Origin: Lytechinus pictus
Lineage: Eukaryota
Length of the DNA stretch: 64,000 nucleotides
Direction of reading: 5' to 3'
Assembly (NCBI RefSeq): GCF_037042905.1
Contig: NC_087251.1
Span: 35,652,001-35,716,000, forward strand
The notes under the pieces were generated by a model. That model saw only the letters and a program-made list of their open reading frames with translations. It did not search any database and was not told the DNA's origin. The position numbers and the translations under genes were made by a program. Every line of letters begins with the position of its first letter. Within the stretch, counting starts at the first letter, position 1. Below, piece by piece: positions 1 through 64,000 of the stretch.

Positions 1-414
1 AAGGGGGGGGGGCAGGGGGGCAGACTGCCCCCCCCCCCTGACGAGTTACAAGCAAAAAAAAAGAAGCGAAAAGGGAAAGAAAAAAGAAAAGAGGAAAAAG
101 GAAAGAGAAAAAAGGGGGAAGGGGAAAAAGAGTTTAAGAGAAAGGGGGAAACAAAAACTGGACTGCGGACTGTCGGAAAAAATATAAACTGTCGGGCACA
201 CGGGGCTGTTCCAACTGATTCGGTTTTTTAGTTCCACCATCTTTGTTGGTAAATGTCAATTAAACTGTACACTTTTATCGGTATATTGTGATTTTTACGC
301 AATGCGACTTTTAGAGCTCTCTAGTACCGATAGTGAGGACGGACTGGTCTGACCAGGGACAGGAAAAAGGTAGAGAACAACTTTTAGGTAATGTAATTAT
401 AACAATAAAAATTT

Positions 415-1312
415 CGCTCGCGCTTTGCGCTCGCATCAATTTTTTTAGTTGGATATTTAAGATAAATGTCTAGTTTTTAGGTTAAAATATCAAAAAATTT
501 CAGCTCGCACTTCGCGCTCGCGTCAATTGATTAGTTAAAAACCAATTTGTTCACCGTTACAAAAAGTGCTTAGGCCGGAATATCAAAATTTTTAGCTCGC
601 GCTTCGTGCTCACATATAACTGTTTAGGTATATCCATCCTGTTCATAGTTAAATGAAGTGTTTAGAATGTCCGGTTTTCAGGTCGGAATATAAAGAATAA
701 AAAATATATCATTAGAAACCAATTTGTTCACGGTTATAAAAATTGCTTAGAATATCATGTTCTTAGGTCGGAATACAAAATAAGTGTCAGCTCGAGCTTC
801 GCACTCGCATAAAATTCCATCCTGTTCATAATTAAATGAAGTGATCAGAATGTAAAGTTCTCAGGTCGCTTCGCGCTCACACCAATTAATTGTTTTTAAC
901 TACCATCTTGTTCATAGTTCCAAAAAAAAGGGTGCTTAGAATGTCCACTTTTCAGGGGGGAATATCTCAAATTTTCAGCTCGCTCTTCGCGCTCGTATCA
1001 ATTTATTATTCAGTTAGAAACCAATTTGTTCATGGTTACTAAAAGTGCTTAGAATATCAAGTTCTTAAGTCGGAATATCAAAAGTTTTAGTTCACACTTC
1101 GCGCCCGCACGACTGTTTAGATACCCATCCTGTAAAACTGCTTAGAATGTCTAGTGTCCAGTTAGGAATATCAAAATTTTTAGCTCGCGCTTCGCGCTCG
1201 CATAATTAATTAAGTAATATACCCATCACCATTCAGAATTAAGTGCACAAAATGTATCATTTTAGGTCTAAATTTTTAGAAAAAAATTCAGCTCGCGCTT
1301 CGCGCTCGCAAT
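415..1312. repeat. Degenerate tandem array carrying the GCTCGCGCTTCGCGCTCGC motif (transposon-internal satellite)
   Basis: Motif recurs about 9 times, mostly at roughly 85-120 nt spacing. The same family occurs at 8640-9230 and 21150-21770. Confidence 0.8.
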
Positions 1313-1685
1313 TACTATTTTTATATTATTATTTTTAACCGATTTCAATGTCAAATACCTCTTTTATAATGTCTCCAAATGAGCAGATGGGAACATAATG
1401 TAAACACCTTCAAAGGGGAATAAAAGAAGTATTTTAGTATAAAAATTGTAATTACCACTTGATAGAAATATATCGATCACGATCCAATACATATCATTTC
1501 TGGAATGATATACAAAAAAAAGAATTAATTTTGACAATAAAGTGCAATCGCCCGATAGCAAATATCAGAAGTAGCAAGATCCCAACAGTTTTTGGGGCAC
1601 CCCCTGGGTAACATTTCCCACCTTCAGTGCCACTGCCAGACCTACACATCCAAACGTGTATGGGAGGGAGGGGGTGGGCTGCAAA

Positions 1686-1734
1686 ATGCAGGGCAACGAG
1701 GAACTGCGAGGTGACCAAATATCATCGTGTATTG
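1686..1734 (+). CDS. SAMD9-like gene, probable first coding exon (MQGNEELRGDQISSCI + phase-1 G)
   Basis: ATG at 1686 in context aaaATG, open to donor G|GTAATT at 1735. The phase-1 end joins acceptor TTAACAG|AA at 2088 to give GAA and stays in frame with the 1410-aa ORF. Confidence 0.6.
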
Positions 1735-2087
1735 GTAATTTTATGACCGAATGTATAATTTCTGCACGTTTCACATCATGTAAAAAGGCTAAATAATAAT
1801 TGAAAAAAAAATGTTTGCTCGCTTCGAATTTGAGCAATTATTATTATTATCATTATTATTATTATTATTAAAATATTATTATTATTATCATTATCATTAT
1901 TTATTACTATTTGACAGAATTTAAAACAAATCAATTTAACTCTTCAGTTCCAATGATAAAAATATTTGTTAAAGTAACAAAAAAATTAGACACTGGATGA
2001 CCAAATAATTAACCAAATAATTGTAAATCTCGGACCCGGTTTATACCAGTGAAATCTTTGATCTTCTTCATTTTTATTTTTTAACAG

Positions 2088-5000
2088 AATATTCTCCTGT
2101 CCCATTCAAAACCCTCCCAGAGATGAGCACAGACGAGGTCAAGAAATGGCTGATTGAGGAAGTGCGTATATCTATCAGCATAGCTGATAAATTAGCAGAA
2201 GCGTGTGTAGATGGGGAGCTTTTGCTACGATATGAAGATCAGCATTTACAAAAGGATTTCCAATTGCCTACTGGAGTAATGCGAAAGATAATGTATGCTA
2301 GAGATGATCATATGAAAAAGCGTGCTCATGCACAAGCACTTCTCGCACCTGCATCAGAATGTTCCGACAACTTAAACAAAGGCGCCGGATCGACGGGGAA
2401 TGTACATAGATCTCCCTCATCAGCTGGAACACAGGAAAGTGAAAGTAATGCGCAGATCACTGAACTTACAGCATCAGTGAAGAAGTTGAATGCGCAAGAT
2501 GGCGACCTGCTGGGTAAATCAGTGGCGGTAGAAATGTCTCAACCAGCACCACTTTCCAAAGAAGAAGAATCAGCCAGAGAAGCAACGCTGCGATATCTCC
2601 TGACAGGCGATGAGAATGGATCCTTAGACAGTTCTTTCCATCCCATTCTTGTGGTAAACAAAGAATCATGTGGTGGCAAATCAGAAAGTCTCGAGGATAG
2701 GCTTGGTTTTGTTTCTTTGGTTAACTGGAATGCAGTCTTTGACTGCAATTCAAACTCTATTCAGAATGGTGTCTGTTCAATGGTAGAAAGAAAACGGGAA
2801 ATAAAGCTTCTTCTACCAGAGACATTCAATAAAGAAACGTCACCCGAAGAAGTAGATTTCAACGATGTCCCTTCCTGGATATTTGCAAATGGACGAGATG
2901 ATCTTGAAGAATTACAAAGCCCGAGTCTTGCTTCGGATTGGAATGAAAAGTATGGCGCTGGAGTTGATCGTGCAATAGATTTTTTTGCCATGAATGCAAT
3001 TCCTAAGGAAAGAGCAGTCATTGTTTTTCTTCTTCTTTCGAGAGACAGCGTGCAGGTAATGAGTGATATCTTCAAGAAATTACAGTCATCTTTGCAAGGT
3101 CATGGGACATTCACATTCATTGCAGAAAGTCGGAAGCTTTTCGAAGTTTGGGCAGATGAGGTCAAGAAGTGGTTACCACGAGATCAACTAGAGAAGAGAA
3201 GCTTCATTGGTACTTCATGGAAACGTGTCAATTGTTTCTTCCAGAAGCAGTTTGGAAAATTTGCAATTTTTCCAGCAGAATTGCCATTGTCAGATGGTAA
3301 GACATGCATTCTACCTGACAAGAAACGTTCTCAATGGCTCAACATAGATGTTCTTCCGTCAAATGAGTGTGAAAACACAGCCTTGGAGGAAGAGGGTCCA
3401 GAATTTCAAAAATTTGTTTCTGAGCAAGAGTTGGCTTTTTACCAAGGAAACCCAGTTTCTTGGTGGAACTTTCACCTAACCGAAGGTAGAGGAAAGAGAC
3501 AACAATTCAACCAAGTTTTACGACGTAAAGTCAGTAAATCATTGAATACCTTAGTGAAGTCAAAGTTGGTCCCTCCAAATCCCAATGATGGGTCGGGTTC
3601 TATCGTTACAATAACTATCTTTCATGAACCAGGGTCGGGGGCGAGCACTGCTGCAAAACAAGTCCTATGGGATTTCCATCGACAGTTCCGATGCATTATT
3701 GTTCAACGAGCAGTATTACCAACGGTTGACGAAATACTTCAAGTATGCCATTATGGGTACGAAAGTTTGGGAAAGGCTCCTCCAGTCCTTGTCTTGTTTG
3801 ATGATGCAGACGATGCAGAGGTTATCGACTTAATTGCACAACTTGAAGTAGCAACTAACAACAGAGACTCTTTGTCGATAATAATGCTTCACTGCAAAAG
3901 AACACCTGATCCTGAGCTTGAAGCAAAGGACAATGGTATGAATTCTGTTGTCATAGAGCACAAGCTTGATGACCGAGAACGAAAGTGGTTCGATGACAAA
4001 TTCAAGGAATACGATGAAGAATATAGTTTGAGCCCAGAGAAGTTGATTGGATTCATGGTAATGAAAGAAGAGTGCAACCCAGATTACATTCGAAGAATTG
4101 TATCAAACATCTTACCTGAGGTTGAAGGGAATGAAACTCGGCTGCTAAAGTACATGGCAGTTATCAACATGTTCATGGGAGATTTTGGAATGCCCGTCTC
4201 CTGCTGTGATGAATTCATGAACGTTGGAAGGAAAGTAGAAATATCTCGGGGAAGATACAAACTACAATATGTTCCATGGGAGAATCTCCTTTCACATGCG
4301 ACTTGCCTTCTCCTCGTCCCAACAAGAGTGCATACAAGATCTGGTCCTACAAAAGCAATCAAGTTAGTTAACCCTGTCCTCGCAACAGAGGTTGTTAAGC
4401 AAATTGTAGAAGACAGTGGACAGTCAATCGGGGACATCGTCAGAGAGCTGATACATCATTCCCGAATCCTTGACTCAAGGGCTTACACAAAGATGTACCT
4501 CATTGACAAAATCCGGGGGTTACTAGTACGGCGGAGGAAGATTGCAAATGACTGGAGTGAACAAAGTCAATTCTCCCCTTTGATAGAGCATATTCTCACT
4601 GAAAACCCATCGTTGGCCTTCCAACTTCTAGAAGAAACTTCCGAGTTATTCAAGAATGGACATATCGCACAACAGCTGGCGCGCTTGTACAAATGGCATG
4701 GAGACCTTGTTGAAGCTGCACGATGTGCGAAGATGGCAACTGACTTTCAGAGTGACAATCCTTACTATTGGGATACACGAGGCAGGATTGCTATAGACGT
4801 TATGAAGAGCTATAAGAAGAAGTACAACGAAACGCCTCTTGATGAATCTGATGCCTTTCAATTGATGAATCTACTACATGAGGGAATGGATGTCTTCAAG
4901 AGGTGTCAAGATCTTCTAAGGGTGGAATATAATCAGTTTTCTACATATGCTGGTTACTCCGGTGAGCTCAAAGTTATATTCCAATTCCTTCATATAATGG

Positions 5001-6292
5001 AGGAACGCGTGGTACCATTTTGTCTTTCATCAAGACATTGTGTACAACAGCTGAAGGTATACTTCTTGACTGACGAAGAGCTTCAAGGACTCAGTGAGTT
5101 CTGGAAACAACACAGACATAATCTCAAGGAATTGCCAAAGAGAGCTGATCTCACGCTTCATAGCATTGAGGATCTCATGACATTCAGCAAAAGTATAACA
5201 AGGACCAAGCAAAATCCTGAAGACGAACTGCGCATGAGGAAAACTGAGAAGAACAAGTTCTATCTGGATATGCTTAGATACTTCACAGTAGACATAGAGC
5301 AGTCTCCACCCAAGTCTGTCCAGGTAAATCCTGTATCAATGAATGAATGGAGAAGAGCACAAGTGAGAACATTGAACGCCGATTCGTTCTTTTCAATATT
5401 CAAACTGGCACAGCATGGTCAGGTAGATCCTCTGAAGAAAGTTCAAGGTATTCTCAACGCAAATCATCCCAAAAATTCATTTGATCTAAAAATTTTGGTT
5501 TGTCTTTCGTTCGCCTTGTCCTCATTAGATCACGAAGAGGTTGACTACAATGGGATAATCAGACAAGTGCAGAATCTGAATGAAATCGACCATAGCTTGT
5601 ATGGTGCTTTCTTCGCTCTGATGTTAGCCTGGCCAAGAGATGACCCAAATGCCAGAAGTAGCGATGTTGGGATGACCACGCTGAAAGCGATTGTGATTCT
5701 AAGAGAGAAATGGGACAACTTGCTTAGAATGAATTCAGAGAAACAATCATCTCAGACGAGGTATGATAAATCACTTCCGCGTTCCAATATAATAGTGAGA
5801 AAACCGCTCACACAGTTTCTACTGGCTCAGGGAGAAGGTTTGCGGGCATTCGTTCACATCAACATGTTCAACGCAACACAGTCTACACTGGAAGGTGAAA
5901 AGCACAGATTCTGGTCAAGAGAAGAAGTGAAAGAGCGAATGTTGCGCTTAGAGGGGACCATTCAAGATAGAGAGAGGATCGTTTACATAACCCCAGCAAA
6001 AGAAATTATCTACATCAGGCTATCTGCGAGATGGCACTGTCAACCAAGTCAAGAGAAAGTCTCCTTTTACCTTGGCTTCAATTTCCTTGGACCGGTAGCA
6101 TACGATGTGTGCGAAAAGGATCGCAAGCCAGTCCCAATTCTTGTGAAAACTCACCATCAGACATATCCTGGATATCTTTTGGGCAGACTTAGCAACCTCG
6201 AAAGGAGAAAAGAGGGCATTCAAACTACATTGGATGAAATAGAGTACTTGTCCAAGAAACGAAGAAACAGGCAAAAACTCACAGTTGATGAT
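2088..6292 (+). CDS. SAMD9-like: SAMD9/SAMD9L-like STAND NTPase, main exon (SAM, SIR2-like, P-loop NTPase, TPR-like, OB fold)
   Basis: N-terminal SAM-type signature (DEVKKWL...VDGELLL...LPTGVMRKI). SAMD9 motifs LLTGDENGSLDSSFHPILVVNK and WNAVFD, FYQGNPVSWWNF, Walker A variant HEPGSGAST..QVLWDF (3623-), Walker B VLVLFDD (3785-), and C-terminal EKVSFYLGFNFLGPVAYDV. Polypyrimidine acceptor at 2087; donor GAT|GTAAGT at 6293. Confidence 0.93.
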
Positions 6293-6911
6293 GTAAGTTC
6301 AATTCTTCCATTAAAATTCTGCAAATTAATTCATCAGATACAAACCTCAACTTAAGTCCTTACCCTACTTCTTATACTTACCCAATACAATATCACAATA
6401 ACAATTATCCCTATGCATTCAGAAAAATAGAGGCAGGGTCAATTGCCACGGGAGCGAAGGTTAAAAAATGAAGTCTGCCTATATTTTCTTTGTGGGGGTA
6501 TTTCGTTTCAGGTAACGAGTATCTTTATACAGAACACAGAGAATTGATAAAATGAGAAAGCCAGGAATTTGAACAATTGCCGACCCGTAAATATCAGATC
6601 ACGATCTTATAATGATTTTTTTTTATTTAATAGTAAAGTATGTGATATGGTAGTGATAATGATAACAATGACAACAATGCCATTATTGATAATGATTTGA
6701 ATGACAGCAATGATAATAATAATAAAGGTATTGAAAATATTGATGAGTGGAGAGCTACGGACTTGCCTGTTTTGAAGAAAAAAGCTACCCATCGCTTTTC
6801 TTTTCTCGCTCTTCTATAATTCAGTGCTTTAACTCTCCTTTATGTCAATTTCGAAAACACTCCCTGTGAATCCTGATTTTTTTTCCATTTGTTTTGGGAT
6901 TTTATTTACAG

Positions 6912-7070
6912 CTGACATTAATTCGGACCAAACCTAAGCTGGATGCAGAACTCCTGGACATTGAGGCGCAGATTCAAGATGAGCTCGACAAAAACGACGA
7001 CGAAGACGAAACATTTACTCTCGTAACAAAGCGGAAGAGGGGATACAAGGTGATGAGTATTGAGTCATAA
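6912..7070 (+). CDS. SAMD9-like: SAMD9-like gene, terminal coding exon (LTLIRTKPKLDAELLDIEAQIQDELDKNDDEDETFTLVTKRKRGYKVMSIES*)
   Basis: Acceptor TTTATTTACAG at 6901-6911; phase 0 matches the donor at 6293; 52 codons then TAA at 7068-7070; coding-like composition inside AT-rich DNA. Confidence 0.75.
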   Translation: MTLIRTKPKLDAELLDIEAQIQDELDKNDDEDETFTLVTKRKRGYKVMSIES

Positions 7071-7204
7071 AAAGAGCATGTATCTCTGTCACATAGTGCA
7101 ATAGAAGAATGTCCAACAGACGAGTAGAAGATTGTGATCCCGTTACATAAACCTAGTATTCGATAACAATTTCAAAATTACTGCGACAAATTTATCAGAC
7201 GATC

Positions 7205-7425
7205 CATAATATGTTGATTTTGTGCAGATCCTAACAGCTTTCTTTTGTAGTAAAAGTAAATGGTCGAAGTTGGTTTTACTACAGTTTCCCCAGATAAAGT
7301 TACAATAATTGATATATGGTTTATCATGAGAAGGGAATGCTCTGGCAAAAAAAATATTTCAATTTGTATAATATTCCAATTCCTTTAGCCATTGATGAGG
7401 ATATATTGCTTACGTGTTGGCTCCA
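7205..7425 (-). mobile_element. Relic of a CR1/L2-type LINE reverse-transcriptase C-terminal region
   Basis: Minus-strand translation gives WSQHVSNISSSMAKGIGILYKLKYF, then PYINYCNFIWGNCSKTNFDHLLLLQKKAVRICTK, the typical post-RT motifs of CR1/L2-group ORF2. Disrupted and truncated. Confidence 0.75.
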
Positions 7426-8218
7426 CACACTAAGGAAAAATAGGTTTAACTTTGCACCTTCAAAGGTGCAAAGTTGCACATATGAGGTGTAGAATTGCAC
7501 CCCAAATGTTCTTATTTGCATCTTCAAGAGAAATACAAAGTTGTACCTTTCCAAAAAATACAAAGTTGCACCGTAAAGGTGCTCCTAGTGTGCCATCTAC
7601 TCTGCACCTTTAAAGGTTGGACCTATTAAGACGGCCACGGATCCAACTTGCCTCGGTTTTCCTATCAGGATGCCACCGTGCCTGGCCGTCCACTTCATCT
7701 TTTTTGCCAAATTTTCAGGTGGTTACGGAATTCTGCGATACACGTAATCAGGGTAAGTGATTTCTAACTCTACCTTTAATTCGGCAATAATTAATTGGCA
7801 CAAACAGGAAAGAGAAATGGTGGATCGTGTGTATTCGGTAACACACCTAAAACAATTGCCAAGCTGGTTCCCCGTATAAAAGGATTTACAAAAAGCTTAT
7901 TGAAACAGTTACTAAAATATTGTATATTGTATTATATATATTATTGTACTACATAAGAAATATTTGTTCATAACTTTATGAAACATCATTTGCTTATGAC
8001 CTATTGACCTATATGTTCATCATTCTTGGTGCTCGCATTGTCTGTTTAATGAGATATAATTTATAATCCTGTTTTTACGAAACCATCCCATTTTCAAGTC
8101 CATACACAACAAAGATATTTCCTCGTACTTCGAGTTATTATTGTTTTATGTAGTGACATATACTTCTTTTTAATGACTACTTAAAAGTGATTGTCTGAAT
8201 ACAAATCATTTCCAGTCC

Positions 8219-8540
8219 GTGGAAGCGTCGTGATGTAGCGGTTCTGACTATCGCCATGCAATCAGAGGGTCGTGTGTTCGAATCTCACCACGGCCTAGCG
8301 TCCTTTGGCAAGGCGTTAATCCACACTTTGCTACTCTCCACCAAGGTGTTAAATGGGTACCCGGTAGGATGCGAAAGCCTATGTAGTATGCCTAGCAATT
8401 GAGCTTGGAACTCTTGTTTGTATGCTCCCCAGGGAGTGGAGAAAGTACATACATTGTGTGCGATGACCGGGTATTAATAATTGCAATGTAAAGCGCTTAG
8501 AAACAAAGTGTAATAAGCGCTATATAAATGTAACTATTAT
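8219..8540 (+). mobile_element. tRNA-derived SINE
   Basis: A-box-like and B-box (GTTCGAATC) head, core CCAAGGTGTTAAATGGGTACCCGG, tail GCGCTATATAAATG..TATTAT. Related copies at 10144-10440, 45250-45400 and 56290-57022. Confidence 0.8.
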
Positions 8541-8639
8541 GATTTAATATCATTTCGCATAATTGGATTAGTGAGATGTGTCTGCTCTTCATAAATTCCT
8601 ACAAATAGTCCTTAAAATGTTCCCTTTTCTGGTCTGAAT

Positions 8640-9300
8640 ATCAAAATAACAAAAATCTTCAGCTCCCGCTTCGCGCGCGCATCATTCGGTTAGTGAATTA
8701 CGTATGGCCTTAGTGAATTCCTAAGGACAAGCCTTAGAATGTCCCTTTTCAGGTCTGAATTTCAAAAAAAAATTCAGCTCGCGCTTCGCGCTCGCAATAT
8801 TTGATTAGTGAGATACGTATCATGTTCATGATAACAATGATTTTAAAAGTTCTTCATGTTTTTAGGTGAAATTCTAACAAAATCAACAAGCGCTTAGCGC
8901 TCGCATTATATGACTATGGTAAGGTGTGTATATATGCTCTTTATGAATTCCTAGGAAATAGTCCTTGAAATGTCCCTGCTTAGGGTAATATATAAAAATT
9001 CAGCTTTCGCTTTTCACTCGCATTGTATATGTTTAATGAGACAAATACGTATCATGATTACAAAATTTGCTTATAATGTCCCTTTTTTAGGTCTGAATAG
9101 CAAAACTTTTCAGCTCGCGCTTCGCGCTCGCATTATTTTATCAGTGAGGTATATATCCTTTTTAATTGCACATTCCTTAAAATGTCTCTATTAGGTGGGT
9201 ATATCTGGCAATCTAGCACGCTTCGAACGCCCACTAGGTGACTCCGAAATTTTGCCGGTGCCCCCCCCCCCCCCATGCCGTGACCCAAGGTACGCCACTC
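8640..9300. repeat. GCTCGCGCTTCGCGCTCGC-motif tandem array ending in a C-rich element terminus
   Basis: Repeated motif at about 110-120 nt spacing; same family as 415-1312. Confidence 0.7.
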
Positions 9301-9381
9301 CCTTTATCCTTTAGATTTTTTAGATGTTAAGACTTCACCTATCTAAGGCTTCATATTTTTCACACACACGTACACTGTTAA

Positions 9382-9975
9382 AGGGCAAGTCCACCCCAGG
9401 AAAAAAGTTTATTTGAATCAATAGAGAAAAATCAAACAAGAAAAATTTCATCAAAATCGGATGTAAAATAAGAAAGTTATGACATTTTAAAGATTCGCTT
9501 AATTTTCACCAAACGGTTATTATGCACAACTCAGTGATATGCAAATGAGAGAGTTGATGATGTCACTCACTCACTATTTCTTTTCTTTTTTGTTTGAATT
9601 ATACAATATTTTGATTTTTACAGATTTGACGATAAGGACCCTCTTGGTCGAACCACAAAATATTAAAACATTGGTCATTCCACATGTTCAGGGAGGAATA
9701 AATCTTTGTTTCACATGCCAATAAGGAGAAAATTGAAATATTTCATATTTCATATAATAAAATACAAAAGAAATAGTGAGTGGGTGATGTCATCAGTCCC
9801 CTCATTTGCATACCGACCAAGATGTGCATATAACTGTTTTGTGAAATTAAGCAAAACTTTAAAATATCATAACTTTCTTATTTTGCATCCGATTTTGATG
9901 AAATTTTCAGTGTTATGCTTGTTTGATTTTTCTCTTTTTATTCAAATCAACATTTTGTTGGGGTGGACTTGTCCT
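9382..9975. mobile_element. Non-autonomous DNA transposon with TTAA TSD (Kolobok-like signature)
   Basis: TTAA|AGGGCAAGTCCACCCC ... GGGGTGGACTTGTCCT|TTAA, with long imperfect inverted arms. A second copy lies at 20479-21082. Confidence 0.85.
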
Positions 9976-10143
9976 TTAATTAAATAAAGCTGTATATTAT
10001 TCAATTGTATAGTACTTCTTTCTTTTATTATGTTTATACATACAACTTTAAGGAACAAACGAAACGCCAAATACACGATATTCTTTTCAATTTCAACCTT
10101 TACATGATATAGTTGACCTGAACAATATGATAACAAACCAGCA

Positions 10144-10440
10144 TGTGGGCGCGTCGTTGTCTAGTGGTTCTGACTCTCGCCTTTCACACAGAGGTTCGTA
10201 GGCTCAAATCCTAGCCATGGCGTGTTTTTTTTTCAGCGAGAAATGTATCCACACTGTGCTGCACTCGACCCAGGTGAGGTGAATGGGTACCCGGCAGGAT
10301 TAATTCCTTGAATGCACGAGTGCTGAAAGGCAGCTCGAGCTAAAGCCGGGAAGTAATAATAATAGTATAACAACAATGTGCCTCGGAATAGATTGTTTGT
10401 CGATAGATGGCGCTATACAAATGCCTATTATTATTATTAC
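10144..10440 (+). mobile_element. tRNA-derived SINE
   Basis: tRNA-like head, core GCACTCGACCCAGGTGAGGTGAATGGGTACCCGG, (TAT)n tail. Confidence 0.8.
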
Positions 10441-11699
10441 ATTTAAATTTTCATAACAATCGGATGTAAAGTAGGTTATGGCACTTTAAAATTACATTTA
10501 TAGCTTTACACGACAGTTATAGATGCACAACACAGGAAACTTGTTCCTGTCTGCATTTAACCATTACAAAATTTTGGAGTCAAAACCTATTGTTTTTTTT
10601 ACCATATTGTAGATAAAATATGAAATATTCAAAATTCCATATGATAGAATAAAAAAAAACAATAATGGTGTAACATCATGGTTATCAAATATTGGCACAT
10701 ATATTGATATAATTTCATGAAACTAAAGCCAAGGTGAAAGATCACTCGGGGTCAATGAAATCTTGTTTATGTTTATATATATATTTATTTTTATATATGT
10801 TTTACTTTGTTTGATTTTAGTTTTGTTTTGTAATTCGTGATATCATTATTAATGGATTATATTTCATATTATGATTTGTCAAATTAATTGTCTTACATTG
10901 CACCGGCCCCATGGAAGACCAGCAGCAACAATTATAGTTGCAACTGAATATGGGCTACCAGCCGTAATTTTATCTTGCTTGTATATGCTGTACATTTTTA
11001 TTTGTAAAATTGTATATTTTTAATCTTACGGAAATAAAACAAGAACAACAACCAACTTATAGATAATTCACCTAGATTTTCAAGATGATTTTGAAATATA
11101 AGTCTTAAGTATTTTACATTTGGATATAATATTTGTCAGGTACCATCGTTTACCTCCCTTACCTAAGTATGTGTGGCCACTTGAAAACTTGTGTGAGAAA
11201 GTTACTGGATTTTACAAAGTAATGTTCATGAGTCATAATCAAATGTCATTTGAGGTCAATGAGCTTTGTATTCTTATTATCATACAAAGGCTTGCCTTTT
11301 CTCTAATTTGGAAAGTTATTCATTTAAATATGTAGGTAAATAACGAGTATCAGCCGTTATATGAGTACAATTTTACTTATTTATTCAGTTATTTATTTAT
11401 TGGTTTTCTTTATTTTATACTGCAGGGTAGGCCTGTTCAGTTAAACTGCTTTCCAAAGGCGCCCTGCAGTTTAGCAACTAACTCAACATCAAAGCAATTC
11501 AATGTATTGAATACATTAAAAACAGAATACATTATATGTACATATAGAGTGAATCAATTATTATCATGGAATCATTCCATCTATATGTACATCAAGTTAT
11601 TCAGTGTAATTACAAGTATGACAGTCAGAATTTAATGATTTAAAGTGTTTTTTAATGCATGGAGGGACGTGCATTTTTGTATATCACAAGGGAGCGAAT

Positions 11700-13162
11700 T
11701 AAATAAGACGACAGCAACCTGCGAAGCAGAGTGAGACTATAGGCGCCGCTTTTCCGACGACAGCGGCGGCGGCGTTGGCGTCAACACCAAATCTTAACCG
11801 AAGGTTAAGTTTTCTAAATGAAAGCATAACTTGGAAAGTATATAGACCTAGTTCATGAAACTTTGCCATAAGGTTAATCAATATTACTAAACATCCTGCC
11901 TGAGTTTCAGGTCACATGACTAAGGTCAAAGGTCATTGAGGGTCAATGAACTTAGACCATGTTGGGGGAATCATCATCAAAATCTTAACCTAAGGTTAAG
12001 TTTTTGAAATGTCATCATAACTTAAAAAATATATGGACCTAGTTCATGCAACTTGGACATATTAAGGTTAATCAAGTATTACTGAACGTCCTGTCTGAGT
12101 TTCAAGTCACATGACCTAGGTCAAATGTCATTTAGGGTCAATGAACTTTGGCCAAGTTGGGGGTATCTGTTGAATTACCATCATAACTTTAAAAGTTTTA
12201 TAGATCTGATTCATGAAACTTGGACATAAAAGTAATCAAGTATCAATGAACATCCTGTGCGAGTTTCAGGTCACATGATCAAGGTCAAAGGTCATTTAAG
12301 GTCAATTAACTTTGGCCAAGTTGGGGGTATTTGTTGAATTACCATCATAACTTTGAAAGTTTATTGGTCCAGTTCATAAAACTTGGTTATAAGAGTAATC
12401 AAGTATCACTGAACATCCTGTGCGAATTTCAGGTCACATGACCAAGGTCAATGAACCTTGGCCATGTTGGGGGTATCTGTTGAATTACCATCATAACTTT
12501 GAAAGTTTATGGATCTGATTCATGAAACTTGGACATAAGAGTAATCAAGTATCACTGAACATCCTGTGCGAATTTCAGGCCACATGACCAAGGTCAATGA
12601 ACTTCGGCCATGTTGGGGGTATCTGTTGAATTACCATCATAAATTTAAAAGTTTATGGATCTGATTCATGAAACTTAGACATAAGAGTAATCAAGTATCA
12701 CTGTACATCCTGTGCGAGTTTCAGGTCACATGACCAAAGTCAAATGTCATTTAAGGTCATTGAACTTTGGCCATTTTGGAGGTATTTGTTGAATTACCAT
12801 CATAACTCTGTAAGTGCATTGGTCTAGCTCATAAAACTTGGACATATTAAGAGTAATCAAGTATCACTGAACATCCTGTGCGAATTTCAGGCCACATGAC
12901 CAAGGTCAATGAACTTTGGCCATGTTGGGGGTATCTGTTAAATTACCATCATAACTTTAAGAGTTTGTGGATCTGATTCATGAAACTTGGACATAAGAGT
13001 AATCAAGTATCACTTTACATCCTGTGCGAGTTTCAGATCACATGACCAAAGTCAAAGGTCATTTAAGGTCATTGAACTTTGGCCATTTTGGAGGTATTTG
13101 TTGAATTACCATCATAACTCTGTAAATGCATTGATCTAGTTCATAAAACTTGGACATATTAA
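11700..13162 (+). repeat. About 170-190 bp tandem array rich in AGGTCA/TGACC, probably the core of a Helentron-associated (HINE/DINE-like) element
   Basis: About 7 units of CATGAAACTTGGACATAAGAGTAATCAAGTATCACTGAACATCCTGTGCGAGTTTCAGGTCACATGACCAAGGTCA, preceded by a GC-rich head with a (GCG)n run. Confidence 0.8.
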
Positions 13163-14077
13163 GATTTTGATAAAATTTTCAGCATTTTATTTTCCCTTTT
13201 TTCTTCTTCTACGGTAGCTGAAACTACAATTTCATTTTTGTTTGAATATTTTCAATTTCGGGTTGTTAAAGTTATGTATTGTATATGGAATTTTGTTATC
13301 ATAATCTACGTTATCTATGTATGCTTTGCTTGTTCTGTTTACTCAGATATGTCCTTGTTGTTCTTTTTCATCATTTTGAACGATTGTAGTCTTAAATAAA
13401 GTGATGAATTACCAGGCCAAATCTACATTTTGTCATAGTCATGATAGTGGCCAAAGTAAATTGTCATATCCATTCATTTCCATATTCATTTATGTTGCAT
13501 GTGTACGTACATGTTTCACATCAATGTTAGATCATGGATCCTACTAGTAGAATCCATGGTTAGATCAAATTAAAATATTTTATTGTTGTAGTTCTTTAAT
13601 GATTTATCCTGGTCTTCAGGACTATTGAGGCCTATTTTCCCAATGCCTTGGCCTTGGATTTTCGTGCCTTATTCGCCTTGAAGCATTTTCAAGGCATATT
13701 ATAATTTTTATTTTTAGAGAAATATAATTTGCGATGCCCTGGAACCTCGTGCTCAAAACGTAACTGTTTTTACTTTTACTGCTAAAAGAATTAAATTTAT
13801 GTTGTTTGTAAATTGAATAGCGCCATCGACAAATTTCTTTGAAATTAATTCTTACGTAAATTTATTAGCTGAAGCCGGACGTTCTGTCTGATAAAAAGAC
13901 ACTCGATTGCTCATTGATAGATTAAAATCACGTATTTCGAATTTTGCGTAGTGAATTTTTATCGTTAATGTATTCATATTTAATGATTTTTGTGTTTATT
14001 TTATTCTGTTTGTGCCATTAATGTATTTTGAGGCAAAAACAACTATATAAATCTCACTCTTATATCACTATACAGGG

Positions 14078-14232
14078 TTATTATCATTATCATCATTGTT
14101 ATCATTCTTATTATTCTTATCATTATCTTTATTATTATTATAAGTAGTAGTAGTAGTATAGTAGTAGTAGAAGAAGAAGCAGTAGAAGTAGTAGTAGTAG
14201 TAGTAGTAGTACTAGTAGTAGTAGTAGTAGTC
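14078..14232. repeat. (ATT/ATC)n and (GTA)n microsatellites
   Basis: Directly visible trinucleotide runs. Confidence 0.9.
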
Positions 14233-17200
14233 TAACAAATCAATTAGATAAATTATAATTGATTTGTTATATATACTACTACTATTTCGTTATTGAATGT
14301 ATATGAGAGTGATGGCCCTGTAAGTTTATGAAATGCCAAAGCACAGTAAAACTTCAGTCTACTTTTCTTCCCATGTTTATTGTCTTATTATCTGCCAGTG
14401 TCCGTTTCATGTTGTTGTGTGTTATTTCTATTTACCAAATTATTTTCATGTTATTTGTATATGCAAATGGAATCAGTGAATGATATTCATCCGCTATGTA
14501 GGTATTATCTTCGTCTGCATTTCTGGCTGCATCAGCTCATTCAATAATTCCTCAAGTAGAGCTAAGAATGGAATATTATTTTGTTATATCATGTATATTG
14601 CCAATCTAAAATCAGTCGGAACCGATGATCATCTAAGGAAGAGAGACACTTCAATTTCATATTATTAAACAAGATGATTGTTTTGTGTACTGTTAAAAGA
14701 TATTTTGAAATTTGTTTCAATATGTAAAATATTAATATATTAAAGGCTGGGTAACTTAATAAACTATGTTTTCCAGCTGGTTTCAATTTAATTTCAAATT
14801 CTAATTCAGTACAACTTCAAATGGAATTATTTAAAAAAAATACATTTCTTTAAAGATCGTTCCTATCCCTATCCTGTTATCTAACTGCAACTTCCCCCTC
14901 TAAAATAAGTTTACCGTAAGCCCTTTATATATTAACTTGATTTATTCCATATTTTGCTGACATGAGCATTTATTTGAATAATTAGTTGATTTTTATCGTG
15001 TCAACATTTATATTCTTGTTGTATTGATTGCTTTTACAATTGTTTAATTGTTTCTGTTTCATTTACGCTTATTATCTACGATAAGATACAGTATCAATTT
15101 ACACTTACGCTACCTTGTAGTTTGTTTGTACAATAATATTTTATGTTGTTCTATTTTATAATACAGGACCAAGATTTAAAACAGTGTCCCATTCCTATAT
15201 CATTATCCTGTCAAAACATATTTTGATAAAATTAGAATGAAATAGATAAAACAATGTAGTTTTGCCTTTTGTCTTCCATCGTTATTTTGTTGTTAAAAAA
15301 TTGAAATGAAATAAATATTGTATCAATCAATCGGTTTTGGACAGGACTGTGTCACTATTTTGTAATAATTGTAGGCATAATTTCAAGAATACCCATAAGC
15401 ATTATTTTCCTGAGTACATGTACGTCAAAATGTATTATTTTCCTAATTTCCTCCTTTAAGCATATCACCAATAATAAGGAAAGTTTGAAAAATATCTCCT
15501 AAAATATGTTAAAGTGTTTTCATATTAAAAAAAAAATCCCTATATAGGATTCAATTAACGAATTCAAAATATAACACAAATAATTACAATCATTGTAAAT
15601 ATAAAACTTTATATTATTTCTTCAGACAAAACCAAGTGAATTTCTTTCTAAAATTAATTAAAAAGTGGTACTCCCGCGGAACGGTTTTCAAAGTGGGGGT
15701 GGGGGCTTAGCCAAAAGTGGGGGGCTGACCATGCAAAAAATCACATTCCTATGGTCATTTTTACGTTTTTGTACACGGTTTTGGAAAAAAGTGGGGGCTG
15801 AAGCCCCCCCCCCCTACACTCACACACATACACACAAAGTTTTGCAATCTGGAGAAAAGAAAGAAGAGCAATGAAAAACTTAGTGGAGGTCAATAATTGG
15901 TTTTCAGTACAATGTCAAAATATATTAGGTCTAAGAATTTGCTTGCTCGTTTTGCTCGCTCGCAATTTTTGGTTAAATTAATCTTACCCCATCGCCCATT
16001 TATGGCCCTTAAAATGTTTGGTTCATTATGTATGCCACTGACCCCCTCTCCCCTACTAAATTTTTATGTAAAAACCCAGTCACAAAGAAAAATATTTGTA
16101 TCCGTCATCATCCCCCCCCCCCCGTGAATACCGATTGGATCGACAAGCATGAGATCATGTAATAAGATATGAAGAGGATCATGGTCGAACCCAAAAATGC
16201 CATCCCCCCTCCCCCCCCCCCCCCCTTAACAAAGTTCTTGTTTCCTTCGTGTGTTCTTGTATTGATTTTGAACACATTTAGTTTAAGAATTGATAATAAG
16301 TGTGTTAAAAAACTATCGGATTTTAGCCCTATGCATTCTTTATTGATTTGTATATTTATATGAAATTGGATGAAAATAATTGTTGAATTGACTTGAATGG
16401 AATTCTCCCCTTCCCCCTCTCTCCCTCTCTCTCTCTCTTGCCTCTGGATCATAATTGCATGTTCGATTTCTTATTGCATTTTGTGAATTAAGTTTGAATT
16501 CTAATATTATTTTGTTTCTGTCTTGTTATTTAGTTTTGTTTTGATAATCAAGAGCGGATCCAGGATTTTCAAAGGGGGAGCACATGTGTGTAAGAACGGC
16601 ATAAGAATATTGACCATGCTATGGCTCTCAAAGGGGGGGGGGGGCACGGGTTGGACGTGCCCCTCCCCCCTGGATCCCTCACTGATGATAAATCATTGTC
16701 AGGATTTTATTAATAAACTTTAGATCATTTATATGTGGCAATTAACGCCCATGGCAACCATGCATTAATCAAGTCTGCCGTGTATACCCTTCACTCGCGA
16801 AAAGTGGTCTGAGTATACAGCCTACAATGACAAGTGTACAGGGTATGAAATTCAAAACATTAAGTTTTACATGTGTTAGTCTTGTGCATGAGACCATGAT
16901 CAAAGTTTAAACAAGCAAGGTCTGCAGCAGACGACGATTATACGTTACCCCACTCAAGGAGCAAAGTCCGCATGCAAATTTGTAGCCTTTTTAAATGCAT
17001 CAGCAGCTACTGTTTATTTTTTAAAGCACCTGAAATTAGAATATCGGAACAATATCAGATATTTTGGACAAAATGAATGTTAGAAATTTATGTATGAAGA
17101 TATAAATTTTATTTTAACGGGATAAAATATCATCAATTACGACTTTGATGATCTTAATGTGAATGAATAAATAAGACCGCCATGAATTGAAGAAAAGTGT

Positions 17201-17401
17201 GATCGTACGATATTTGTTGTGCGTCTGCTATATCCAGCGTTGCACCGAGTGTATACCGTACAGAAGATCAGAGGTGAGATATTTTACAATTTATATGTTT
17301 TTCCAAGAACAAAAAATAATAAATGCCACGTTATGAGTACAAAATCAAAGGTAATTTATTCATACCGTATTTGAAATGAAAACTTGTCGTATGCGACATT
17401 G

Positions 17402-17683
17402 TATAAAAGGTGTGAAGCGCCGGGCTGCTGCCGTGCTGCGCTGCTGGCATTTCAGTCTCATGTCACTGTCAGGCCTGGCACAGAGTGTCGCATACCGTAG
17501 CGTAGACCAAAAGCTTCGGTCTATGTTATGTTGGTTGTTCAGCTGAACTCCGTTGGCTTCACTCACCAAATACAGAGACCGAAGTTCTAGCGCGATCTGT
17601 ACAGGGGACTCAATGGCCATATGTTTATGTACTTAAGATCGGATAAAACGGGGAAGTGAATTTACGCGACAGCCGAGGTAAGT
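17402..17683 (+). promoter_or_regulatory. Candidate TATA promoter plus non-coding first exon
   Basis: TATAAAAG at 17402, a locally GC-rich stretch, and a consensus donor GAG|GTAAGT at 17678. The ATGs just upstream of the donor close before reaching it. Confidence 0.3.
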
Positions 17684-18831
17684 CACTGTTTTTGTTCCTT
17701 TTAACTTGATTTTTCTCCGTTTTTTGGCAATTAATGCCAAGAGGGAATATTAATTTGCATTTTGGTCGCGTTAATTTTCAAAATTTTTATTCATTAAAGA
17801 CAAAAATTGAAGAGCCCCGACGGGGGGATTTTGCATTGCAAGTCCCCTAATGGTGGCTGCACGCTAGCGAGCCGTCTGTGTACGAGGAGAAATTTTAAAA
17901 AAAAATGTTAAAAAACTCCTCGAAACTACGAAGCCCCAAACCGGACATTTTTGACATCCAAAAAAAAAAAAAATTATCACGTACGTACGCAGTATTATTA
18001 CGTACGTACGTAATATTATTACGTACGTACGCAGTATTATTACGTACGTACGTGATAATTATTACGTACGTACGTGATCATTATTACGTACGTACGCAGT
18101 ATTATTACGTACGTACGTGATAATTATTACGTACGTACGCAGTATTATCACGTACGTACGCAGTATTATTACGTACGTACGTGATAATTATTACGTACGT
18201 ACGCAGTATTATTACGTACGTACGTGATAATTATTACGTACGTACGCAGTATTATCACGTACGTACGCAGTATTATTACGTACGTACGTGATAATTATTA
18301 CGTACGTACGCAGTATTATCACGTACGTACGCAGTATTTATTACGTACGTACGTAATGTTATCTCCCAAAAGGTCATACATGAATTCAAATACCGGTAGT
18401 TACTGAAATCTGATCACGCTAGCGCGAAGCCCGCAGGCTTTAAATTTTTATGTGGGCCTACAATAGGCCTTCTGCTTTGATTCCCGCATAGAATTTCCCT
18501 TTAAATACCAGCCTCTTCAAATAGTTTTTCTTTTTTTAAACACCTATACATCTTGCATCAATTAATACCATATCATATTCAAATTTAAGCAGAGAACGAA
18601 GCAATTTCAAAAGGGTGGTAAAATAATAGAGGCTCGATCATCCCAGTGTCGCGTGTGGGTACATTTTTGAAAAAAACTGTCTCGCCAAAACACTAACATA
18701 ATAGGCCTTTAATTGTCCTTTCCCCAATGTGTTTCTAGCAGTTTCTGAAAGGAATGGTTTAATTGAAAACACAGCCTGATGACGAGAACAAATGAAATGG
18801 TTATCATATGAATATTGTGGGTTATATATAG

Positions 18832-21800
18832 CAGGGACCTGGGAACTCGCGGGGGTGCTGGGGGTGCTGAAGCACCCCCAAAATTTTTCCTGGGGGTGCT
18901 GCGTGTATTATTTTCCATAGGCAGCACCCCCACGAAATCAGGTTCCCTTTGTATTTTTTATATATGTTATAATGTACATAATTATCACATCCGACAATCG
19001 CAAATCATACAACGTCTTTCACATATTCCAATAACATCCCTCCTATAACATGTAACGCGACTCAATCAAGCTCCGGCACGCCGATACAGACGTAGTCGCG
19101 CGCGATACGTGATAACCATTATAGTTTACACACTACCATGACTACTCGATAGCAGGGAGGGACAAGGGTGTGGTTGGACTTGAAACTTAGACGGTTTTAT
19201 GTCGAATCAAGTGTGGGCGAGCCCGACCGCCCGTGTTTTGTATAAAGAATTACAATTCAGACAATAAAAATCAAATTTCAGTCTTTTTCGCCCTGCCCCA
19301 TATGGCCCTGGGAAGCGGGGGTGCTGGGGGTGAAGCACCCCAAAATGTGGGGGTGCTGCATGTGTTATTTTCCATAGGCAACACCTCCTGGAAATCTAGT
19401 GGTAAGTTGATGAATGACAGAAATGTAATGAAAATGAACGATGTTTTGTAGACCCCCACCCCCTTAAGAATTTTCCGACACAGTACTTAAAATAGTGTTT
19501 AAATTCACCCTTTTTCAAATCGGAATATCAAATATTTTCTGCTCGTGCTTCGCGCTCGCATTATTGATTTTTATAATAAAAACAAAGTATTTACAACGCC
19601 CAGATACTAAAGGGCTAACTCTAAACACGCGCACGCATGTTTATTCAGATACGCAGCTTGTTTTGGGGCTACTCCGGGCTGAAAATATTTATATCAAATA
19701 CAATTTTATGAAAATCTGATAACAAATAGTTAAGTTATTTAATTCTAAAGTTTAGCAATAGTTTATGAAAATGGTGATATGCATGTCGTCATGAATATTA
19801 AATAGGTGGGTTGACATGTGCGGAAATCTCTTCCCAAAGGTAGAGGGACCAGGGCCTGCATGGAAAATTTGACAAGCATAAAAAAAAGAAAAAAAAGTTT
19901 TTCACCCAAAATGTAAGGTCATTTAGTCCAAAAGCTATTATTTCGATTGTGAAGTGATGTATTTTTCTCCATGAAAGACCAAAAATAGTAGGGGGGCATT
20001 TGATATTGTGTCCCCCTACTATTTTTGGTAGGGGGGACACGTCCCCCTGTCCCCTCTGGGATTTCCGCCCTTGCGGGTTGAAGATATCACATCCCCACTA
20101 TCCTGTTTCTTGTGTTATTACATGGAATCAAAATTGTTTAATTTTTTCATACCAGTGTGAATGATATGTCTCCCTTATAATGAAATAAGTTGCAGCAAAG
20201 AATATCTAATAGACTAAATCAGTTGTCAATTCAACTGTTTTTTGGTTCTTGAAGGGAAAATATCAAATAAACCTAATTTTATATAATAAAATACAAAAGA
20301 ACAATGCTAATCTTTAAAATGCAATAACTTTGATATTCCTTGTCGGATTTTGATCAAATCTTTATTCTTATGTTCGCCTGATTTCTCTTTATCTGTTCAA
20401 ACCATATTGCACACAGTGTGGAGTTTCAGATCAGAATATCAAAAATTTTCTGCTCGCGCTTTGCGCTCACATTATTAAAGGACAAGTCCACCCCAACAAA
20501 TAGTTGATTTGAAAAAAAGGAGAAAAATCCAACAAGCAAAACACTGAAAATTTCATCAAAATCGGATGTAAAATAAGAAAGTTATGACATTTTAAAGTTT
20601 CGCTTAATTTCACAAAACAGTTATATGCACATCCTAGTCGGTATGCAAATTGACAGACTGATGACGTCACCCACTCACTATTTCTTTTGTATTTTATTAT
20701 ATGAAATATGAAATATTATAATTTTCTCCCCCTTGTCAAGTGAAACAATGTTTCATTTCTCCCTGAACATGTGGAAATACCATCATTTTAACAGTTTATG
20801 GTTAAGTTAAGTTGGTCCTTGTTGTCAAATCTGTAAAAATTGAAATATTGTATTATTCAAACAATAAAAGACAAAAGACATAGTGAGTGATGGACATCAT
20901 CGACTCTCTCATTTGCATATCACTGAGTTGTGCATTTAACTGTTTTGTGAAAAATAAGCGAAACTTAAAAATGTCATAACTTTTTTATTTTACATCCGAT
21001 TTCGATGAAATTTGCAGTGTTATGTTTGTTCGATTTTTCTCTATCGATTCAAATCAACAATTTTCTGGGGTGGACTTGACCTTTAATGTAAGAATATATC
21101 CAATTACCCATCATTTTCTTGATTTTCAAAACATGAATAGAATGTCCCAATTATAGGTCTGAAATCTCAATTTTGTTTCCGCTCGCTCTTTGCGCTCGCA
21201 TCAATTGTATAGTTATATACCTATCCTGTTCATGATTAGAAAAGTGCTTAAGATGTCCTGTTTTTAGGTCTGAAATCTCATTTTTAATTCCGCTCGCGCT
21301 TCGCGCTCGCATCAATTGTATATTTATATACCTATCCTGTTCTTGATTTGAAAAGTGCTTAGAATGTCTCGTTTTTTGGTCTGAAATCTCAATTTTGTTT
21401 CCGCTCGCACTTCGCGCTCGCATCTTATCCTGTTCATGATTGCAAAAAGTGCTTAGAATGTCCAGTATTTAGGTCGGAATGTCAATTTTTTCAGCTCGCG
21501 CTTCGCGCTCGCATTATTTGATTGGTGATATATGAATCGTCTTAATGAGTAACTGCAAACATTCCTTATAACACTTCCCTTTCGATCAGACCAGAGCGTA
21601 TATAAAAAATATCTGCTCGCACTGATCACGTTCGCAGTTATTATTTGTTACATACGCATCTTGTTCAGGACCACAAACATTGCTCAAAATATTCAATTTT
21701 TCAGGACAAAATACATGAATTAATTTCCCCCCCCAAAAAAATAGCTCGCGTTTCGATCGCGCTCGACTTATCTCATTATATATGTTCTTTTATAAGAAGA

Positions 21801-21995
21801 AAGCTAAGAAGTGACTGTCATATATATGTATATATATATATATGTGTGTGTGGGGGAGGATTGGTTGGTGTGTGTGTGGTGCCCTTAGAGGTGTGTGTGT
21901 GTGTGTAATTATGGAAAATTCAATTATTGTGTCCCCCCCCACCTTTGAGGAGAGATTTCAGCACCCCCACTGAAAAAATCGTTCCCAGGTCCCTG
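18832..21995. mobile_element. hAT-like non-autonomous element nested in the 4.6-kb element
   Basis: TIR CAGGGACCTGGGAAC / GTTCCCAGGTCCCTG; 8-bp flanks ATATATAG / TTATATAG (7 of 8 match). Confidence 0.8.
20479..21082. mobile_element. TTAA-TSD (Kolobok-like) MITE, second copy, opposite orientation to 9382-9975
   Basis: TTAA|AGGACAAGTCCACCCC ... GGGGTGGACTTGACCT|TTAA. Confidence 0.85.
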
Positions 21996-23111
21996 TTATA
22001 TAGGCCCTATAATCGATGAAAAGTCATGATCATCACCAGCATGACTATGGTCCAACCATGGTCCCAGCTAGCAAGCTGACGTTGGTTGGGCCAATGCGGG
22101 GTGCCGATGTCGGCCACATTCGGCGAATATCGGATTCCATAGACCAATGAAAATTAGAATACTACGTACGTACGTAATAATACTGCGTACGTACGTAATA
22201 ATACTGCGTACGTACGTAATAATTATCACGTACGTACGTAATAATACTGCGTACGTACGTGATAATACTGCGTACGTACGTAATAATTATCACGTACGTA
22301 CGTAATAATACTGCGTACGTACGTAATAATACTGCGTACGTACGTAATAATTATCACGTACGTACGTAATAATTATCACGTACGTACGTAATAATTATCA
22401 CGTACGTACGCAATAATACTGCGTACGTACGTAATAATTATCACGTACGTACGTAATAATACTACGTACGTACGTGATAATTTTTTTTTTTTGGTTGTCA
22501 AAAATGTCCGGTTTGGGGCTTCGTACGAAACAGACGGCTGCCAGCTGTCTAACCGTAGCGTACCTCGGGCGATGGCTCGTGGAGGCTTCACGACCGCTAC
22601 ACCTACAGACACCACTCGAGCCCCGAGGGTTCATTACCATCCTGCCTGTGGGGAATCTACAGGTAGGACTATGTGACGTCTATGGTATGCCAATGCTGTA
22701 CACAGCACACAATTTAAAAATCATTAAGATATCACTTTTGTGACCCAAAATACTAATTTCCGTACAGTTGCAATTTATTTTTCATAACTTGGGTCCTTTT
22801 TTTTGGGAGTAATTTTTGTATTCGCCAGAGCGCTCAAACACTTGAATTTTGGGCATATTTTTGTGTACGCCCTCTATTGGTGGAAAATAATATGGCAAGA
22901 AAATAGTAATTTTTCATTCTCTATTTTTAATTAAGAAAAAATAATTTAAAGAATCAAATTTACTTAAGAGCCAAGTTAAATGATAAATAACTGTAATGGA
23001 AACTGACAGTGTCAAAAAATCAAGCATTTGTCCCAAAGAAAAAGAGAAAATAAGCCAAACATTGCCAACCTTATTTCACCACACAGGGAGTAGTACTAGT
23101 AACACTAATAA

Positions 23112-25191
23112 TATGCTTTTCACACTGCATTTCCTTAACCCCATACTATCTTTTTTTCGATTCACACTGTCTTTCTTAACCCCGTACTATTTGCTTAGCC
23201 GGGGTTAACGCCTTAACCCCGGGCAATCACACAGCTCATAAATATTGATGATTTTACCCACTCATCCTATATACGAACGAGGTTATAATATAACCTCGTT
23301 CTCGGCTGTGTATACCTCTCTGTTGTTAAAATATACATTTCTCATTTCCCCCCCATCCCTTGCCCAAAGCATCGCGAATCAATGCATTCTTTAATGAGTA
23401 TATGATTAAAATTGTTATTTTGACGGGAAGGCCATCAAATAAAGCACTATAATGTAACAAATTGAATAAAAACTCACCGATTTCTCTACGTGAACCTCAT
23501 CCAACTGCCTCCATTACGTCTATGGTGTTTGACAGTGACAAATCGAAAAGAAAAAAGATCTCACAAAACCATAGAGGCTCATCAACCCGTTTGGACCACT
23601 GACCGTTGAGGTTTCGACGAAACACTGCTCGTAATGCATTCTGGTAAGGAAGTCTTGATAGCCTCAATCAAGACAAATTTGCAATTTTTAATGTAACAGA
23701 AGTTCAGAATAACGAACTTTACTGTGGGTATAATCAGGGGAGAATCCAGGATTTTCCAAAGGGGGAGGGGTGGTTTCTTTTACAGAAAAAAATAACAAGC
23801 CCCCCCCCCCCCCCGTGAAGGAGATTTATGTAACGAATAATATCACAATTATGATAAAAGCTCCTCGCTATACAGTATGAAGTTTCAAGTTAATTTAATT
23901 GATTTAAAATCCAAACATAAAGGATTACAATAAAATGAAATTAACAATTTATACAAATTATCAAACAAAATGAATGCAAAATAAATCTGTTTTATGGCTT
24001 TCGAGGGGGTGGGCACGAGCCTGATGTGCTCCCCATCCTGGATAAATAAAAGAAACTCATAAAAATAAATTGGAAAGTAATTATGTTCTGTTTTATTACT
24101 TTGTCTTGAGTTCCTTGCCCTTTCATTCTTTTCACATTTCACCCTTTAATTCCAGGACGGTACAAAATGTGGGCTTACAAAAGTGATATGATGATGAAAA
24201 AGAATATTCCACAACAATATGAAAAATAATAAAAAACCAAAATGATAATATTAATAATTAACCCTTACAATGATAGCACTCAACAAAAAGAGAGGGATCG
24301 GGGGGTCGAGAGAAGAAGCAATAACCCCCCCCCAAAAAAAAAAAAGGCATCATATTTCCTTTCACCATACGACAAGATACAGTTCATTATAGAATAAACT
24401 AAGCTGATGGCGCTACAACAATTATTCTTGTGTATAAAATAATTTAAAAAAATATTGTGTGTCAGGGGAGAAAGAGACTACTATCGCTGGATCTCGGAGA
24501 TCCGAAATAGAAGCATAACCGGAAACAGGTATCTGTGGTGAGAAGCATTTTTATACAGCTCTGTTGAGGTCAGTGGTGTGGTCGCTTCCGTTAGCTTTCT
24601 TTAATTGAGCACAAGAGGGCGCATTACATCCTCTACGTAGAAGTCTATGCGCTGCTGAGGATCATGACAAATTTCATCATACATTCCGACAATTTCCCGA
24701 AGAGTCTTAAAAGATATGACAATATATCGTTGAGTCCAAGATAAATCACAGCAACAACGGAATGAAGATCAACGTTTGGTTCGGGGGGAAAGACTGGTAA
24801 GTCAAACTCTTACTTTTACATGTTTTAGAACAAATTTTGTCTATTAGTACGGCTCACATACCACTAGTCCCATCCCCTACCTTTTGCTGTATGGCAAATG
24901 GTCAGGGATGACGAGTGGATTTTACCATACAGAGCGCGATTAATGTGCAATTTCGACTTCTGTGATTGGCTAATGCTTACTAGTACCGCAATTGTGGTGC
25001 TAGCACCACAATAAGCCGGCTAACCCTGCTTTTTTGCAGGGCCAGATAGTACCGTACTATTTACCGTGCTAGTGCGTAGTGTGAAAACGAAGTAGGCTAA
25101 GCTTAACCCTGGGAAATTGGTGGGGCTAAGACCCCCCTTAGCCCCACCAATTTCCTGGGGTTCAGGGAAAAAGTGCAGTGTGAAAAGCATA
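23112..25191. mobile_element. About 2.1-kb TIR-bounded element with TAA TSD (PIF/Harbinger-like signature)
   Basis: TAA|TATGCTTTTCACACTGCA ... TGCAGTGTGAAAAGCATA|TAA (18-bp perfect TIR); TTAACCC-type subrepeats occur in both arms. Confidence 0.65.
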
Positions 25192-25563
25192 TAACAGAGA
25201 ACAAGGTTATATCATATTATTCATAACCTTGTTCATAGAATGAGCGCACCTACCCAAACCATCGGGCGATAAACACTCGATTTTGATTTTGATAATCATT
25301 TTTGAAAATCAGCCACATGTAATGATCATAACATATTTTATTTACAAGTTTAATTAAGTTTACCATCTGCCGGTGGTATTGAGAAATGTTCCAGACCTTG
25401 ATTTCATGTAGTTAGTATGACTGATACAAGTGCCAGGCGTTTAGGAATTTTGTATTTTAAAAAACAAAAATGCATTTCCTATCTTTATATCATTCTGTTT
25501 GGATTTATTTCATTGCTTACAAATCCTTTCTCGTTGGTAGTAGGCAAAAACTTGAACGAAATA

Positions 25564-25746
25564 ATGGCAGGGATACGAGACAAATACGAGGACATTCTGG
25601 ACCCCCGACGGAAAGGATCATCCATCCGGTTCGCATTGCAGACATTGCAAAATCTACCAGAATACAAGCATATGCGCCGACAGACCCCCACAGAAGTAAA
25701 AGAAGAGGTCCTAAAGTCTCAGAGATTAAGGCGTGTTATTGAACAG
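25564..25746 (+). CDS. GNPAT: GNPAT coding exon 1 (MAGIRDKYEDILDPRR...RVIEQ)
   Basis: Matches the GNPAT N-terminus (EDIL.ERR..S.L.FA). Acceptor TAGTAG at 25538-43 upstream of the ATG; donor CAG|GTAAGT; phase 0. Confidence 0.85.
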
Positions 25747-26377
25747 GTAAGTAGAAAAAAAAAAGTTTTATGCTCTTGCTTGAAAAGGAAATTGATCCTG
25801 CTGACAACATATTCTGGGGAAAAAAATTAATGAAAATATCAGAGAAGCAGATACATGTAGATGAGATGTTGAAAGAAAAAAATATGGCTAAAAGGTTTTG
25901 TGGTAATAAAAGATTTCCCATATATCTTGATCCACCTTGGAGAAAAATGCAAAAGTTGCAAATTGGGAATTGCTAATATTAACCCAAGGCAATTAGAGAG
26001 TTGTCCCGAGCATTTCTCAAAATAGAGCAACCAAATTGCCATTTCAAGATTTACACAGATGTAGTGATTGCATATTTCAAACTTGTCTTGTGTGATGCCT
26101 TTCGACTTTCACCATCGTATTTTTCACATTTTTCTGCTTTCATTAATATACCTACAAAGGTCTTTTCAACTTAGCTCTTCCACATCTATTTTATTCTTTA
26201 CTGAAAAAAAGTGATATATGAGAACATGGTTCTATATTACATGTATTTTACAATTATTTGCAGATGTTAAAAGCTACAAGAAACCCTTGCATCTGATTAG
26301 CTGAGAGCAGATTAGTCAGTGAAAATCAACAAAACTTTTTATGAAATACTACCCAATGATATTTTCTTTCTCCCATC

Positions 26378-27335
26378 TTTTAGCTCATCCGGCCCAAAGG
26401 GCCAGATGAGCTTATGCCGTGGCGTCTGTCGTCCATCCACAATTTCAAAATGCTTCTTCGCCATTTCAAGTCCGATTTTAATTCTGTTTGCTTTATATGA
26501 TAGCACTAGGTGGGGATTCAAAACTTCTACACAGAATTTTGAAACTCATTGAATATGCTAATTTATGCGCATTTTTCAAAATTCACAAAAAATGCTTCTT
26601 CTTTATTTGTTGACCGATTTTGAATTTTTTGCTTCCATCTGGTAGAGCTTCATGAGGTTCATCAAACTTCTACACAGAATTTTGAAATTTTTACTCGAAC
26701 AATTTTTATGCTAATTTATGCGAAATTTATTCATAAATCATAGAAAATGCCTCTTCTTTATTTGTTGACCGATTTTGATTTTATTTTTCTTCCATCTGGT
26801 AGAGCTGCATGAGGTTCACCAAACTCATACACAAAATTTTGTCTAGAAAATTATTTATGCTAATTTATGCAAAATTTATTCATAAATCACAAAAATGTTT
26901 TTTCTTCTTCATTTGTTGATCAATTTCAATTTTGTTTCCTTTATATGATAGCTCGAGGTGGTGATACAAAATTTCAACACAGAATTTCAAAACTCATTAA
27001 ATATGCTAATTTATTCATATATTTTCAAAACTCACCAAAAATACTTATTTATTTGTTGAATTTTGATTATTTTTGTTCCATCTGAGAGCTACATATGAGG
27101 TTCACCAAGGTTCTACATAGAAATTTTGACTAGAAAATTATGCTTAATTTATATGAAATTTATTCATAGATCACAAAAAATGCTTCTATGTCATTTCTTC
27201 ATCAATTTCAATTCTATATCCTCAATTTATGTCACCAATATAATTCACTACATTGTCAACTGGGCTGAAATTAAAATTGTGTTAAATTTCGTTGCGAGAT
27301 GCTGGATGAGCTCCACATCATTGATGTGCTAGTTT
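26378..27335 (+). mobile_element. Helentron-associated non-autonomous element (HINE/DINE-1-like), apparently complete
   Basis: 5' TTTTAGCTCATC...ATGAGCT hairpin, GTCC-type microsatellite, tandem core of about 140 bp, 3' sub-TIR GATGAGCT, hairpin CACATCA-T-TGATGTG and CTAGTTT end. Confidence 0.75.
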
Positions 27336-27735
27336 CCTAATTATATATTTATATTCATCTCGGCTTGATCAGAGAAAGGTTCAGAGGAGTGCCTTGAGCA
27401 GCTCACAAGGTGGATATAAGCACAATATGAATACCCCATGTTATATTTATTATTATAGGTTTCTTCCAATTCTGTTGGCTCATTTGATTCAATTCAATTC
27501 ATTTATATTCCACATTCAATTAAAAAAAATTACATCAAAATTTTACAAAATCAATAAAAACATTGCAGGAAACAATAAATAGACACACATTTTATATACA
27601 ATAAGGATGGGTAAAGGTTTGTAGGACCATAGGACTGCCTTGATCGCCTAACAATGTGGAAATGTGCCCGATATGACTGTCCTTTATAACTTTATTATCA
27701 TAGTGTACTTCTTCTTCTCTTGACTCTCATCTCAG

Positions 27736-27912
27736 CTTGTATCAGAGAAAGGTTTAGAGGAGGATGCAATCTACAAGGAAGCAGATGCCATCCTAGAGGA
27801 GATGGGTCACAACCTCAACATGACAACGCTGCGTTCCCTAGCAACCATTTTTGCCAAAATCTTTTGTAAACTCTTCAGGCACGTTTACGTCAACCAAAGT
27901 GGAATTCAAAAG
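27736..27912 (+). CDS. GNPAT: GNPAT coding exon 2 (LVSEKGLEEDAIYKEADAILEEMGHNL...VNQSGIQK)
   Basis: CTCAG| acceptor, 59 codons, AAG|GTAAG; homologous to ILDEMSH.L...VNEEGIQK. Confidence 0.9.
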
Positions 27913-27945
27913 GTAAGTTGAATAACTCTACAGAATACTCTTCAG

Positions 27946-28180
27946 GGCCCGTCTTACAAAGAGTTGAGATTGATCCGATTAACCACAACTATAGATGGCC
28001 AGCAACGTCAGCTTCTGAAATGAAAATTTTTTCAAAATATTTTCTCTTGAAGATTCAGTGTGATTCTCTTTGTTTTCTAAGGAAATTGTCCAAATTTCAT
28101 GCAGATAAAATTATGGTGTGGATGGATTTCCATACAGTTGAGATTGATTGGGTCAATCGTAACTCTTTGTAAGACGGACC
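27946..28180. mobile_element. MITE with CAG TSD (Harbinger-like); further copies at about 31569-31835 and 39336-39606
   Basis: TIR GGCCCGTCTTACAAAGAGTT / AACTCTTTGTAAGACGGACC flanked by CAG on both sides; three dispersed copies. Confidence 0.8.
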
Positions 28181-29436
28181 CAGTTGTAACAGTAGAGCAC
28201 TTGGTCTAACCCACTTTGTCTATTTTCCATTTGTTCTTGTTCCACATGGTCTAATCCTATTCCGTCCACAGACAATTCATCTTATAACCTTCGGTCTAAT
28301 AGCCATTCCGTATACCTTTTTTTTCTAATTTGAATTGTGCTATACCCTTTGTATCTATGTATCTAATATCCCTGGTTTAACACTGCTTAATCTGTTTGAT
28401 TTAGATAAAATGTTTATGAATCAAATTTTGAGTCGAAAAATATATATATAATGATTAGTAGACAAAGGTTAGACCATCTAGGCATTAGAATTTAAAAATT
28501 TTACCAAGTGTAGACCCAATGGCCCTGATTCATCGATGGTGAAGACAATAATCTATATATACTTCCTAGACAATTATGAATGATTTGAGAGCCAAATGAG
28601 CTGAAATATCATATCCCTACTGTTAGTGATTTATGTAACAATTGGCTGTCCATACTTAAACCACAACTTTAAACCTGAGTTTAAGTTAAACCCGACTTCA
28701 GAATATGGGCCAATGGGTTTAGCCTATGTTGTATTACTATCTGAAAAGTAGACCAACTGCTTGTATTCCAGAGAGCATGGTATCTGATTTAAAACCAGAA
28801 TGTATTTTACTTCGTTATTTTTGTCTATTAGAAATTTATGTTTTGTTTTTTTTCATTTGATATTTATTTAATAACCCACTTTTCAACTCATTAATATTTG
28901 TGGGTTGATAATATTTTTAATTTGATTAACTGGATTTGCTATTTATTTTGGTGAATTCAAAAGTACTATAAGACTTGTAAATCAATAAATCTTTCTTGTT
29001 ATTATCTAAAATGAATGATATTTCAGTAATCATGTTTATCATTAGTGTTGGTCGACATTTGATTTCAATGTTAGTTGATTATCGCCAGCAAAATATTGTC
29101 AGTAACACGATATATTGCAGAGTCCAACAATTCAATATATACGTTCGTTATGAGCTGCAATTCAGTGCGAACAGGGAAGGGGGAGATGAAAGTAAGCAGT
29201 GTTTGTCCATGAAAAACGGGCATTTGGGTACCAATTTGAGAAGTTCGGAGTTGGTTTATAGCAATGCAGAGCAGCATTTGTGGTCAATATATAGTTTTAA
29301 ACTTTTCATAATGAAAAATATATGAACATAATCATAAAAACATTATCCAATACTCAATTATTTTTTTATATTGCATAATTTTGATAATCAAACTATTGCC
29401 CAGCATTATTTATCATTTCATATCATTTTCTTTTAG

Positions 29437-29566
29437 ATGAGAGCAAAGATGAAGGATACTCCGGTTGTGCTTCTGCCAACCCATCGCAGCTATCTGGATT
29501 TTCTTCTGATGTCTTACATCCTCTTCCACTTTCATCTTCCTCTTCCTTATATTGCTGCCGGAGCAG
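29437..29566 (+). CDS. GNPAT: GNPAT coding exon 3 with catalytic HxxxxD motif (LLPTHRSYLDF)
   Basis: Acyltransferase block I; TTTTAG| acceptor and G|GTATGG donor; ends in phase 1. Confidence 0.95.
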
Positions 29567-29604
29567 GTATGGAGCACACTCTTTCATGCACTATACTGGA
29601 TTAC

Positions 29605-29790
29605 CGGTGTGTTGGCTCAATTGGTAGAGCGTCCGTCTCACAACCGGGAGGTCGGGGGTTCAAACCCCGGCCGCGTCAGACCAAAAGACGTTAAAAGATG
29701 GGAGTTGCTGCTACCCTGTTTGGCGTTCAACAATTAAAGGGATAGAGTCTCGTCGATCTGGCGCTGCACAGCGGATGCCCGGCCCACGAT
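29605..29790 (+). mobile_element. tRNA-derived SINE
   Basis: TGGCTCAATTGGTAGAGCG (A box) and GGTTCAAACCCC (B box), followed by a non-tRNA body. The acceptor stem does not pair. Confidence 0.75.
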
Positions 29791-30387
29791 CAACTGGGCA
29801 AAGCAAATTTCATGTCTATTTCGACCAATAAAATATGGATTTTCATCATGTGCCCACAAATATTAAGATCTTCTAGTCTTCAGCTTTTTTTCATTTAAAC
29901 CCCAATACAGGGTGTAATAGACTTACACAAGGATAAATTAGTACCAATATTTGGAGTCTATGTGGTCCAGTAGAGGCGCATTAAATTCTTACAACAAATA
30001 GATATGCCATGATTATTGATTGACGATCTTGCATTAGGGTGCTTAAAATAAATGCTTGCACCCCTTCCTCTGAAAAACCAATGATCATTTATTTAAGTGA
30101 TAATTTTTGTCCTCTTACATTTTAAATTGCCGTTAGATCCTTGGGGTACTATTGGTGTATGAAAGCTATTTCATAATAGTAACAACCATAAACAATTTTT
30201 TTTCATCATCCATGGATTTCTTGTAATATATTGCACACCTTAATGCAATATTGACCTTTGTCAAATTGTATTTTTTTTATCATAAGATTTGATAAGTTGC
30301 TCATCATCCAGTAACAAAGCTTTATTGCTAAGAGCAGATAATTTTCAAGTAACTTTTTAATCTCGTGCTGTACTTCATTTGAACCAG

Positions 30388-30591
30388 ATTTCATGCATAT
30401 GAACTTTGTCGGTGAGATCTTGAGGAAGTGTGGTGCATTCTACATCCGACGATCGTTCGGCTCGGACCGTCTCTACTGGGCGATCTTCACCGAATATGTC
30501 CAGATAAACCTCAGCAACAGCGAAGGTCCTCTGGAATTCTTCATCGAAGGAACCAGAAGCCGCACAGGAAAGTTCTTATCGCCCAAACTAG
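30388..30591 (+). CDS. GNPAT: GNPAT coding exon 4 (GAFYIRR ... FFIEGTRSRTGK)
   Basis: Acyltransferase blocks II and III; CCAG| acceptor and G|GTGAG donor; phase 1-1. Confidence 0.95.
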
Positions 30592-32981
30592 GTGAGGTAT
30601 GTTTGGTGTAGTGGTTGATGAGGTTGTTGTATCTGGCTACAAAATAATACACGCCTGCCAAGGTGATCCCGTTTAATAGGAATGTTTCTATTTTGGGGAA
30701 AATAAAATTGGCTTTTTGAACCATGCATTCCTCCTATTTCTGTGAAAAAAATTTCTGCCGTATTCAAGATGAAATTTAAGAATGACCCTATTTCTGGGAA
30801 TTTCTAAGTAATTTGTGTCTTGAATCTCAGGGTTGGTAGGTATGAAAGTATGAATGATTGCTTGGAATGCAAACAGAGGACTGATGGCTGAGGTCCTCTC
30901 CCAAAAAAAAAGGTTTGTTTAGAAACTTTGATGTAATGGAGGACAAAACTAGGTTTGGTCAGTCAGCTTTATTTTAGATATAATGAAAATGCTCCTAGAT
31001 CTGTATTTTCATGTGTGTGCTGCAGGGACTCCTTACATATTATATAAAACTCAAACTTTTATGCACATTGCACATTATATATATCTGCTCATGATATAGA
31101 TACTGTTCTTCTCTGCCATTGGCCGAGTTTTTTTTTAAACTCTTATGTTAAAGAAAAAATGATGAAAACATGGGTAAATAAGGGTTGGTTGGCACTTCTT
31201 TAAAATGGCAAAATTAATTAAATGCATAGTTTGAAAAGGGGTCAATAATGAATGCATGCTTTTGCCAGATGGTGCTAAATTCACACCTGTCACTAACAAT
31301 ACGGCATTAATGAGGCAAAGTCTGTTTATGTACATTAATTAACATGTACATTGACTGATTAACTAAATAGTGGTATCATGTAATGCTGTAGCCTTAGTAA
31401 CAATCGTCAACAAAAAAATTACAGAAGCTTTATCGGTAAATGCACCAAATTAAGCATAATCTGGGTATAAAATCTACAGACACCATGGTTTCAAACCACA
31501 GCTTCAAAAAAAAACCTTTGCGAATTTGGGCCAAAGACTTCCAATTCTCTCAGGAGACATTCAACCTTGGCCTTGTCTTACAAAGAGTTACGATTTATAC
31601 AAAACAATCTTAACTGTATGGAAATCCATCCATACCATAATTTTTTCTACAGGAAATTAGCTCAATCTCCTTAGTAAACAAAGAGAGTCAGACTGAATCT
31701 TCAAGAGAATGATGAATGCATGAAAAAACATATCTGAAAAAAATTTGAACTAATTTGCATTTTAGATGTTGACCTTGCTGGCCGTCCATAGTTGTGGTTG
31801 ATCGAATCAATCGCAACTCTGTAAGACGGGGGGCCCTGATATGTAATGTGTGGGTTGGTACTTCTCAGGTCCAGGGTACCACCTCTGAAGTGAGAGATTG
31901 CACTGAACCAACAATGGTTCTCTCCTCACTAATCTCTTGAATTTGCATAATGATTAATCGTGTGTTTACAGATTATGGACCATAAGAATTGGTGTACCAT
32001 TCTTCAGTTTACTTGGCTGCACTGAATAAACACTCCACTGACAGTTGCTGACATAGGATTATTTGCATGTCTGATTGTATGATGATTAACTAGTCCTCTG
32101 TGACCTTGACAAGGGGGCAATCACAGACTTACATGTATACTGCTTCCAATGAAATTAATGTTATTCACATCTGTATAATAAGGCTCTACATTGGAAAGGT
32201 TATTGTTATGATTTCAACGACTGTATTCAATTTTTTTTTTTTAGCATCTGTATATATTCATTTATTTATTTCTATTATTTATTCTATTCTATTTATTTTT
32301 CACAATTCTATATATTTATTAATTCTTTTTTTTTTCAAATGATATTATTGATATCATTATTTTTATATCGGGGGGGGGGGGGGTGGGATTCTTCCATCTA
32401 GACTATTGAATAAAATATCCCAAGGACGGATGGACAAATGTTCATAATGTCATACCAACATCCAAGAAGGTAGCTATATTGAAGTAGCTTGTGAATATGG
32501 TATCTCAAGTACTGATTGACTTTTTTTAGCCAGTTCAATTTTCTTTTATGGTCCAATGCTTTGGTACATCTTAAAAATAGTAAGAATGTTACATGTTGAA
32601 CATTTCCAACGTCTGTATATAAGACACCTCCTATTTACTTTGCCTGATTGATGCAGATTTAATTCACATACCGAATGTTTCATTTTTATCTTCTTTCTTT
32701 TGTTCTTGCCCTTCTTTATTTCATATTGTAAAAATTTGTGTTATTTTATCTTTGTACGTTTACTGTAAGGGGTCATTTTTAATAAGCCATTAATTGTGCT
32801 TTTTATGATCCCCACTATACTAGTATTGAAATGTATTGAATATTATATTGAATTGTATATATTGTTGTTTTTTAAAGTGAAAATAAATTGAATTGAATTG
32901 AAATTGAATTTAATTATTTTTTATTAATTCAGAGGTGTTGACAGTTCGGTAAATTCTGATTTGCTTCTTGTTTTTTTACAG

Positions 32982-33133
32982 GGCTGCTGTCTGTTGTTAT
33001 TGAACCATTCCTAAAGGGTGCGGTTCCCGACGTCACCCTCGTGCCTATTAGTATGAGCTATGAGAGAATAGTAGAAGAGAAACTACATGCCCAAGAGATG
33101 TTAGGCATACCTAAACCTAAAGAATCAACTTCA
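32982..33133 (+). CDS. GNPAT: GNPAT coding exon 5 (LLSVVIEPF...[14 protein letters not shown]...[10 protein letters not shown])
   Basis: Block IV and the KPKES motif; TTACAG| acceptor and |GTAAGT donor; phase 1-0. Confidence 0.95.
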
Positions 33134-34003
33134 GTAAGTACTTTTCTGTTGTAATTCATTTATTTTTATTGAAGGATGTAACAGTATACAAATAATGCAA
33201 GTAAGCGCGTGCATGCATTGCCAAATAATGAACGATGTTCGAGAAGAGCCAATGTATGTACCGCACCGAGGCCCGCAGGAACGAGTGCGGTATATCCATT
33301 TGGCGAGTCAAGCACAGAGTTCATTATTTAGGTCCTCTATGCACAAGAATACGTGTATTGTTTGTTTTATACACCCCCCCCCCTTCCATATGCTACTGAG
33401 TTGCCCCGAATACTATATTTGATCTAAATTCTAGATATTTCTAGATAATTACAGACCTCGCACTATCCTGTGCATTTTGGATGCAGTAGTGCGATTCGCT
33501 GAATATCATGTGATCCGATTTGGACCAATCAGATTACAAAACATTCTTGGGAGTTGTATAATATTTCATAATCAAAGAGACATTTGAAAATATGTAGTAA
33601 GCCAGTGAGAGAAAAATTGTTAATTGAATGAACTGAAAACAAATATTAGCTACATATAGGGTACTTGTAACATTGCAATGGTTAATGTAAAAGTTTTGAC
33701 TGTATGTACTCCAGAATCCATTTATTTTGTTAGTGTTTTTTCAAATTAATCATAATGTGTTTTGAAAGTGATCAATGTGAATGTAAAATTCTTGCTCTGT
33801 GAGAGTTTATGATAATATTACTGTGTTCAAAATTGCAACTTTTTGTGTCACTCTTTTTGTCTGCAATAATTCTAGCTGTATGACTTAATATCCATATGAA
33901 TGTACATTGTAAAGTAGTTTATGTATGTAACATGTGCATTGTGCATCAATCTGCTTTTGTATTTCATAAGTGTTTGATGATAAATTTTGCCCTCGTTTTG
34001 CAG

Positions 34004-34131
34004 GGTTTGGTGAAAGCGAGGAGTATTTTTCAAGAGGATTTTGGAAGCATAGTTGTTCATTTCTGCGATCCCATTTCTTTGAGAGATCAGATGAAGTCCA
34101 TTGATCGATCAAGGCATAATCTTATTCCAAG
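34004..34131 (+). CDS. GNPAT: GNPAT coding exon 6 (GLVKARSIFQEDFGSIVVHFCDPISLR...NLIPR)
   Basis: Homologous to [27 protein letters not shown]; phase 0-2; canonical splice sites. Confidence 0.93.
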
Positions 34132-34296
34132 GTAAGACTGGTCAATTACCACTTGGTCTACAGGCCTGGGGGTTGTTTCACAAAGATTAAAGCGTGACCT
34201 CGAGTCGCACTCATATACCCAGTTGCTTGCGGTATAAAAAGAATTACCTCATTGGTCAAATAATGCTAAGAACACACGTGCTACTGCGTATAAATC

Positions 34297-34456
34297 TAGT
34301 CTGCTGTGCAAACCCTTCACTCGAGTTAAGGGTCTGAATGTGCAGCCTACTCATGCCTTGTGTACTGGAGGCCCAGCAAGTTTTGTATGTGCTAGTCTTT
34401 GCGTGGAGACACACTTGCTGATCAAAGTTTCAATCAGGGTCTGTGCCTGCAGACTA
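34297..34456. mobile_element. 160-bp element, TAG...CTA termini, 9-bp TSD GTATAAATC (AcademH-like signature), nested in a MITE (about 34168-34550)
   Basis: GTATAAATC|TAGTCTGC ... GCAGACTA|GTATAAATC. Confidence 0.75.
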
Positions 34457-36181
34457 GTATAAATCAATAAGATTACGAGTTACATATCATGTAGGGATCA
34501 GGATCAAGCATGGTTCTAACTCACACTTAATTCTTTATGAAACACCCCCCGCTCTGCACCCACTTTGGCTAGTTTCCATTTGGTCTCATCCCTCTACTTA
34601 TTAGTATTGGTATGAACGCTGAATTGCTGATTATCCAAATATTATAGAATATGAATCCCTTTTAATTTGATTTAAAAGTGAAACTAAATTTAAGCTGTTG
34701 TGTTACTCAACAATAGATACATAATGAAAAAAACAACCTTTATTCTTAAAATATTTTGGGGCGTTCCTCGCTGCCCATGTAGGAGATTGTAGCAGCCAGC
34801 TATGGGGGCCGCGGACCACCAGTTGAGAAGTGCTGGTCTATATGGGTAAACTAAATGTTTATAAACAAAATTTTATTAGATGAATAATGAATAAATGAGT
34901 AGACGGAGTGGAACTTAGTCCAACTGGGAATTAGACTAAATTAGAATGAAAACCAAGTGGGTAGTAGATTAGAGTGTTGAGACCGATTTGATAGTAGACC
35001 AAATGGGTTTAGCCTGTTTGGTATCAAACTGAACTGAGTACATGTAGTAGACCAAGTTCTTGTAGACCAAGTAAATATAAACCATATGAGTTAGTGACAC
35101 TACATATGGTCCTGTGCCATTTGCTCTGGTCTTCAGGGTATAGGGTTTATAGAGTCTTTGGTTCAGAATAATGTACATATAAGGATAGGGTTTATTAAGT
35201 TTGGGAGATTTGGTTTTATATTTTGCTTAACATGCAGATTTTCCATCGGAGCAATTGTCGCCCAAGCAAATGTCATGTAACCATTTCCTTTAACCCTAAA
35301 AGGACTGGGCTATTTGAGATGTATTGAGGACGGGGGGGGGGGGGGGGGGCATCTGATCTCGGCTGTCGTTCGCGTGTTCGCGCCAAAATTTGACACACAC
35401 ATTCTTTACCACATAAAATACAAGCCAGTATAAAAAAAATTCTCAGAATAATTATTTCTTATTCATTATGAACAAAATATGCAAATATATTAATTTCACT
35501 TCAAATTTTCTTCTTTTTTTTCCAGATGTCATCTTTGTAATCTATTTTAAATGATTCCACAAAGAAAAATTGTGAAAGCCAATTTTTTCCTTATGTATTT
35601 CTTTGTTTTTAGAATTTCTTATGTATTTTGTTGTTTTTCATCTTTTGTTTTTCATTGTTTTTTTGGAATGGAAATTATTACAGACTATTTAACAACTAAA
35701 TTAAACCCTAAATTCATTAAGCAGAACAATTAGACCAAAATTAATCACCATTTTATGAATTTCATCTCCCATAGACTTTGTACACAAAGTATGAAAATGA
35801 GCCATAAAAATGAGCCATTTTCGGCATGACATTGTCCTGTAAAAATTCATGTGGCGTCACGATGCTATACCTGTATGTTGAGAATTTGGTCTCAAAAGTT
35901 GCGCGAGACTTTAAAGAAAAAAGTCCTAAAATTTTGCGGTGCTATCTTTTTGCGTTTTAGAAATATCGCGCAAAGCGTCGAGGGGGACTATGTGACTGGG
36001 TCTACTGTTAGTGTCCAGTTAGCGCTAACAACGTTCCTGTGCAGGTGGTGCAGGACTGCTGGTTGTTAACTTGTTAGTGAGATTTTGAAGGTGCTAACAG
36101 GATCATTCCTCTGGTGAAGTCCTATCTCATGACAGTCCTCATCCTTTTGCTCACCTTCTCTTGAAAACTGTGACTCCTTAG

Positions 36182-36402
36182 GTTCATGTTCTCCGTGACC
36201 CCAGAAGAGCATGCGACAATAGGCAGCGTTGCCCAGGCAGTACAGGAGGTGCAACGGGACCACATCATCATGTCACCGTGGGTGCTGTGCGCAGCATGCC
36301 TGCTTCAACAACCCGATTCCTACAGCGTAAGGGAACTCACAAGCCAAGTGACGTGGCTCAAGGACATGGTCAGGCAGTACAGGATTCAAGTGGATTGGCC
36401 AA
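36182..36402 (+). CDS. GNPAT: GNPAT coding exon 7 (FMFSVTPEEH...MSPWVLCAACLLQ...WLK...VDWP)
   Basis: Homologous to SPWTLIVAVLLQ...WLK...WP; phase 2-1; donor A|GTAAGG. Confidence 0.9.
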
Positions 36403-36524
36403 GTAAGGACTTTTCTTTCTTTGTTCATCCGTAGGACTTCAATTGCTTATTGTTCTTTTTCATATAGGTTTCAATATCCTATTTGTAATATGTTAAGCTC
36501 TCCTGAATATTTAATGACAATTGT

Positions 36525-37522
<998 letters not shown>

Positions 37523-37811
37523 GGAGCGGTATAAGTGTTAATAGTAATCGTAGTCAAAGTTGTCACAGAAGTAATACTGTAAGTTTCAAATTCTGTGAGA
37601 AAACAGGTGTTGAAGTGATTCACTTTTCATTCCTGATCATTTTCTCAATGGCGAATTGCATGGCATCATTGAGGCATCATTTCTTATTCACCACAATAGT
37701 GGAAGGATTGCTAGTAGTAGCAACAGTAGCAGCTGCAACTGTACATTCATGTAGACAATATCTAACGTGCTTTACTTTTCATTCTCTTTCTGTCTTTGAT
37801 CAATGGTGCAG

Positions 37812-38075
37812 TTGGTAGGGGGTCACATGACATCATCAATTCAGCATTCAAGATTCACCACAGCCTCATCAAACAGCACAAAGATGGCCGCGTCGCATTG
37901 AGTCGCTCCCTCTACAGTCCAGATGCCACTGTAGATACATCGACAATAGAGGGCGTCCTGACGCATGCAGCTGTTCACATGGACCTAGCTATGTATCGCA
38001 ATTACCTGGCTGCATCCGTCGCTACACAGGGGATGTTATCCCTTTCTTTCTGTGGCTTGGACAAATGCTCTCAAG
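37812..38075 (+). CDS. GNPAT: GNPAT coding exon 8 (GRGSHDIINSAF...LAMYRNYL...KCSQ)
   Basis: TGCAG| acceptor fits phase 1; conserved L..YRN.L; donor G|GTGAT. Confidence 0.85.
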
Positions 38076-40895
38076 GTGATTTTTCTATTGTGAATATTTT
38101 ATTCAGTTTGTGTGTTTCATTATCATACACAACCAGGGGGGTGTCTCACAAAGATATAAGCATGACTTAGAGTCGCACTTGCCTAGTTGTGTGCAGTATA
38201 AAAGACATCACTGCATTGGTCAGATCATGGCAACTCAAAGCTTTAAACTGAACAACGAATCCCAAGCACAGCGAAGGGTAAGGATTAATTGGCAGATCCT
38301 TAAGTGTGCTCCCAGGAGAACTAGTGTTTAAATGGAGTTCTTTCTAACTTTGAAACAGAAACACTGTGATTAATGCATATTGTAGAATACACTGTGGGCA
38401 ACCAATAAGCCAGTTCGTAGTTCCTTTCTGCGCATGATCAAAAGATTCTACGCATGATCAGAGGAAGGTCATTTGTACTAAAGTGACATGGTGGTTTAAA
38501 ATCTAATGATATAAGCACCAACTTTGATGTCTTGATTTATTCATATATTCTTTTGAATTGTGGTTTTTCATTTACATCCACAAAAAAAAAACAACGCGTC
38601 CACGAACGACTGGTATTCACAGTTTGCCAAGTACATTGTGCAACATGCTATGATGTGCATTCAAAGTAGGAATGCAACAAATACCTTCATAAAGTGTTCA
38701 TTGGTGTGCTATTCTACTCACCTGGTCTATTCAATTTCTTCATCCTGCTATGTAAGACAAGCTTACATAATATCTTGCTTTGAAATCTGCCTATCATACT
38801 GAAAGAAATGAAAGGTCATTTGACCAAAATTGTCCATGAAGTGACTACGAACTGGTCTATTAATGGGAACATGTGATGTCACAATAAGGGGGCAATTTGC
38901 ATGTACATATTTTGAAACTCGAGAATTGTATGACAATTATAACAAAAAATGTTTGGTTCAACCAATATTTGATCAATCTTTTGAAAGATATATCACCCCT
39001 CCGTAACAAACTTCTTTTAATAAGAATGGAAAAAAAAAGAGAAATAATAATGAAGTATTTATGAACATGTTTACAGTTAAATTAGGGAAAGAAATATATT
39101 ATCATCTGCCAATTGAGATAACAAATGAGATATTGTATTTTAAACTGTCTTTTTGTCCAAACTAAGCATTTGAGGTTCGTGTTTTTCAGTGTTGATATTA
39201 TCAATAGGCTCAGTAATGGTATCCCAGCTATTACCCTCTTCATTCATTTTATGATATGCTACTCTGTACAGGAATTTCTATCAGTATAATAGCAGGAGCG
39301 TTTAAATTGGCCCCTGTCTTTGCCTTCAAGATCAGGGCCCCGTCTTACAAAGAGCTGCGATTGATCCGATCAATCGCAACTATGGACGGCCAGCAACATC
39401 AACATATAAAATACATGTTTGTTCAAAATTTGTTCTAGATACGAATGTGTATCCATAAATTCATTGATTTTTTAACAATTTGGTGTGCTCTCGTTTGTTT
39501 ACAAAGGACATTTCACAAATTTCCTGTAGAAAAAATTATGACTCTGATGGATTTCCATTGAGTTACGATTGATTGGATCGATCGTAACTCTTTGTAAGAC
39601 GGTGCCCAGGACTCCTGCATACTGCATGTAATGTATGGATGTGAATATTTAAAGCCAGTATGATTATGATTTTTGTTATGATGGTACCAACATTCACACA
39701 AACTCTTGAATCAGATTAATGATTGCCACATGAAACTAGAGTACTCTGTAGAGTTTATTTCAACAATTGACACCCATTAGAAATAATGATAAGTAATTAC
39801 ATGTATAATCAGCTTCTGTTAATGAAACATTGATGGCAGTTTGGGCACCGTCTTAAGTTCAATATCATGATATTGTATTGTATAATGCAGAGCTGCCAAG
39901 TAGTACGATTTTTCCGTATTTAGTACGTTTTTGCAACCAAAATACGGCAGTACGTTTTTTGTATTAAAAAAAAAAATAAAATAAAACGTACACAAATATG
40001 GTTATTAGATCAATGTAATTTCAGGTAACTTGTTTTTTTTTCAATCATTTTGTAAAAACCAGGGTGAGATATACACAAGTTTCAATTTTTTTTTTTCATC
40101 TGCAAGAGCAGTGCACATTTTAGCTTGCATGCAGCTTGAGCGCCGTGATGGGCGAGTGCGCCAAGCATTTTATTATGAAATACACTTTTTTGGGGAAAAA
40201 TACAAAATATTTATCTCACACGGTAAAAATACTGATTTTGGGGGATAAGAATACTGAAAAATGCAAAATACAACTTGGCAGCTCTGATAATGCTGTAAAG
40301 ATTGATAGGGGTTTAGTACCAGATGGTTTTGCTTTATTAAACATATATGCCAGTTATGGTAATAATCCCAAAAATAAGTTCGAACAGAATCCAATTTAAA
40401 GACCCTCAACATTTTTATATGTATGAATAAATACTATACATGTGCTAAGTCATTCTGTATAAAAATCTGTAATTGCTGAGTAATTGACAGAAGAAGCATG
40501 GCCTTCAAGCCATATGCCGGGGCTTTTCCAAGCAATAATGATACTGTCCCACATGTACTTATATGTGTTGGCGATCTTCTCTGTGATCGTTTTTCAGCTT
40601 CGATTTCATGATTTCACAAAATTCAGTTTATGTACTACCAGATCTAGATCTATGGTAATATAGCGACCCTTGACCTTTGTTTTACAAACTTCTATCTCAT
40701 GAAATCAGTGCTTACTGCAACTTCTTTCCTCTACCAGTATCTTTAATTTTGCTTATTTTAGCTAGGTAATGAAAATTGAATTGAATGTAAAAATTTATAT
40801 CTATTTCATGATTGTAATAATTGAATGATAGTCATTCGAGACATATAATATATTTAAAATAATGGAGACTTTCATTTGTTTTGCTTTGTTCACAG

Positions 40896-40975
40896 ATGAG
40901 CTTTATGAGCAGTATCAGTTCCTTTTCAAGTTGTTTACTGAAGAATTTACATCAAATCCCATTCATTCTCAACAG
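40896..40975 (+). CDS. GNPAT: GNPAT coding exon 9 (DELYEQYQFLFKLFTEEF...QQ)
   Basis: CACAG| acceptor and CAG|GTATG donor; conserved FL..LF..EF; phase 1-0. Confidence 0.88.
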
Positions 40976-41179
40976 GTATGAATTTTTATTCTTTTTCTTT
41001 ACTTTTTGTGTACAAATGCCAGCTAAATTGGTTTTTATTACCCCATCTGAACTGCTTTGATATTTAATGTGTTTATTTTAAAAATTATGAAAATATTTTC
41101 AAGTTATTTAAATTACTTAGCACTGATTACAGCCCACAGATTGTGGTGTAAACATGATACAAATAATAATTATAACTCA

Positions 41180-41385
41180 TACAGTATTTACCCAGAGAGC
41201 CACTTCAACCATTAGCTGATTTTCAAGCCCACCCTGCAAAACATATTATTACCTTTCTCCACTCACAAAAGTTGAGCACCTGACAAAAAGACCAAAGGTC
41301 CCATTTTTAAAGTCTTTATTATGACTTGGCAGGGGCTCGAACCCACGACCTCCCGTTCATGAGTCAGGCACTCTACTCTACACTC
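41180..41385 (-). mobile_element. tRNA-derived SINE (minus strand)
   Basis: Reverse complement shows GTAGAGTG...GAGGTCGTGGGTTCGAGCCCC (B box) followed by a SINE body. Confidence 0.6.
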
Positions 41386-41389
41386 TTGA

Positions 41390-41787
41390 GAGCGTTGTTG
41401 GCTCAGTCGGTAACGCGTCTGCCTGTTGAACCAAAGATCATTGGTTCGAGTCCACCCCAGGCCGATGACTGAAGCCAGTGCTTTGTGTGTAAACGTCTCT
41501 CCCATGTTTCATAGATGCAGGCTATGCTACAATGGAAAACACTCCGTCCCTCGGATAGGACGTGAAATGGAGGCCCCGTGTAGAGGAGAGTCACCACCTT
41601 TGCACGTTAAGAACCCACTGCACTATTCGTACAAGAGTAGGGGGGAAACCCCGGTGTAGTGGTCCACCTGCACTCCTCCCAAACAGTTATATCTGGAGGA
41701 GAGACTTGCGGGTCATAGTAATTCGCCTTTTCGCCTCCCAGGCACAGGTGACGCCAAACATGATGAAATTTAAAACATGATAAAACC
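41390..41787 (+). mobile_element. tRNA-derived SINE, head-to-head with the preceding one
   Basis: TGGCTCAGTCGGTAACGCG (A box), GGTTCGAGTCC (B box), and a body of about 400 bp. Confidence 0.7.
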
Positions 41788-41853
41788 ACTCAACATGCCT
41801 TGTATACATCCTGCTGATTAATTGTTCGACTCTTACCTTTTTTCCCCATTCAG

Positions 41854-41994
41854 AAATTCGAGCGCACTCTTGCCATATTTGTTGCATGTGGGACATTGGA
41901 GAGTGACAGAGGAGAAGTGAGAATAACAGCCAAAGGGGAGAGAGAGATTTCTTTCTTTACCGAGATGATGTCACCTTTTCTGCTCGGATACTGG
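41854..41994 (+). CDS. GNPAT: GNPAT coding exon 10 (KFERTLAIF...MMSPFLLGYW)
   Basis: TTCAG| acceptor and TGG|GTAAGG donor; 47 codons; conserved PF...Y; phase 0-0. Confidence 0.88.
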
Positions 41995-42771
41995 GTAAGG
42001 TTTCTCACCTTTTAATATTAGACCAAGATTAGTGTAAACAAATCAGCAATTAGACCAAATTGAAAGTAAACCAAAATTGAGTTATTCCATGTGGTATTTA
42101 ACTATTTCAGAAGTAGACCAACTGCTTGTAGGCCACGTGAATACACCCTGTTTCTCTTTATATAGAATTTAAAAGGCTAAGACCTGAAATAACATTCATT
42201 TCATTTAATCCTGGCTCACACCTACGCATTTTCAGCTGCATATCGCTGCATTGTGTTGCGTTTGCCTGCGTTCAGGCAATCAATAGTTGAATGCTAGCCC
42301 AAAATGCAAAGGTGTGAGCCAGGCCTTACATAACTACTTGATAATCACTTGATGAACAGAAGTAACCTTCAGGCCTGATATTTCAAAATCTTTATGGCAA
42401 AGCCACTTTTTCCCAGGGTACATTACATATTACATTCCAAAATAGGAAAAATAAATAAACAGGACGCAAAATATCCAATGCCAGTGAAAGGGGCATTGAG
42501 GCCAATCAAGCCCTTCAATTGGTATGAAATATTCTTTTGAAGACTCTCTAATGTGTTACATTGATAGCACATGGAGATCTACCATTTAACATGCTGTTTT
42601 ATGAGATATTTGTTGTTTCTCTCATGTTATAGCTGGTATATGAGTCCTTACATTTTATTATGTTTTTTTTTGTTGAAATTGTTTGTTTCTCTGCTGTTAA
42701 AGCTGGTATATCAGTACATACCATTTAATCTGATGTTTTATGAAATATTCATTGTTTCTTTCCTTGTATAG

Positions 42772-42880
42772 CTGGTATGTCAGTATCTGATGGTGCATCC
42801 CTCATCGTCTCCTCAAGGTGTTCCTATCAAACAAATAGCTAAAGATATCCAGTTGAAGATAGCTACCATCATCTCACAAG
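42772..42880 (+). CDS. GNPAT: GNPAT coding exon 11 (LVCQYLMVHP...ATIISQ)
   Basis: TATAG| acceptor and G|GTAAC donor; phase 0-1; C.YL motif. Confidence 0.82.
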
Positions 42881-44236
42881 GTAACTCACAACTTCTTATT
42901 GATAATTCCAATAGTTCCATTTATATGACACCTAGATAGATCCCTGTCATTTGAATGGTTGTTTGATATCGATCATTCAGCCCATTTTACAATGAAGTCA
43001 TCTACCGTCCAATTTTGGATCAATACGATCTTGTCCATTGCAAGCACCACAAGTAAAACCACTCATATTCGCAGCGCGCATGTTTCATGTACGCCACGCG
43101 ACCATCAACAGACCAAGCTCGCACTGCATGGGAATACGAAATAGAATCTATTTTTAGGTGTCGTATAAACCAAGTAATGAATGTTTGTGAGTGCAATGGA
43201 CAGAATACTACATTCGGTGAAGCGTCGTTGAATGGATCATTTCATCTTTCACCTCATAAAGTATTCTGTCCATTGCACTCATAAACATTCATTATTTGTA
43301 TATTAATTGTGGCCTCTTTTGCTGGTTAGCCCTCAAGGTGACATTTGGTTTGTTTTTTTCATAACTCTTCCACCACATAACAACTTGTTCTACTGACTAA
43401 GTTTGTCCCTCAACTTTAACTCATTCCCTCAACTTAGGGGTCATTCCTTGACTAATAACTTGTTCCCTCAACATGTAACTAATTTCCTTGACTTAAACTC
43501 GTTCCCATGACTTACTGACTTGTTACGTCCGCTTACTTATGGTGAGTCGAAAGTCTGGAAGGAAGTTAATAAGTTGAGGGAACAAGTTTTAAAATATTTT
43601 GTGTGCGCGTATAGATCCGATGAAAGTGGATTCTAAAGCGTTGTTAGTACAGTGGCAGATAAAAATTTTGACCAGCACGGGTATTGTGACATCGCTACTC
43701 AATGCATATTGACTTTCTATATAACGGAATTGTCACTTTTTCATGTACACAAAGACTATGAGGAAACAGAATTTTCATTTTTCAGACATGCTGAAACGGA
43801 AAAGGCCATTTTTAAAAAAGGAAAATCACTGTCCCTACAAGACCTGGGTCCCGTTGCATAAAATTTACCATTATGGTAACTTGCATGGAATCCTTGATTT
43901 TGATTGGCTGTTGATGAACGTTGCCATGGTAGTTACCATTAGATAGCAAAGTTATCATTATAGTGACTATATGCAATGGGCCCCTTATAAAAAATAATGC
44001 CATGCATTGTGTTCTTCCTGTATCAAGATGTTTGTGGAAAAAAGATCCTTTGCTAGGACATGCCCCACTTTGTGGACTAGCCTTCCTGAATATATCCAAA
44101 CCTGTATCTCTGTTGAATCTTTTTTTTGTAAATGCTCAAAATATATCTTCTTTTTTAATTCTTACCTCTATGGGCCTAGAGCACTCCAAAGAGCAAATTT
44201 GATGCTGCTTAAGTTATTTTTTTATAAGTACTACTA

Positions 44237-44479
44237 CACTGCAAAAACTCCGGTGTTGATTTAACACCAGCCTGGAATCTCTATATGTCCACACCAGAGA
44301 AGTATTGAAACAACACCATTTTGGAATCAAACCGATGCTGTTTTAAAACTAATTGGTGTTGTATAAACACCTATCTGGTGTTAGACTAATACCAAAACCG
44401 ATGTTGTTTAACACTTCTCTGGTGTGGACATATATAGATTCCGGGCTGGTGTTAAATCAACACCGGAATTTTTGAAGTG
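44237..44479. mobile_element. 243-bp near-perfect palindromic MITE, CAC...GTG termini with TA flanks (CACTA/CMC-like)
   Basis: TA|CACTGCAAAAACTCCGGTGTTGATTTAACACCAGCC ... GGCTGGTGTTAAATCAACACCGGAATTTTTGAAGTG|TA. Confidence 0.85.
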
Positions 44480-44532
44480 TACTGCTTTGTGATAAATGAA
44501 GTTGGTCAATTTTATTTTCTTTTGATTTCCAG

Positions 44533-44626
44533 GTAAATTGCATCACTATGAGATACTCTCTTTGAATCTACTGACCAATGCATTGACTGCCCTTACCCAG
44601 ATAGGAATCCTAGTCAGAGAAAAGAG
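44533..44626 (+). CDS. GNPAT: GNPAT coding exon 12 (KLHHYEILSLNLLTNALTALTQIGILVREK)
   Basis: Conserved Y..LS.....NAL motif; CCAG| acceptor and AG|GTGAGT donor; phase 1-2. Confidence 0.9.
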
Positions 44627-45491
44627 GTGAGTGTACAATCAAGTTATATCCTCACAAGGATCCTGTATTATTAGTAATCAATTTCATCAATTTGTCTGTA
44701 TTTACTTGTTCCAACTAAAACCTTGTGGTTCCTGCACAAAGTCTATGGGAATTATAGAATTATGTAATGGTAAATTCTAGCTGTGGTAGTGATCTACAAT
44801 TGAGTAAGAAAAGAATCCAATAAAATGACCACTAAGTGTCTGTACGTATAAATTGAAAATAATTGTGCCAAATGATTCCCATAGAAGATGCATAGTTGCT
44901 TAGAAATGATTAGACGATAAAATAGGCGCTATAGTGGGGTGGATTATCATTATTGTTATAAAGTATGCATGGTATTACTGCTGGGCGGTAATGGTTTCCT
45001 CCATGTTATGATTGAGATAATACTGAGAAGTGATGACTCTCCTGATGATGAACGGGTACACTGCTTAAAATGTCAAGAATTCTCAACTCATCTATTCTTC
45101 TGCTCAAAGTTATCATTTTATATCTTTTTCATAGTCCTTTTACTGAATTCATCCTATTTCACAAAAAAGATACTTCTTTCTCCCATCTATATCTTTCTTG
45201 CCTTTCAATAACCACTTTTTTTATTCTACCTCCCAACATTCATTTTCAGGACTTACCACATGGTTAGTCTTTGGCAAGGCATCAATCCACTTTTTGCCAC
45301 TCTCTACCCAGGTGTTAAATTGGTACCCATTATGATGTGAAAGTCTTATGTAGTATGTCTTGCCGGAATGCCCCTATAAGAGTGTAACTATTGTTATTAT
45401 GATGGTGAACATTATGCCTCTTCTACGTTACTTTAGTTTGGCTTTGGTAAGTTAACATATTATTTTTACTTTCTCTCGTCGTTCTCTCCAG

Positions 45492-45553
45492 TAACAACGG
45501 GCCTCTCATCTCATGGTCTGCAGAGCCAGTATCTAGGATTGCAGACAAGATTA
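45492..45553 (+). CDS. GNPAT: GNPAT coding exon 13 (NNGPLISWSAEPVSRIADKI)
   Basis: Strong polypyrimidine CCAG| acceptor and A|GTAAGT donor; phase 2-1 fits the preceding exon. Confidence 0.78.
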
Positions 45554-45912
45554 GTAAGTATCAAGGAAAACATTTTTTGTACAACCACCCCCAATTTTTT
45601 TTCAGATCTCATTTCACTTAATGAACTGTTCAAATTCATTGCAACCTTTCATATGAACTAGGCAACATAGACTTATGATTTCAAAGAGGTTCCACATGTA
45701 GCGGTTTAGACATACATACTTTGTAGAATTGCCTGTTCACAGTTTGAAACATTCACGTCGGTCAGTTCAAACCATAAATCATAAGTTGATTCTATTTTCA
45801 ATGAACAACATTTGAATTTATTAATATTGATGATATTATTTTATTATATTAATTCACCTGACATGATACTATACAACATTAATACATCAAATAATTTTTA
45901 TCACAGAATACA

Positions 45913-46320
45913 TTTTTGTCTCGCCCACCAGAGGTGAAGGCGAGACTTAGGGATCCAAATGTCGTCCGTCCGTCCGTCACAAACCTAATGACACATAACT
46001 CCACAACCATAAGTCGCTTTTCAACCAAACATGGTTGGTAGATGGACTTGGGGGACCTGCATGTTATGCTGCAGTCGGAGGTCACATGGTAAGGTCAAAG
46101 GTCATTTTCAGGTCAACGTTAAAGTTTACATGCAAGACTCTCTTATGACACCTAACTCCGCAACCGTAAGTCACTTTTCAACCAAACTTGGATGGTAGAT
46201 GGACTTGGGGGACCTGCATGTTAGGCTGCAGTCAGAGGTCACATGGTAAGGTCAAAGGTCATTTTCAGGTCAACGTTAAAGTTTACATGCAAGACTCTCT
46301 TATGACACCTAACTCCGCTA
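45913..46320 (+). mobile_element. 3'-truncated HINE/DINE-like element with 157-bp tandem core
   Basis: TTTTTGTCTCGCC...GGCGAGAC hairpin, (GTCC)n, and two 157-bp units containing AGGTCAAAGGTCA. Confidence 0.75.
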
Positions 46321-46528
46321 CCAGTTCGTACCATACCAATGCGAGAGTCAACACAAAACTATTCTTTTGTTGTAGGCTTTATTTGTATTTCAATTTGGCT
46401 AAAACTATTACAGGCGTATGCTGTATTTCAATCTAAATATTATGTACATTGTAGACCTTTCCAATATATCATATTCATGAGTACACATTTGTCCCAGGGG
46501 CGGATATATATATATATATGTATATATA

Positions 46529-47891
46529 AACCCCTCAAAAAAAGTTTGGAAATCTGAGTTTGGCCATTAATTTCTCCCTACACCCGTTTTTACACAATGC
46601 ATATTTGACATCATTTAAACGATAATCTAATTCTCTTTGAAATGATACCATGATTGTTATGATCATGCCATCACGAAAAGAGCAGGATTCAAAAGTATTC
46701 GATGATGTCTGAATTGAATAGCTGCAAACGAGCAAAAAAAGTTTGGAAATCTGAGTTTGGCCATTAATTTCTCCCAACTCCAAATTTTACACATTGCATA
46801 TTCGATATCATTTTAAAGATCATTTAATTTTCTTTGAAATGATACCATGCTTGTTATAATCATGCCATCACGAAAAGAAAAGGATTCAAAAGTGATGGAT
46901 GAGGTCTGAATTGAAAAGCTGCAAAACGAGCAGAAATAGTCATGGAGGGTCAATACAGAACATGATTCTTTTGTCTGTGTCAATAGAGATGAAAATCCAT
47001 TCAAATCAAGCCCCTGCTTCTTCATTTCTTATGTTTTGTTGTGGTTTATATAGTGATGGTTTGTTTGTTTGTTATGTGTTTGCTTGTGCAGAGGTGTGTT
47101 TGATTCCATGTTAATGTTGAGGTGCATGAAAACAATTAAAAGAAACCGCTGAGAAACTCACTCATCACCACGGAAAAAAGAACAGTGACTTTCAATATTG
47201 TGTCATTTTGCAACTTTTGAATTTCGACCTTGCCCCACATTCCAAGGCACTGCAACTCCACGTGAACCATAATCATATCATATAGGTATCATTTTAAAGA
47301 GAATTAAATGATCTATTCATTGATATGAATAACACATTGATATTTACTAAAACCGAGGAGGGATTATCGATCAATATCAAAAGAAACCGCTGAGAAACTC
47401 ACTCATCACCACGAAAAAAAGAACAGTGACTCTTAATATTGTGTCATTTTGCAACTTTTGAATTTTGACCTTGCCCTACATTTCAAGGCACTGCACCTCC
47501 ACGTGAACCATAATCATATCATATAGGTATCATTTTAAAGAGAATCAAATGATCTATAATTCATTGATATTAATAACACATAGATATTTACTAAAACCGA
47601 GGAGGGATTATCGATCAAAGTCAAAAGAAACCGCTGAGAAACTCACTCATCACCACGGAAAAACGAACAGTGACTCTTAATATTGTGTCATTTTGGAACT
47701 TTTGAATTTTGACCTTGCCCTACATTTCAAGGCACTGCACCTCCATGTGAACCATAATTATATCATGTAGGGTATCATTCTAAAGAGAATTAAATGATTT
47801 ATTCATTGACATTAATATCACATTGATATTTACTAAAACCGAGGAGGGATTATCAATCAAAGTCAGATTTCCAAACTTTTTTTGAGGAGTT
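46529..47891. mobile_element. TIR element inserted in a (TA)n tract (Tc1/mariner-like) with tandemly repeated arms
   Basis: AACCCCTCAAAAAAAGTTTGGAAATCTGA ... TCAGATTTCCAAACTTTTTTTGAGGAGTT, with TA repeats on both sides. Two units of about 200 bp on the left and three of about 240 bp on the right. Confidence 0.8.
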
Positions 47892-48889
47892 TATATATAT
47901 ATATATATGTGTGTGTGTGTGGGGGGGGATGAGTTTGTTTGTTTGTGTGATCGAGCGCCTTTCGAACGTTGATTCATGATTTTGCCCCCCCCCCCCCCCT
48001 TCTCCCAATCTAAAAAATGGATCGACGCCCCTGGACTCTAGATCTAGAAATCTATATCCTAGCCCTAGGCCTAGGCTACTTAAAAAAAAACATTTAAAAA
48101 GCCCATGGAAGCCATTTTTTTATCACAATTAACATCTAAAACCTTTTTTTTTTTCTCTCTCTCTCTTTCGGTCTTTTGTATTCTTTATAATTTCTCTATC
48201 TCTCTCTTTAATCTCTCTCTGATTTTTCCCCACCGTCTCTCTCATTTTTCCCACTCTCTGTCTTTCTCATTCATTTTACCCAATGTCTGTCCGACTGTCT
48301 CTCTCTCATTCATTTTCCCCGTGTGGGTCTCTTTCGTTTTCCCCTCCCTCTCTCATTTTCCCATTGTCTGTCTCTCATTTTTCTCACTGTCTGACTCATT
48401 TTTCTCACCACTGTTTCTGTCTCGCTCATTTTATCACCCCCCCCCCCCTTCACTCTCACTTCTTTTCGACATCCCGCTGTACTTATATATGATTGAGCAA
48501 CCTTTAATTTAAAAAGTACAAACAACCGCAGTCTAATGTACGTTGTAAGGTACATCATGTGCAATGTACTTACATATTTATTTCTGACCCAATACATGTA
48601 ATGATAACATTTCTATATCACATCGCAATGATTGCCTCTTGACTGCTTACTGAATGCACCGTGTTCTAATACATTTTTCCATTTTATTGTTAGATTTGGA
48701 TTTCACTCTGTAATAATTATTGAAGTTCTTCCTCCAGTTCAACCCAAGATGCTTAACTTAATTGAACCTCCTATTTATATTGAACTGCTATGAATCAGTT
48801 GTTTAATATATTTTATCAATAAACTGCTTGGTTTTCAGTGCGAATAATAGGCAGTCTAGCTGTATATACAAAAAAAAAATTTCAACATG

Positions 48890-50630
48890 TTTTTTATTAA
48901 GGATTTCATAGAAATGGATTACATAAACTCCAGATAAATACAAAAAAATACAAATCTTCATTCATTTTATATCAACAAGGATATGCAAAAAATATATATA
49001 TATATATATTTACCAAAAACTGAAGCAAATAAGGACGGAATAAAATTCCTTAAAAATATACTTTTATATCTAAAAAACACTAACTAAACTGAGCCCCCAA
49101 CCCTTTATGTATTTTAATAATAATTAATATTGAATTACTGAATGGTTTGCATGAAAACAGAAATCAACATACATGTATTATAATTGCATCCCATTTTACA
49201 TCAAGCTTCAACATAACTTTACATAATTATACACACACTCACCTTAACACCCACACACACATGCACATACCATGCATACGTAAACAAACATAATATATAC
49301 AAATCTGCATATGAACGTTTAAATTTTTTTGCGAAATAGGATACAGAAAGAAAACCTGCAAATCATATTGATACAAGAGAAGGGGAAATGGAAAAGAACT
49401 AGTAAAAAGAGGAAAGAAAATCATCAACATTCACGCAAGAATTCACACTCGCACCACACTAGACGAATCCCACCTGTTCACATTCAAATCTCTTTTCACC
49501 TTCAGTTCATCCCATTTCTGTAAATGTAAACTTAACTTGCCTGACTTCGTTGCCAGGCGAATGTCTCCCTCTATACAACCCGTAATATATTTTTGTATTT
49601 TAATGAATGACGGTACATGGCCTTCAGCTCTGGAATAGAAATTGCATATTTAATAAAAAGAATAACAGAATTGACACATTTGATTCTACAAGAATTTCCA
49701 GGTAATCCTAAGAATATTTTCCTCCAATTCAAAGTTCTTAATTCAACTAAACAAAAATGATCAATACAAAATTGCCACAGAGGTTTAACTTTTATGCAAT
49801 CCATGAGTATATGAAAGTACGATTCAGTTTATGTACAACAAAACGAGCAGTAATTATCTCCCACGAAACCAAATCTCATTAAATGTTCTTTTGTATATAT
49901 TGCTCCATGTAAAAGCATTAACTGAAATTCCCTTTGTTTTCTTATAAAAGTTGTACTCCTGATATATCCAAATAATTTACAAATTTCTACATCAGTAAAA
50001 TTAAAATCACTGTGACCATCCTTGAGTGTTAATTTGTATAGTTCTTGTAGATTGGTAATAAACAAGTTATAAATTGTTTTTGATTTAATTACCTCAAAAG
50101 CTGTTTCCTGTTTTCCAATATTCATACTTATCCCAAAGTCTACGAAATCAATTTTTAAAACTTTATTGAACTATTAGAATTTTTCCAACTTGTTGGTATA
50201 GCGTGTACAATATCTATTATTTGGAGAAGTTGATTTGCGGTAATACTGAGATTTTGAAAAAAAGTCACAGTCTTCAAGTGGCCATTATCAAAAATTTGAT
50301 CAACGCTAAATATTCCTTTATTGAAAAGATCATTGTCAAAAATCGTTTTACCTTTTATACAAATATGTTGATTATTGAATATAATAGGGTTAACCTCCTC
50401 TTCAGAATAACGATATTTCTTTAAGTCTTGCCAAGCCTTCATCATTTCTGAATAAAATTGTGGTATCCATCCTGCATCCCGTTCTCCGTAAAGTAATCGT
50501 TTAAGCCACATAAAACGTTGAGACTTTACAAACAACTTAAAATTCATCATTTTTAAACCTCCTTGTGAGTAATCCTGGTACATTATAATTCTCTTTATCC
50601 GATCTTTTCCTGACCATAAAAAATCAAAAT
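48890..50630 (-). mobile_element. 5'-truncated L1/Tx1-type LINE relic (ORF2 C-terminus with zf-RVT, plus 3' UTR)
   Basis: Broken frames give FLWSGKDRIKR..MYQDYSQGGLKM..WLKRL, then REFQLMLLHGAIYTKEHLMRFG...CSFC; T-rich 3' end on the + strand near 48890. Confidence 0.85.
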
Positions 50631-52382
50631 AATGTCACCCCCTGTTGCACCCACAAATGTAATAACGCCCACAAATGTAATAACACTTTACCCACAAATG
50701 TAATAAATTCACCCACAAATGTAATAATGCACTTTACCCACAAATGTAATAATTTTTGATCGCCCACAAATGTGATAATGACTTTACCCACAAATGTAAT
50801 AAATTTAAAGGGATTTTTGGCGAATCCGTTCTAAACTGAAATCCTATAGTAATACGTTCATAAAGCACAAAAGTGCAAAGTCTTTTTTCCAGACTCGGTT
50901 AATTCAAAATTTGTAATATAATTCCAAAGTCTTTTTTCCGGACCCGGTTGTTTAAAAAATCATAATATAAGTACAAAGTCTTTTTTCCAGACCCGGTTGT
51001 TTCAAAAATTATAATTTAAGTGCAAAGTCTTTTTTCCAGACCCGGTTATTTCAAAAATTAATATAAGTCCAAACTAAGATACGATAATGAGATTCCAGTG
51101 GAATAAAAATGAGAATCGAGCTTCGTCTTTTCTCCAGACCCAGTTAATTAAAACTGGTGGAATTAATGTCTTTGTTGTTGTTTTAACTTATACGGCGCGT
51201 ACTGTGAATAAATGCGCTAAGATAATTGAGAATCAAGCATAGTCTTTTCTCAAGACCCGCTAACTAAAAACTAAAACCCTATAGTAATGCTTTCATGTAG
51301 TGCAAAAGTGCTAAGTCTTTTTATTCCAGACCCGGTTAATTCAAAAATTGTAATATAAGTCCAAAGTCTTTTTTCCAGACCCGGTTGTTTCAAAAATTAT
51401 AATATAAGTCCAAAGTCTTTTTTCCAGACCCGGTTATTTCAAAAATTATAATATAAGTCCAAACTAAGATACGATAATGATATTCCAGTGGAATAAAAAT
51501 GAGAATCAAGCTTAGTCTTTTCTCCAGACCCAGTTAATTAAAACTGGTGGAATTAATGTCTTTGTTGTTGTTTTAACTTATACGGCGCATATTGAGAATA
51601 TATGCGCTAAGAGTAAATTCAGAATCAAGCATAGTCTTTTCTCCAGACACGGTTACTAAAAACTAAAACCCTATAGAAATGCGTTGATATAGCACAAAAG
51701 TGCAAAGCCTTTTTCCAGACCCAGTTAATATTAAAAAATTATAATATAAGTCCAAAGTCTTTTTTCCAGACACGGTTGTTTAAAAAATCATTATATAAGT
51801 CAAAACTAAAATACCATAATGGTATTCCAGTGGAAAAAAATGAAAATCGAGCTTAGTCTTTTCTCCAAATCTTGTTATTCCAAAATTATAAATAACAATA
51901 CAACAACATCAAAAACAGTATAAAGACCCCATAATCTTATTAATGATGGATAACATGGACATATATCGTAGTCTTTCAGCCAGACCCAGTTATTTTTTTT
52001 TCAAAATAACGCTAATAGTAATAATAAAAAAACCTCCAAAGCTAAGACCAAACAATCCTTCAACCTGTTTTAAAAAGAGGTTTAGAGCGTTGTCTTTATT
52101 CCAGACCTTATCATTTAAAAATCATGAAAATAAAATCTTCTAACGTACGACCCTATCATATTCTTGTGGAATAACACGAGTTTTAAAACGTACTCTTTCC
52201 TCCAGACCCGGTTATTTAAGAAATGAATTAAAAAAACTTCAAATCTAAGACCAATCTTCAAAAGTTGCACCTAGTAAAAAAATATGTCTTTACCCCCACA
52301 CCAATTTTTTTTTTAATAATACTAAGACCCCTACAAAACATTGTAATAATGAATGGGTAAAGCAAACATCCTTTCTCCAAAC

Positions 52383-53670
52383 ATTTTTTTTTTTTATAAA
52401 GCTTTTTTTTATTTCCCTCCGATAGGGCATATATTTGCATAAACATTTTAACAATGATATAAATGAAATAACATATCATACACACATAGCATAATTTTGT
52501 ACAAAGTATAGGCCTACAGGGCATTTCAAGCAAAAGGCAACCGATACTAGAGTGGCCATGTCCTACACCCATCCGTTCCGCCGCCGACACTTGCAGCAGC
52601 AAAGAACAAATGAGCACCGAACAAGGCCACTCCAACAATAATTGATCACCTCTCACCCGAAACACACTGCACATTCATCATGAAAATATGTTTACATTAA
52701 ACAGAAATACATATAAAGGTCCGGAAATCTTATTACAAAATGACAAGAATTCTTTCGAAATTTACCCATTTTTTATCAAATTTATGTGTTTTGTTTTCCA
52801 TAATACTGATTTGCCTCTCATTTTTGTAACATTTTCTTATATATTGTTTAATTTTCTCAAAATTAGGTATGGTTTTTTCCACACGAGCAGAGTATACTTG
52901 TTGTTTCGTCCAAATTATTAAACAATTTAAAGCATCGTTTCTTTTTTCTGTGAAACCAAACAAAACATGTACAGCAGAAAGATTTATTCTAAATCTTGTT
53001 AAACTGTATAACCAGTCTGTAAATCGTACCCAGATAAGATTTACCACATGACATTGATGAAAAAAATGTATAGCGTTTTCTTCTTCCCTTCCACAAAAAG
53101 AGCATTTTGCATCTGCAGTTATTTTCATCTTTACAAGATCCTTATTCAAATATACTATCTTATTTAGCAGTCGGTACTGAAAGTACCTCATTGTAGTATA
53201 AGTTGTACATCGAAACATCGTTTTAAAATAATTTTTCATATCTCTGGTGTCCATCGAAATGCCATTGACAAACCATCTATTACACAATTTAGTCAAGTTA
53301 TCATCATTTTCTTTTAACATGATATAATATACATGTCTACATCCTTTTTTGTCCTTCAGTAAATGAAAGATATAAGCAGGGCATAATGGTTCATTAGATT
53401 TCATATTACACGTATTCAACTGAGCTTTATACTTACATTTAATAATCTGACATAAGACATAATAATGAAGAAACTGAATTTTGATTGAAAATCTTTTTTC
53501 ACACTCATCTCTTTCCAGAAGTTTTCCATTCTCATCTAATAAATCGTTAATAAATCTAATGCCTTTGTCCCACCATTCCTTTAAGAATATACCTTTTCCA
53601 CCAATTTTTACATCAGAATTGTACCATAAAGGAATAGCCGGCCAAAAAAGAGAAGTACACTGAACATTTC
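52383..53670 (-). mobile_element. 5'-truncated L1/Tx1-type LINE (ORF2 C-terminus with zf-RVT; ORF 52733-53670 still open) nested in the foldback element
   Basis: PLWYNS.V...W..KGI..I.DL, FQYRLLNKIV, CSFCGREEENAIHFFHQC..V..IW; poly-T (poly-A tail) at 52383-52413. Confidence 0.88.
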
Positions 53671-55039
53671 GAATAAAGGAGGAAACTATAATAAAAAATT
53701 TCCTTCCAAACTTGGTTATTATTTGAAAAAAATAAAATAGTTTAAAAAATATTCTAAAACGAATACCCAATAATCTAATTACTGTGGAATAACATGAAGA
53801 TCGATTGTAGACTTTCCTCCAGACACAGTTATTTCAAGAATAAAAAGCAATAAATCCCAACCCCCAACAACGAATGTAAAAACCAACAATCCGCCAAATT
53901 AAGACCATGTAGAAAATCACATGTTTAGAGCGTTGTCTTACCTGACCCAGTCATTTAAAAAATAATCTAAACAATCTTAAAAACATAAGACTTTGTCATA
54001 TTCTTATTCCTGTGGAATAACACGAGTATTATGCTTATTATTTTGTCTATACCCGGTTATTTAAAAGATTTAAAAAAAAATCTTCATAATTATAAATATG
54101 AAGATTGGTCTTGGCTTAGATTTTTTTTCAATATTATTATAAACACAGTTAAAATGTTTGGGTTTATAGTGTTGTCTTTACCCCACACCCAGTTCTCTTA
54201 AAAATACAAATTAAGCGAAACATTAATTTTAAAACTTAGACCCCTGCATCTTCCAAACTATAAAAACCCTGTGATAACGCATACCACAAAAACGACAAGT
54301 TAATCATAGGCGTAAATATTCATATCTGAATGATACGCGCCTTTAAACCCAAAATAACAACAACGTTATTCTACATCAATGATATTGTGGGGTCTCTGTT
54401 AATATTGTTTGTTTGTTTTTATTGTTTCTTATAATTCCCTATTTTGAAATAACTGGAGCAAAGACTACACCATATTTCCATGCTATTCAATGTTGATAAC
54501 ATTACAGGGTCTTTGTTTTGTTGTTGTGTTTTTAATGATTTTTATAACTGGGTCTGGATGAAAGACTACGCTATATTTCCATGTTATTCAACATAAATAG
54601 GATCGTGGGTCTTTTTTGTTTTTAATTATTATTAATTTATTACTATTATTCATCATTTGTTATTTGAAAGATCTGGGTCTGGAGGGAAGACTACGCTATA
54701 TTTCCATGTTATTCAACATCAATAAGATTGTGGGGCCTTTGTTTTATTATTATTATATATCTTTTTTATGATTTGTTATTTAAAAATAACTGGGTCTCGA
54801 AGAAAGACTACGCTATATTTTCAAGTTATTCAACATCAATGAGATTGTAGGGTCTTTTTAAATATTGTTCTTTATGATTTGCTATTTTGAAATAACCGGG
54901 GTTGGAACAAAGACTACACCATATTTCGATGCTGATTCCCATATTTCGCTGATCCCTGTGTTTTCCATTAATTTTTCCCGTTTTTGCTCTTTGCTATTTT
55001 TCCAGGTTCTTTAAATTTGTGATTTATCAGGGAGGATTC

Positions 55040-55770
55040 CGATTTTTATGGTCCAAAAAAAGGGGGAAAAGGGAAAAAAAGGGGTGAAAAGGAGAAGAAG
55101 AAAAGAAAGAAAAAAAGGAAGAGGACAGGGGAAAAAAAGGGGGAAAAAGGGAGAAGAGAGAGAGGAAGAAGAAGGAGGAAGAAAGAAGTTTTTCCCCCCC
55201 CCCCTTTCTTACCCTTTGCTAATTATCCGAGTTCTTTAATTTGGTGATTTGTCAGGGGGGACAGAAAGGAGATAGGGATGAAGAGAGAAGTTTCGTTGTT
55301 TACTTGTTGGTTTGTTTGGTTTTGTTTACAAGTTTTGTTTTTGTTTGTTTTTTGCACTTTCATCCCATACTTTAGTTTTCGGTGTCCCGTCCCTGAAGTT
55401 TTATCAGGCCACAAATCTAGTTTACTTTTGTTTTCTCTGTTGCAGCTTACTGTAGCACAAAAAAATTACACGCGCTGCAAGAAACAGAACGCATACAAAA
55501 GAAAAAAAATTAATAAAGAAAGAAAAAAAGAGAAAAAAAAAGAAAAAGAATAGAAAAAGAATAGAAAAAAATAAGACGGAAAAAGACAAAAAAGAAGAAA
55601 AATGAGAAGAAAAGAAAACAGAAGAAAAGAAAAATAAGAAAAGAAAAGGAAAAAAGAAAAAAGAAGGGGAAAAAAAGAAAATAAAAGAAAAGGAAGGAAA
55701 AAGAAAAAAAAAAGAGAGAGAAGAAAAAAAAAGGAATGGAAAAGGAAAAAAAGTAATAAGCTATTGAAAA
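55040..55770. repeat. Purine-rich (A/G) low-complexity tracts
   Basis: AAG/AAAAG runs at 55050-55190 and 55495-55760. Confidence 0.85.
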
Positions 55771-56289
55771 TGAACAAAAGCTGTGGCAAAAATAGTCAAT
55801 CCTGACTGGTTGCCAACCAAGGAAAGAAGAAGAAGAAGAAGCTATTCAATGTTGAAAAGATTGCGGGGTCTGTTTTTGGTTGTTGTTGTTGTTGTTGTTT
55901 TGTTTTTGAATGATTTTTTTATAACTGGGTCTGGAGGAAAGAATATGATATATTTACATTTTGTTCAACATCAATAAGATTGTTGGGTCTTTTTTTTTAT
56001 TATTTATTATTTGCTATTTGAAATATTTGGGTCTGAAGAAAAGACTACGCTAAACTTCTAGGTTTATAACCACAAAAATAAGACAAATTAATCATAGGCG
56101 TAAATATTCATATCTGAATGATAAGCGCCTTTAAACCCAAGATAACAACAACAACGTTATTCAACATTAAGAAGAATTAATTTTGGGATCTTTATTTGGA
56201 AGATTGTTTAAATGTTTTTATAACTGGGTCTGGAGAAAAAAGACTGTGACTTTGCGCTATATGAACACATTACTATAGGGTTTTAGTTT

Positions 56290-57022
56290 AATAATAATAA
56301 TATAGGGTATTTATATTGGGCACATATCCACCATGTTAGGTGCTCAAGGCGCTCCTATATCGCATACATTCGTAATTCCGAAGCTTCGTTATTCCGAAGG
56401 TTCGGATATTCCGAAGGTTCGTTATTCCGAAGGTTCGTATTTCCAAAGGTTCGTAATTCCGAAGGTTCGTTAGTCCGAAAACGATATGAGGTTCGTAATT
56501 CCGAAGGTTCGTTAGTCCGAAAACAAAGTGAGGTTCGTAATTCCGAAGGTTCGTTAATCCGAAAAAGAAATGAGGTTCGTAATTCCGAAGGTTCCTTTGT
56601 CCGAAAACTAAATGATTAACTAACCTTATTTCGTTTTCGGACTAACGAATCTTCGGAACAATGAACCTTATTTCGTTTTCGGATTAACGAACCTTCGGAA
56701 CAATGAACCTTATTTCGTTTTCGGATTAACGAACCTTCGGAACATCAAACCTTATTCCATTTTCGGATTATCGAACCTTCGGAATAACGAACCTTCGGAA
56801 TAACGCCACAAATGTTCGGATTAACGAACCCTTTTACGTTTTCGGATTAACGAACATCGAGGTATAGGCAATTTGCGTGTTTCGGAATTACGAACCTTCG
56901 GAATAAAGAACCTTCGGAATTACGAAGTGTAACCCTCCTATATTACCCGGCTAAGCTAGGCGTTCATAGCGCACACTTCCTACCGGTACCCATTTACCTC
57001 ACCTGGGTTGAGTGCAGCACTC
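56290..57022 (-). mobile_element. 3' half of a tRNA-SINE (minus strand) interrupted by a MITE
   Basis: Reverse complement of the SINE core GTGCTGCACTCAACCCAGGTGAGGTAAATGGGTACC near 56985-57020; (TAA)n tail at 56290. Confidence 0.7.
56361..56934. mobile_element. Palindromic minisatellite MITE with 9-bp TSD CTCCTATAT (Mutator-like signature)
   Basis: CTCCTATAT at 56352-60 and 56935-43; arms of TTCCGAAGGTTCGT units and their inverse ACGAACCTTCGGAA. Confidence 0.85.
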
Positions 57023-58386
57023 TGTTTAGAACAGATTCGCCAAAAATCCCTTCAAATTTATAACATTTGTGGGTAAAGTCATTATTACATTTGTGGGCGA
57101 TCAAAAATTATTACATTTGTGGGTAAAGTGCATTATTATATTTGTGGGTAAAGGGTTTGAGTTTTTAGTTTTAAGTAACCGGGTCTGGAGAAAAGACTAC
57201 GCTTGATTCTCAATTTACTCTTAGCGCCTATATTCACAATACGCGCTGTATAAGTTAAAAAAACAAAACAACAAAGACATTTATTCCACCAGTTTTAATT
57301 AACTGGGTCTGGAGAAAAGACTAAGCTCGATTCTTATTTTTATTCCACTGGAATACCATTATCGTATCTTAGTTTAGACTTATATTATAATTTTTGAAAT
57401 AACTGGGTCTGGAAAAAAGACCTTGGACTTATATTATAATTTTTTAATCAACTGGGTCTGGAAAAAGACTATGCTTGATTCTCAATTATCTTAGCGCATT
57501 TATTTACAATACGCGCCGTATAAGTTAAAACAACAACAAAGACATTAATTCCACCAGTTTTAATTAACTGGGTCTGGAGAAAAGACTAAGCTCGATTCTC
57601 ATTTTTATTCCACGGGAATATCATTATCGTATCTTAGTTTGGACTTATATTATAATTTTTGAAATAACCGGGTCTGGAAAAAAGACTTTGCACTTATATT
57701 ATAATTTTTTAAACAACCGGGTCTGGAAAAAGACTTTGGACTTATATCATAATTTTTTAATTAACCGGGTCTGGAAAAAAGACTGCACTTTTGGGCTATA
57801 TGTATTACTATAGGATTTTAGTTTAGAACGGATTCGCCAAAAATCCCTTCAAATTTATCACATTTGTGGGTAAAGTCACTATTACATTTGTGGGCGATCA
57901 AAAATTATTACATTTGTGGGTAAAGTGCATTATTACATTTGTGGGTGAAATTCTGACATTTGTGGGTAAAGTATTATTACATTTGTGGGCGTTATTACAT
58001 TTGTGGGCGATTATTACATTTGTGGGTGTCACACCCCCCCCCCCACACACACACCTTGATAAAGAAAAAGGACTCCTACCCCTGTGCTGCCACATGTAAT
58101 TGCTGCTAGTGCAAAATAATGATTCTAAGCGGTGCACATTAGAAGAATAATATGATATAGGCAAGCATGTGAGCACAAAGATTTTGATTATGCTAATTTC
58201 AACCTTTAGGTTGTGTAAAATATTTGATTTCTTTCTTTAAAAAAAAACTAGGAACTGAATTGAATTGAACGCCTAGCTGATCTCGACGAGACACCGTCTT
58301 TTTGTTCAAAGGTAAACCATGGCGGTATAGCAATGGTGAAACCTTCTTTGGGAATTCCCACTTCCTACTAGGTCGTACCATACCAA

Positions 58387-60257
58387 TAGTCCAAGAGCAT
58401 TAGGCCAAAATAGGCTTAAGAAAGGAAATTTCAGGTAACAAGCTGATTTTTTCAGGATAGGTCCAGGAATATGTATAGCATAACATACTAAAAGTCCTCA
58501 TACATCCTCCTTGAGGGTTTTCCGTAATCCAAGATAGCGTCCAAAATGGCCGCCATTACAGAAAATGGCCATAACGCTCTCATTATCCGACCTAGACATC
58601 AAATTTTGGTGCTTATTCCATGGTTTAAAGGTGTAAAAAGTGCTATTGACACAGGTTAGAGTGAACATAAGCAGACCAGTATACCTAAAAATCCAAGATG
58701 GCATCTAAAATGGCCGCCAAAGCCTAAAAATCCACAATTAATTTATTGCTTATATAGTATCTTTAATTCTGTTTCTATTCAATGGTTTTAAGGGTCAAGT
58801 AGTACATTTGGACAAGTGACATGGACAGTCAGTGGTCAAGTATGTCCAAAAATCCAAGATTGCTTCCAAAAATGGGGTCTTAAATGGCTTCTATTACTTA
58901 CATTTGGAAGCCATCTTGGATTTTTGGACATACTGGACCACTGGCTGTCCTTGTAACTTGTGGCAATATATTATTTGGCTCTATAAATCATGGTTTTCAC
59001 ACCAAAATCATATCTGCCAGGCAGATATTAAATGAACAATGTCCATTAGTATGTACAAACAGCCATTTCAAACTCCATTTTTAGAAGCCGTCTTCGATTC
59101 TTGGACATACTTGACCACTGACTGTCCTTTTAACTTTTCCTAATGTATTATTTGACCCTTTAAACCACAGTATAGACACCACAATCATATCTCTCAGGTG
59201 GATTTTTAATGAAGTATGTCCATTTCCAGTAACAACAGTTAATTTAGACTCCATTTTTAAAGCCATTTTGGAGTTTTGGACATGTAGGACCACTGACTGA
59301 CCTTTGAACTTTCATAATATATTATTTGACCCTTTAGACAATCGTTTTGACACCAAAATCATATATCCCAGGCACATATCAAAATAATGAACTATGTCCA
59401 TTTGTAAGTGAAAGCATCCAATTTATACCCCATTTTTGGAAGCCATCTTGGATTTTATGACATAATGCATTATTAGACCCTTTAGACCCCAAAATATCAT
59501 CTCCCAGGCAGATAATAAACTATCTCAATTGAGACTCCATTTTTACAAGCCATCTTCGATTTTTATGTCAATTTTTCAGTAACAGCAGTAAATTTAAACT
59601 CCATTTTTTGAAGAAATCTTTGATTTTTGGACGTACTGGACCACTAACTGTCCTTTTAACCTGTCCTAATGTATCATTTGACCCTTTAAACCATGGTTTA
59701 GATACCACAATCATATATCTCCAGCAGATATTAAATGTACTATGTCCATTTGTAAATAATAGCAACAATTTAAGACCCCATTTTTGGAAGCAATCTTGAA
59801 TTTTTGGACATACTTGACCACTGACTGTCCTTGTAACTTGTCCAAATGTACTACTTGACCCTTAACACCACTGAATATAAACAAAATTAAAGATACTAAC
59901 ATTAGTAATCGATAAATTGTGGATTTTCAGGCTTTAGCGGCCATTTTAGACGCCATCTTGGAATTTAAGGTATACTGGTCTGCCTATGTTCACTCTAACC
60001 AGTATCAATAGTTCTTTTTACACCTTTAAACCATGAAATATGCACCAAAATTTGATGTCTAGGGTGGATGACGAGTGGGTTATGTCCATTTTCTGTGAAT
60101 GGCGGCCATTTTGGACGCCATCTTGGATTACGGAAAACCCTCAAGGAGGATATATAAGGGCTTTTAGTATGTTATTCTAGACATATTTCTGGACCTATCC
60201 TGAAAAAATCAGCTTGTTACCAAAATTTTCCATGTTACACCTAATGCTCTTGGCCTA
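58387..60257. mobile_element. 1.87-kb element with TIRs of about 500 bp, TAG...CTA termini and 3-bp TSD CAA (Academ-like signature)
   Basis: CAA|TAGTCCAAGAGCATTAGG ... CCTAATGCTCTTGGCCTA|CAA; arms 58387-58885 and 59768-60257. An empty-site paralogue lies at 46326-46355. Confidence 0.85.
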
Positions 60258-60659
60258 CAATGCGAGGGTCAACACATTTGCGCAATTTTTAGACGCCATT
60301 TTCGAGTCGTAAATTACCGGAGAAATCATTTCCTTCTTCATCAGAATGGTTGCTTTTTCGCGTGTCTAAGACTTTATATATGATTCTGATTCGGGAATCT
60401 GATATAATTATGACGGTGTGGCTTCTGTTTAAGGTCATCTTTCATTTAAAATTGGATTTGTGGATAGATTGAGCATTACTTTGGCTGAGCAGTGCCGGAT
60501 TCATACAGACCAATTTGACAGTCATTCATTTATAATCGGCAACCTCTGGGGTAGATGGTAGACCGGGATCAATCTATCAATCACAAAAGTAAGTTATAAA
60601 GGGATTATATAGATCATTATTATCATTCTACAATAATTATTTAGAGGGTTGCACACACT

Positions 60660-60822
60660 ATATTTTTACCTCTGCCATTTTTACCACTGCCATTATTACC
60701 TCTGCCATTTTACCTCTGCCATTTTTACCTCTGCCATTTTTACCTCTGCCATTATTACCTCTGCCAATTTTACTTCTGCCATTTTTACCTCTGCCATTTT
60801 CACCTCTGCCATTTTTACCTGG
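60660..60822. repeat. 15-bp minisatellite (CCTCTGCCATTTTTA)n; second array at 62627-62770
   Basis: About 10 direct units at each site. Confidence 0.92.
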
Positions 60823-63148
60823 CACCGGATTTTTGCACATAATGAAAAGCTGAACATCCTTGTTACTTGTCCTATATTTGCCAATTCACTTCTCACAGGT
60901 GGATATGAAGTATGACCGTTTTTAAGTGATGGGAGTTACACGGCATTTTGGAAGCCCTCTTGGATTTTAATGCAAAATGGACAATTACATATCATTGTGA
61001 GGGGTCCCAAAATATTATTTGACTCCTGAAACTATAGACACCAAAATACTAGTAATATCTCTCACGCGGATGTAAAATATAATAATGTCCCTTTGTAAGT
61101 AATAGCAGCCACTTTAGACTCCATTTTTGGCAGCCATCTTTGATTTTTGGACATACTGGACCTCTGAGTGTCCTTTTATCTTCTCGTTATGTATTATTTG
61201 ACCCTTTAAACCATGGTTTTAGACACAACAATCATATCTCTCGGGTGGATTCTTAATGAAGTATGTCAATTTTTCAGCAGCAGCAGTCAATTTAGACACC
61301 ATTTTTGGAAGCCATCTTGGATTTTTGGACATGCTGGACCACTAGCAGTCCTTTTTACATGTCCTGGTGTATTTATTTGACCCTTTAAACAATAGTTTAG
61401 ACACCACAATCATATCTTTCGGGTGGATTTTTAATGAAGTATGTAACTCCATGGCCAGTCTTAAACCCCCATGCAATGAATTGTCAAAAAGCCCCCGCAT
61501 ACATACATTAAATAAGTGCTTGTCACGGTTAGGCATTTCATCATCATTATGTATTCATCGGCCTAACAATGCTATTTACGAATTCGTTGGAGGTGTACCG
61601 TGAACGCTTTTTAAAAAGAAATCAAACGACAGATATTTTTTCATTCAATTTATCAGGAGCAAAATGAAACTGCACTATTCTCATTCATCATTTTATAACA
61701 TTCCTTTTTGTCTGGCTGTTTTTTTTATATCTAAAGTTTCGCCAGGTTTACCGATGCAAAAAGGAGGAAGAGTAGACATAAGAGAGATGGAGAGACAGAG
61801 AGGGTTAGGGGGCGGGGAAAAACATATAGAACATAGCGGGGAAAGCTTAGACGTTGAAATTGTCACGAATGATTGTGGTTAAATATTGTGTCCTTATTTG
61901 TAATGTCGTCTGTACTATTCTTTTTAAATAATTGAATGACAATAAGCATGCGTTCCCAGGCTTGGCACTGAATATGAAACTGATTATTAAAATCAATAAT
62001 AATCTTGCTTGACTGGTAAACCAATTTGGCGTCGATCGAGGGGGACCGTCTGGTTCAGATTCTTTGCATAAAAGAAGACCCTGAAACTTTACCACTGCAT
62101 CCAATATGCTATAAACGCTCTGATGGTCATAACCCTTGGAAGCGGAAGTACTGTTGGGTATTTTGTACACCATGAGCAGCACCCTCTTGGTAATTAGCTT
62201 GGTATACTAAAATGTAGAGATTTGATACAAATCTCTGTTATTTTTCAAACAGAAGAAAAAACATTGTTTATTATCTAATTGTTATTATTTTTGTTGTAAT
62301 TCTTTTTCTGACCTAAAAGAACTTCATTTAGTTGAAATATTTTTATGTCATTTTCCCCCTTAACCAAATCCCCTTTCATTTTGGAGTGAAAACTTTTTTT
62401 TCTCGGCTTTTTTTTTTTAAACCAGCACCCCATTTTTCACTAACTTTTCAAAAGTAAGTGGTGCTCACTCAAGCGGAAATATTTTTCGACAGTTATATCG
62501 TCATTTGCTTAAATGGATCTGTACCAATGTGAAAATGTGGAAAAATCTTCAGGATTTTAAATGCGGGGGCTTTTTGACAGTTCATTGCATGGGGGTTTAA
62601 GACTTGCCATATTTTACCTAGAACTGTCATTTTTACCTCTCCCATTATAACCCCTGCCATTTTACCTCTGCCATTATTACCTCTGCCATTTTTACCTCTG
62701 TCATTTTTACCTCTGCCATTTTTACCTCTGCCATTTTTACCTCTGCCATTTCTACCTCTGCCATTTTTACACCGAGCCAAAAATCTAAGAGGGTAAACTT
62801 AAAAAAAAATGCCTGCTGTTACCTGTTCCTGAAACCATAAGTCATAGGATCAGTTTTCCCCAATGCATTTAAGCGTTGATACCGCAATTATTCCTCACAT
62901 GTGGATATTTTATGAATTAACACTATTTTCAAGTGATGGGAGTTATTAAGACGCTGTTCATTAAGACGCCGTTTTGGAAGCCATCTGGGATTTTTAGGCA
63001 AAATGGACAACTGCATATCATTGTTAACAGTCAAAAAATATTATTTGACCCTTGAAAACATAGTATAGACACCACAATCATATCTCTCAGGTGGATTTTT
63101 AATAAATTTGTAATTTTTTTCAGTCACAGCAGTCAATTAAGATTTTAT

Positions 63149-64000
63149 ATTTGGAAGCCATCTTGGATTTTTGGACATACTGGACCACTGGCTGTCCTTG
63201 TAACTTGTGGCAATATATTATTTGGCTCTATAAATCATGGTTTTCACACCAAAATCATATCTGCCAGGCAGATATTAAATGAACAATGTCCATTAGTATG
63301 TACAAACAGCCATTTCAAACTCCATTTTTAGAAGCCGTCTTCGATTCTTGGACATACTTGACCACTGACTGTCCTTTTAACTTTTCCTAATGTATTATTT
63401 GACCCTTTAAACCACAGTATAGACACCACAATCATATCTCTCAGGTGGATTTTTAATGAAGTATGTCCATTTCCAGTAACAACAGTTAATTTAGACTCCA
63501 TTTTTAAAGCCATTTTGGAGTTTTGGACATGTAGGACCACTGACTGACCTTTGAACTTTCATAATATATTATTTGACCCTTTAGACAATCGTTTTGACAC
63601 CAAAATCATATATCCCAGGCACATATCAAAATAATGAACTATGTCCATTTGTAAGTGAAAGCATCCAATTTATACCCCATTTTTGGAAGCCATCTTGGAT
63701 TTTATGACATAATGCATTATTAGACCCTTTAGACCCCAAAATATCATCTCCCAGGCAGATAATAAATAATCTCAATTGAGACTCCATTTTTACAAGCCAT
63801 CTTCGATTTTTATGTCAATTTTTCAGTAACAGCAGTAAATTTAAACTCCATTTTTTGAAGAAATCTTTGATTTTTGGACGTACTGGACCACTGACTGTCC
63901 TTTTAACCTGTCCTAATGTATCATTTGACCCTTTAAACCATGGTTTAGATACCACAATCATATATCTCCAGCAGATATTAAATGTACTATGTCCATTTGT
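63149..64000 (+). repeat. Near-identical direct duplicate of 58902-59753
   Basis: Same sequence at offset 4247; ORFs 59081-59293 and 63328-63540 translate identically. Runs off the window end. Confidence 0.92.

Follow-up and report, generated by a model that had tools for sequence, protein, structure and literature searches.

Gene model of the SAMD9-like gene

The window analysed here is a stretch of 64,000 nucleotides from Lytechinus pictus (contig NC_087251.1, positions 35,652,001 to 35,716,000 of the forward strand), and near its start lies a SAMD9-like gene whose features are collected in Table 1. The NCBI model of this gene (P0002, 1539 aa, named SAMD9-like of Lytechinus pictus) is 100% identical to the protein encoded in the window. 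An open reading frame on the forward strand (2123-6355) yields 1410 aa when counted from its ATG, although its frame is already open at 2027, and 1442 codons in the frame of the large exon are free of stops. Part of the large exon is also present as contigs of unrecorded type in 14 runs from 6 studies.

Table 1. Features of the SAMD9-like gene inside the window; residue numbers count from the ATG at 2123 unless a model is named
Feature	Position	Strand	Evidence
Large exon, fourth of five	2088..6292	+	Acceptor ACAG before 2088, donor GTAA after 6292; tblastn of P0002 onto the window
Coding sequence before the ATG, …YSPVPFKTLPE	2088..2122	+	P0002 links it to the upstream exon
SAM domain, residues 1-73	2123..2341	+	Five helices in AlphaFold; family profile against solved SAM structures
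Ser/Ala/Glu-rich linker, residues 74-141, predicted disordered	2342..2545	+	pLDDT <50, no secondary structure (AlphaFold)
SIR2-like alpha/beta domain, residues ~146-450	2558..3472	+	Foldseek; opens with the LRYLLTG…ILVVNK motif at 2588
STAND-type NTPase, TPR/helical region and C-terminal OB-like end (…VSFYLGFNFLGPVAYDV)	3473..6292	+	phmmer and BLASTP, colinear with human SAMD9 to the last residues
Variant Walker A loop HEPGSGAST, no lysine, upstream His	3623..3649	+	Aligns with human SAMD9 HHPGCGGTT
Last exon, acidic coiled-coil-like tail LTLIRTKPKLDAELLD…MSIES and stop codon	6912..7070	+	tblastn, P0002 residues 1488-1539, 100% identical; acceptor ACAG

Eleven codons separate the acceptor at 2087 from the ATG at 2123, and at the protein level they are conserved in the model of a paralogue (P0003, YSPVPIKTLQE) and in a further urchin model (P0045, HSPVAIKTLQE). 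As this peptide is both coding and conserved, translation does not start at 2123. Three more exons lie on the same strand 3.6-5.5 kb upstream of the window, where they were placed by genome matches to residues 1-86 of P0002 and to residues 3-49 and 48-100 of P0044 (described below), and they add about 246 residues. All splice sites of the resulting five-exon model are GT..AG, and it forms a single open frame of 1688 codons within which P0002 is wholly contained. The predicted gene, whose exon joins are based on predicted gene models, splice signals and conservation, has five exons and about 1688 residues, which corrects the NCBI annotation, where the N-terminal domain is truncated in this gene and split off in its paralogue. 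The acidic tail encoded by the last exon is conserved in models from Strongylocentrotus and Diadema. At its other end the protein starts with MG followed by Arg; N-myristoylation of this start was considered and dropped because of the Arg after the Gly, which the usual consensus for this modification excludes.

The paralogue lies 145 kb away and has upstream exons in identical order. In the NCBI annotation its N-domain exons make up a separate gene (P0044, 268 aa) that continues past the donor into intron sequence, while P0003 starts within the intron-side open frame and therefore has no N-domain. A short separate TRADD-N transcript may therefore exist. In the urchin model P0045 and the Diadema model P0008, the N-domain is joined to SAM as it is here.

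An earlier note, made from the letters of the window, had given the protein a length of 1470 aa, which is wrong for both the NCBI and the five-exon models, and had let it begin with SAM and no other head, a view that is not supported in the light of the three upstream exons and the TRADD-N-like domain that they are predicted to encode. It had also counted extra upstream exons that encode a nuclease as a refutation. This applies by half: exons do exist there, but they encode a putative adaptor domain rather than a nuclease.

SAM domain, linker and absence of AlbA_2

In the AlphaFold model, the first 73 residues from the ATG form a five-helix bundle with a block-mean pLDDT of 79-95. When searched as a single protein, this region matches SAM structures weakly (SARM1, E 0.055), and the Pfam SAM models gave no match to the single protein at E<=1. 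A profile of the family alignment matches SAM structures over its positions 3-74 with E values from 2.7e-6 to 1e-4, among them SARM1 (E 2.7e-6), Polyhomeotic (E 7.8e-6), and L3MBTL3. The linker that follows corresponds in position to the flexible linker and AlbA_2 domain of vertebrate SAMD9. From the end of SAM to the LLTG column there are 92 residues here and 91-96 residues in three relatives that retain SAM (the paralogue P0003 and P0006 and P0008 from Diadema), as against 313-367 residues in five vertebrate rows, and AlbA_2 therefore cannot fit. The Pfam AlbA_2 model found no match in P0001, P0002, P0003, P0005, P0008, or P0010; in the control it was found in six of eight non-echinoid relatives and in none of three echinoid ones. 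Scanning the genome with PF04326 gave a single match, on contig C1, and the four SAMD9-like loci sit on C7 and C4. Neither a sequence nor a folded domain of the Schlafen/AlbA_2 nuclease was found anywhere across the five exons. This gene thus lacks the AlbA_2 tRNase that vertebrate SAMD9/9L carry. Since AlbA_2 has been lost in some members of the SAMD9/SAMD9L family (Mekhedov 2017), its absence does not exclude family membership. In the hemichordate copy AlbA_2 is retained (Mekhedov 2017, Additional file 1).

These results agree with the core of the earlier note, which had described a SAM domain, a short linker and, from nt 2588, LRYLLTG, all within one uninterrupted exon, and had proposed a nuclease-less member of the SAMD9 family. 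The motif lies exactly where it was claimed to be, the exon is continuous, and the folded domain that might have been hidden in the linker was found neither by AlphaFold nor by Pfam.

The SIR2-like domain, NTPase and C-terminal core

The SIR2-like domain opens with LRYLLTGDENGSLDSSFHPILVVNK, which begins at residue 156 (nt 2588). Using the AlphaFold model of residues 1-460 as a Foldseek query, we found that cryo-EM chains of human SAMD9 were the top matches (E 7e-18, 27% identity over about 310 columns), followed by FAM118B (E 9.6e-4), SIR2-HerA (3.4e-3), and ThsA and DSR2 (both about 2e-2). Across 17 aligned family members the N-G…D motif of this domain (N256, G257, D260) varies little or not at all, and in a 17-row alignment the Walker A loop keeps its P, G, G and T nearly invariant. 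The alignment to human SAMD9 that the note had suggested is colinear throughout, starting at the SIR2-like domain and reaching the C-terminal OB region; with phmmer it has E 1.9e-74 and pairs query 134-1329 with chain 219-1431. BLASTP against a vertebrate SAMD9 (P0021) gave 2e-72 in an alignment that runs from residue 377 of P0021 to its last residues, and so starts past its own AlbA_2 at 190-345. Pfam searches returned no SIR2 match to the protein and, on the large ORF, only sub-threshold matches to TPR_19, nSTAND_NTPase5, and NKWYS. With this homologous core, a variant SIR2-like fold and a lysine-less P-loop preceded by a His, the protein is a member of the SAMD9/SAMD9L family.

The gene is intact, and purifying selection acts on it. 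Comparison with the paralogue across 1437 aligned codon columns gives an omega of 0.28, with values of 0.23-0.28 in each folded region except for the nearly identical SAM block. Relatives at 47-80% identity are present in Strongylocentrotus and Diadema. A decaying young pseudogene copy, which the earlier note had named as an outcome that would refute it, has nothing in its favor and is contradicted by 1442 codons that hold no stop, by these omega values and by the same layout being kept in the relatives from both genera, and we regard it as extremely improbable.

The N-terminal domain

One of the upstream exons encodes a domain of ~110 residues (N-domain) that resembles the TRADD-N adaptor domain of the DEDD2 type. 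The exon ahead of it carries a conserved peptide, DGKTLIF…HVGDV, that may contribute to the fold. Comparing an alignment of this domain with an urchin DEDD, hhalign gave E 7.9e-5 (probability 61%), and with a 20-row alignment of DEDD TRADD-like_N it gave E 1.3e-4 (probability 54%, score 36.4, 61 columns). None of 200 column shuffles reached a score of 36.4 (mean 13, maximum 19.7). In a language-model search for look-alikes, the 15 matches of the best-scoring set are clusters that partly carry PF20694. The TRADD-N fold has been described as a two-layer alpha+beta sandwich that resembles an RRM and has a four-stranded sheet (the available part of Kaur 2021), and the predicted N-domain has the element order beta-alpha-beta-beta-alpha-beta with a four-stranded sheet and extra helices in the alpha segments, in a model of mediocre quality (mean pLDDT 68). 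When compared with this model, TRADD (1f2h) gave a Z of 5.1 and an rmsd of 4.4 over 101 residues, ranking 18th among generic ferredoxin-like folds.

Foldseek of the N-domain model against the PDB gave nothing at E<=0.001, and the matches were generic ferredoxin-like and IS200-transposase folds only. The Pfam models TRADD-like_N and TRADD_N had no match at E<=1 in the N-domain protein P0043 or in five of six homologues, the best score among the homologues being that of P0048 (TRADD_N, E 0.11 over 25 residues). A scan of the genome with PF20694 matched three other places and not the N-domain exon, and sequence searches of Pfam and the PDB yielded nothing usable, whether the query was the single N-domain or its profile. 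Only six proteins were found by phmmer among 1.84 billion representatives and five by a word-indexed profile search, so the family is either small or too divergent for searches of this kind. In one homologue, P0046, a Death domain comes after the N-domain (Pfam Death, E 0.013). For the Death-domain part of P0046, more than 80 matching places were counted in the L. pictus genome, none of them within or near the SAMD9-like gene. The N-domain itself was found in this genome solely upstream of the two SAMD9-like genes on C7. Taken together, the profile-profile similarity gives moderate, not decisive, support to a kinship of the N-domain with the TRADD-N superfamily (DEDD2 clade).

Comparison with known architectures

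The architecture of this gene is already in print for its Strongylocentrotus purpuratus counterpart, in the supplements of two papers, so that a claim of novelty does not hold. In fig4-data1 of Kaur 2021 (eLife), each of the eight echinoderm rows that bear the name ‘sterile alpha motif’ contains TRADDN-DEDD2+SAM+STAND+wHTH, most of them with TPRs, and the rows with TRADD-N ahead of SAM include S. purpuratus and A. planci. Additional file 1 of Mekhedov 2017, based on HHpred, lists S. purpuratus XP_003727489.1 with SAM at 139-200 and SIR2_2 at 348-483; a row for AlbA_2 is absent. XP_003727489.1 and the echinoderm ‘sterile alpha motif’ proteins share the domain order and spacing of the L. pictus gene, though XP_003727489.1 belongs to another species and its putative orthology is judged from name, length and layout. 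Two other S. purpuratus entries, with two Death domains in front, and the starfish entries with ubiquitin-like heads are unlike the L. pictus gene. In the literature found on SAMD9 together with TRADD-N, TRADD-N appears in a reference list only, and for SAMD9 together with echinoderms Mekhedov 2017 is the sole relevant paper that we found.

Human SAMD9 and SAMD9L (PDB 9zjr, 37id and others) have the same order and homologous sequence, with SAM, a flexible linker, the SIR2-like domain, a lysine-less P-loop NTPase, a TPR/helical region and an OB end. In contrast to them, the L. pictus protein is without the AlbA_2 tRNase, which the available part of the SAMD9L cryo-EM preprint describes as the only known catalytic domain, and it has about 246 more N-terminal residues with the TRADD-N-like domain as well as an additional acidic C-terminal exon. 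With TRADD and DEDD/DEDD2 (PF09034, PF20694), the N-domain shares profile-profile similarity over a 61-column core and the coupling to a Death domain that is seen in P0046, and it may have the alpha+beta sandwich with a four-stranded sheet that its model predicts. However, the Pfam models of these families remain below significance on the L. pictus N-domain, and TRADD and DEDD/DEDD2 are small adaptor proteins, whereas here the domain heads a STAND NTPase. Relatives without AlbA_2, such as bacterial Avs5 and Avs6, kinase-headed bacterial proteins and fish SAM+PYRIN+SIR2 proteins, have the same SIR2-like/NTPase/TPR core with the head swapped or missing (Mekhedov 2017; available part of Legrand 2025). 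The heads elsewhere include PNP in Avs6 (same part of Legrand 2025) and kinase or PYRIN (Mekhedov 2017), and in the L. pictus protein the head is TRADD-N-like plus SAM. A brittle-star relative, P0009, carries a kinase and SAM as its head. In Avs5, an active SIR2 NADase takes this place.

Alternative explanations

Two other readings of the locus leave the N-domain out of this protein. The protein could begin at SAM with no other head and be a sensor-only helper, regulate in a dominant-negative way or work by nothing but SAM polymerisation; the ATG at 2123, which opens a 1410-aa frame, and the paralogue model P0003, which has no N-domain, are consistent with this. It is nevertheless unlikely, given the acceptor at 2087, the conserved coding peptide ahead of the ATG, the joining of N-domain to SAM in P0002, P0008 and P0045, and the published S. 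purpuratus and A. planci models with TRADD-N before SAM (Kaur 2021). Another reading, in which the upstream exons are a small gene of their own that encodes a free-standing TRADD-N-like protein beside the SAMD9-like gene, matches exactly how NCBI annotates the paralogue (P0044) and is consistent with short stand-alone homologues of 121-193 aa in the databases. These short entries come from contigs of 548-15114 bases, however, and may be fragments, while the splice sites are canonical and compatible in phase, leaving 1688 codons in one continuous frame, models from three echinoid genera and from starfish contain the join, and the N-domain was found in the genome only upstream of the two C7 genes. 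We consider a separate gene quite unlikely.

The output of the protein could also be catalytic, with the SIR2-like domain consuming NAD like those of bacterial Avs5, ThsA, DSR2 and SIR2-HerA. Immune SIR2 proteins are what come next after human SAMD9 in the fold search (FAM118B among them), and the motif of N256, G257 and D260 is conserved in the family. Bacterial relatives that have no AlbA_2 use other heads (available part of Legrand 2025; Mekhedov 2017). Against this reading, the SIR2-like domain of human SAMD9 is by far the closest structure, the Pfam SIR2 models do not match the protein, and the available part of the SAMD9L cryo-EM preprint says that there are no reports of classical sirtuin activity for this domain and gives it a role in scaffolding and dimerisation. 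An NAD-consuming SIR2-like domain as the output therefore appears improbable.

Interpretation and significance

We consider it probable that this gene is the L. pictus copy of an echinoderm SAMD9-like STAND subfamily without AlbA_2, in which a head of TRADD-N-like and SAM domains recruits partners. The predicted protein would begin with a polybasic Pro/Ser-rich start and a short conserved peptide, followed by the ~110-residue TRADD-N-like (DEDD2-clade) alpha+beta adaptor domain and SAM. After SAM would come a disordered linker of ~70-90 residues, the SIR2-like domain, a P-loop STAND NTPase whose Walker A is of the lysine-less SAMD9 type, the TPR/helical region, the OB-like end and the acidic tail. 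The architecture, the lack of AlbA_2, the intact frame and the purifying selection are results of this analysis; the mechanism that follows is inferred. As in other STAND proteins, the TPR/helical/OB part together with the NTP-binding module may sense a trigger and drive oligomerisation. The output would not come from RNA cleavage by the protein itself. Clusters of its N-terminal TRADD-N-like and SAM domains may rather recruit partners from a Death-fold/TRAF-type network, with signalling by induced proximity similar to that of an apoptosome or inflammasome.

A more far-reaching version of this proposal is that an echinoderm virus or stress sensor of the SAMD9 type traded its tRNA nuclease for TRADD-N-like and SAM heads, so that activation would assemble a Death-fold/TRAF-type ‘SAMD9-some’ leading to cell death or inflammation, or else that its SIR2-like domain kept or regained an NAD-degrading output of the Avs5 type. 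We put this forward tentatively, as a possibility that we doubt more than we favor.

The pairing of a SAMD9 core with apoptosis-type adaptors has been predicted for the family (Mekhedov et al. 2017), and the echinoderm copies appear to do exactly this. This gene indicates that the SAMD9 sensor core can function where the AlbA_2 tRNase, regarded as the main effector in humans, is missing. The output module of the core would thus be exchangeable, like those of NLRs and bacterial Avs proteins. Sea urchins would thus offer a tractable system for learning what the SIR2-like/NTPase/TPR/OB core senses and how this core signals.

Gene structure and family membership

The top database match of the large open reading frame is the NCBI model "SAMD9-like [Lytechinus pictus]" (P0002, 1539 aa), at 100% identity. 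Residues 134-1329 of its product (P0001, counted from the ATG at 2123) align with residues 219-1431 of the human SAMD9 chain (E 1.9e-74, phmmer against solved structures), and BLASTP against a vertebrate SAMD9 (P0021) gave 2e-72. As this match spans P0021 from residue 377 to its C-terminal end and Pfam places the tRNA-cleaving nuclease domain AlbA_2 (PF04326) at 190-345, the similarity begins just past the nuclease. The LRYLLTGDENGSLDSSFHPILVVNK motif, which an earlier note had placed at nt 2588, does start there, at residue 156. Residues 1-460 were modelled with AlphaFold from a 17-row alignment (mean pLDDT 72.7), and the alpha/beta part of the model resembles human SAMD9 cryo-EM chains (E 7e-18, 27% identity), with FAM118B, SIR2-HerA, ThsA, and DSR2 as the next structural matches. 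The Walker A loop reads HEPGSGAST and its human counterpart HHPGCGGTT; both share the lysine-less variant described for the SAMD9 family (Mekhedov et al. 2017, PMC5445408).

The same note had the protein start at its SAM domain, which appears to be too short a model. A polypyrimidine tract and AG end at 2087, the 11 codons between this AG and the ATG (YSPVPFKTLPE) are kept as protein in a paralogue on the same contig (P0003) and in another urchin model (P0045), and predicted exons lie upstream of the window. P0002 has 97 residues ahead of MSTDEV; genomic sequence 3.6 kb upstream of the window encodes residues 1-86, and the open frame of this upstream exon reaches past the NCBI start to an ATG immediately 3' of an acceptor. 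Homology to the model upstream of the paralogue (P0044) revealed two further exons, farther upstream on the same strand. Joined, the five exons have GT..AG at 4/4 introns and give a single 1688-codon frame that wholly contains P0002 from residue 150. The present analysis contributes the L. pictus member together with this fuller predicted gene model. NCBI annotates the paralogue's own three upstream exons separately as P0044, a 268-aa "uncharacterized protein" that reads through the donor, and begins P0003 in the intron-side frame; both models probably belong to a single gene.

Coordinates of features in the window (C7:35652001-35716000) and of related loci elsewhere in the L. pictus genome (G000)
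Feature	Position	Strand	Remarks
ATT/ATC-rich microsatellite	window 1830-1905		intron just 5' of large exon
Large ORF	window 2123-6355		1410 aa; frame open from 2027
Last exon	window 6912-7067		then stop codon
GTA trinucleotide array	window 36523-37450		~312 copies, 87% matches
zf-RVT open frame	window 52733-53833	-	366 aa, E 2.1e-9
Paralogue's upstream exons (L014-L017, L006)	C7:35784779-35786703
SAMD9-like paralogues L003, L004	C4:27.59-27.64 Mb		opposite orientation, ~35 kb apart
AlbA_2 match (L009)	C1:8264471-8264608		37.7 bits
DEDD-type TRADD-like_N exon (L011)	C8:31877476	+
DEDD-type TRADD-like_N exon (L012)	C8:35279458	-

Elsewhere in the window, the GTA array accounts for a GC-skew spike and overlapping low-complexity ORFs on both strands, and the zf-RVT frame is a remnant piece of a retroelement that carries reverse transcriptase.

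Comparison with the paralogue located 145 kb downstream (protein identity 70%) gave dN 0.187, dS 0.657, and omega 0.28 over 1437 aligned codon columns, and omega was 0.50 at dS 0.17 for the exon of the upstream-encoded N-domain (~110 residues). These substitution patterns indicate a working gene, and the omega of 0.28 speaks against the young pseudogene once considered. Between these two copies (window 2123-6292 and L002), dS climbs steadily 5' to 3', from 0.03 in the SAM domain through the linker (0.19), SIR2-like part (0.45), NTPase (0.73), and TPR region (1.02) to 1.22 at the C-terminal end, a gradient suggestive of gene conversion at the 5' end or of duplication with a mosaic history.

Absence of the AlbA_2 nuclease

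Pfam did not detect AlbA_2 in P0001, P0002, or the Diadema model P0008; among 11 relatives, it was found in six of the eight non-echinoid proteins and in none of the three echinoid ones. Because Pfam also missed two of the eight non-echinoid relatives, a negative result from it cannot decide the matter by itself. The absence is settled by spacing: the SAM end lies 92 residues from the LLTG column, and 91-96 in three relatives keeping the SAM block (P0003 and Diadema P0006 and P0008). The same interval measures 155-222 residues in the two C4 paralogues, and the five vertebrate rows have 313-367. In the L. pictus linker, residues 74-141 (counted from the ATG) are modelled at pLDDT <50 and without secondary structure, while the SAM (block-mean pLDDT 79-95) and SIR2-like part are well folded in the same model. 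The earlier proposal of a nuclease-less family member is thus upheld.

All four paralogues have a SAM, a low-complexity stretch, and then an LLxG motif within one open frame. L003 and L004 (34-35% identity) each have a Ser/Thr/Pro-rich linker of 155-222 residues between SAM and core, and a genome scan found no TRADD-N-like exon near them. A six-frame PF04326 scan of the 812-Mb genome gave at least one match, on contig C1, while the four SAMD9-like loci sit on C7 and C4; only the best candidates were scored, and counts from our genome scans are lower bounds. This match (L009), the only one among those candidates, lies within an open frame of 203 aa whose end reads …GSETRILEFKE…FLNSSGGALMFGVDDKG, is unrelated to the SAMD9-like loci, and may be a Schlafen-like gene.

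The SAM and TRADD-N-like heads

On the single sequence, the SAM domain reached the SARM1 SAM at E 0.055, and Pfam returned no SAM match on this protein alone. Positions 3-74 of the family profile match solved SAM domains at E 2.7e-6 to 1e-5; this profile takes in vertebrate rows and is therefore a family-level test.

Single-sequence searches with the N-domain found nothing, and a language-model look-alike search gave, as a lead only, clusters partly annotated TRADD-like_N. Using phmmer against 1.84 billion representatives, we recovered six relatives, one of which (P0046) runs on into a Death domain (Pfam E 0.013) whose sequence matches >80 places in the L. pictus genome. For comparison, we built a 20-row DEDD alignment from the urchin's own DEDD TRADD-like_N exon (52 bits by PF20694 scan). 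With hhalign, the N-domain alignment matched the single DEDD sequence at E 7.9e-5 (probability 61%) and the 20-row alignment at E 1.3e-4 (probability 54%, score 36.4, 61 columns); column shuffles averaged 13 with a maximum of 19.7 (0/200 at the real score), and a reversed control scored 17.3. The N-domain stays below the Pfam threshold for TRADD-N identity, and the profile evidence that it is TRADD-N-like is moderate. In its AlphaFold model (mean pLDDT 68), the elements run beta-alpha-beta-beta-alpha-beta and the alpha segments contain additional helices; the TRADD-N structure 1f2h matches it at Z 5.1 over 101 residues, ranking 18th among generic ferredoxin-like folds; the modelled fold is compatible with TRADD-N. 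The two DEDD-type exons on C8 have identical scores and lie 3.4 Mb apart in opposite orientation; the pair is an inverted duplication or else a duplicate in the assembly.

Published architecture and proposed mechanism

The supplement of Kaur et al. 2021 (eLife, PMC8195603) holds at least eight rows named 'sterile alpha motif' (at least three from S. purpuratus and at least five from A. planci); all those listed carry TRADDN-DEDD2+SAM+STAND+wHTH, and most add TPRs. Additional file 1 of PMC5445408 gives the S. purpuratus protein XP_003727489.1, which is also among those rows and which we infer to be the orthologue, a SAM at 139-200 and a SIR2_2 at 348-483. No AlbA_2 is listed for it there, and the hemichordate, oyster, and brachiopod entries do have one. 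With such rows and an AlbA_2-less entry in print, the architecture was already known. The main text of PMC5445408 restricts SAM to vertebrates, which is contradicted by its own table and by the L. pictus gene. The available portion of Legrand et al. 2025 (PMC12680541) mentions no echinoderms, urchins, or invertebrates. Other heads occur in the family: a SAMD9-like protein of the brittle star Amphiura filiformis (P0009, 2025 aa) has a weak ubiquitin-like match, a protein kinase domain (E 1.6e-48), and SAM_2 before its SAMD9 core, an animal counterpart of kinase-headed bacterial members.

In human SAMD9L, AlbA is termed the principal effector; cryo-EM maps show SAM, linker, and AlbA part disordered, dimer contacts are made by the Sir2-like and OB domains, and NTP is bound and not hydrolysed (bioRxiv 10.64898/2026.02.01.703102). 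Lacking AlbA_2, the urchin protein would retain the sensing and assembly core, with the TRADD-N-like and SAM heads as the only candidates left for its output. The main rival explanation is that the SIR2-like domain would provide an enzymatic output. The most economical reading is that the two adaptor-type heads would signal by induced proximity, which Mekhedov et al. 2017 (PMC5445408) predicted for Death-fold-headed members of the family.

Follow-up and report, generated by a model that had tools for sequence, protein, structure and literature searches.

SAMD9 and SAMD9L are medically important antiviral STAND proteins, the C-terminal OB end of which was recently described as part of the switch between autoinhibition and activation (PMC13600222). 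In the same account, the OB domain of human SAMD9 is in contact with the NBD when the protein is closed, and with the SIR2 domain in intermediates of its activation. Members of the family that have lost the AlbA_2 domain are already on record (PMC5445408). A second point of comparison is the eIF2A-like C-terminus of PYM, reported to associate with the 40S subunit in human PYM, whereas Drosophila PYM, in which this C-terminus has diverged, is described as not binding the ribosome (PMC4072592). Judged by title and term occurrence, the literature on SAMD9 in sea urchins and echinoderms holds nothing on the protein considered here. The main texts of papers on SAMD9 evolution are without sea urchins or echinoderms, whose architectures may be shown in their figures or supplementary tables.

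The window, a stretch of 64,000 nucleotides from Lytechinus pictus (contig NC_087251.1), encodes a SAMD9-like protein on its + strand. The large coding exon (2088..6292, +) lies within an open reading frame of 1442 codons, stop to stop (2027..6355, +), and specifies everything from a putative SAM domain to the OB region, with the SIR2-like, STAND NTPase, and TPR regions between them, together with the first 61 residues past the motif GPVAYDV. It follows an acceptor, ..ttttaacAG, that ends at 2087, and closes at 6292 with GAT GAT before the donor GTAAGT. The intron (6293..6911, +; 619 nt, GT..AG, phase 0) terminates in a pyrimidine-rich tract and ..tttacAG directly before the CTG at 6912, and the exon beyond it, translated as LTLIRTKPKLDAELLDIEAQIQDELDKNDDEDETFTLVTKRKRGYKVMSIES, ends at the TAA stop codon of the spliced frame (7068..7070, +). 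In each of the 4 runs examined, which come from 4 studies and two organisms and were taken from 16 listed, one contig joins 6292 to 6912 and skips these 619 nucleotides. The RNA nature of the runs is not on record, and the evidence for splicing consists of contigs that skip the intron at GT..AG; that zero contigs in these runs run across the intron is not evidence against its retention. The contig of run X1 carries no other letters across 5600-7238 and continues past the stop codon to 7238, and the splice sites and frame are conserved in the transcripts of the second organism. Database protein P0003 (1539 aa, [quoted passage not shown]), to which the translation of the large exon is identical, has exactly the same spliced tail. 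The junction had been proposed by an earlier, sequence-only reading, and both the contigs and P0003 bear it out. That reading also had the tail escaping the track of open reading frames, its motif being complete only after splicing; the tail is not hidden from annotation, because NCBI's own model already contains it.

Membership in the SAMD9 family is seen along most of the protein. Residues 231-1426 of P0003 align with residues 235-1447 of the 1450 of a human SAMD9 chain (E 2e-73), with SIR2-like, NOD (P-loop NTPase), TPR, and C-terminal OB-fold regions in co-linear order. A model of the C-terminal 327 residues, built for a homologue from Lytechinus variegatus, finds 7 chains of human SAMD9 at E<=1e-3, the barrel-plus-TPR part accounting for about 222 of the 327 residues (Foldseek E 6e-10). 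Upstream of this core, residues 87-163 match the SAM chain of SARM1 at E 0.0023, with no SAM match from Pfam, and only 67 residues lie between them and the start of the alignment with human SAMD9. No AlbA_2 match was found in P0003 by Pfam even at E<=10, and residues 1-234 of the human chain have no P0003 counterpart in the alignment. Since AlbA_2 loss is described in the available account of the family (PMC5445408), its absence here is compatible with SAMD9 membership. The protein had been called an effector-less SAMD9; the AlbA/tRNase domain is indeed absent, but the wider term is not established, because the protein retains the region that aligns with the SIR2-like domain of the human one, and relatives of greater length have a further N-terminal module. 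For that module, an Atlas lead to TRADD-like_N at 0.80 was considered and set aside, Pfam giving no confirmation.

The motif GPVAYDV (6089..6109, +) lies in the last strand of the OB barrel; its human equivalent, GPLAYDI, stands 3 residues from the end. In alignments with human SAMD9 chains, a profile of the urchin C-terminus extends as far as ...FYLGFSIGGPLAYDI, and because the motif ends in those chains at residues 964 of 967, 1447 of 1450, and 1431 of 1434, human SAMD9 stops 3 residues past it. P0003 continues for 113 residues, and these are left unmatched by the alignment of its residues 231-1426 to human 235-1447. The proposal that vertebrate SAMD9 essentially ends at the motif, and that the urchin protein bears an extra C-terminal tail of 113 residues, is therefore correct for the human chains. 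The tail is a real, expressed, and selectively maintained C-terminal appendage of a SAMD9-family STAND NTPase that lacks the tRNase/AlbA domain.

AlphaFold2 models of the tail, and of the Lytechinus variegatus homologue in context, agree on three predicted parts: a linker of about 22 residues, an antiparallel helix-loop-helix of about 70, and a disordered end of about 20. In the context model, the last strand of a five-stranded barrel (E205-213) covers GPVAYDV and leads through a linker of pLDDT <50 into the same hairpin as is modeled for the isolated tail, where the means for 10-residue blocks from residue 31 to 80 are pLDDT 87-93. The linker, CEKDRKPVPILVKTHHQTYP (6110..6169, +), falls below pLDDT 50 in both models, low pLDDT being the sole basis for calling it flexible and the end disordered; it is partly common to a second set of echinoid paralogs, group B, in the form P....K.....YP.Y. 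Helix 1 is predicted at tail residues 24-55, counting the Y of YDV as 1 (H24-55; 6170..6265, +; H239-265 in the homologue). The hairpin tip, KKRRNRQKLT (6254..6283, +), is the most conserved element of the tail, with the pattern [KR]KRRNRQxLT; K52, K53, R54, R55, N56, R57, Q58, L60, and T61 are invariant in alignment A2, Diadema has RKRRNRQQLT, and the modeled loop comprises residues 56-61. Helix 2 (residues 62-96) begins with VDD at 6284-6292, continues at 6912..7007 (+) across the splice joint, and is predicted as H62-69 plus H71-96 in the tail and as H272-279 plus H281-304 in context. Its end supplies the first residues of an acidic run followed by F-x-L-V (NDDEDETFTLV; 6993..7025, +), and pLDDT is <50 onward from residue 96 of the tail model and residue 304 of the context model. 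Of this segment, D93, D94, D96, E97, F99, L101, and V102 are invariant in A2; Diadema has DDDGFMLV, and fragments P0010 and P0012 have DDDDGLFFLV and DDDDDAFILV. A basic cluster, KRKRG (7029..7043, +), lies near the C-terminus, with R105 and G108 invariant in A2 and RRRG, RRG, or KRKRG in the other tails. The earlier description of the tail as a helical hairpin thus agrees with both models. As a separate observation, most of the conserved DD(E/D)..F.LV is at pLDDT <50; motifs of the LIR/SIM type consist of an acidic run and then an aromatic/hydrophobic x-x-[LIV] core in a disordered segment.

Among the 15 SAMD9-like proteins examined, 6 have 113-116 residues past the motif, namely, two each from L. 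pictus and D. antillarum and one each from L. variegatus and S. purpuratus. A search of 1,835,955,588 representative proteins with a profile of the tail, a thin one (Neff 1.9), gave 6 matches at E<=1e-3, 5 of which are SAMD9-like tails or fragments and the sixth a repeat protein. In these sequences the tail so far appears in sea urchins only (Lytechinus, Strongylocentrotus, and Diadema), and its conservation in homologues, on which the earlier proposal had made itself depend, holds across these genera. Non-echinoid classes of echinoderms may be poorly sampled, and an echinoid restriction is therefore a lower bound on the range. The gene of P0005 itself found no match in the L. pictus assembly with P0002 and P0010 as queries, and the counts are likewise lower bounds. 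In comparison with the transcripts of a sister species, 6 of 8 differences in the tail are synonymous, against an expectation of 21.5% (binomial p=0.0019); in the adjoining core, the figure is 7 of 15. The tail alone is lost in a tandem paralog that lies about 145 kb downstream. The core frame of this paralog is open over 1390 codons; its tail is disrupted by insertions of 1 and 12 nt, deletions of 56, 5, and 14 nt, and a CAA codon turned into TAG, and the donor and acceptor sites are still present. The tail is thus a separable module, lost in this paralog through frameshifts and a stop codon while the core was kept, and its loss could mean that its contribution is small.

Searches with the tail itself lead to no specific relative. 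Pfam, with the two exon pieces at E<=1 and 6 tails at E<=10, gave scattered weak coiled-coil matches only, of which the commonest, CCDC-167, was found in 3 of the 6 tails at a best E of 0.14. A search of the ESM Atlas gave no usable match, and the best PDB sequence match, interleukin-6, was discarded as noise (E 0.77). The tail model has no Foldseek match at E<=0.001, and VIA returns Z scores up to 9.2 among 48,161 chains, a range common for helical models; that PYM, eIF2A, and caprin chains are absent among the VIA matches listed proves nothing. The resemblance to the PYM1/eIF2A hairpin was seen by eye, and several comparisons bear on it. With an HMM derived from 13 PYM hairpins, all 13 PYMs score 88-98 bits, and the last exon of L. 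pictus eIF2A is picked out of 5523 ORFs at 23.3 bits (E 1.2e-5). The spliced SAMD9-like proteins score -5.3 to 0.0 bits, with reversed whole-protein decoys reaching 2.6; for the second tail exon the score is 4.2 bits (E 11), and no match to this HMM at E<=100 comes from the ORF with the part of the tail from the preceding exon. In an hhalign comparison of the tail profile with the PYM hairpin and the eIF2A exon of the urchin taken together, the score is 24.8 (P 4.2e-4) at a sub-threshold probability of 34%, over 54 columns at 22% identity that take in the entire hairpin and contain a single gap of 2 residues. The reversed controls stay lower, at 18.7 and 17.4, and among 100 heptad-block shuffles one attains the score of the real tail. 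When 50 windows across the SAMD9-like alignment were compared, the 47 off the hairpin scored <=15.5 and the 3 overlapping it 21.9-25.6. Against full-length PYM, the score of 21.7 (probability 4%) does not exceed those of the reversed controls (23.1 and 22.1). The hairpin-only comparison was, moreover, chosen after the likeness had been seen, and charged coiled coils are known to produce false positives.

The residues that define the PYM hairpin are mostly wanting in the tail. Of the 15 columns invariant in PYM (K137, K143-145, I149, L152, S158-G159-E160, E167, Q168, K171, E181, L185, and E186 in the numbering of L. pictus PYM), 4 are identical in the hhalign register (I, L, E, and E), another 3 show conservative replacements, and the remaining 8 are different; the tail has no equivalent of the KKK patch, the SGE turn, or Q168/K171. 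The helix-turn-helix fold expected of a PYM/eIF2A hairpin is seen in the AlphaFold2 models and is a generic feature. PYM, eIF2A, and caprin are absent from the matches of the tail profile (E<=1e-3, 1,835,955,588 proteins). In searches of the urchin's own genome, the PYM hairpin as a query found itself only, and the eIF2A hairpin exon, for which a regex search was negative, was found by the HMM only. What stands of the by-eye register is that hhalign reproduces it above the hairpin-only controls, at a probability below threshold; as a statement of membership in the PYM1/eIF2A family it fails on the HMM scores (<=0.0 bits for SAMD9-like proteins) and on the invariant residues, and the profile check brought up none of the three named families at E<=1e-3, the fold matches listed being to generic hairpins. 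On these sequence comparisons, membership of the tail in the PYM/eIF2A hairpin family cannot be demonstrated. What the two have in common is a heptad pattern of charged residues and hairpin arms of similar length, and remote homology or convergence might lie behind the sub-threshold alignment.

We favor the reading that the tail is probably an echinoid-specific docking or regulatory appendage of an AlbA-less SAMD9-like protein. The tail hangs on the OB domain, and the OB domain contacts the NBD and SIR2 domains in human SAMD9; for this reason we read it as an added docking or regulatory surface, which would belong to the sensor/switch end. The basic tip and the KRKRG cluster, singly or together, may bind a polyanion such as RNA or a partner protein, and the acidic-FxLV end may serve as a short linear docking motif. 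Jointly, these elements could tune opening, oligomerization, or recruitment. This putative mechanism is drawn from the anatomy.

Other readings account for parts of the same evidence. The classical pattern of a nuclear localization signal is K-K/R-x-K/R, and both KKRRNR and KRKRG fit it and are conserved, the latter in a segment predicted with low confidence, so that the tail might mainly send the protein to the nucleus or nucleolus. This is unlikely, as the invariance of the whole [KR]KRRNRQxLT and of the surrounding hairpin exceeds what such a signal needs, and the first cluster lies where a helix predicted with confidence comes to its end. It is quite improbable, too, that the hairpin is a coiled-coil element of self-association that aids STAND oligomerization: it is amphipathic, its nearest folds include oligomerizing hairpins (ESCRT-III, prefoldin, and designed bundles, at VIA Z 8-9, a level common for helical models), and human SAMD9 is reported to need its OB end for oligomerization (PMC12015307), but these fold matches are generic, nothing specific speaks for it, and conservation is highest in the basic tip rather than in a hydrophobic seam. 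That the tail is a neutral, functionless extension, created when a stop codon was lost and an exon captured, would suit its restriction to one lineage, its lack of relatives in other protein families, and its loss in one paralog. We regard this as extremely unlikely in view of its retention from Diadema to Lytechinus with invariant motifs, the 6 of 8 synonymous substitutions (p=0.0019), and the splice sites and frame conserved in the transcripts of a second organism.

The sequence-only reading had suggested that a PYM1/eIF2A-type hairpin, by homology or convergence, docks a SAMD9 without AlbA on RNA or the small ribosomal subunit and so offers a route to translation other than tRNA cleavage. 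In its favor are the hhalign score of 24.8, which exceeds the reversed, shuffled, and within-protein controls, the predicted helical hairpin, and the 40S association reported for human PYM (PMC4072592). We nevertheless think it very unlikely. The family HMM gives the SAMD9-like proteins <=0.0 bits against 23.3 for the eIF2A exon, the tail-profile search contains none of PYM, eIF2A, and caprin at E<=1e-3, 4 of 15 invariant columns agree, and the comparison with full-length PYM does not rise above its reversed controls. The favorable comparison was also made post hoc on a charged coiled coil, a class prone to false positives, and the diverged C-terminus of Drosophila PYM, according to the same source, goes with a lack of ribosome binding (PMC4072592). 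The HMM, the invariant residues, and the tail-profile search do not place the tail in the family, and the folds matched are generic; docking on the ribosome is therefore speculation. We give equally small credence to a bolder version, in which echinoids replaced the tRNase output of SAMD9: the added hairpin would dock on RNA or the small ribosomal subunit and the acidic-FxLV end would recruit a downstream factor. The hairpin with its arginine-rich tip could then be related to that of PYM/eIF2A at a very great distance, or resemble it by convergence, and the protein, if this were true, would be a translation-linked innate-immune sensor/effector that works without tRNA cleavage.

A lineage without the tRNase domain, with a conserved and separable hairpin on the OB end, is a natural variant that bears on what the sensor end of these proteins can couple to and on how STAND proteins gain new outputs, and the tandem paralog that lacks the tail alone provides a ready-made comparison. 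The stronger claim of a new route by ribosome docking has no support at present, and the immediate value of the finding is therefore modest.

Among described systems, the urchin protein stands closest to human SAMD9/SAMD9L (cryo-EM structures 9zjr, 9zjs, 9zjv, and others), with which it has the motif FYLGF..GP.AYD in common. It differs from human SAMD9 in lacking the tRNase/AlbA_2 domain and in its 113 residues past the motif in place of 3, and its urchin relatives, unlike human SAMD9/SAMD9L, have an extra N-terminal module ahead of the SAM domain. The group-B echinoid SAMD9-like proteins (P0028-P0034; loci L017 and L018 on contig C4) have the same family core, with about 30-34% identity to the C-terminal part of the query, and share the first 25 or so residues past the OB motif (..P....K.....YP.Y). 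They end 34-38 residues past it in an acidic ..DDIDE..YDF and have no hairpin; as they share the start of the tail, its group-specific part begins at about residue 25, where the hairpin starts. With the PYM1/eIF2A hairpin, the tail has in common a charged, C-terminal helix-turn-helix of about 55 residues and ..IE.L.. / ..L..EL..E in the same register. The former has an NLKKK patch and an SGE turn, whereas the tail has a basic cluster at the hairpin tip instead and an additional C-terminal acidic-FxLV-basic segment. Finally, the tail has the same fold as generic antiparallel hairpins, such as the arm of seryl-tRNA synthetase, ESCRT-III/CHMP4B, prefoldin, and MacA, to which it compares at Foldseek TM 0.3-0.5 and VIA Z 8-9 over 70-86 residues, with no relation in sequence.

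The SAMD9-like gene of the window has a single open frame from 2027 to 6355 on the forward strand. Its large coding exon (2088..6292) follows an acceptor, ..ttttaacAG, ending at 2087 and closes with ..GAT GAT before GTAAGT; residues 1-86 of the product are encoded upstream of 2088, apparently outside the window. The acceptor side of the following intron shows a pyrimidine tract and ..tttacAG before 6912, from where the second exon, on the same strand, runs to the TAA at 7068-7070 and adds 52 residues. Both exon ends, at 6292 and 6912, lie on codon boundaries. This junction, proposed from the sequence alone, is borne out by one contig per run in all four runs examined (16 are available), each skipping 619 bases with GT..AG ends. 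The contig of run X1 has no differing letters across 5600-7238, and three runs from a second organism carry the same joint and differ at about 3% of positions. Although the RNA label of the contigs is a guess, we take them to be transcripts, since an intron missing precisely from donor to acceptor is not expected of contigs built from DNA. The NCBI model P0003 (1539 aa; [quoted passage not shown]) is identical to the window's product and has exactly the same spliced tail. Two further elements were seen in the window. Just past the 3' UTR, at 7209-7297, contig depth rises far above that of the gene (up to 346, compared with about 10); these contigs overlap on both strands and continue into unlike sequence, which looks like a repeated, expressed element. 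At 52733-53833 on the minus strand, a 366-codon open frame with a zf-RVT match (zinc-binding region of reverse transcriptases, E 2e-9) is a retroelement fragment.

The tail is conserved in homologues. Between 113 and 116 residues follow the OB-fold motif in 6 of 15 SAMD9-like proteins, namely two each from L. pictus and Diadema antillarum and one each from L. variegatus and S. purpuratus. Six other echinoid proteins of the 15, belonging to the more distant paralogs of group B, have 34-38 residues there; a seventh, whose variant motif falls outside the search pattern, has a similar short end. P0035, a distant SAMD9-like protein (1522 aa) recorded with SAM and Pyrin/PAAD domains, ends 4 residues after GPLAYDI. 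Group B and the start of the tail have ..P....K.....YP.Y in common, which narrows the group-specific part to the hairpin and the residues after it. Searched over 1,835,955,588 representative proteins, a profile built from three tails matched six at E<=1e-3: a 1445-aa D. antillarum SAMD9-like protein with the full tail, four short fragments of such tails, of which P0008 and P0009 continue beyond the position where the window's exon stops, and a repeat protein matched in 17 stretches, taken as a false positive. Two more SAMD9-like genes of group B, L017 and L018, lie about 36 kb apart on opposite strands of another contig (C4, about 27.60 and 27.63 Mb); their open frames have 1523 and 1495 codons and end 38 residues after GPLAYDV.

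Eight differences separate the tail from the transcripts of the second organism, and 6 of them are synonymous, compared with an expected 21.5% (binomial p=0.0019); over the 510 bases preceding the tail, 7 of 15 are. The window's contig (C7) also carries, roughly 145 kb downstream of the gene, a tandem SAMD9-like paralog (L016:1790-2540, the same DNA as L002), whose product P0006 has 34 residues after the motif. Here the tail DNA is recognisable but broken: both splice sites are kept, yet there are 1-nt and 12-nt insertions, 5-nt and 14-nt deletions, a CAA->TAG change and a 56-nt deletion that takes out most of helix 1. The core frame is open over 1390 codons. With one gene line maintaining the tail and a sister copy having discarded it, the tail is a separable module.

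Structure prediction agrees with the sequence-only reading that the tail forms a helical hairpin. Counting the Y of YDV as 1, AlphaFold2 with a 6-row tail alignment places helices at 24-55, 62-69 and 71-96, with a mean pLDDT of 87-93 for 10-residue blocks from 31 to 80 and values below 50 at 1-7, 14-23 and 96-116. For the L. variegatus homologue, a model of the C-terminal 327 residues (15-row alignment) has five strands, the last of them carrying GPVAHDV, followed by 21 residues at pLDDT <50, the same helix-loop-helix (239-265, 272-304) and a low-confidence end; its pre-tail part matches 7 human SAMD9 chains in Foldseek at E<=1e-3, the best with E 6e-10 over about 222 of 327 columns. The tail is thus predicted to consist of a low-confidence linker, an antiparallel hairpin and a disordered end. 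The hairpin tip, [KR]KRRNRQxLT, is its best-conserved stretch, and the end carries an acidic run, F-x-L-V and KRKRG.

The same reading likened this hairpin to the C-terminal hairpin of PYM1 and eIF2A and proposed that it docks on the ribosome or RNA. For comparison we used PYM from the same genome (a Mago-bind exon and a C-terminal exon, L008:8742-9272, minus strand, with the hairpin common to eIF2A), 13 gathered PYM proteins with this hairpin, and the last exon of L. pictus eIF2A (L012:7519-7644, plus strand; ..KLKAIEKLKEQQASGKELEKNQLDKL..). An HMM of the PYM hairpin recovered that eIF2A exon (KLKAIEKLKEQQASGKELEKNQLDKLSTEDELRRELAKLE) as a positive control at 23.3 bits (E 1.2e-5 among 5523 six-frame ORFs of all loci examined); the PYM-eIF2A likeness is easily detected with a small HMM at 23 bits. 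Tail exon 2 received 4.2 bits (E 11) in an alignment that includes an intron-encoded residue, no match at E<=100 was obtained for the ORF containing the tail's exon-1 portion, also among the 5523 ORFs, and spliced SAMD9-like database proteins scored -5.3 to 0.0 bits; reversed whole SAMD9-like proteins reach 2.6 and PYMs 88-98. Neither PYM nor eIF2A nor caprin was among the tail profile's matches at E<=1e-3 in the 1,835,955,588 proteins, and fold searches returned generic hairpins only. In the best profile-profile register the tail is identical in 4 of 15 invariant PYM-hairpin columns and conservative in 3, and it differs from PYM in having no KKK patch, SGE turn, Q168 or K171.

What stands of the likeness is its register, which hhalign reproduced against a hairpin-only profile of PYM and the eIF2A exon (54 columns, one 2-residue gap, 22% identity). 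The score of 24.8 (P 4.2e-4, probability 34%), for a comparison picked after the likeness had been noticed, exceeds reversed controls (18.7 and 17.4) and is attained by 1 of 100 heptad-block shuffles; of 50 SAMD9-like alignment windows, the 47 not reaching the hairpin score <=15.5 and the three overlapping it 21.9-25.6. Against full-length PYM the tail scores 21.7 (probability 4%), above 198 of 200 column shuffles and not above reversed controls (23.1, 22.1). We read the likeness as real but sub-threshold, such as two charged amphipathic hairpins can show when their arms are similar in length. On these comparisons the tail would fall outside the PYM/eIF2A hairpin family, and remote homology or convergence may underlie the resemblance. 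PMC4072592 reports association of the 40S subunit with the eIF2A-like C-terminus of human PYM, and no ribosome binding by Drosophila PYM. Docking of the tail on the ribosome or RNA appears very unlikely.

We instead favor the tail as an added binding surface at the OB switch, by analogy with human SAMD9. There, according to PMC13600222, TPR2 anchors the OB barrel, and an OB loop touches the NBD while the protein is closed and a SIR2 domain in asymmetric dimers, which the authors read as activation intermediates. PMC12015307 reports that deletion of the OB region abolishes oligomerisation. Carried on a flexible linker from the last OB strand, the conserved hairpin would be located at this switch and could add a binding surface to the SAMD9-like protein. 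Its invariant basic tip might be the contact for a partner protein or a polyanion, and a short docking motif might lie in the acidic-FxLV end. Presumably, the FxLV end fits LIR- or SIM-type patterns. Jointly, tip and end could modulate opening, assembly or recruitment in this protein, which lacks the tRNase output. The two basic clusters could alternatively serve nuclear localisation, to which we give an outside chance, and the tail as a self-association element is distinctly improbable. A neutral extension, the least probable of these readings, is disfavored both by the conservation of the tail and by its synonymous excess.

The SAMD9 gene family and AlbA loss are already known, and the tail is already present in NCBI gene models; our searches of the literature on SAMD9 in sea urchins and echinoderms, and the main texts of two SAMD9-evolution papers, gave no description of it. 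The interest of the finding is modest and would become high only with a demonstration of translation docking.

P0003 231-1426 and human SAMD9 235-1447 (chain of 1450 residues) align co-linearly (E 2e-73), and human residues 1-234 have no partner in this alignment. P0003 87-163 matches the SARM1 SAM (E 0.0023), leaving just 67 residues before the human alignment starts, and Pfam gives no AlbA_2 match even at E<=10. The tRNase/AlbA domain is therefore absent, as had been supposed; Mekhedov et al. (PMC5445408) already note family members without AlbA_2. The label “effector-less” went too far, in that the region aligning to the human SIR2-like domain is kept and longer relatives have an N-terminal module ahead of the SAM domain. 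This conserved module (..SIHFFV....LLVTPELEEAAG..) occupies residues 1-213 of P0026 and 1-255 of P0027, two such relatives; Pfam finds nothing in it, and the nearest Atlas clusters, TRADD-like_N (score 0.80), are a weak, unconfirmed lead. At the other end, the profile of urchin C-termini aligns with human chains as far as ...FYLGFSIGGPLAYDI, and the human counterpart of the motif lies 3 residues from the chain end in three constructs (964 of 967, 1447 of 1450, 1431 of 1434). Urchin P0003 continues, as first proposed, for 113 residues beyond GPVAYDV, where the human protein has 3.
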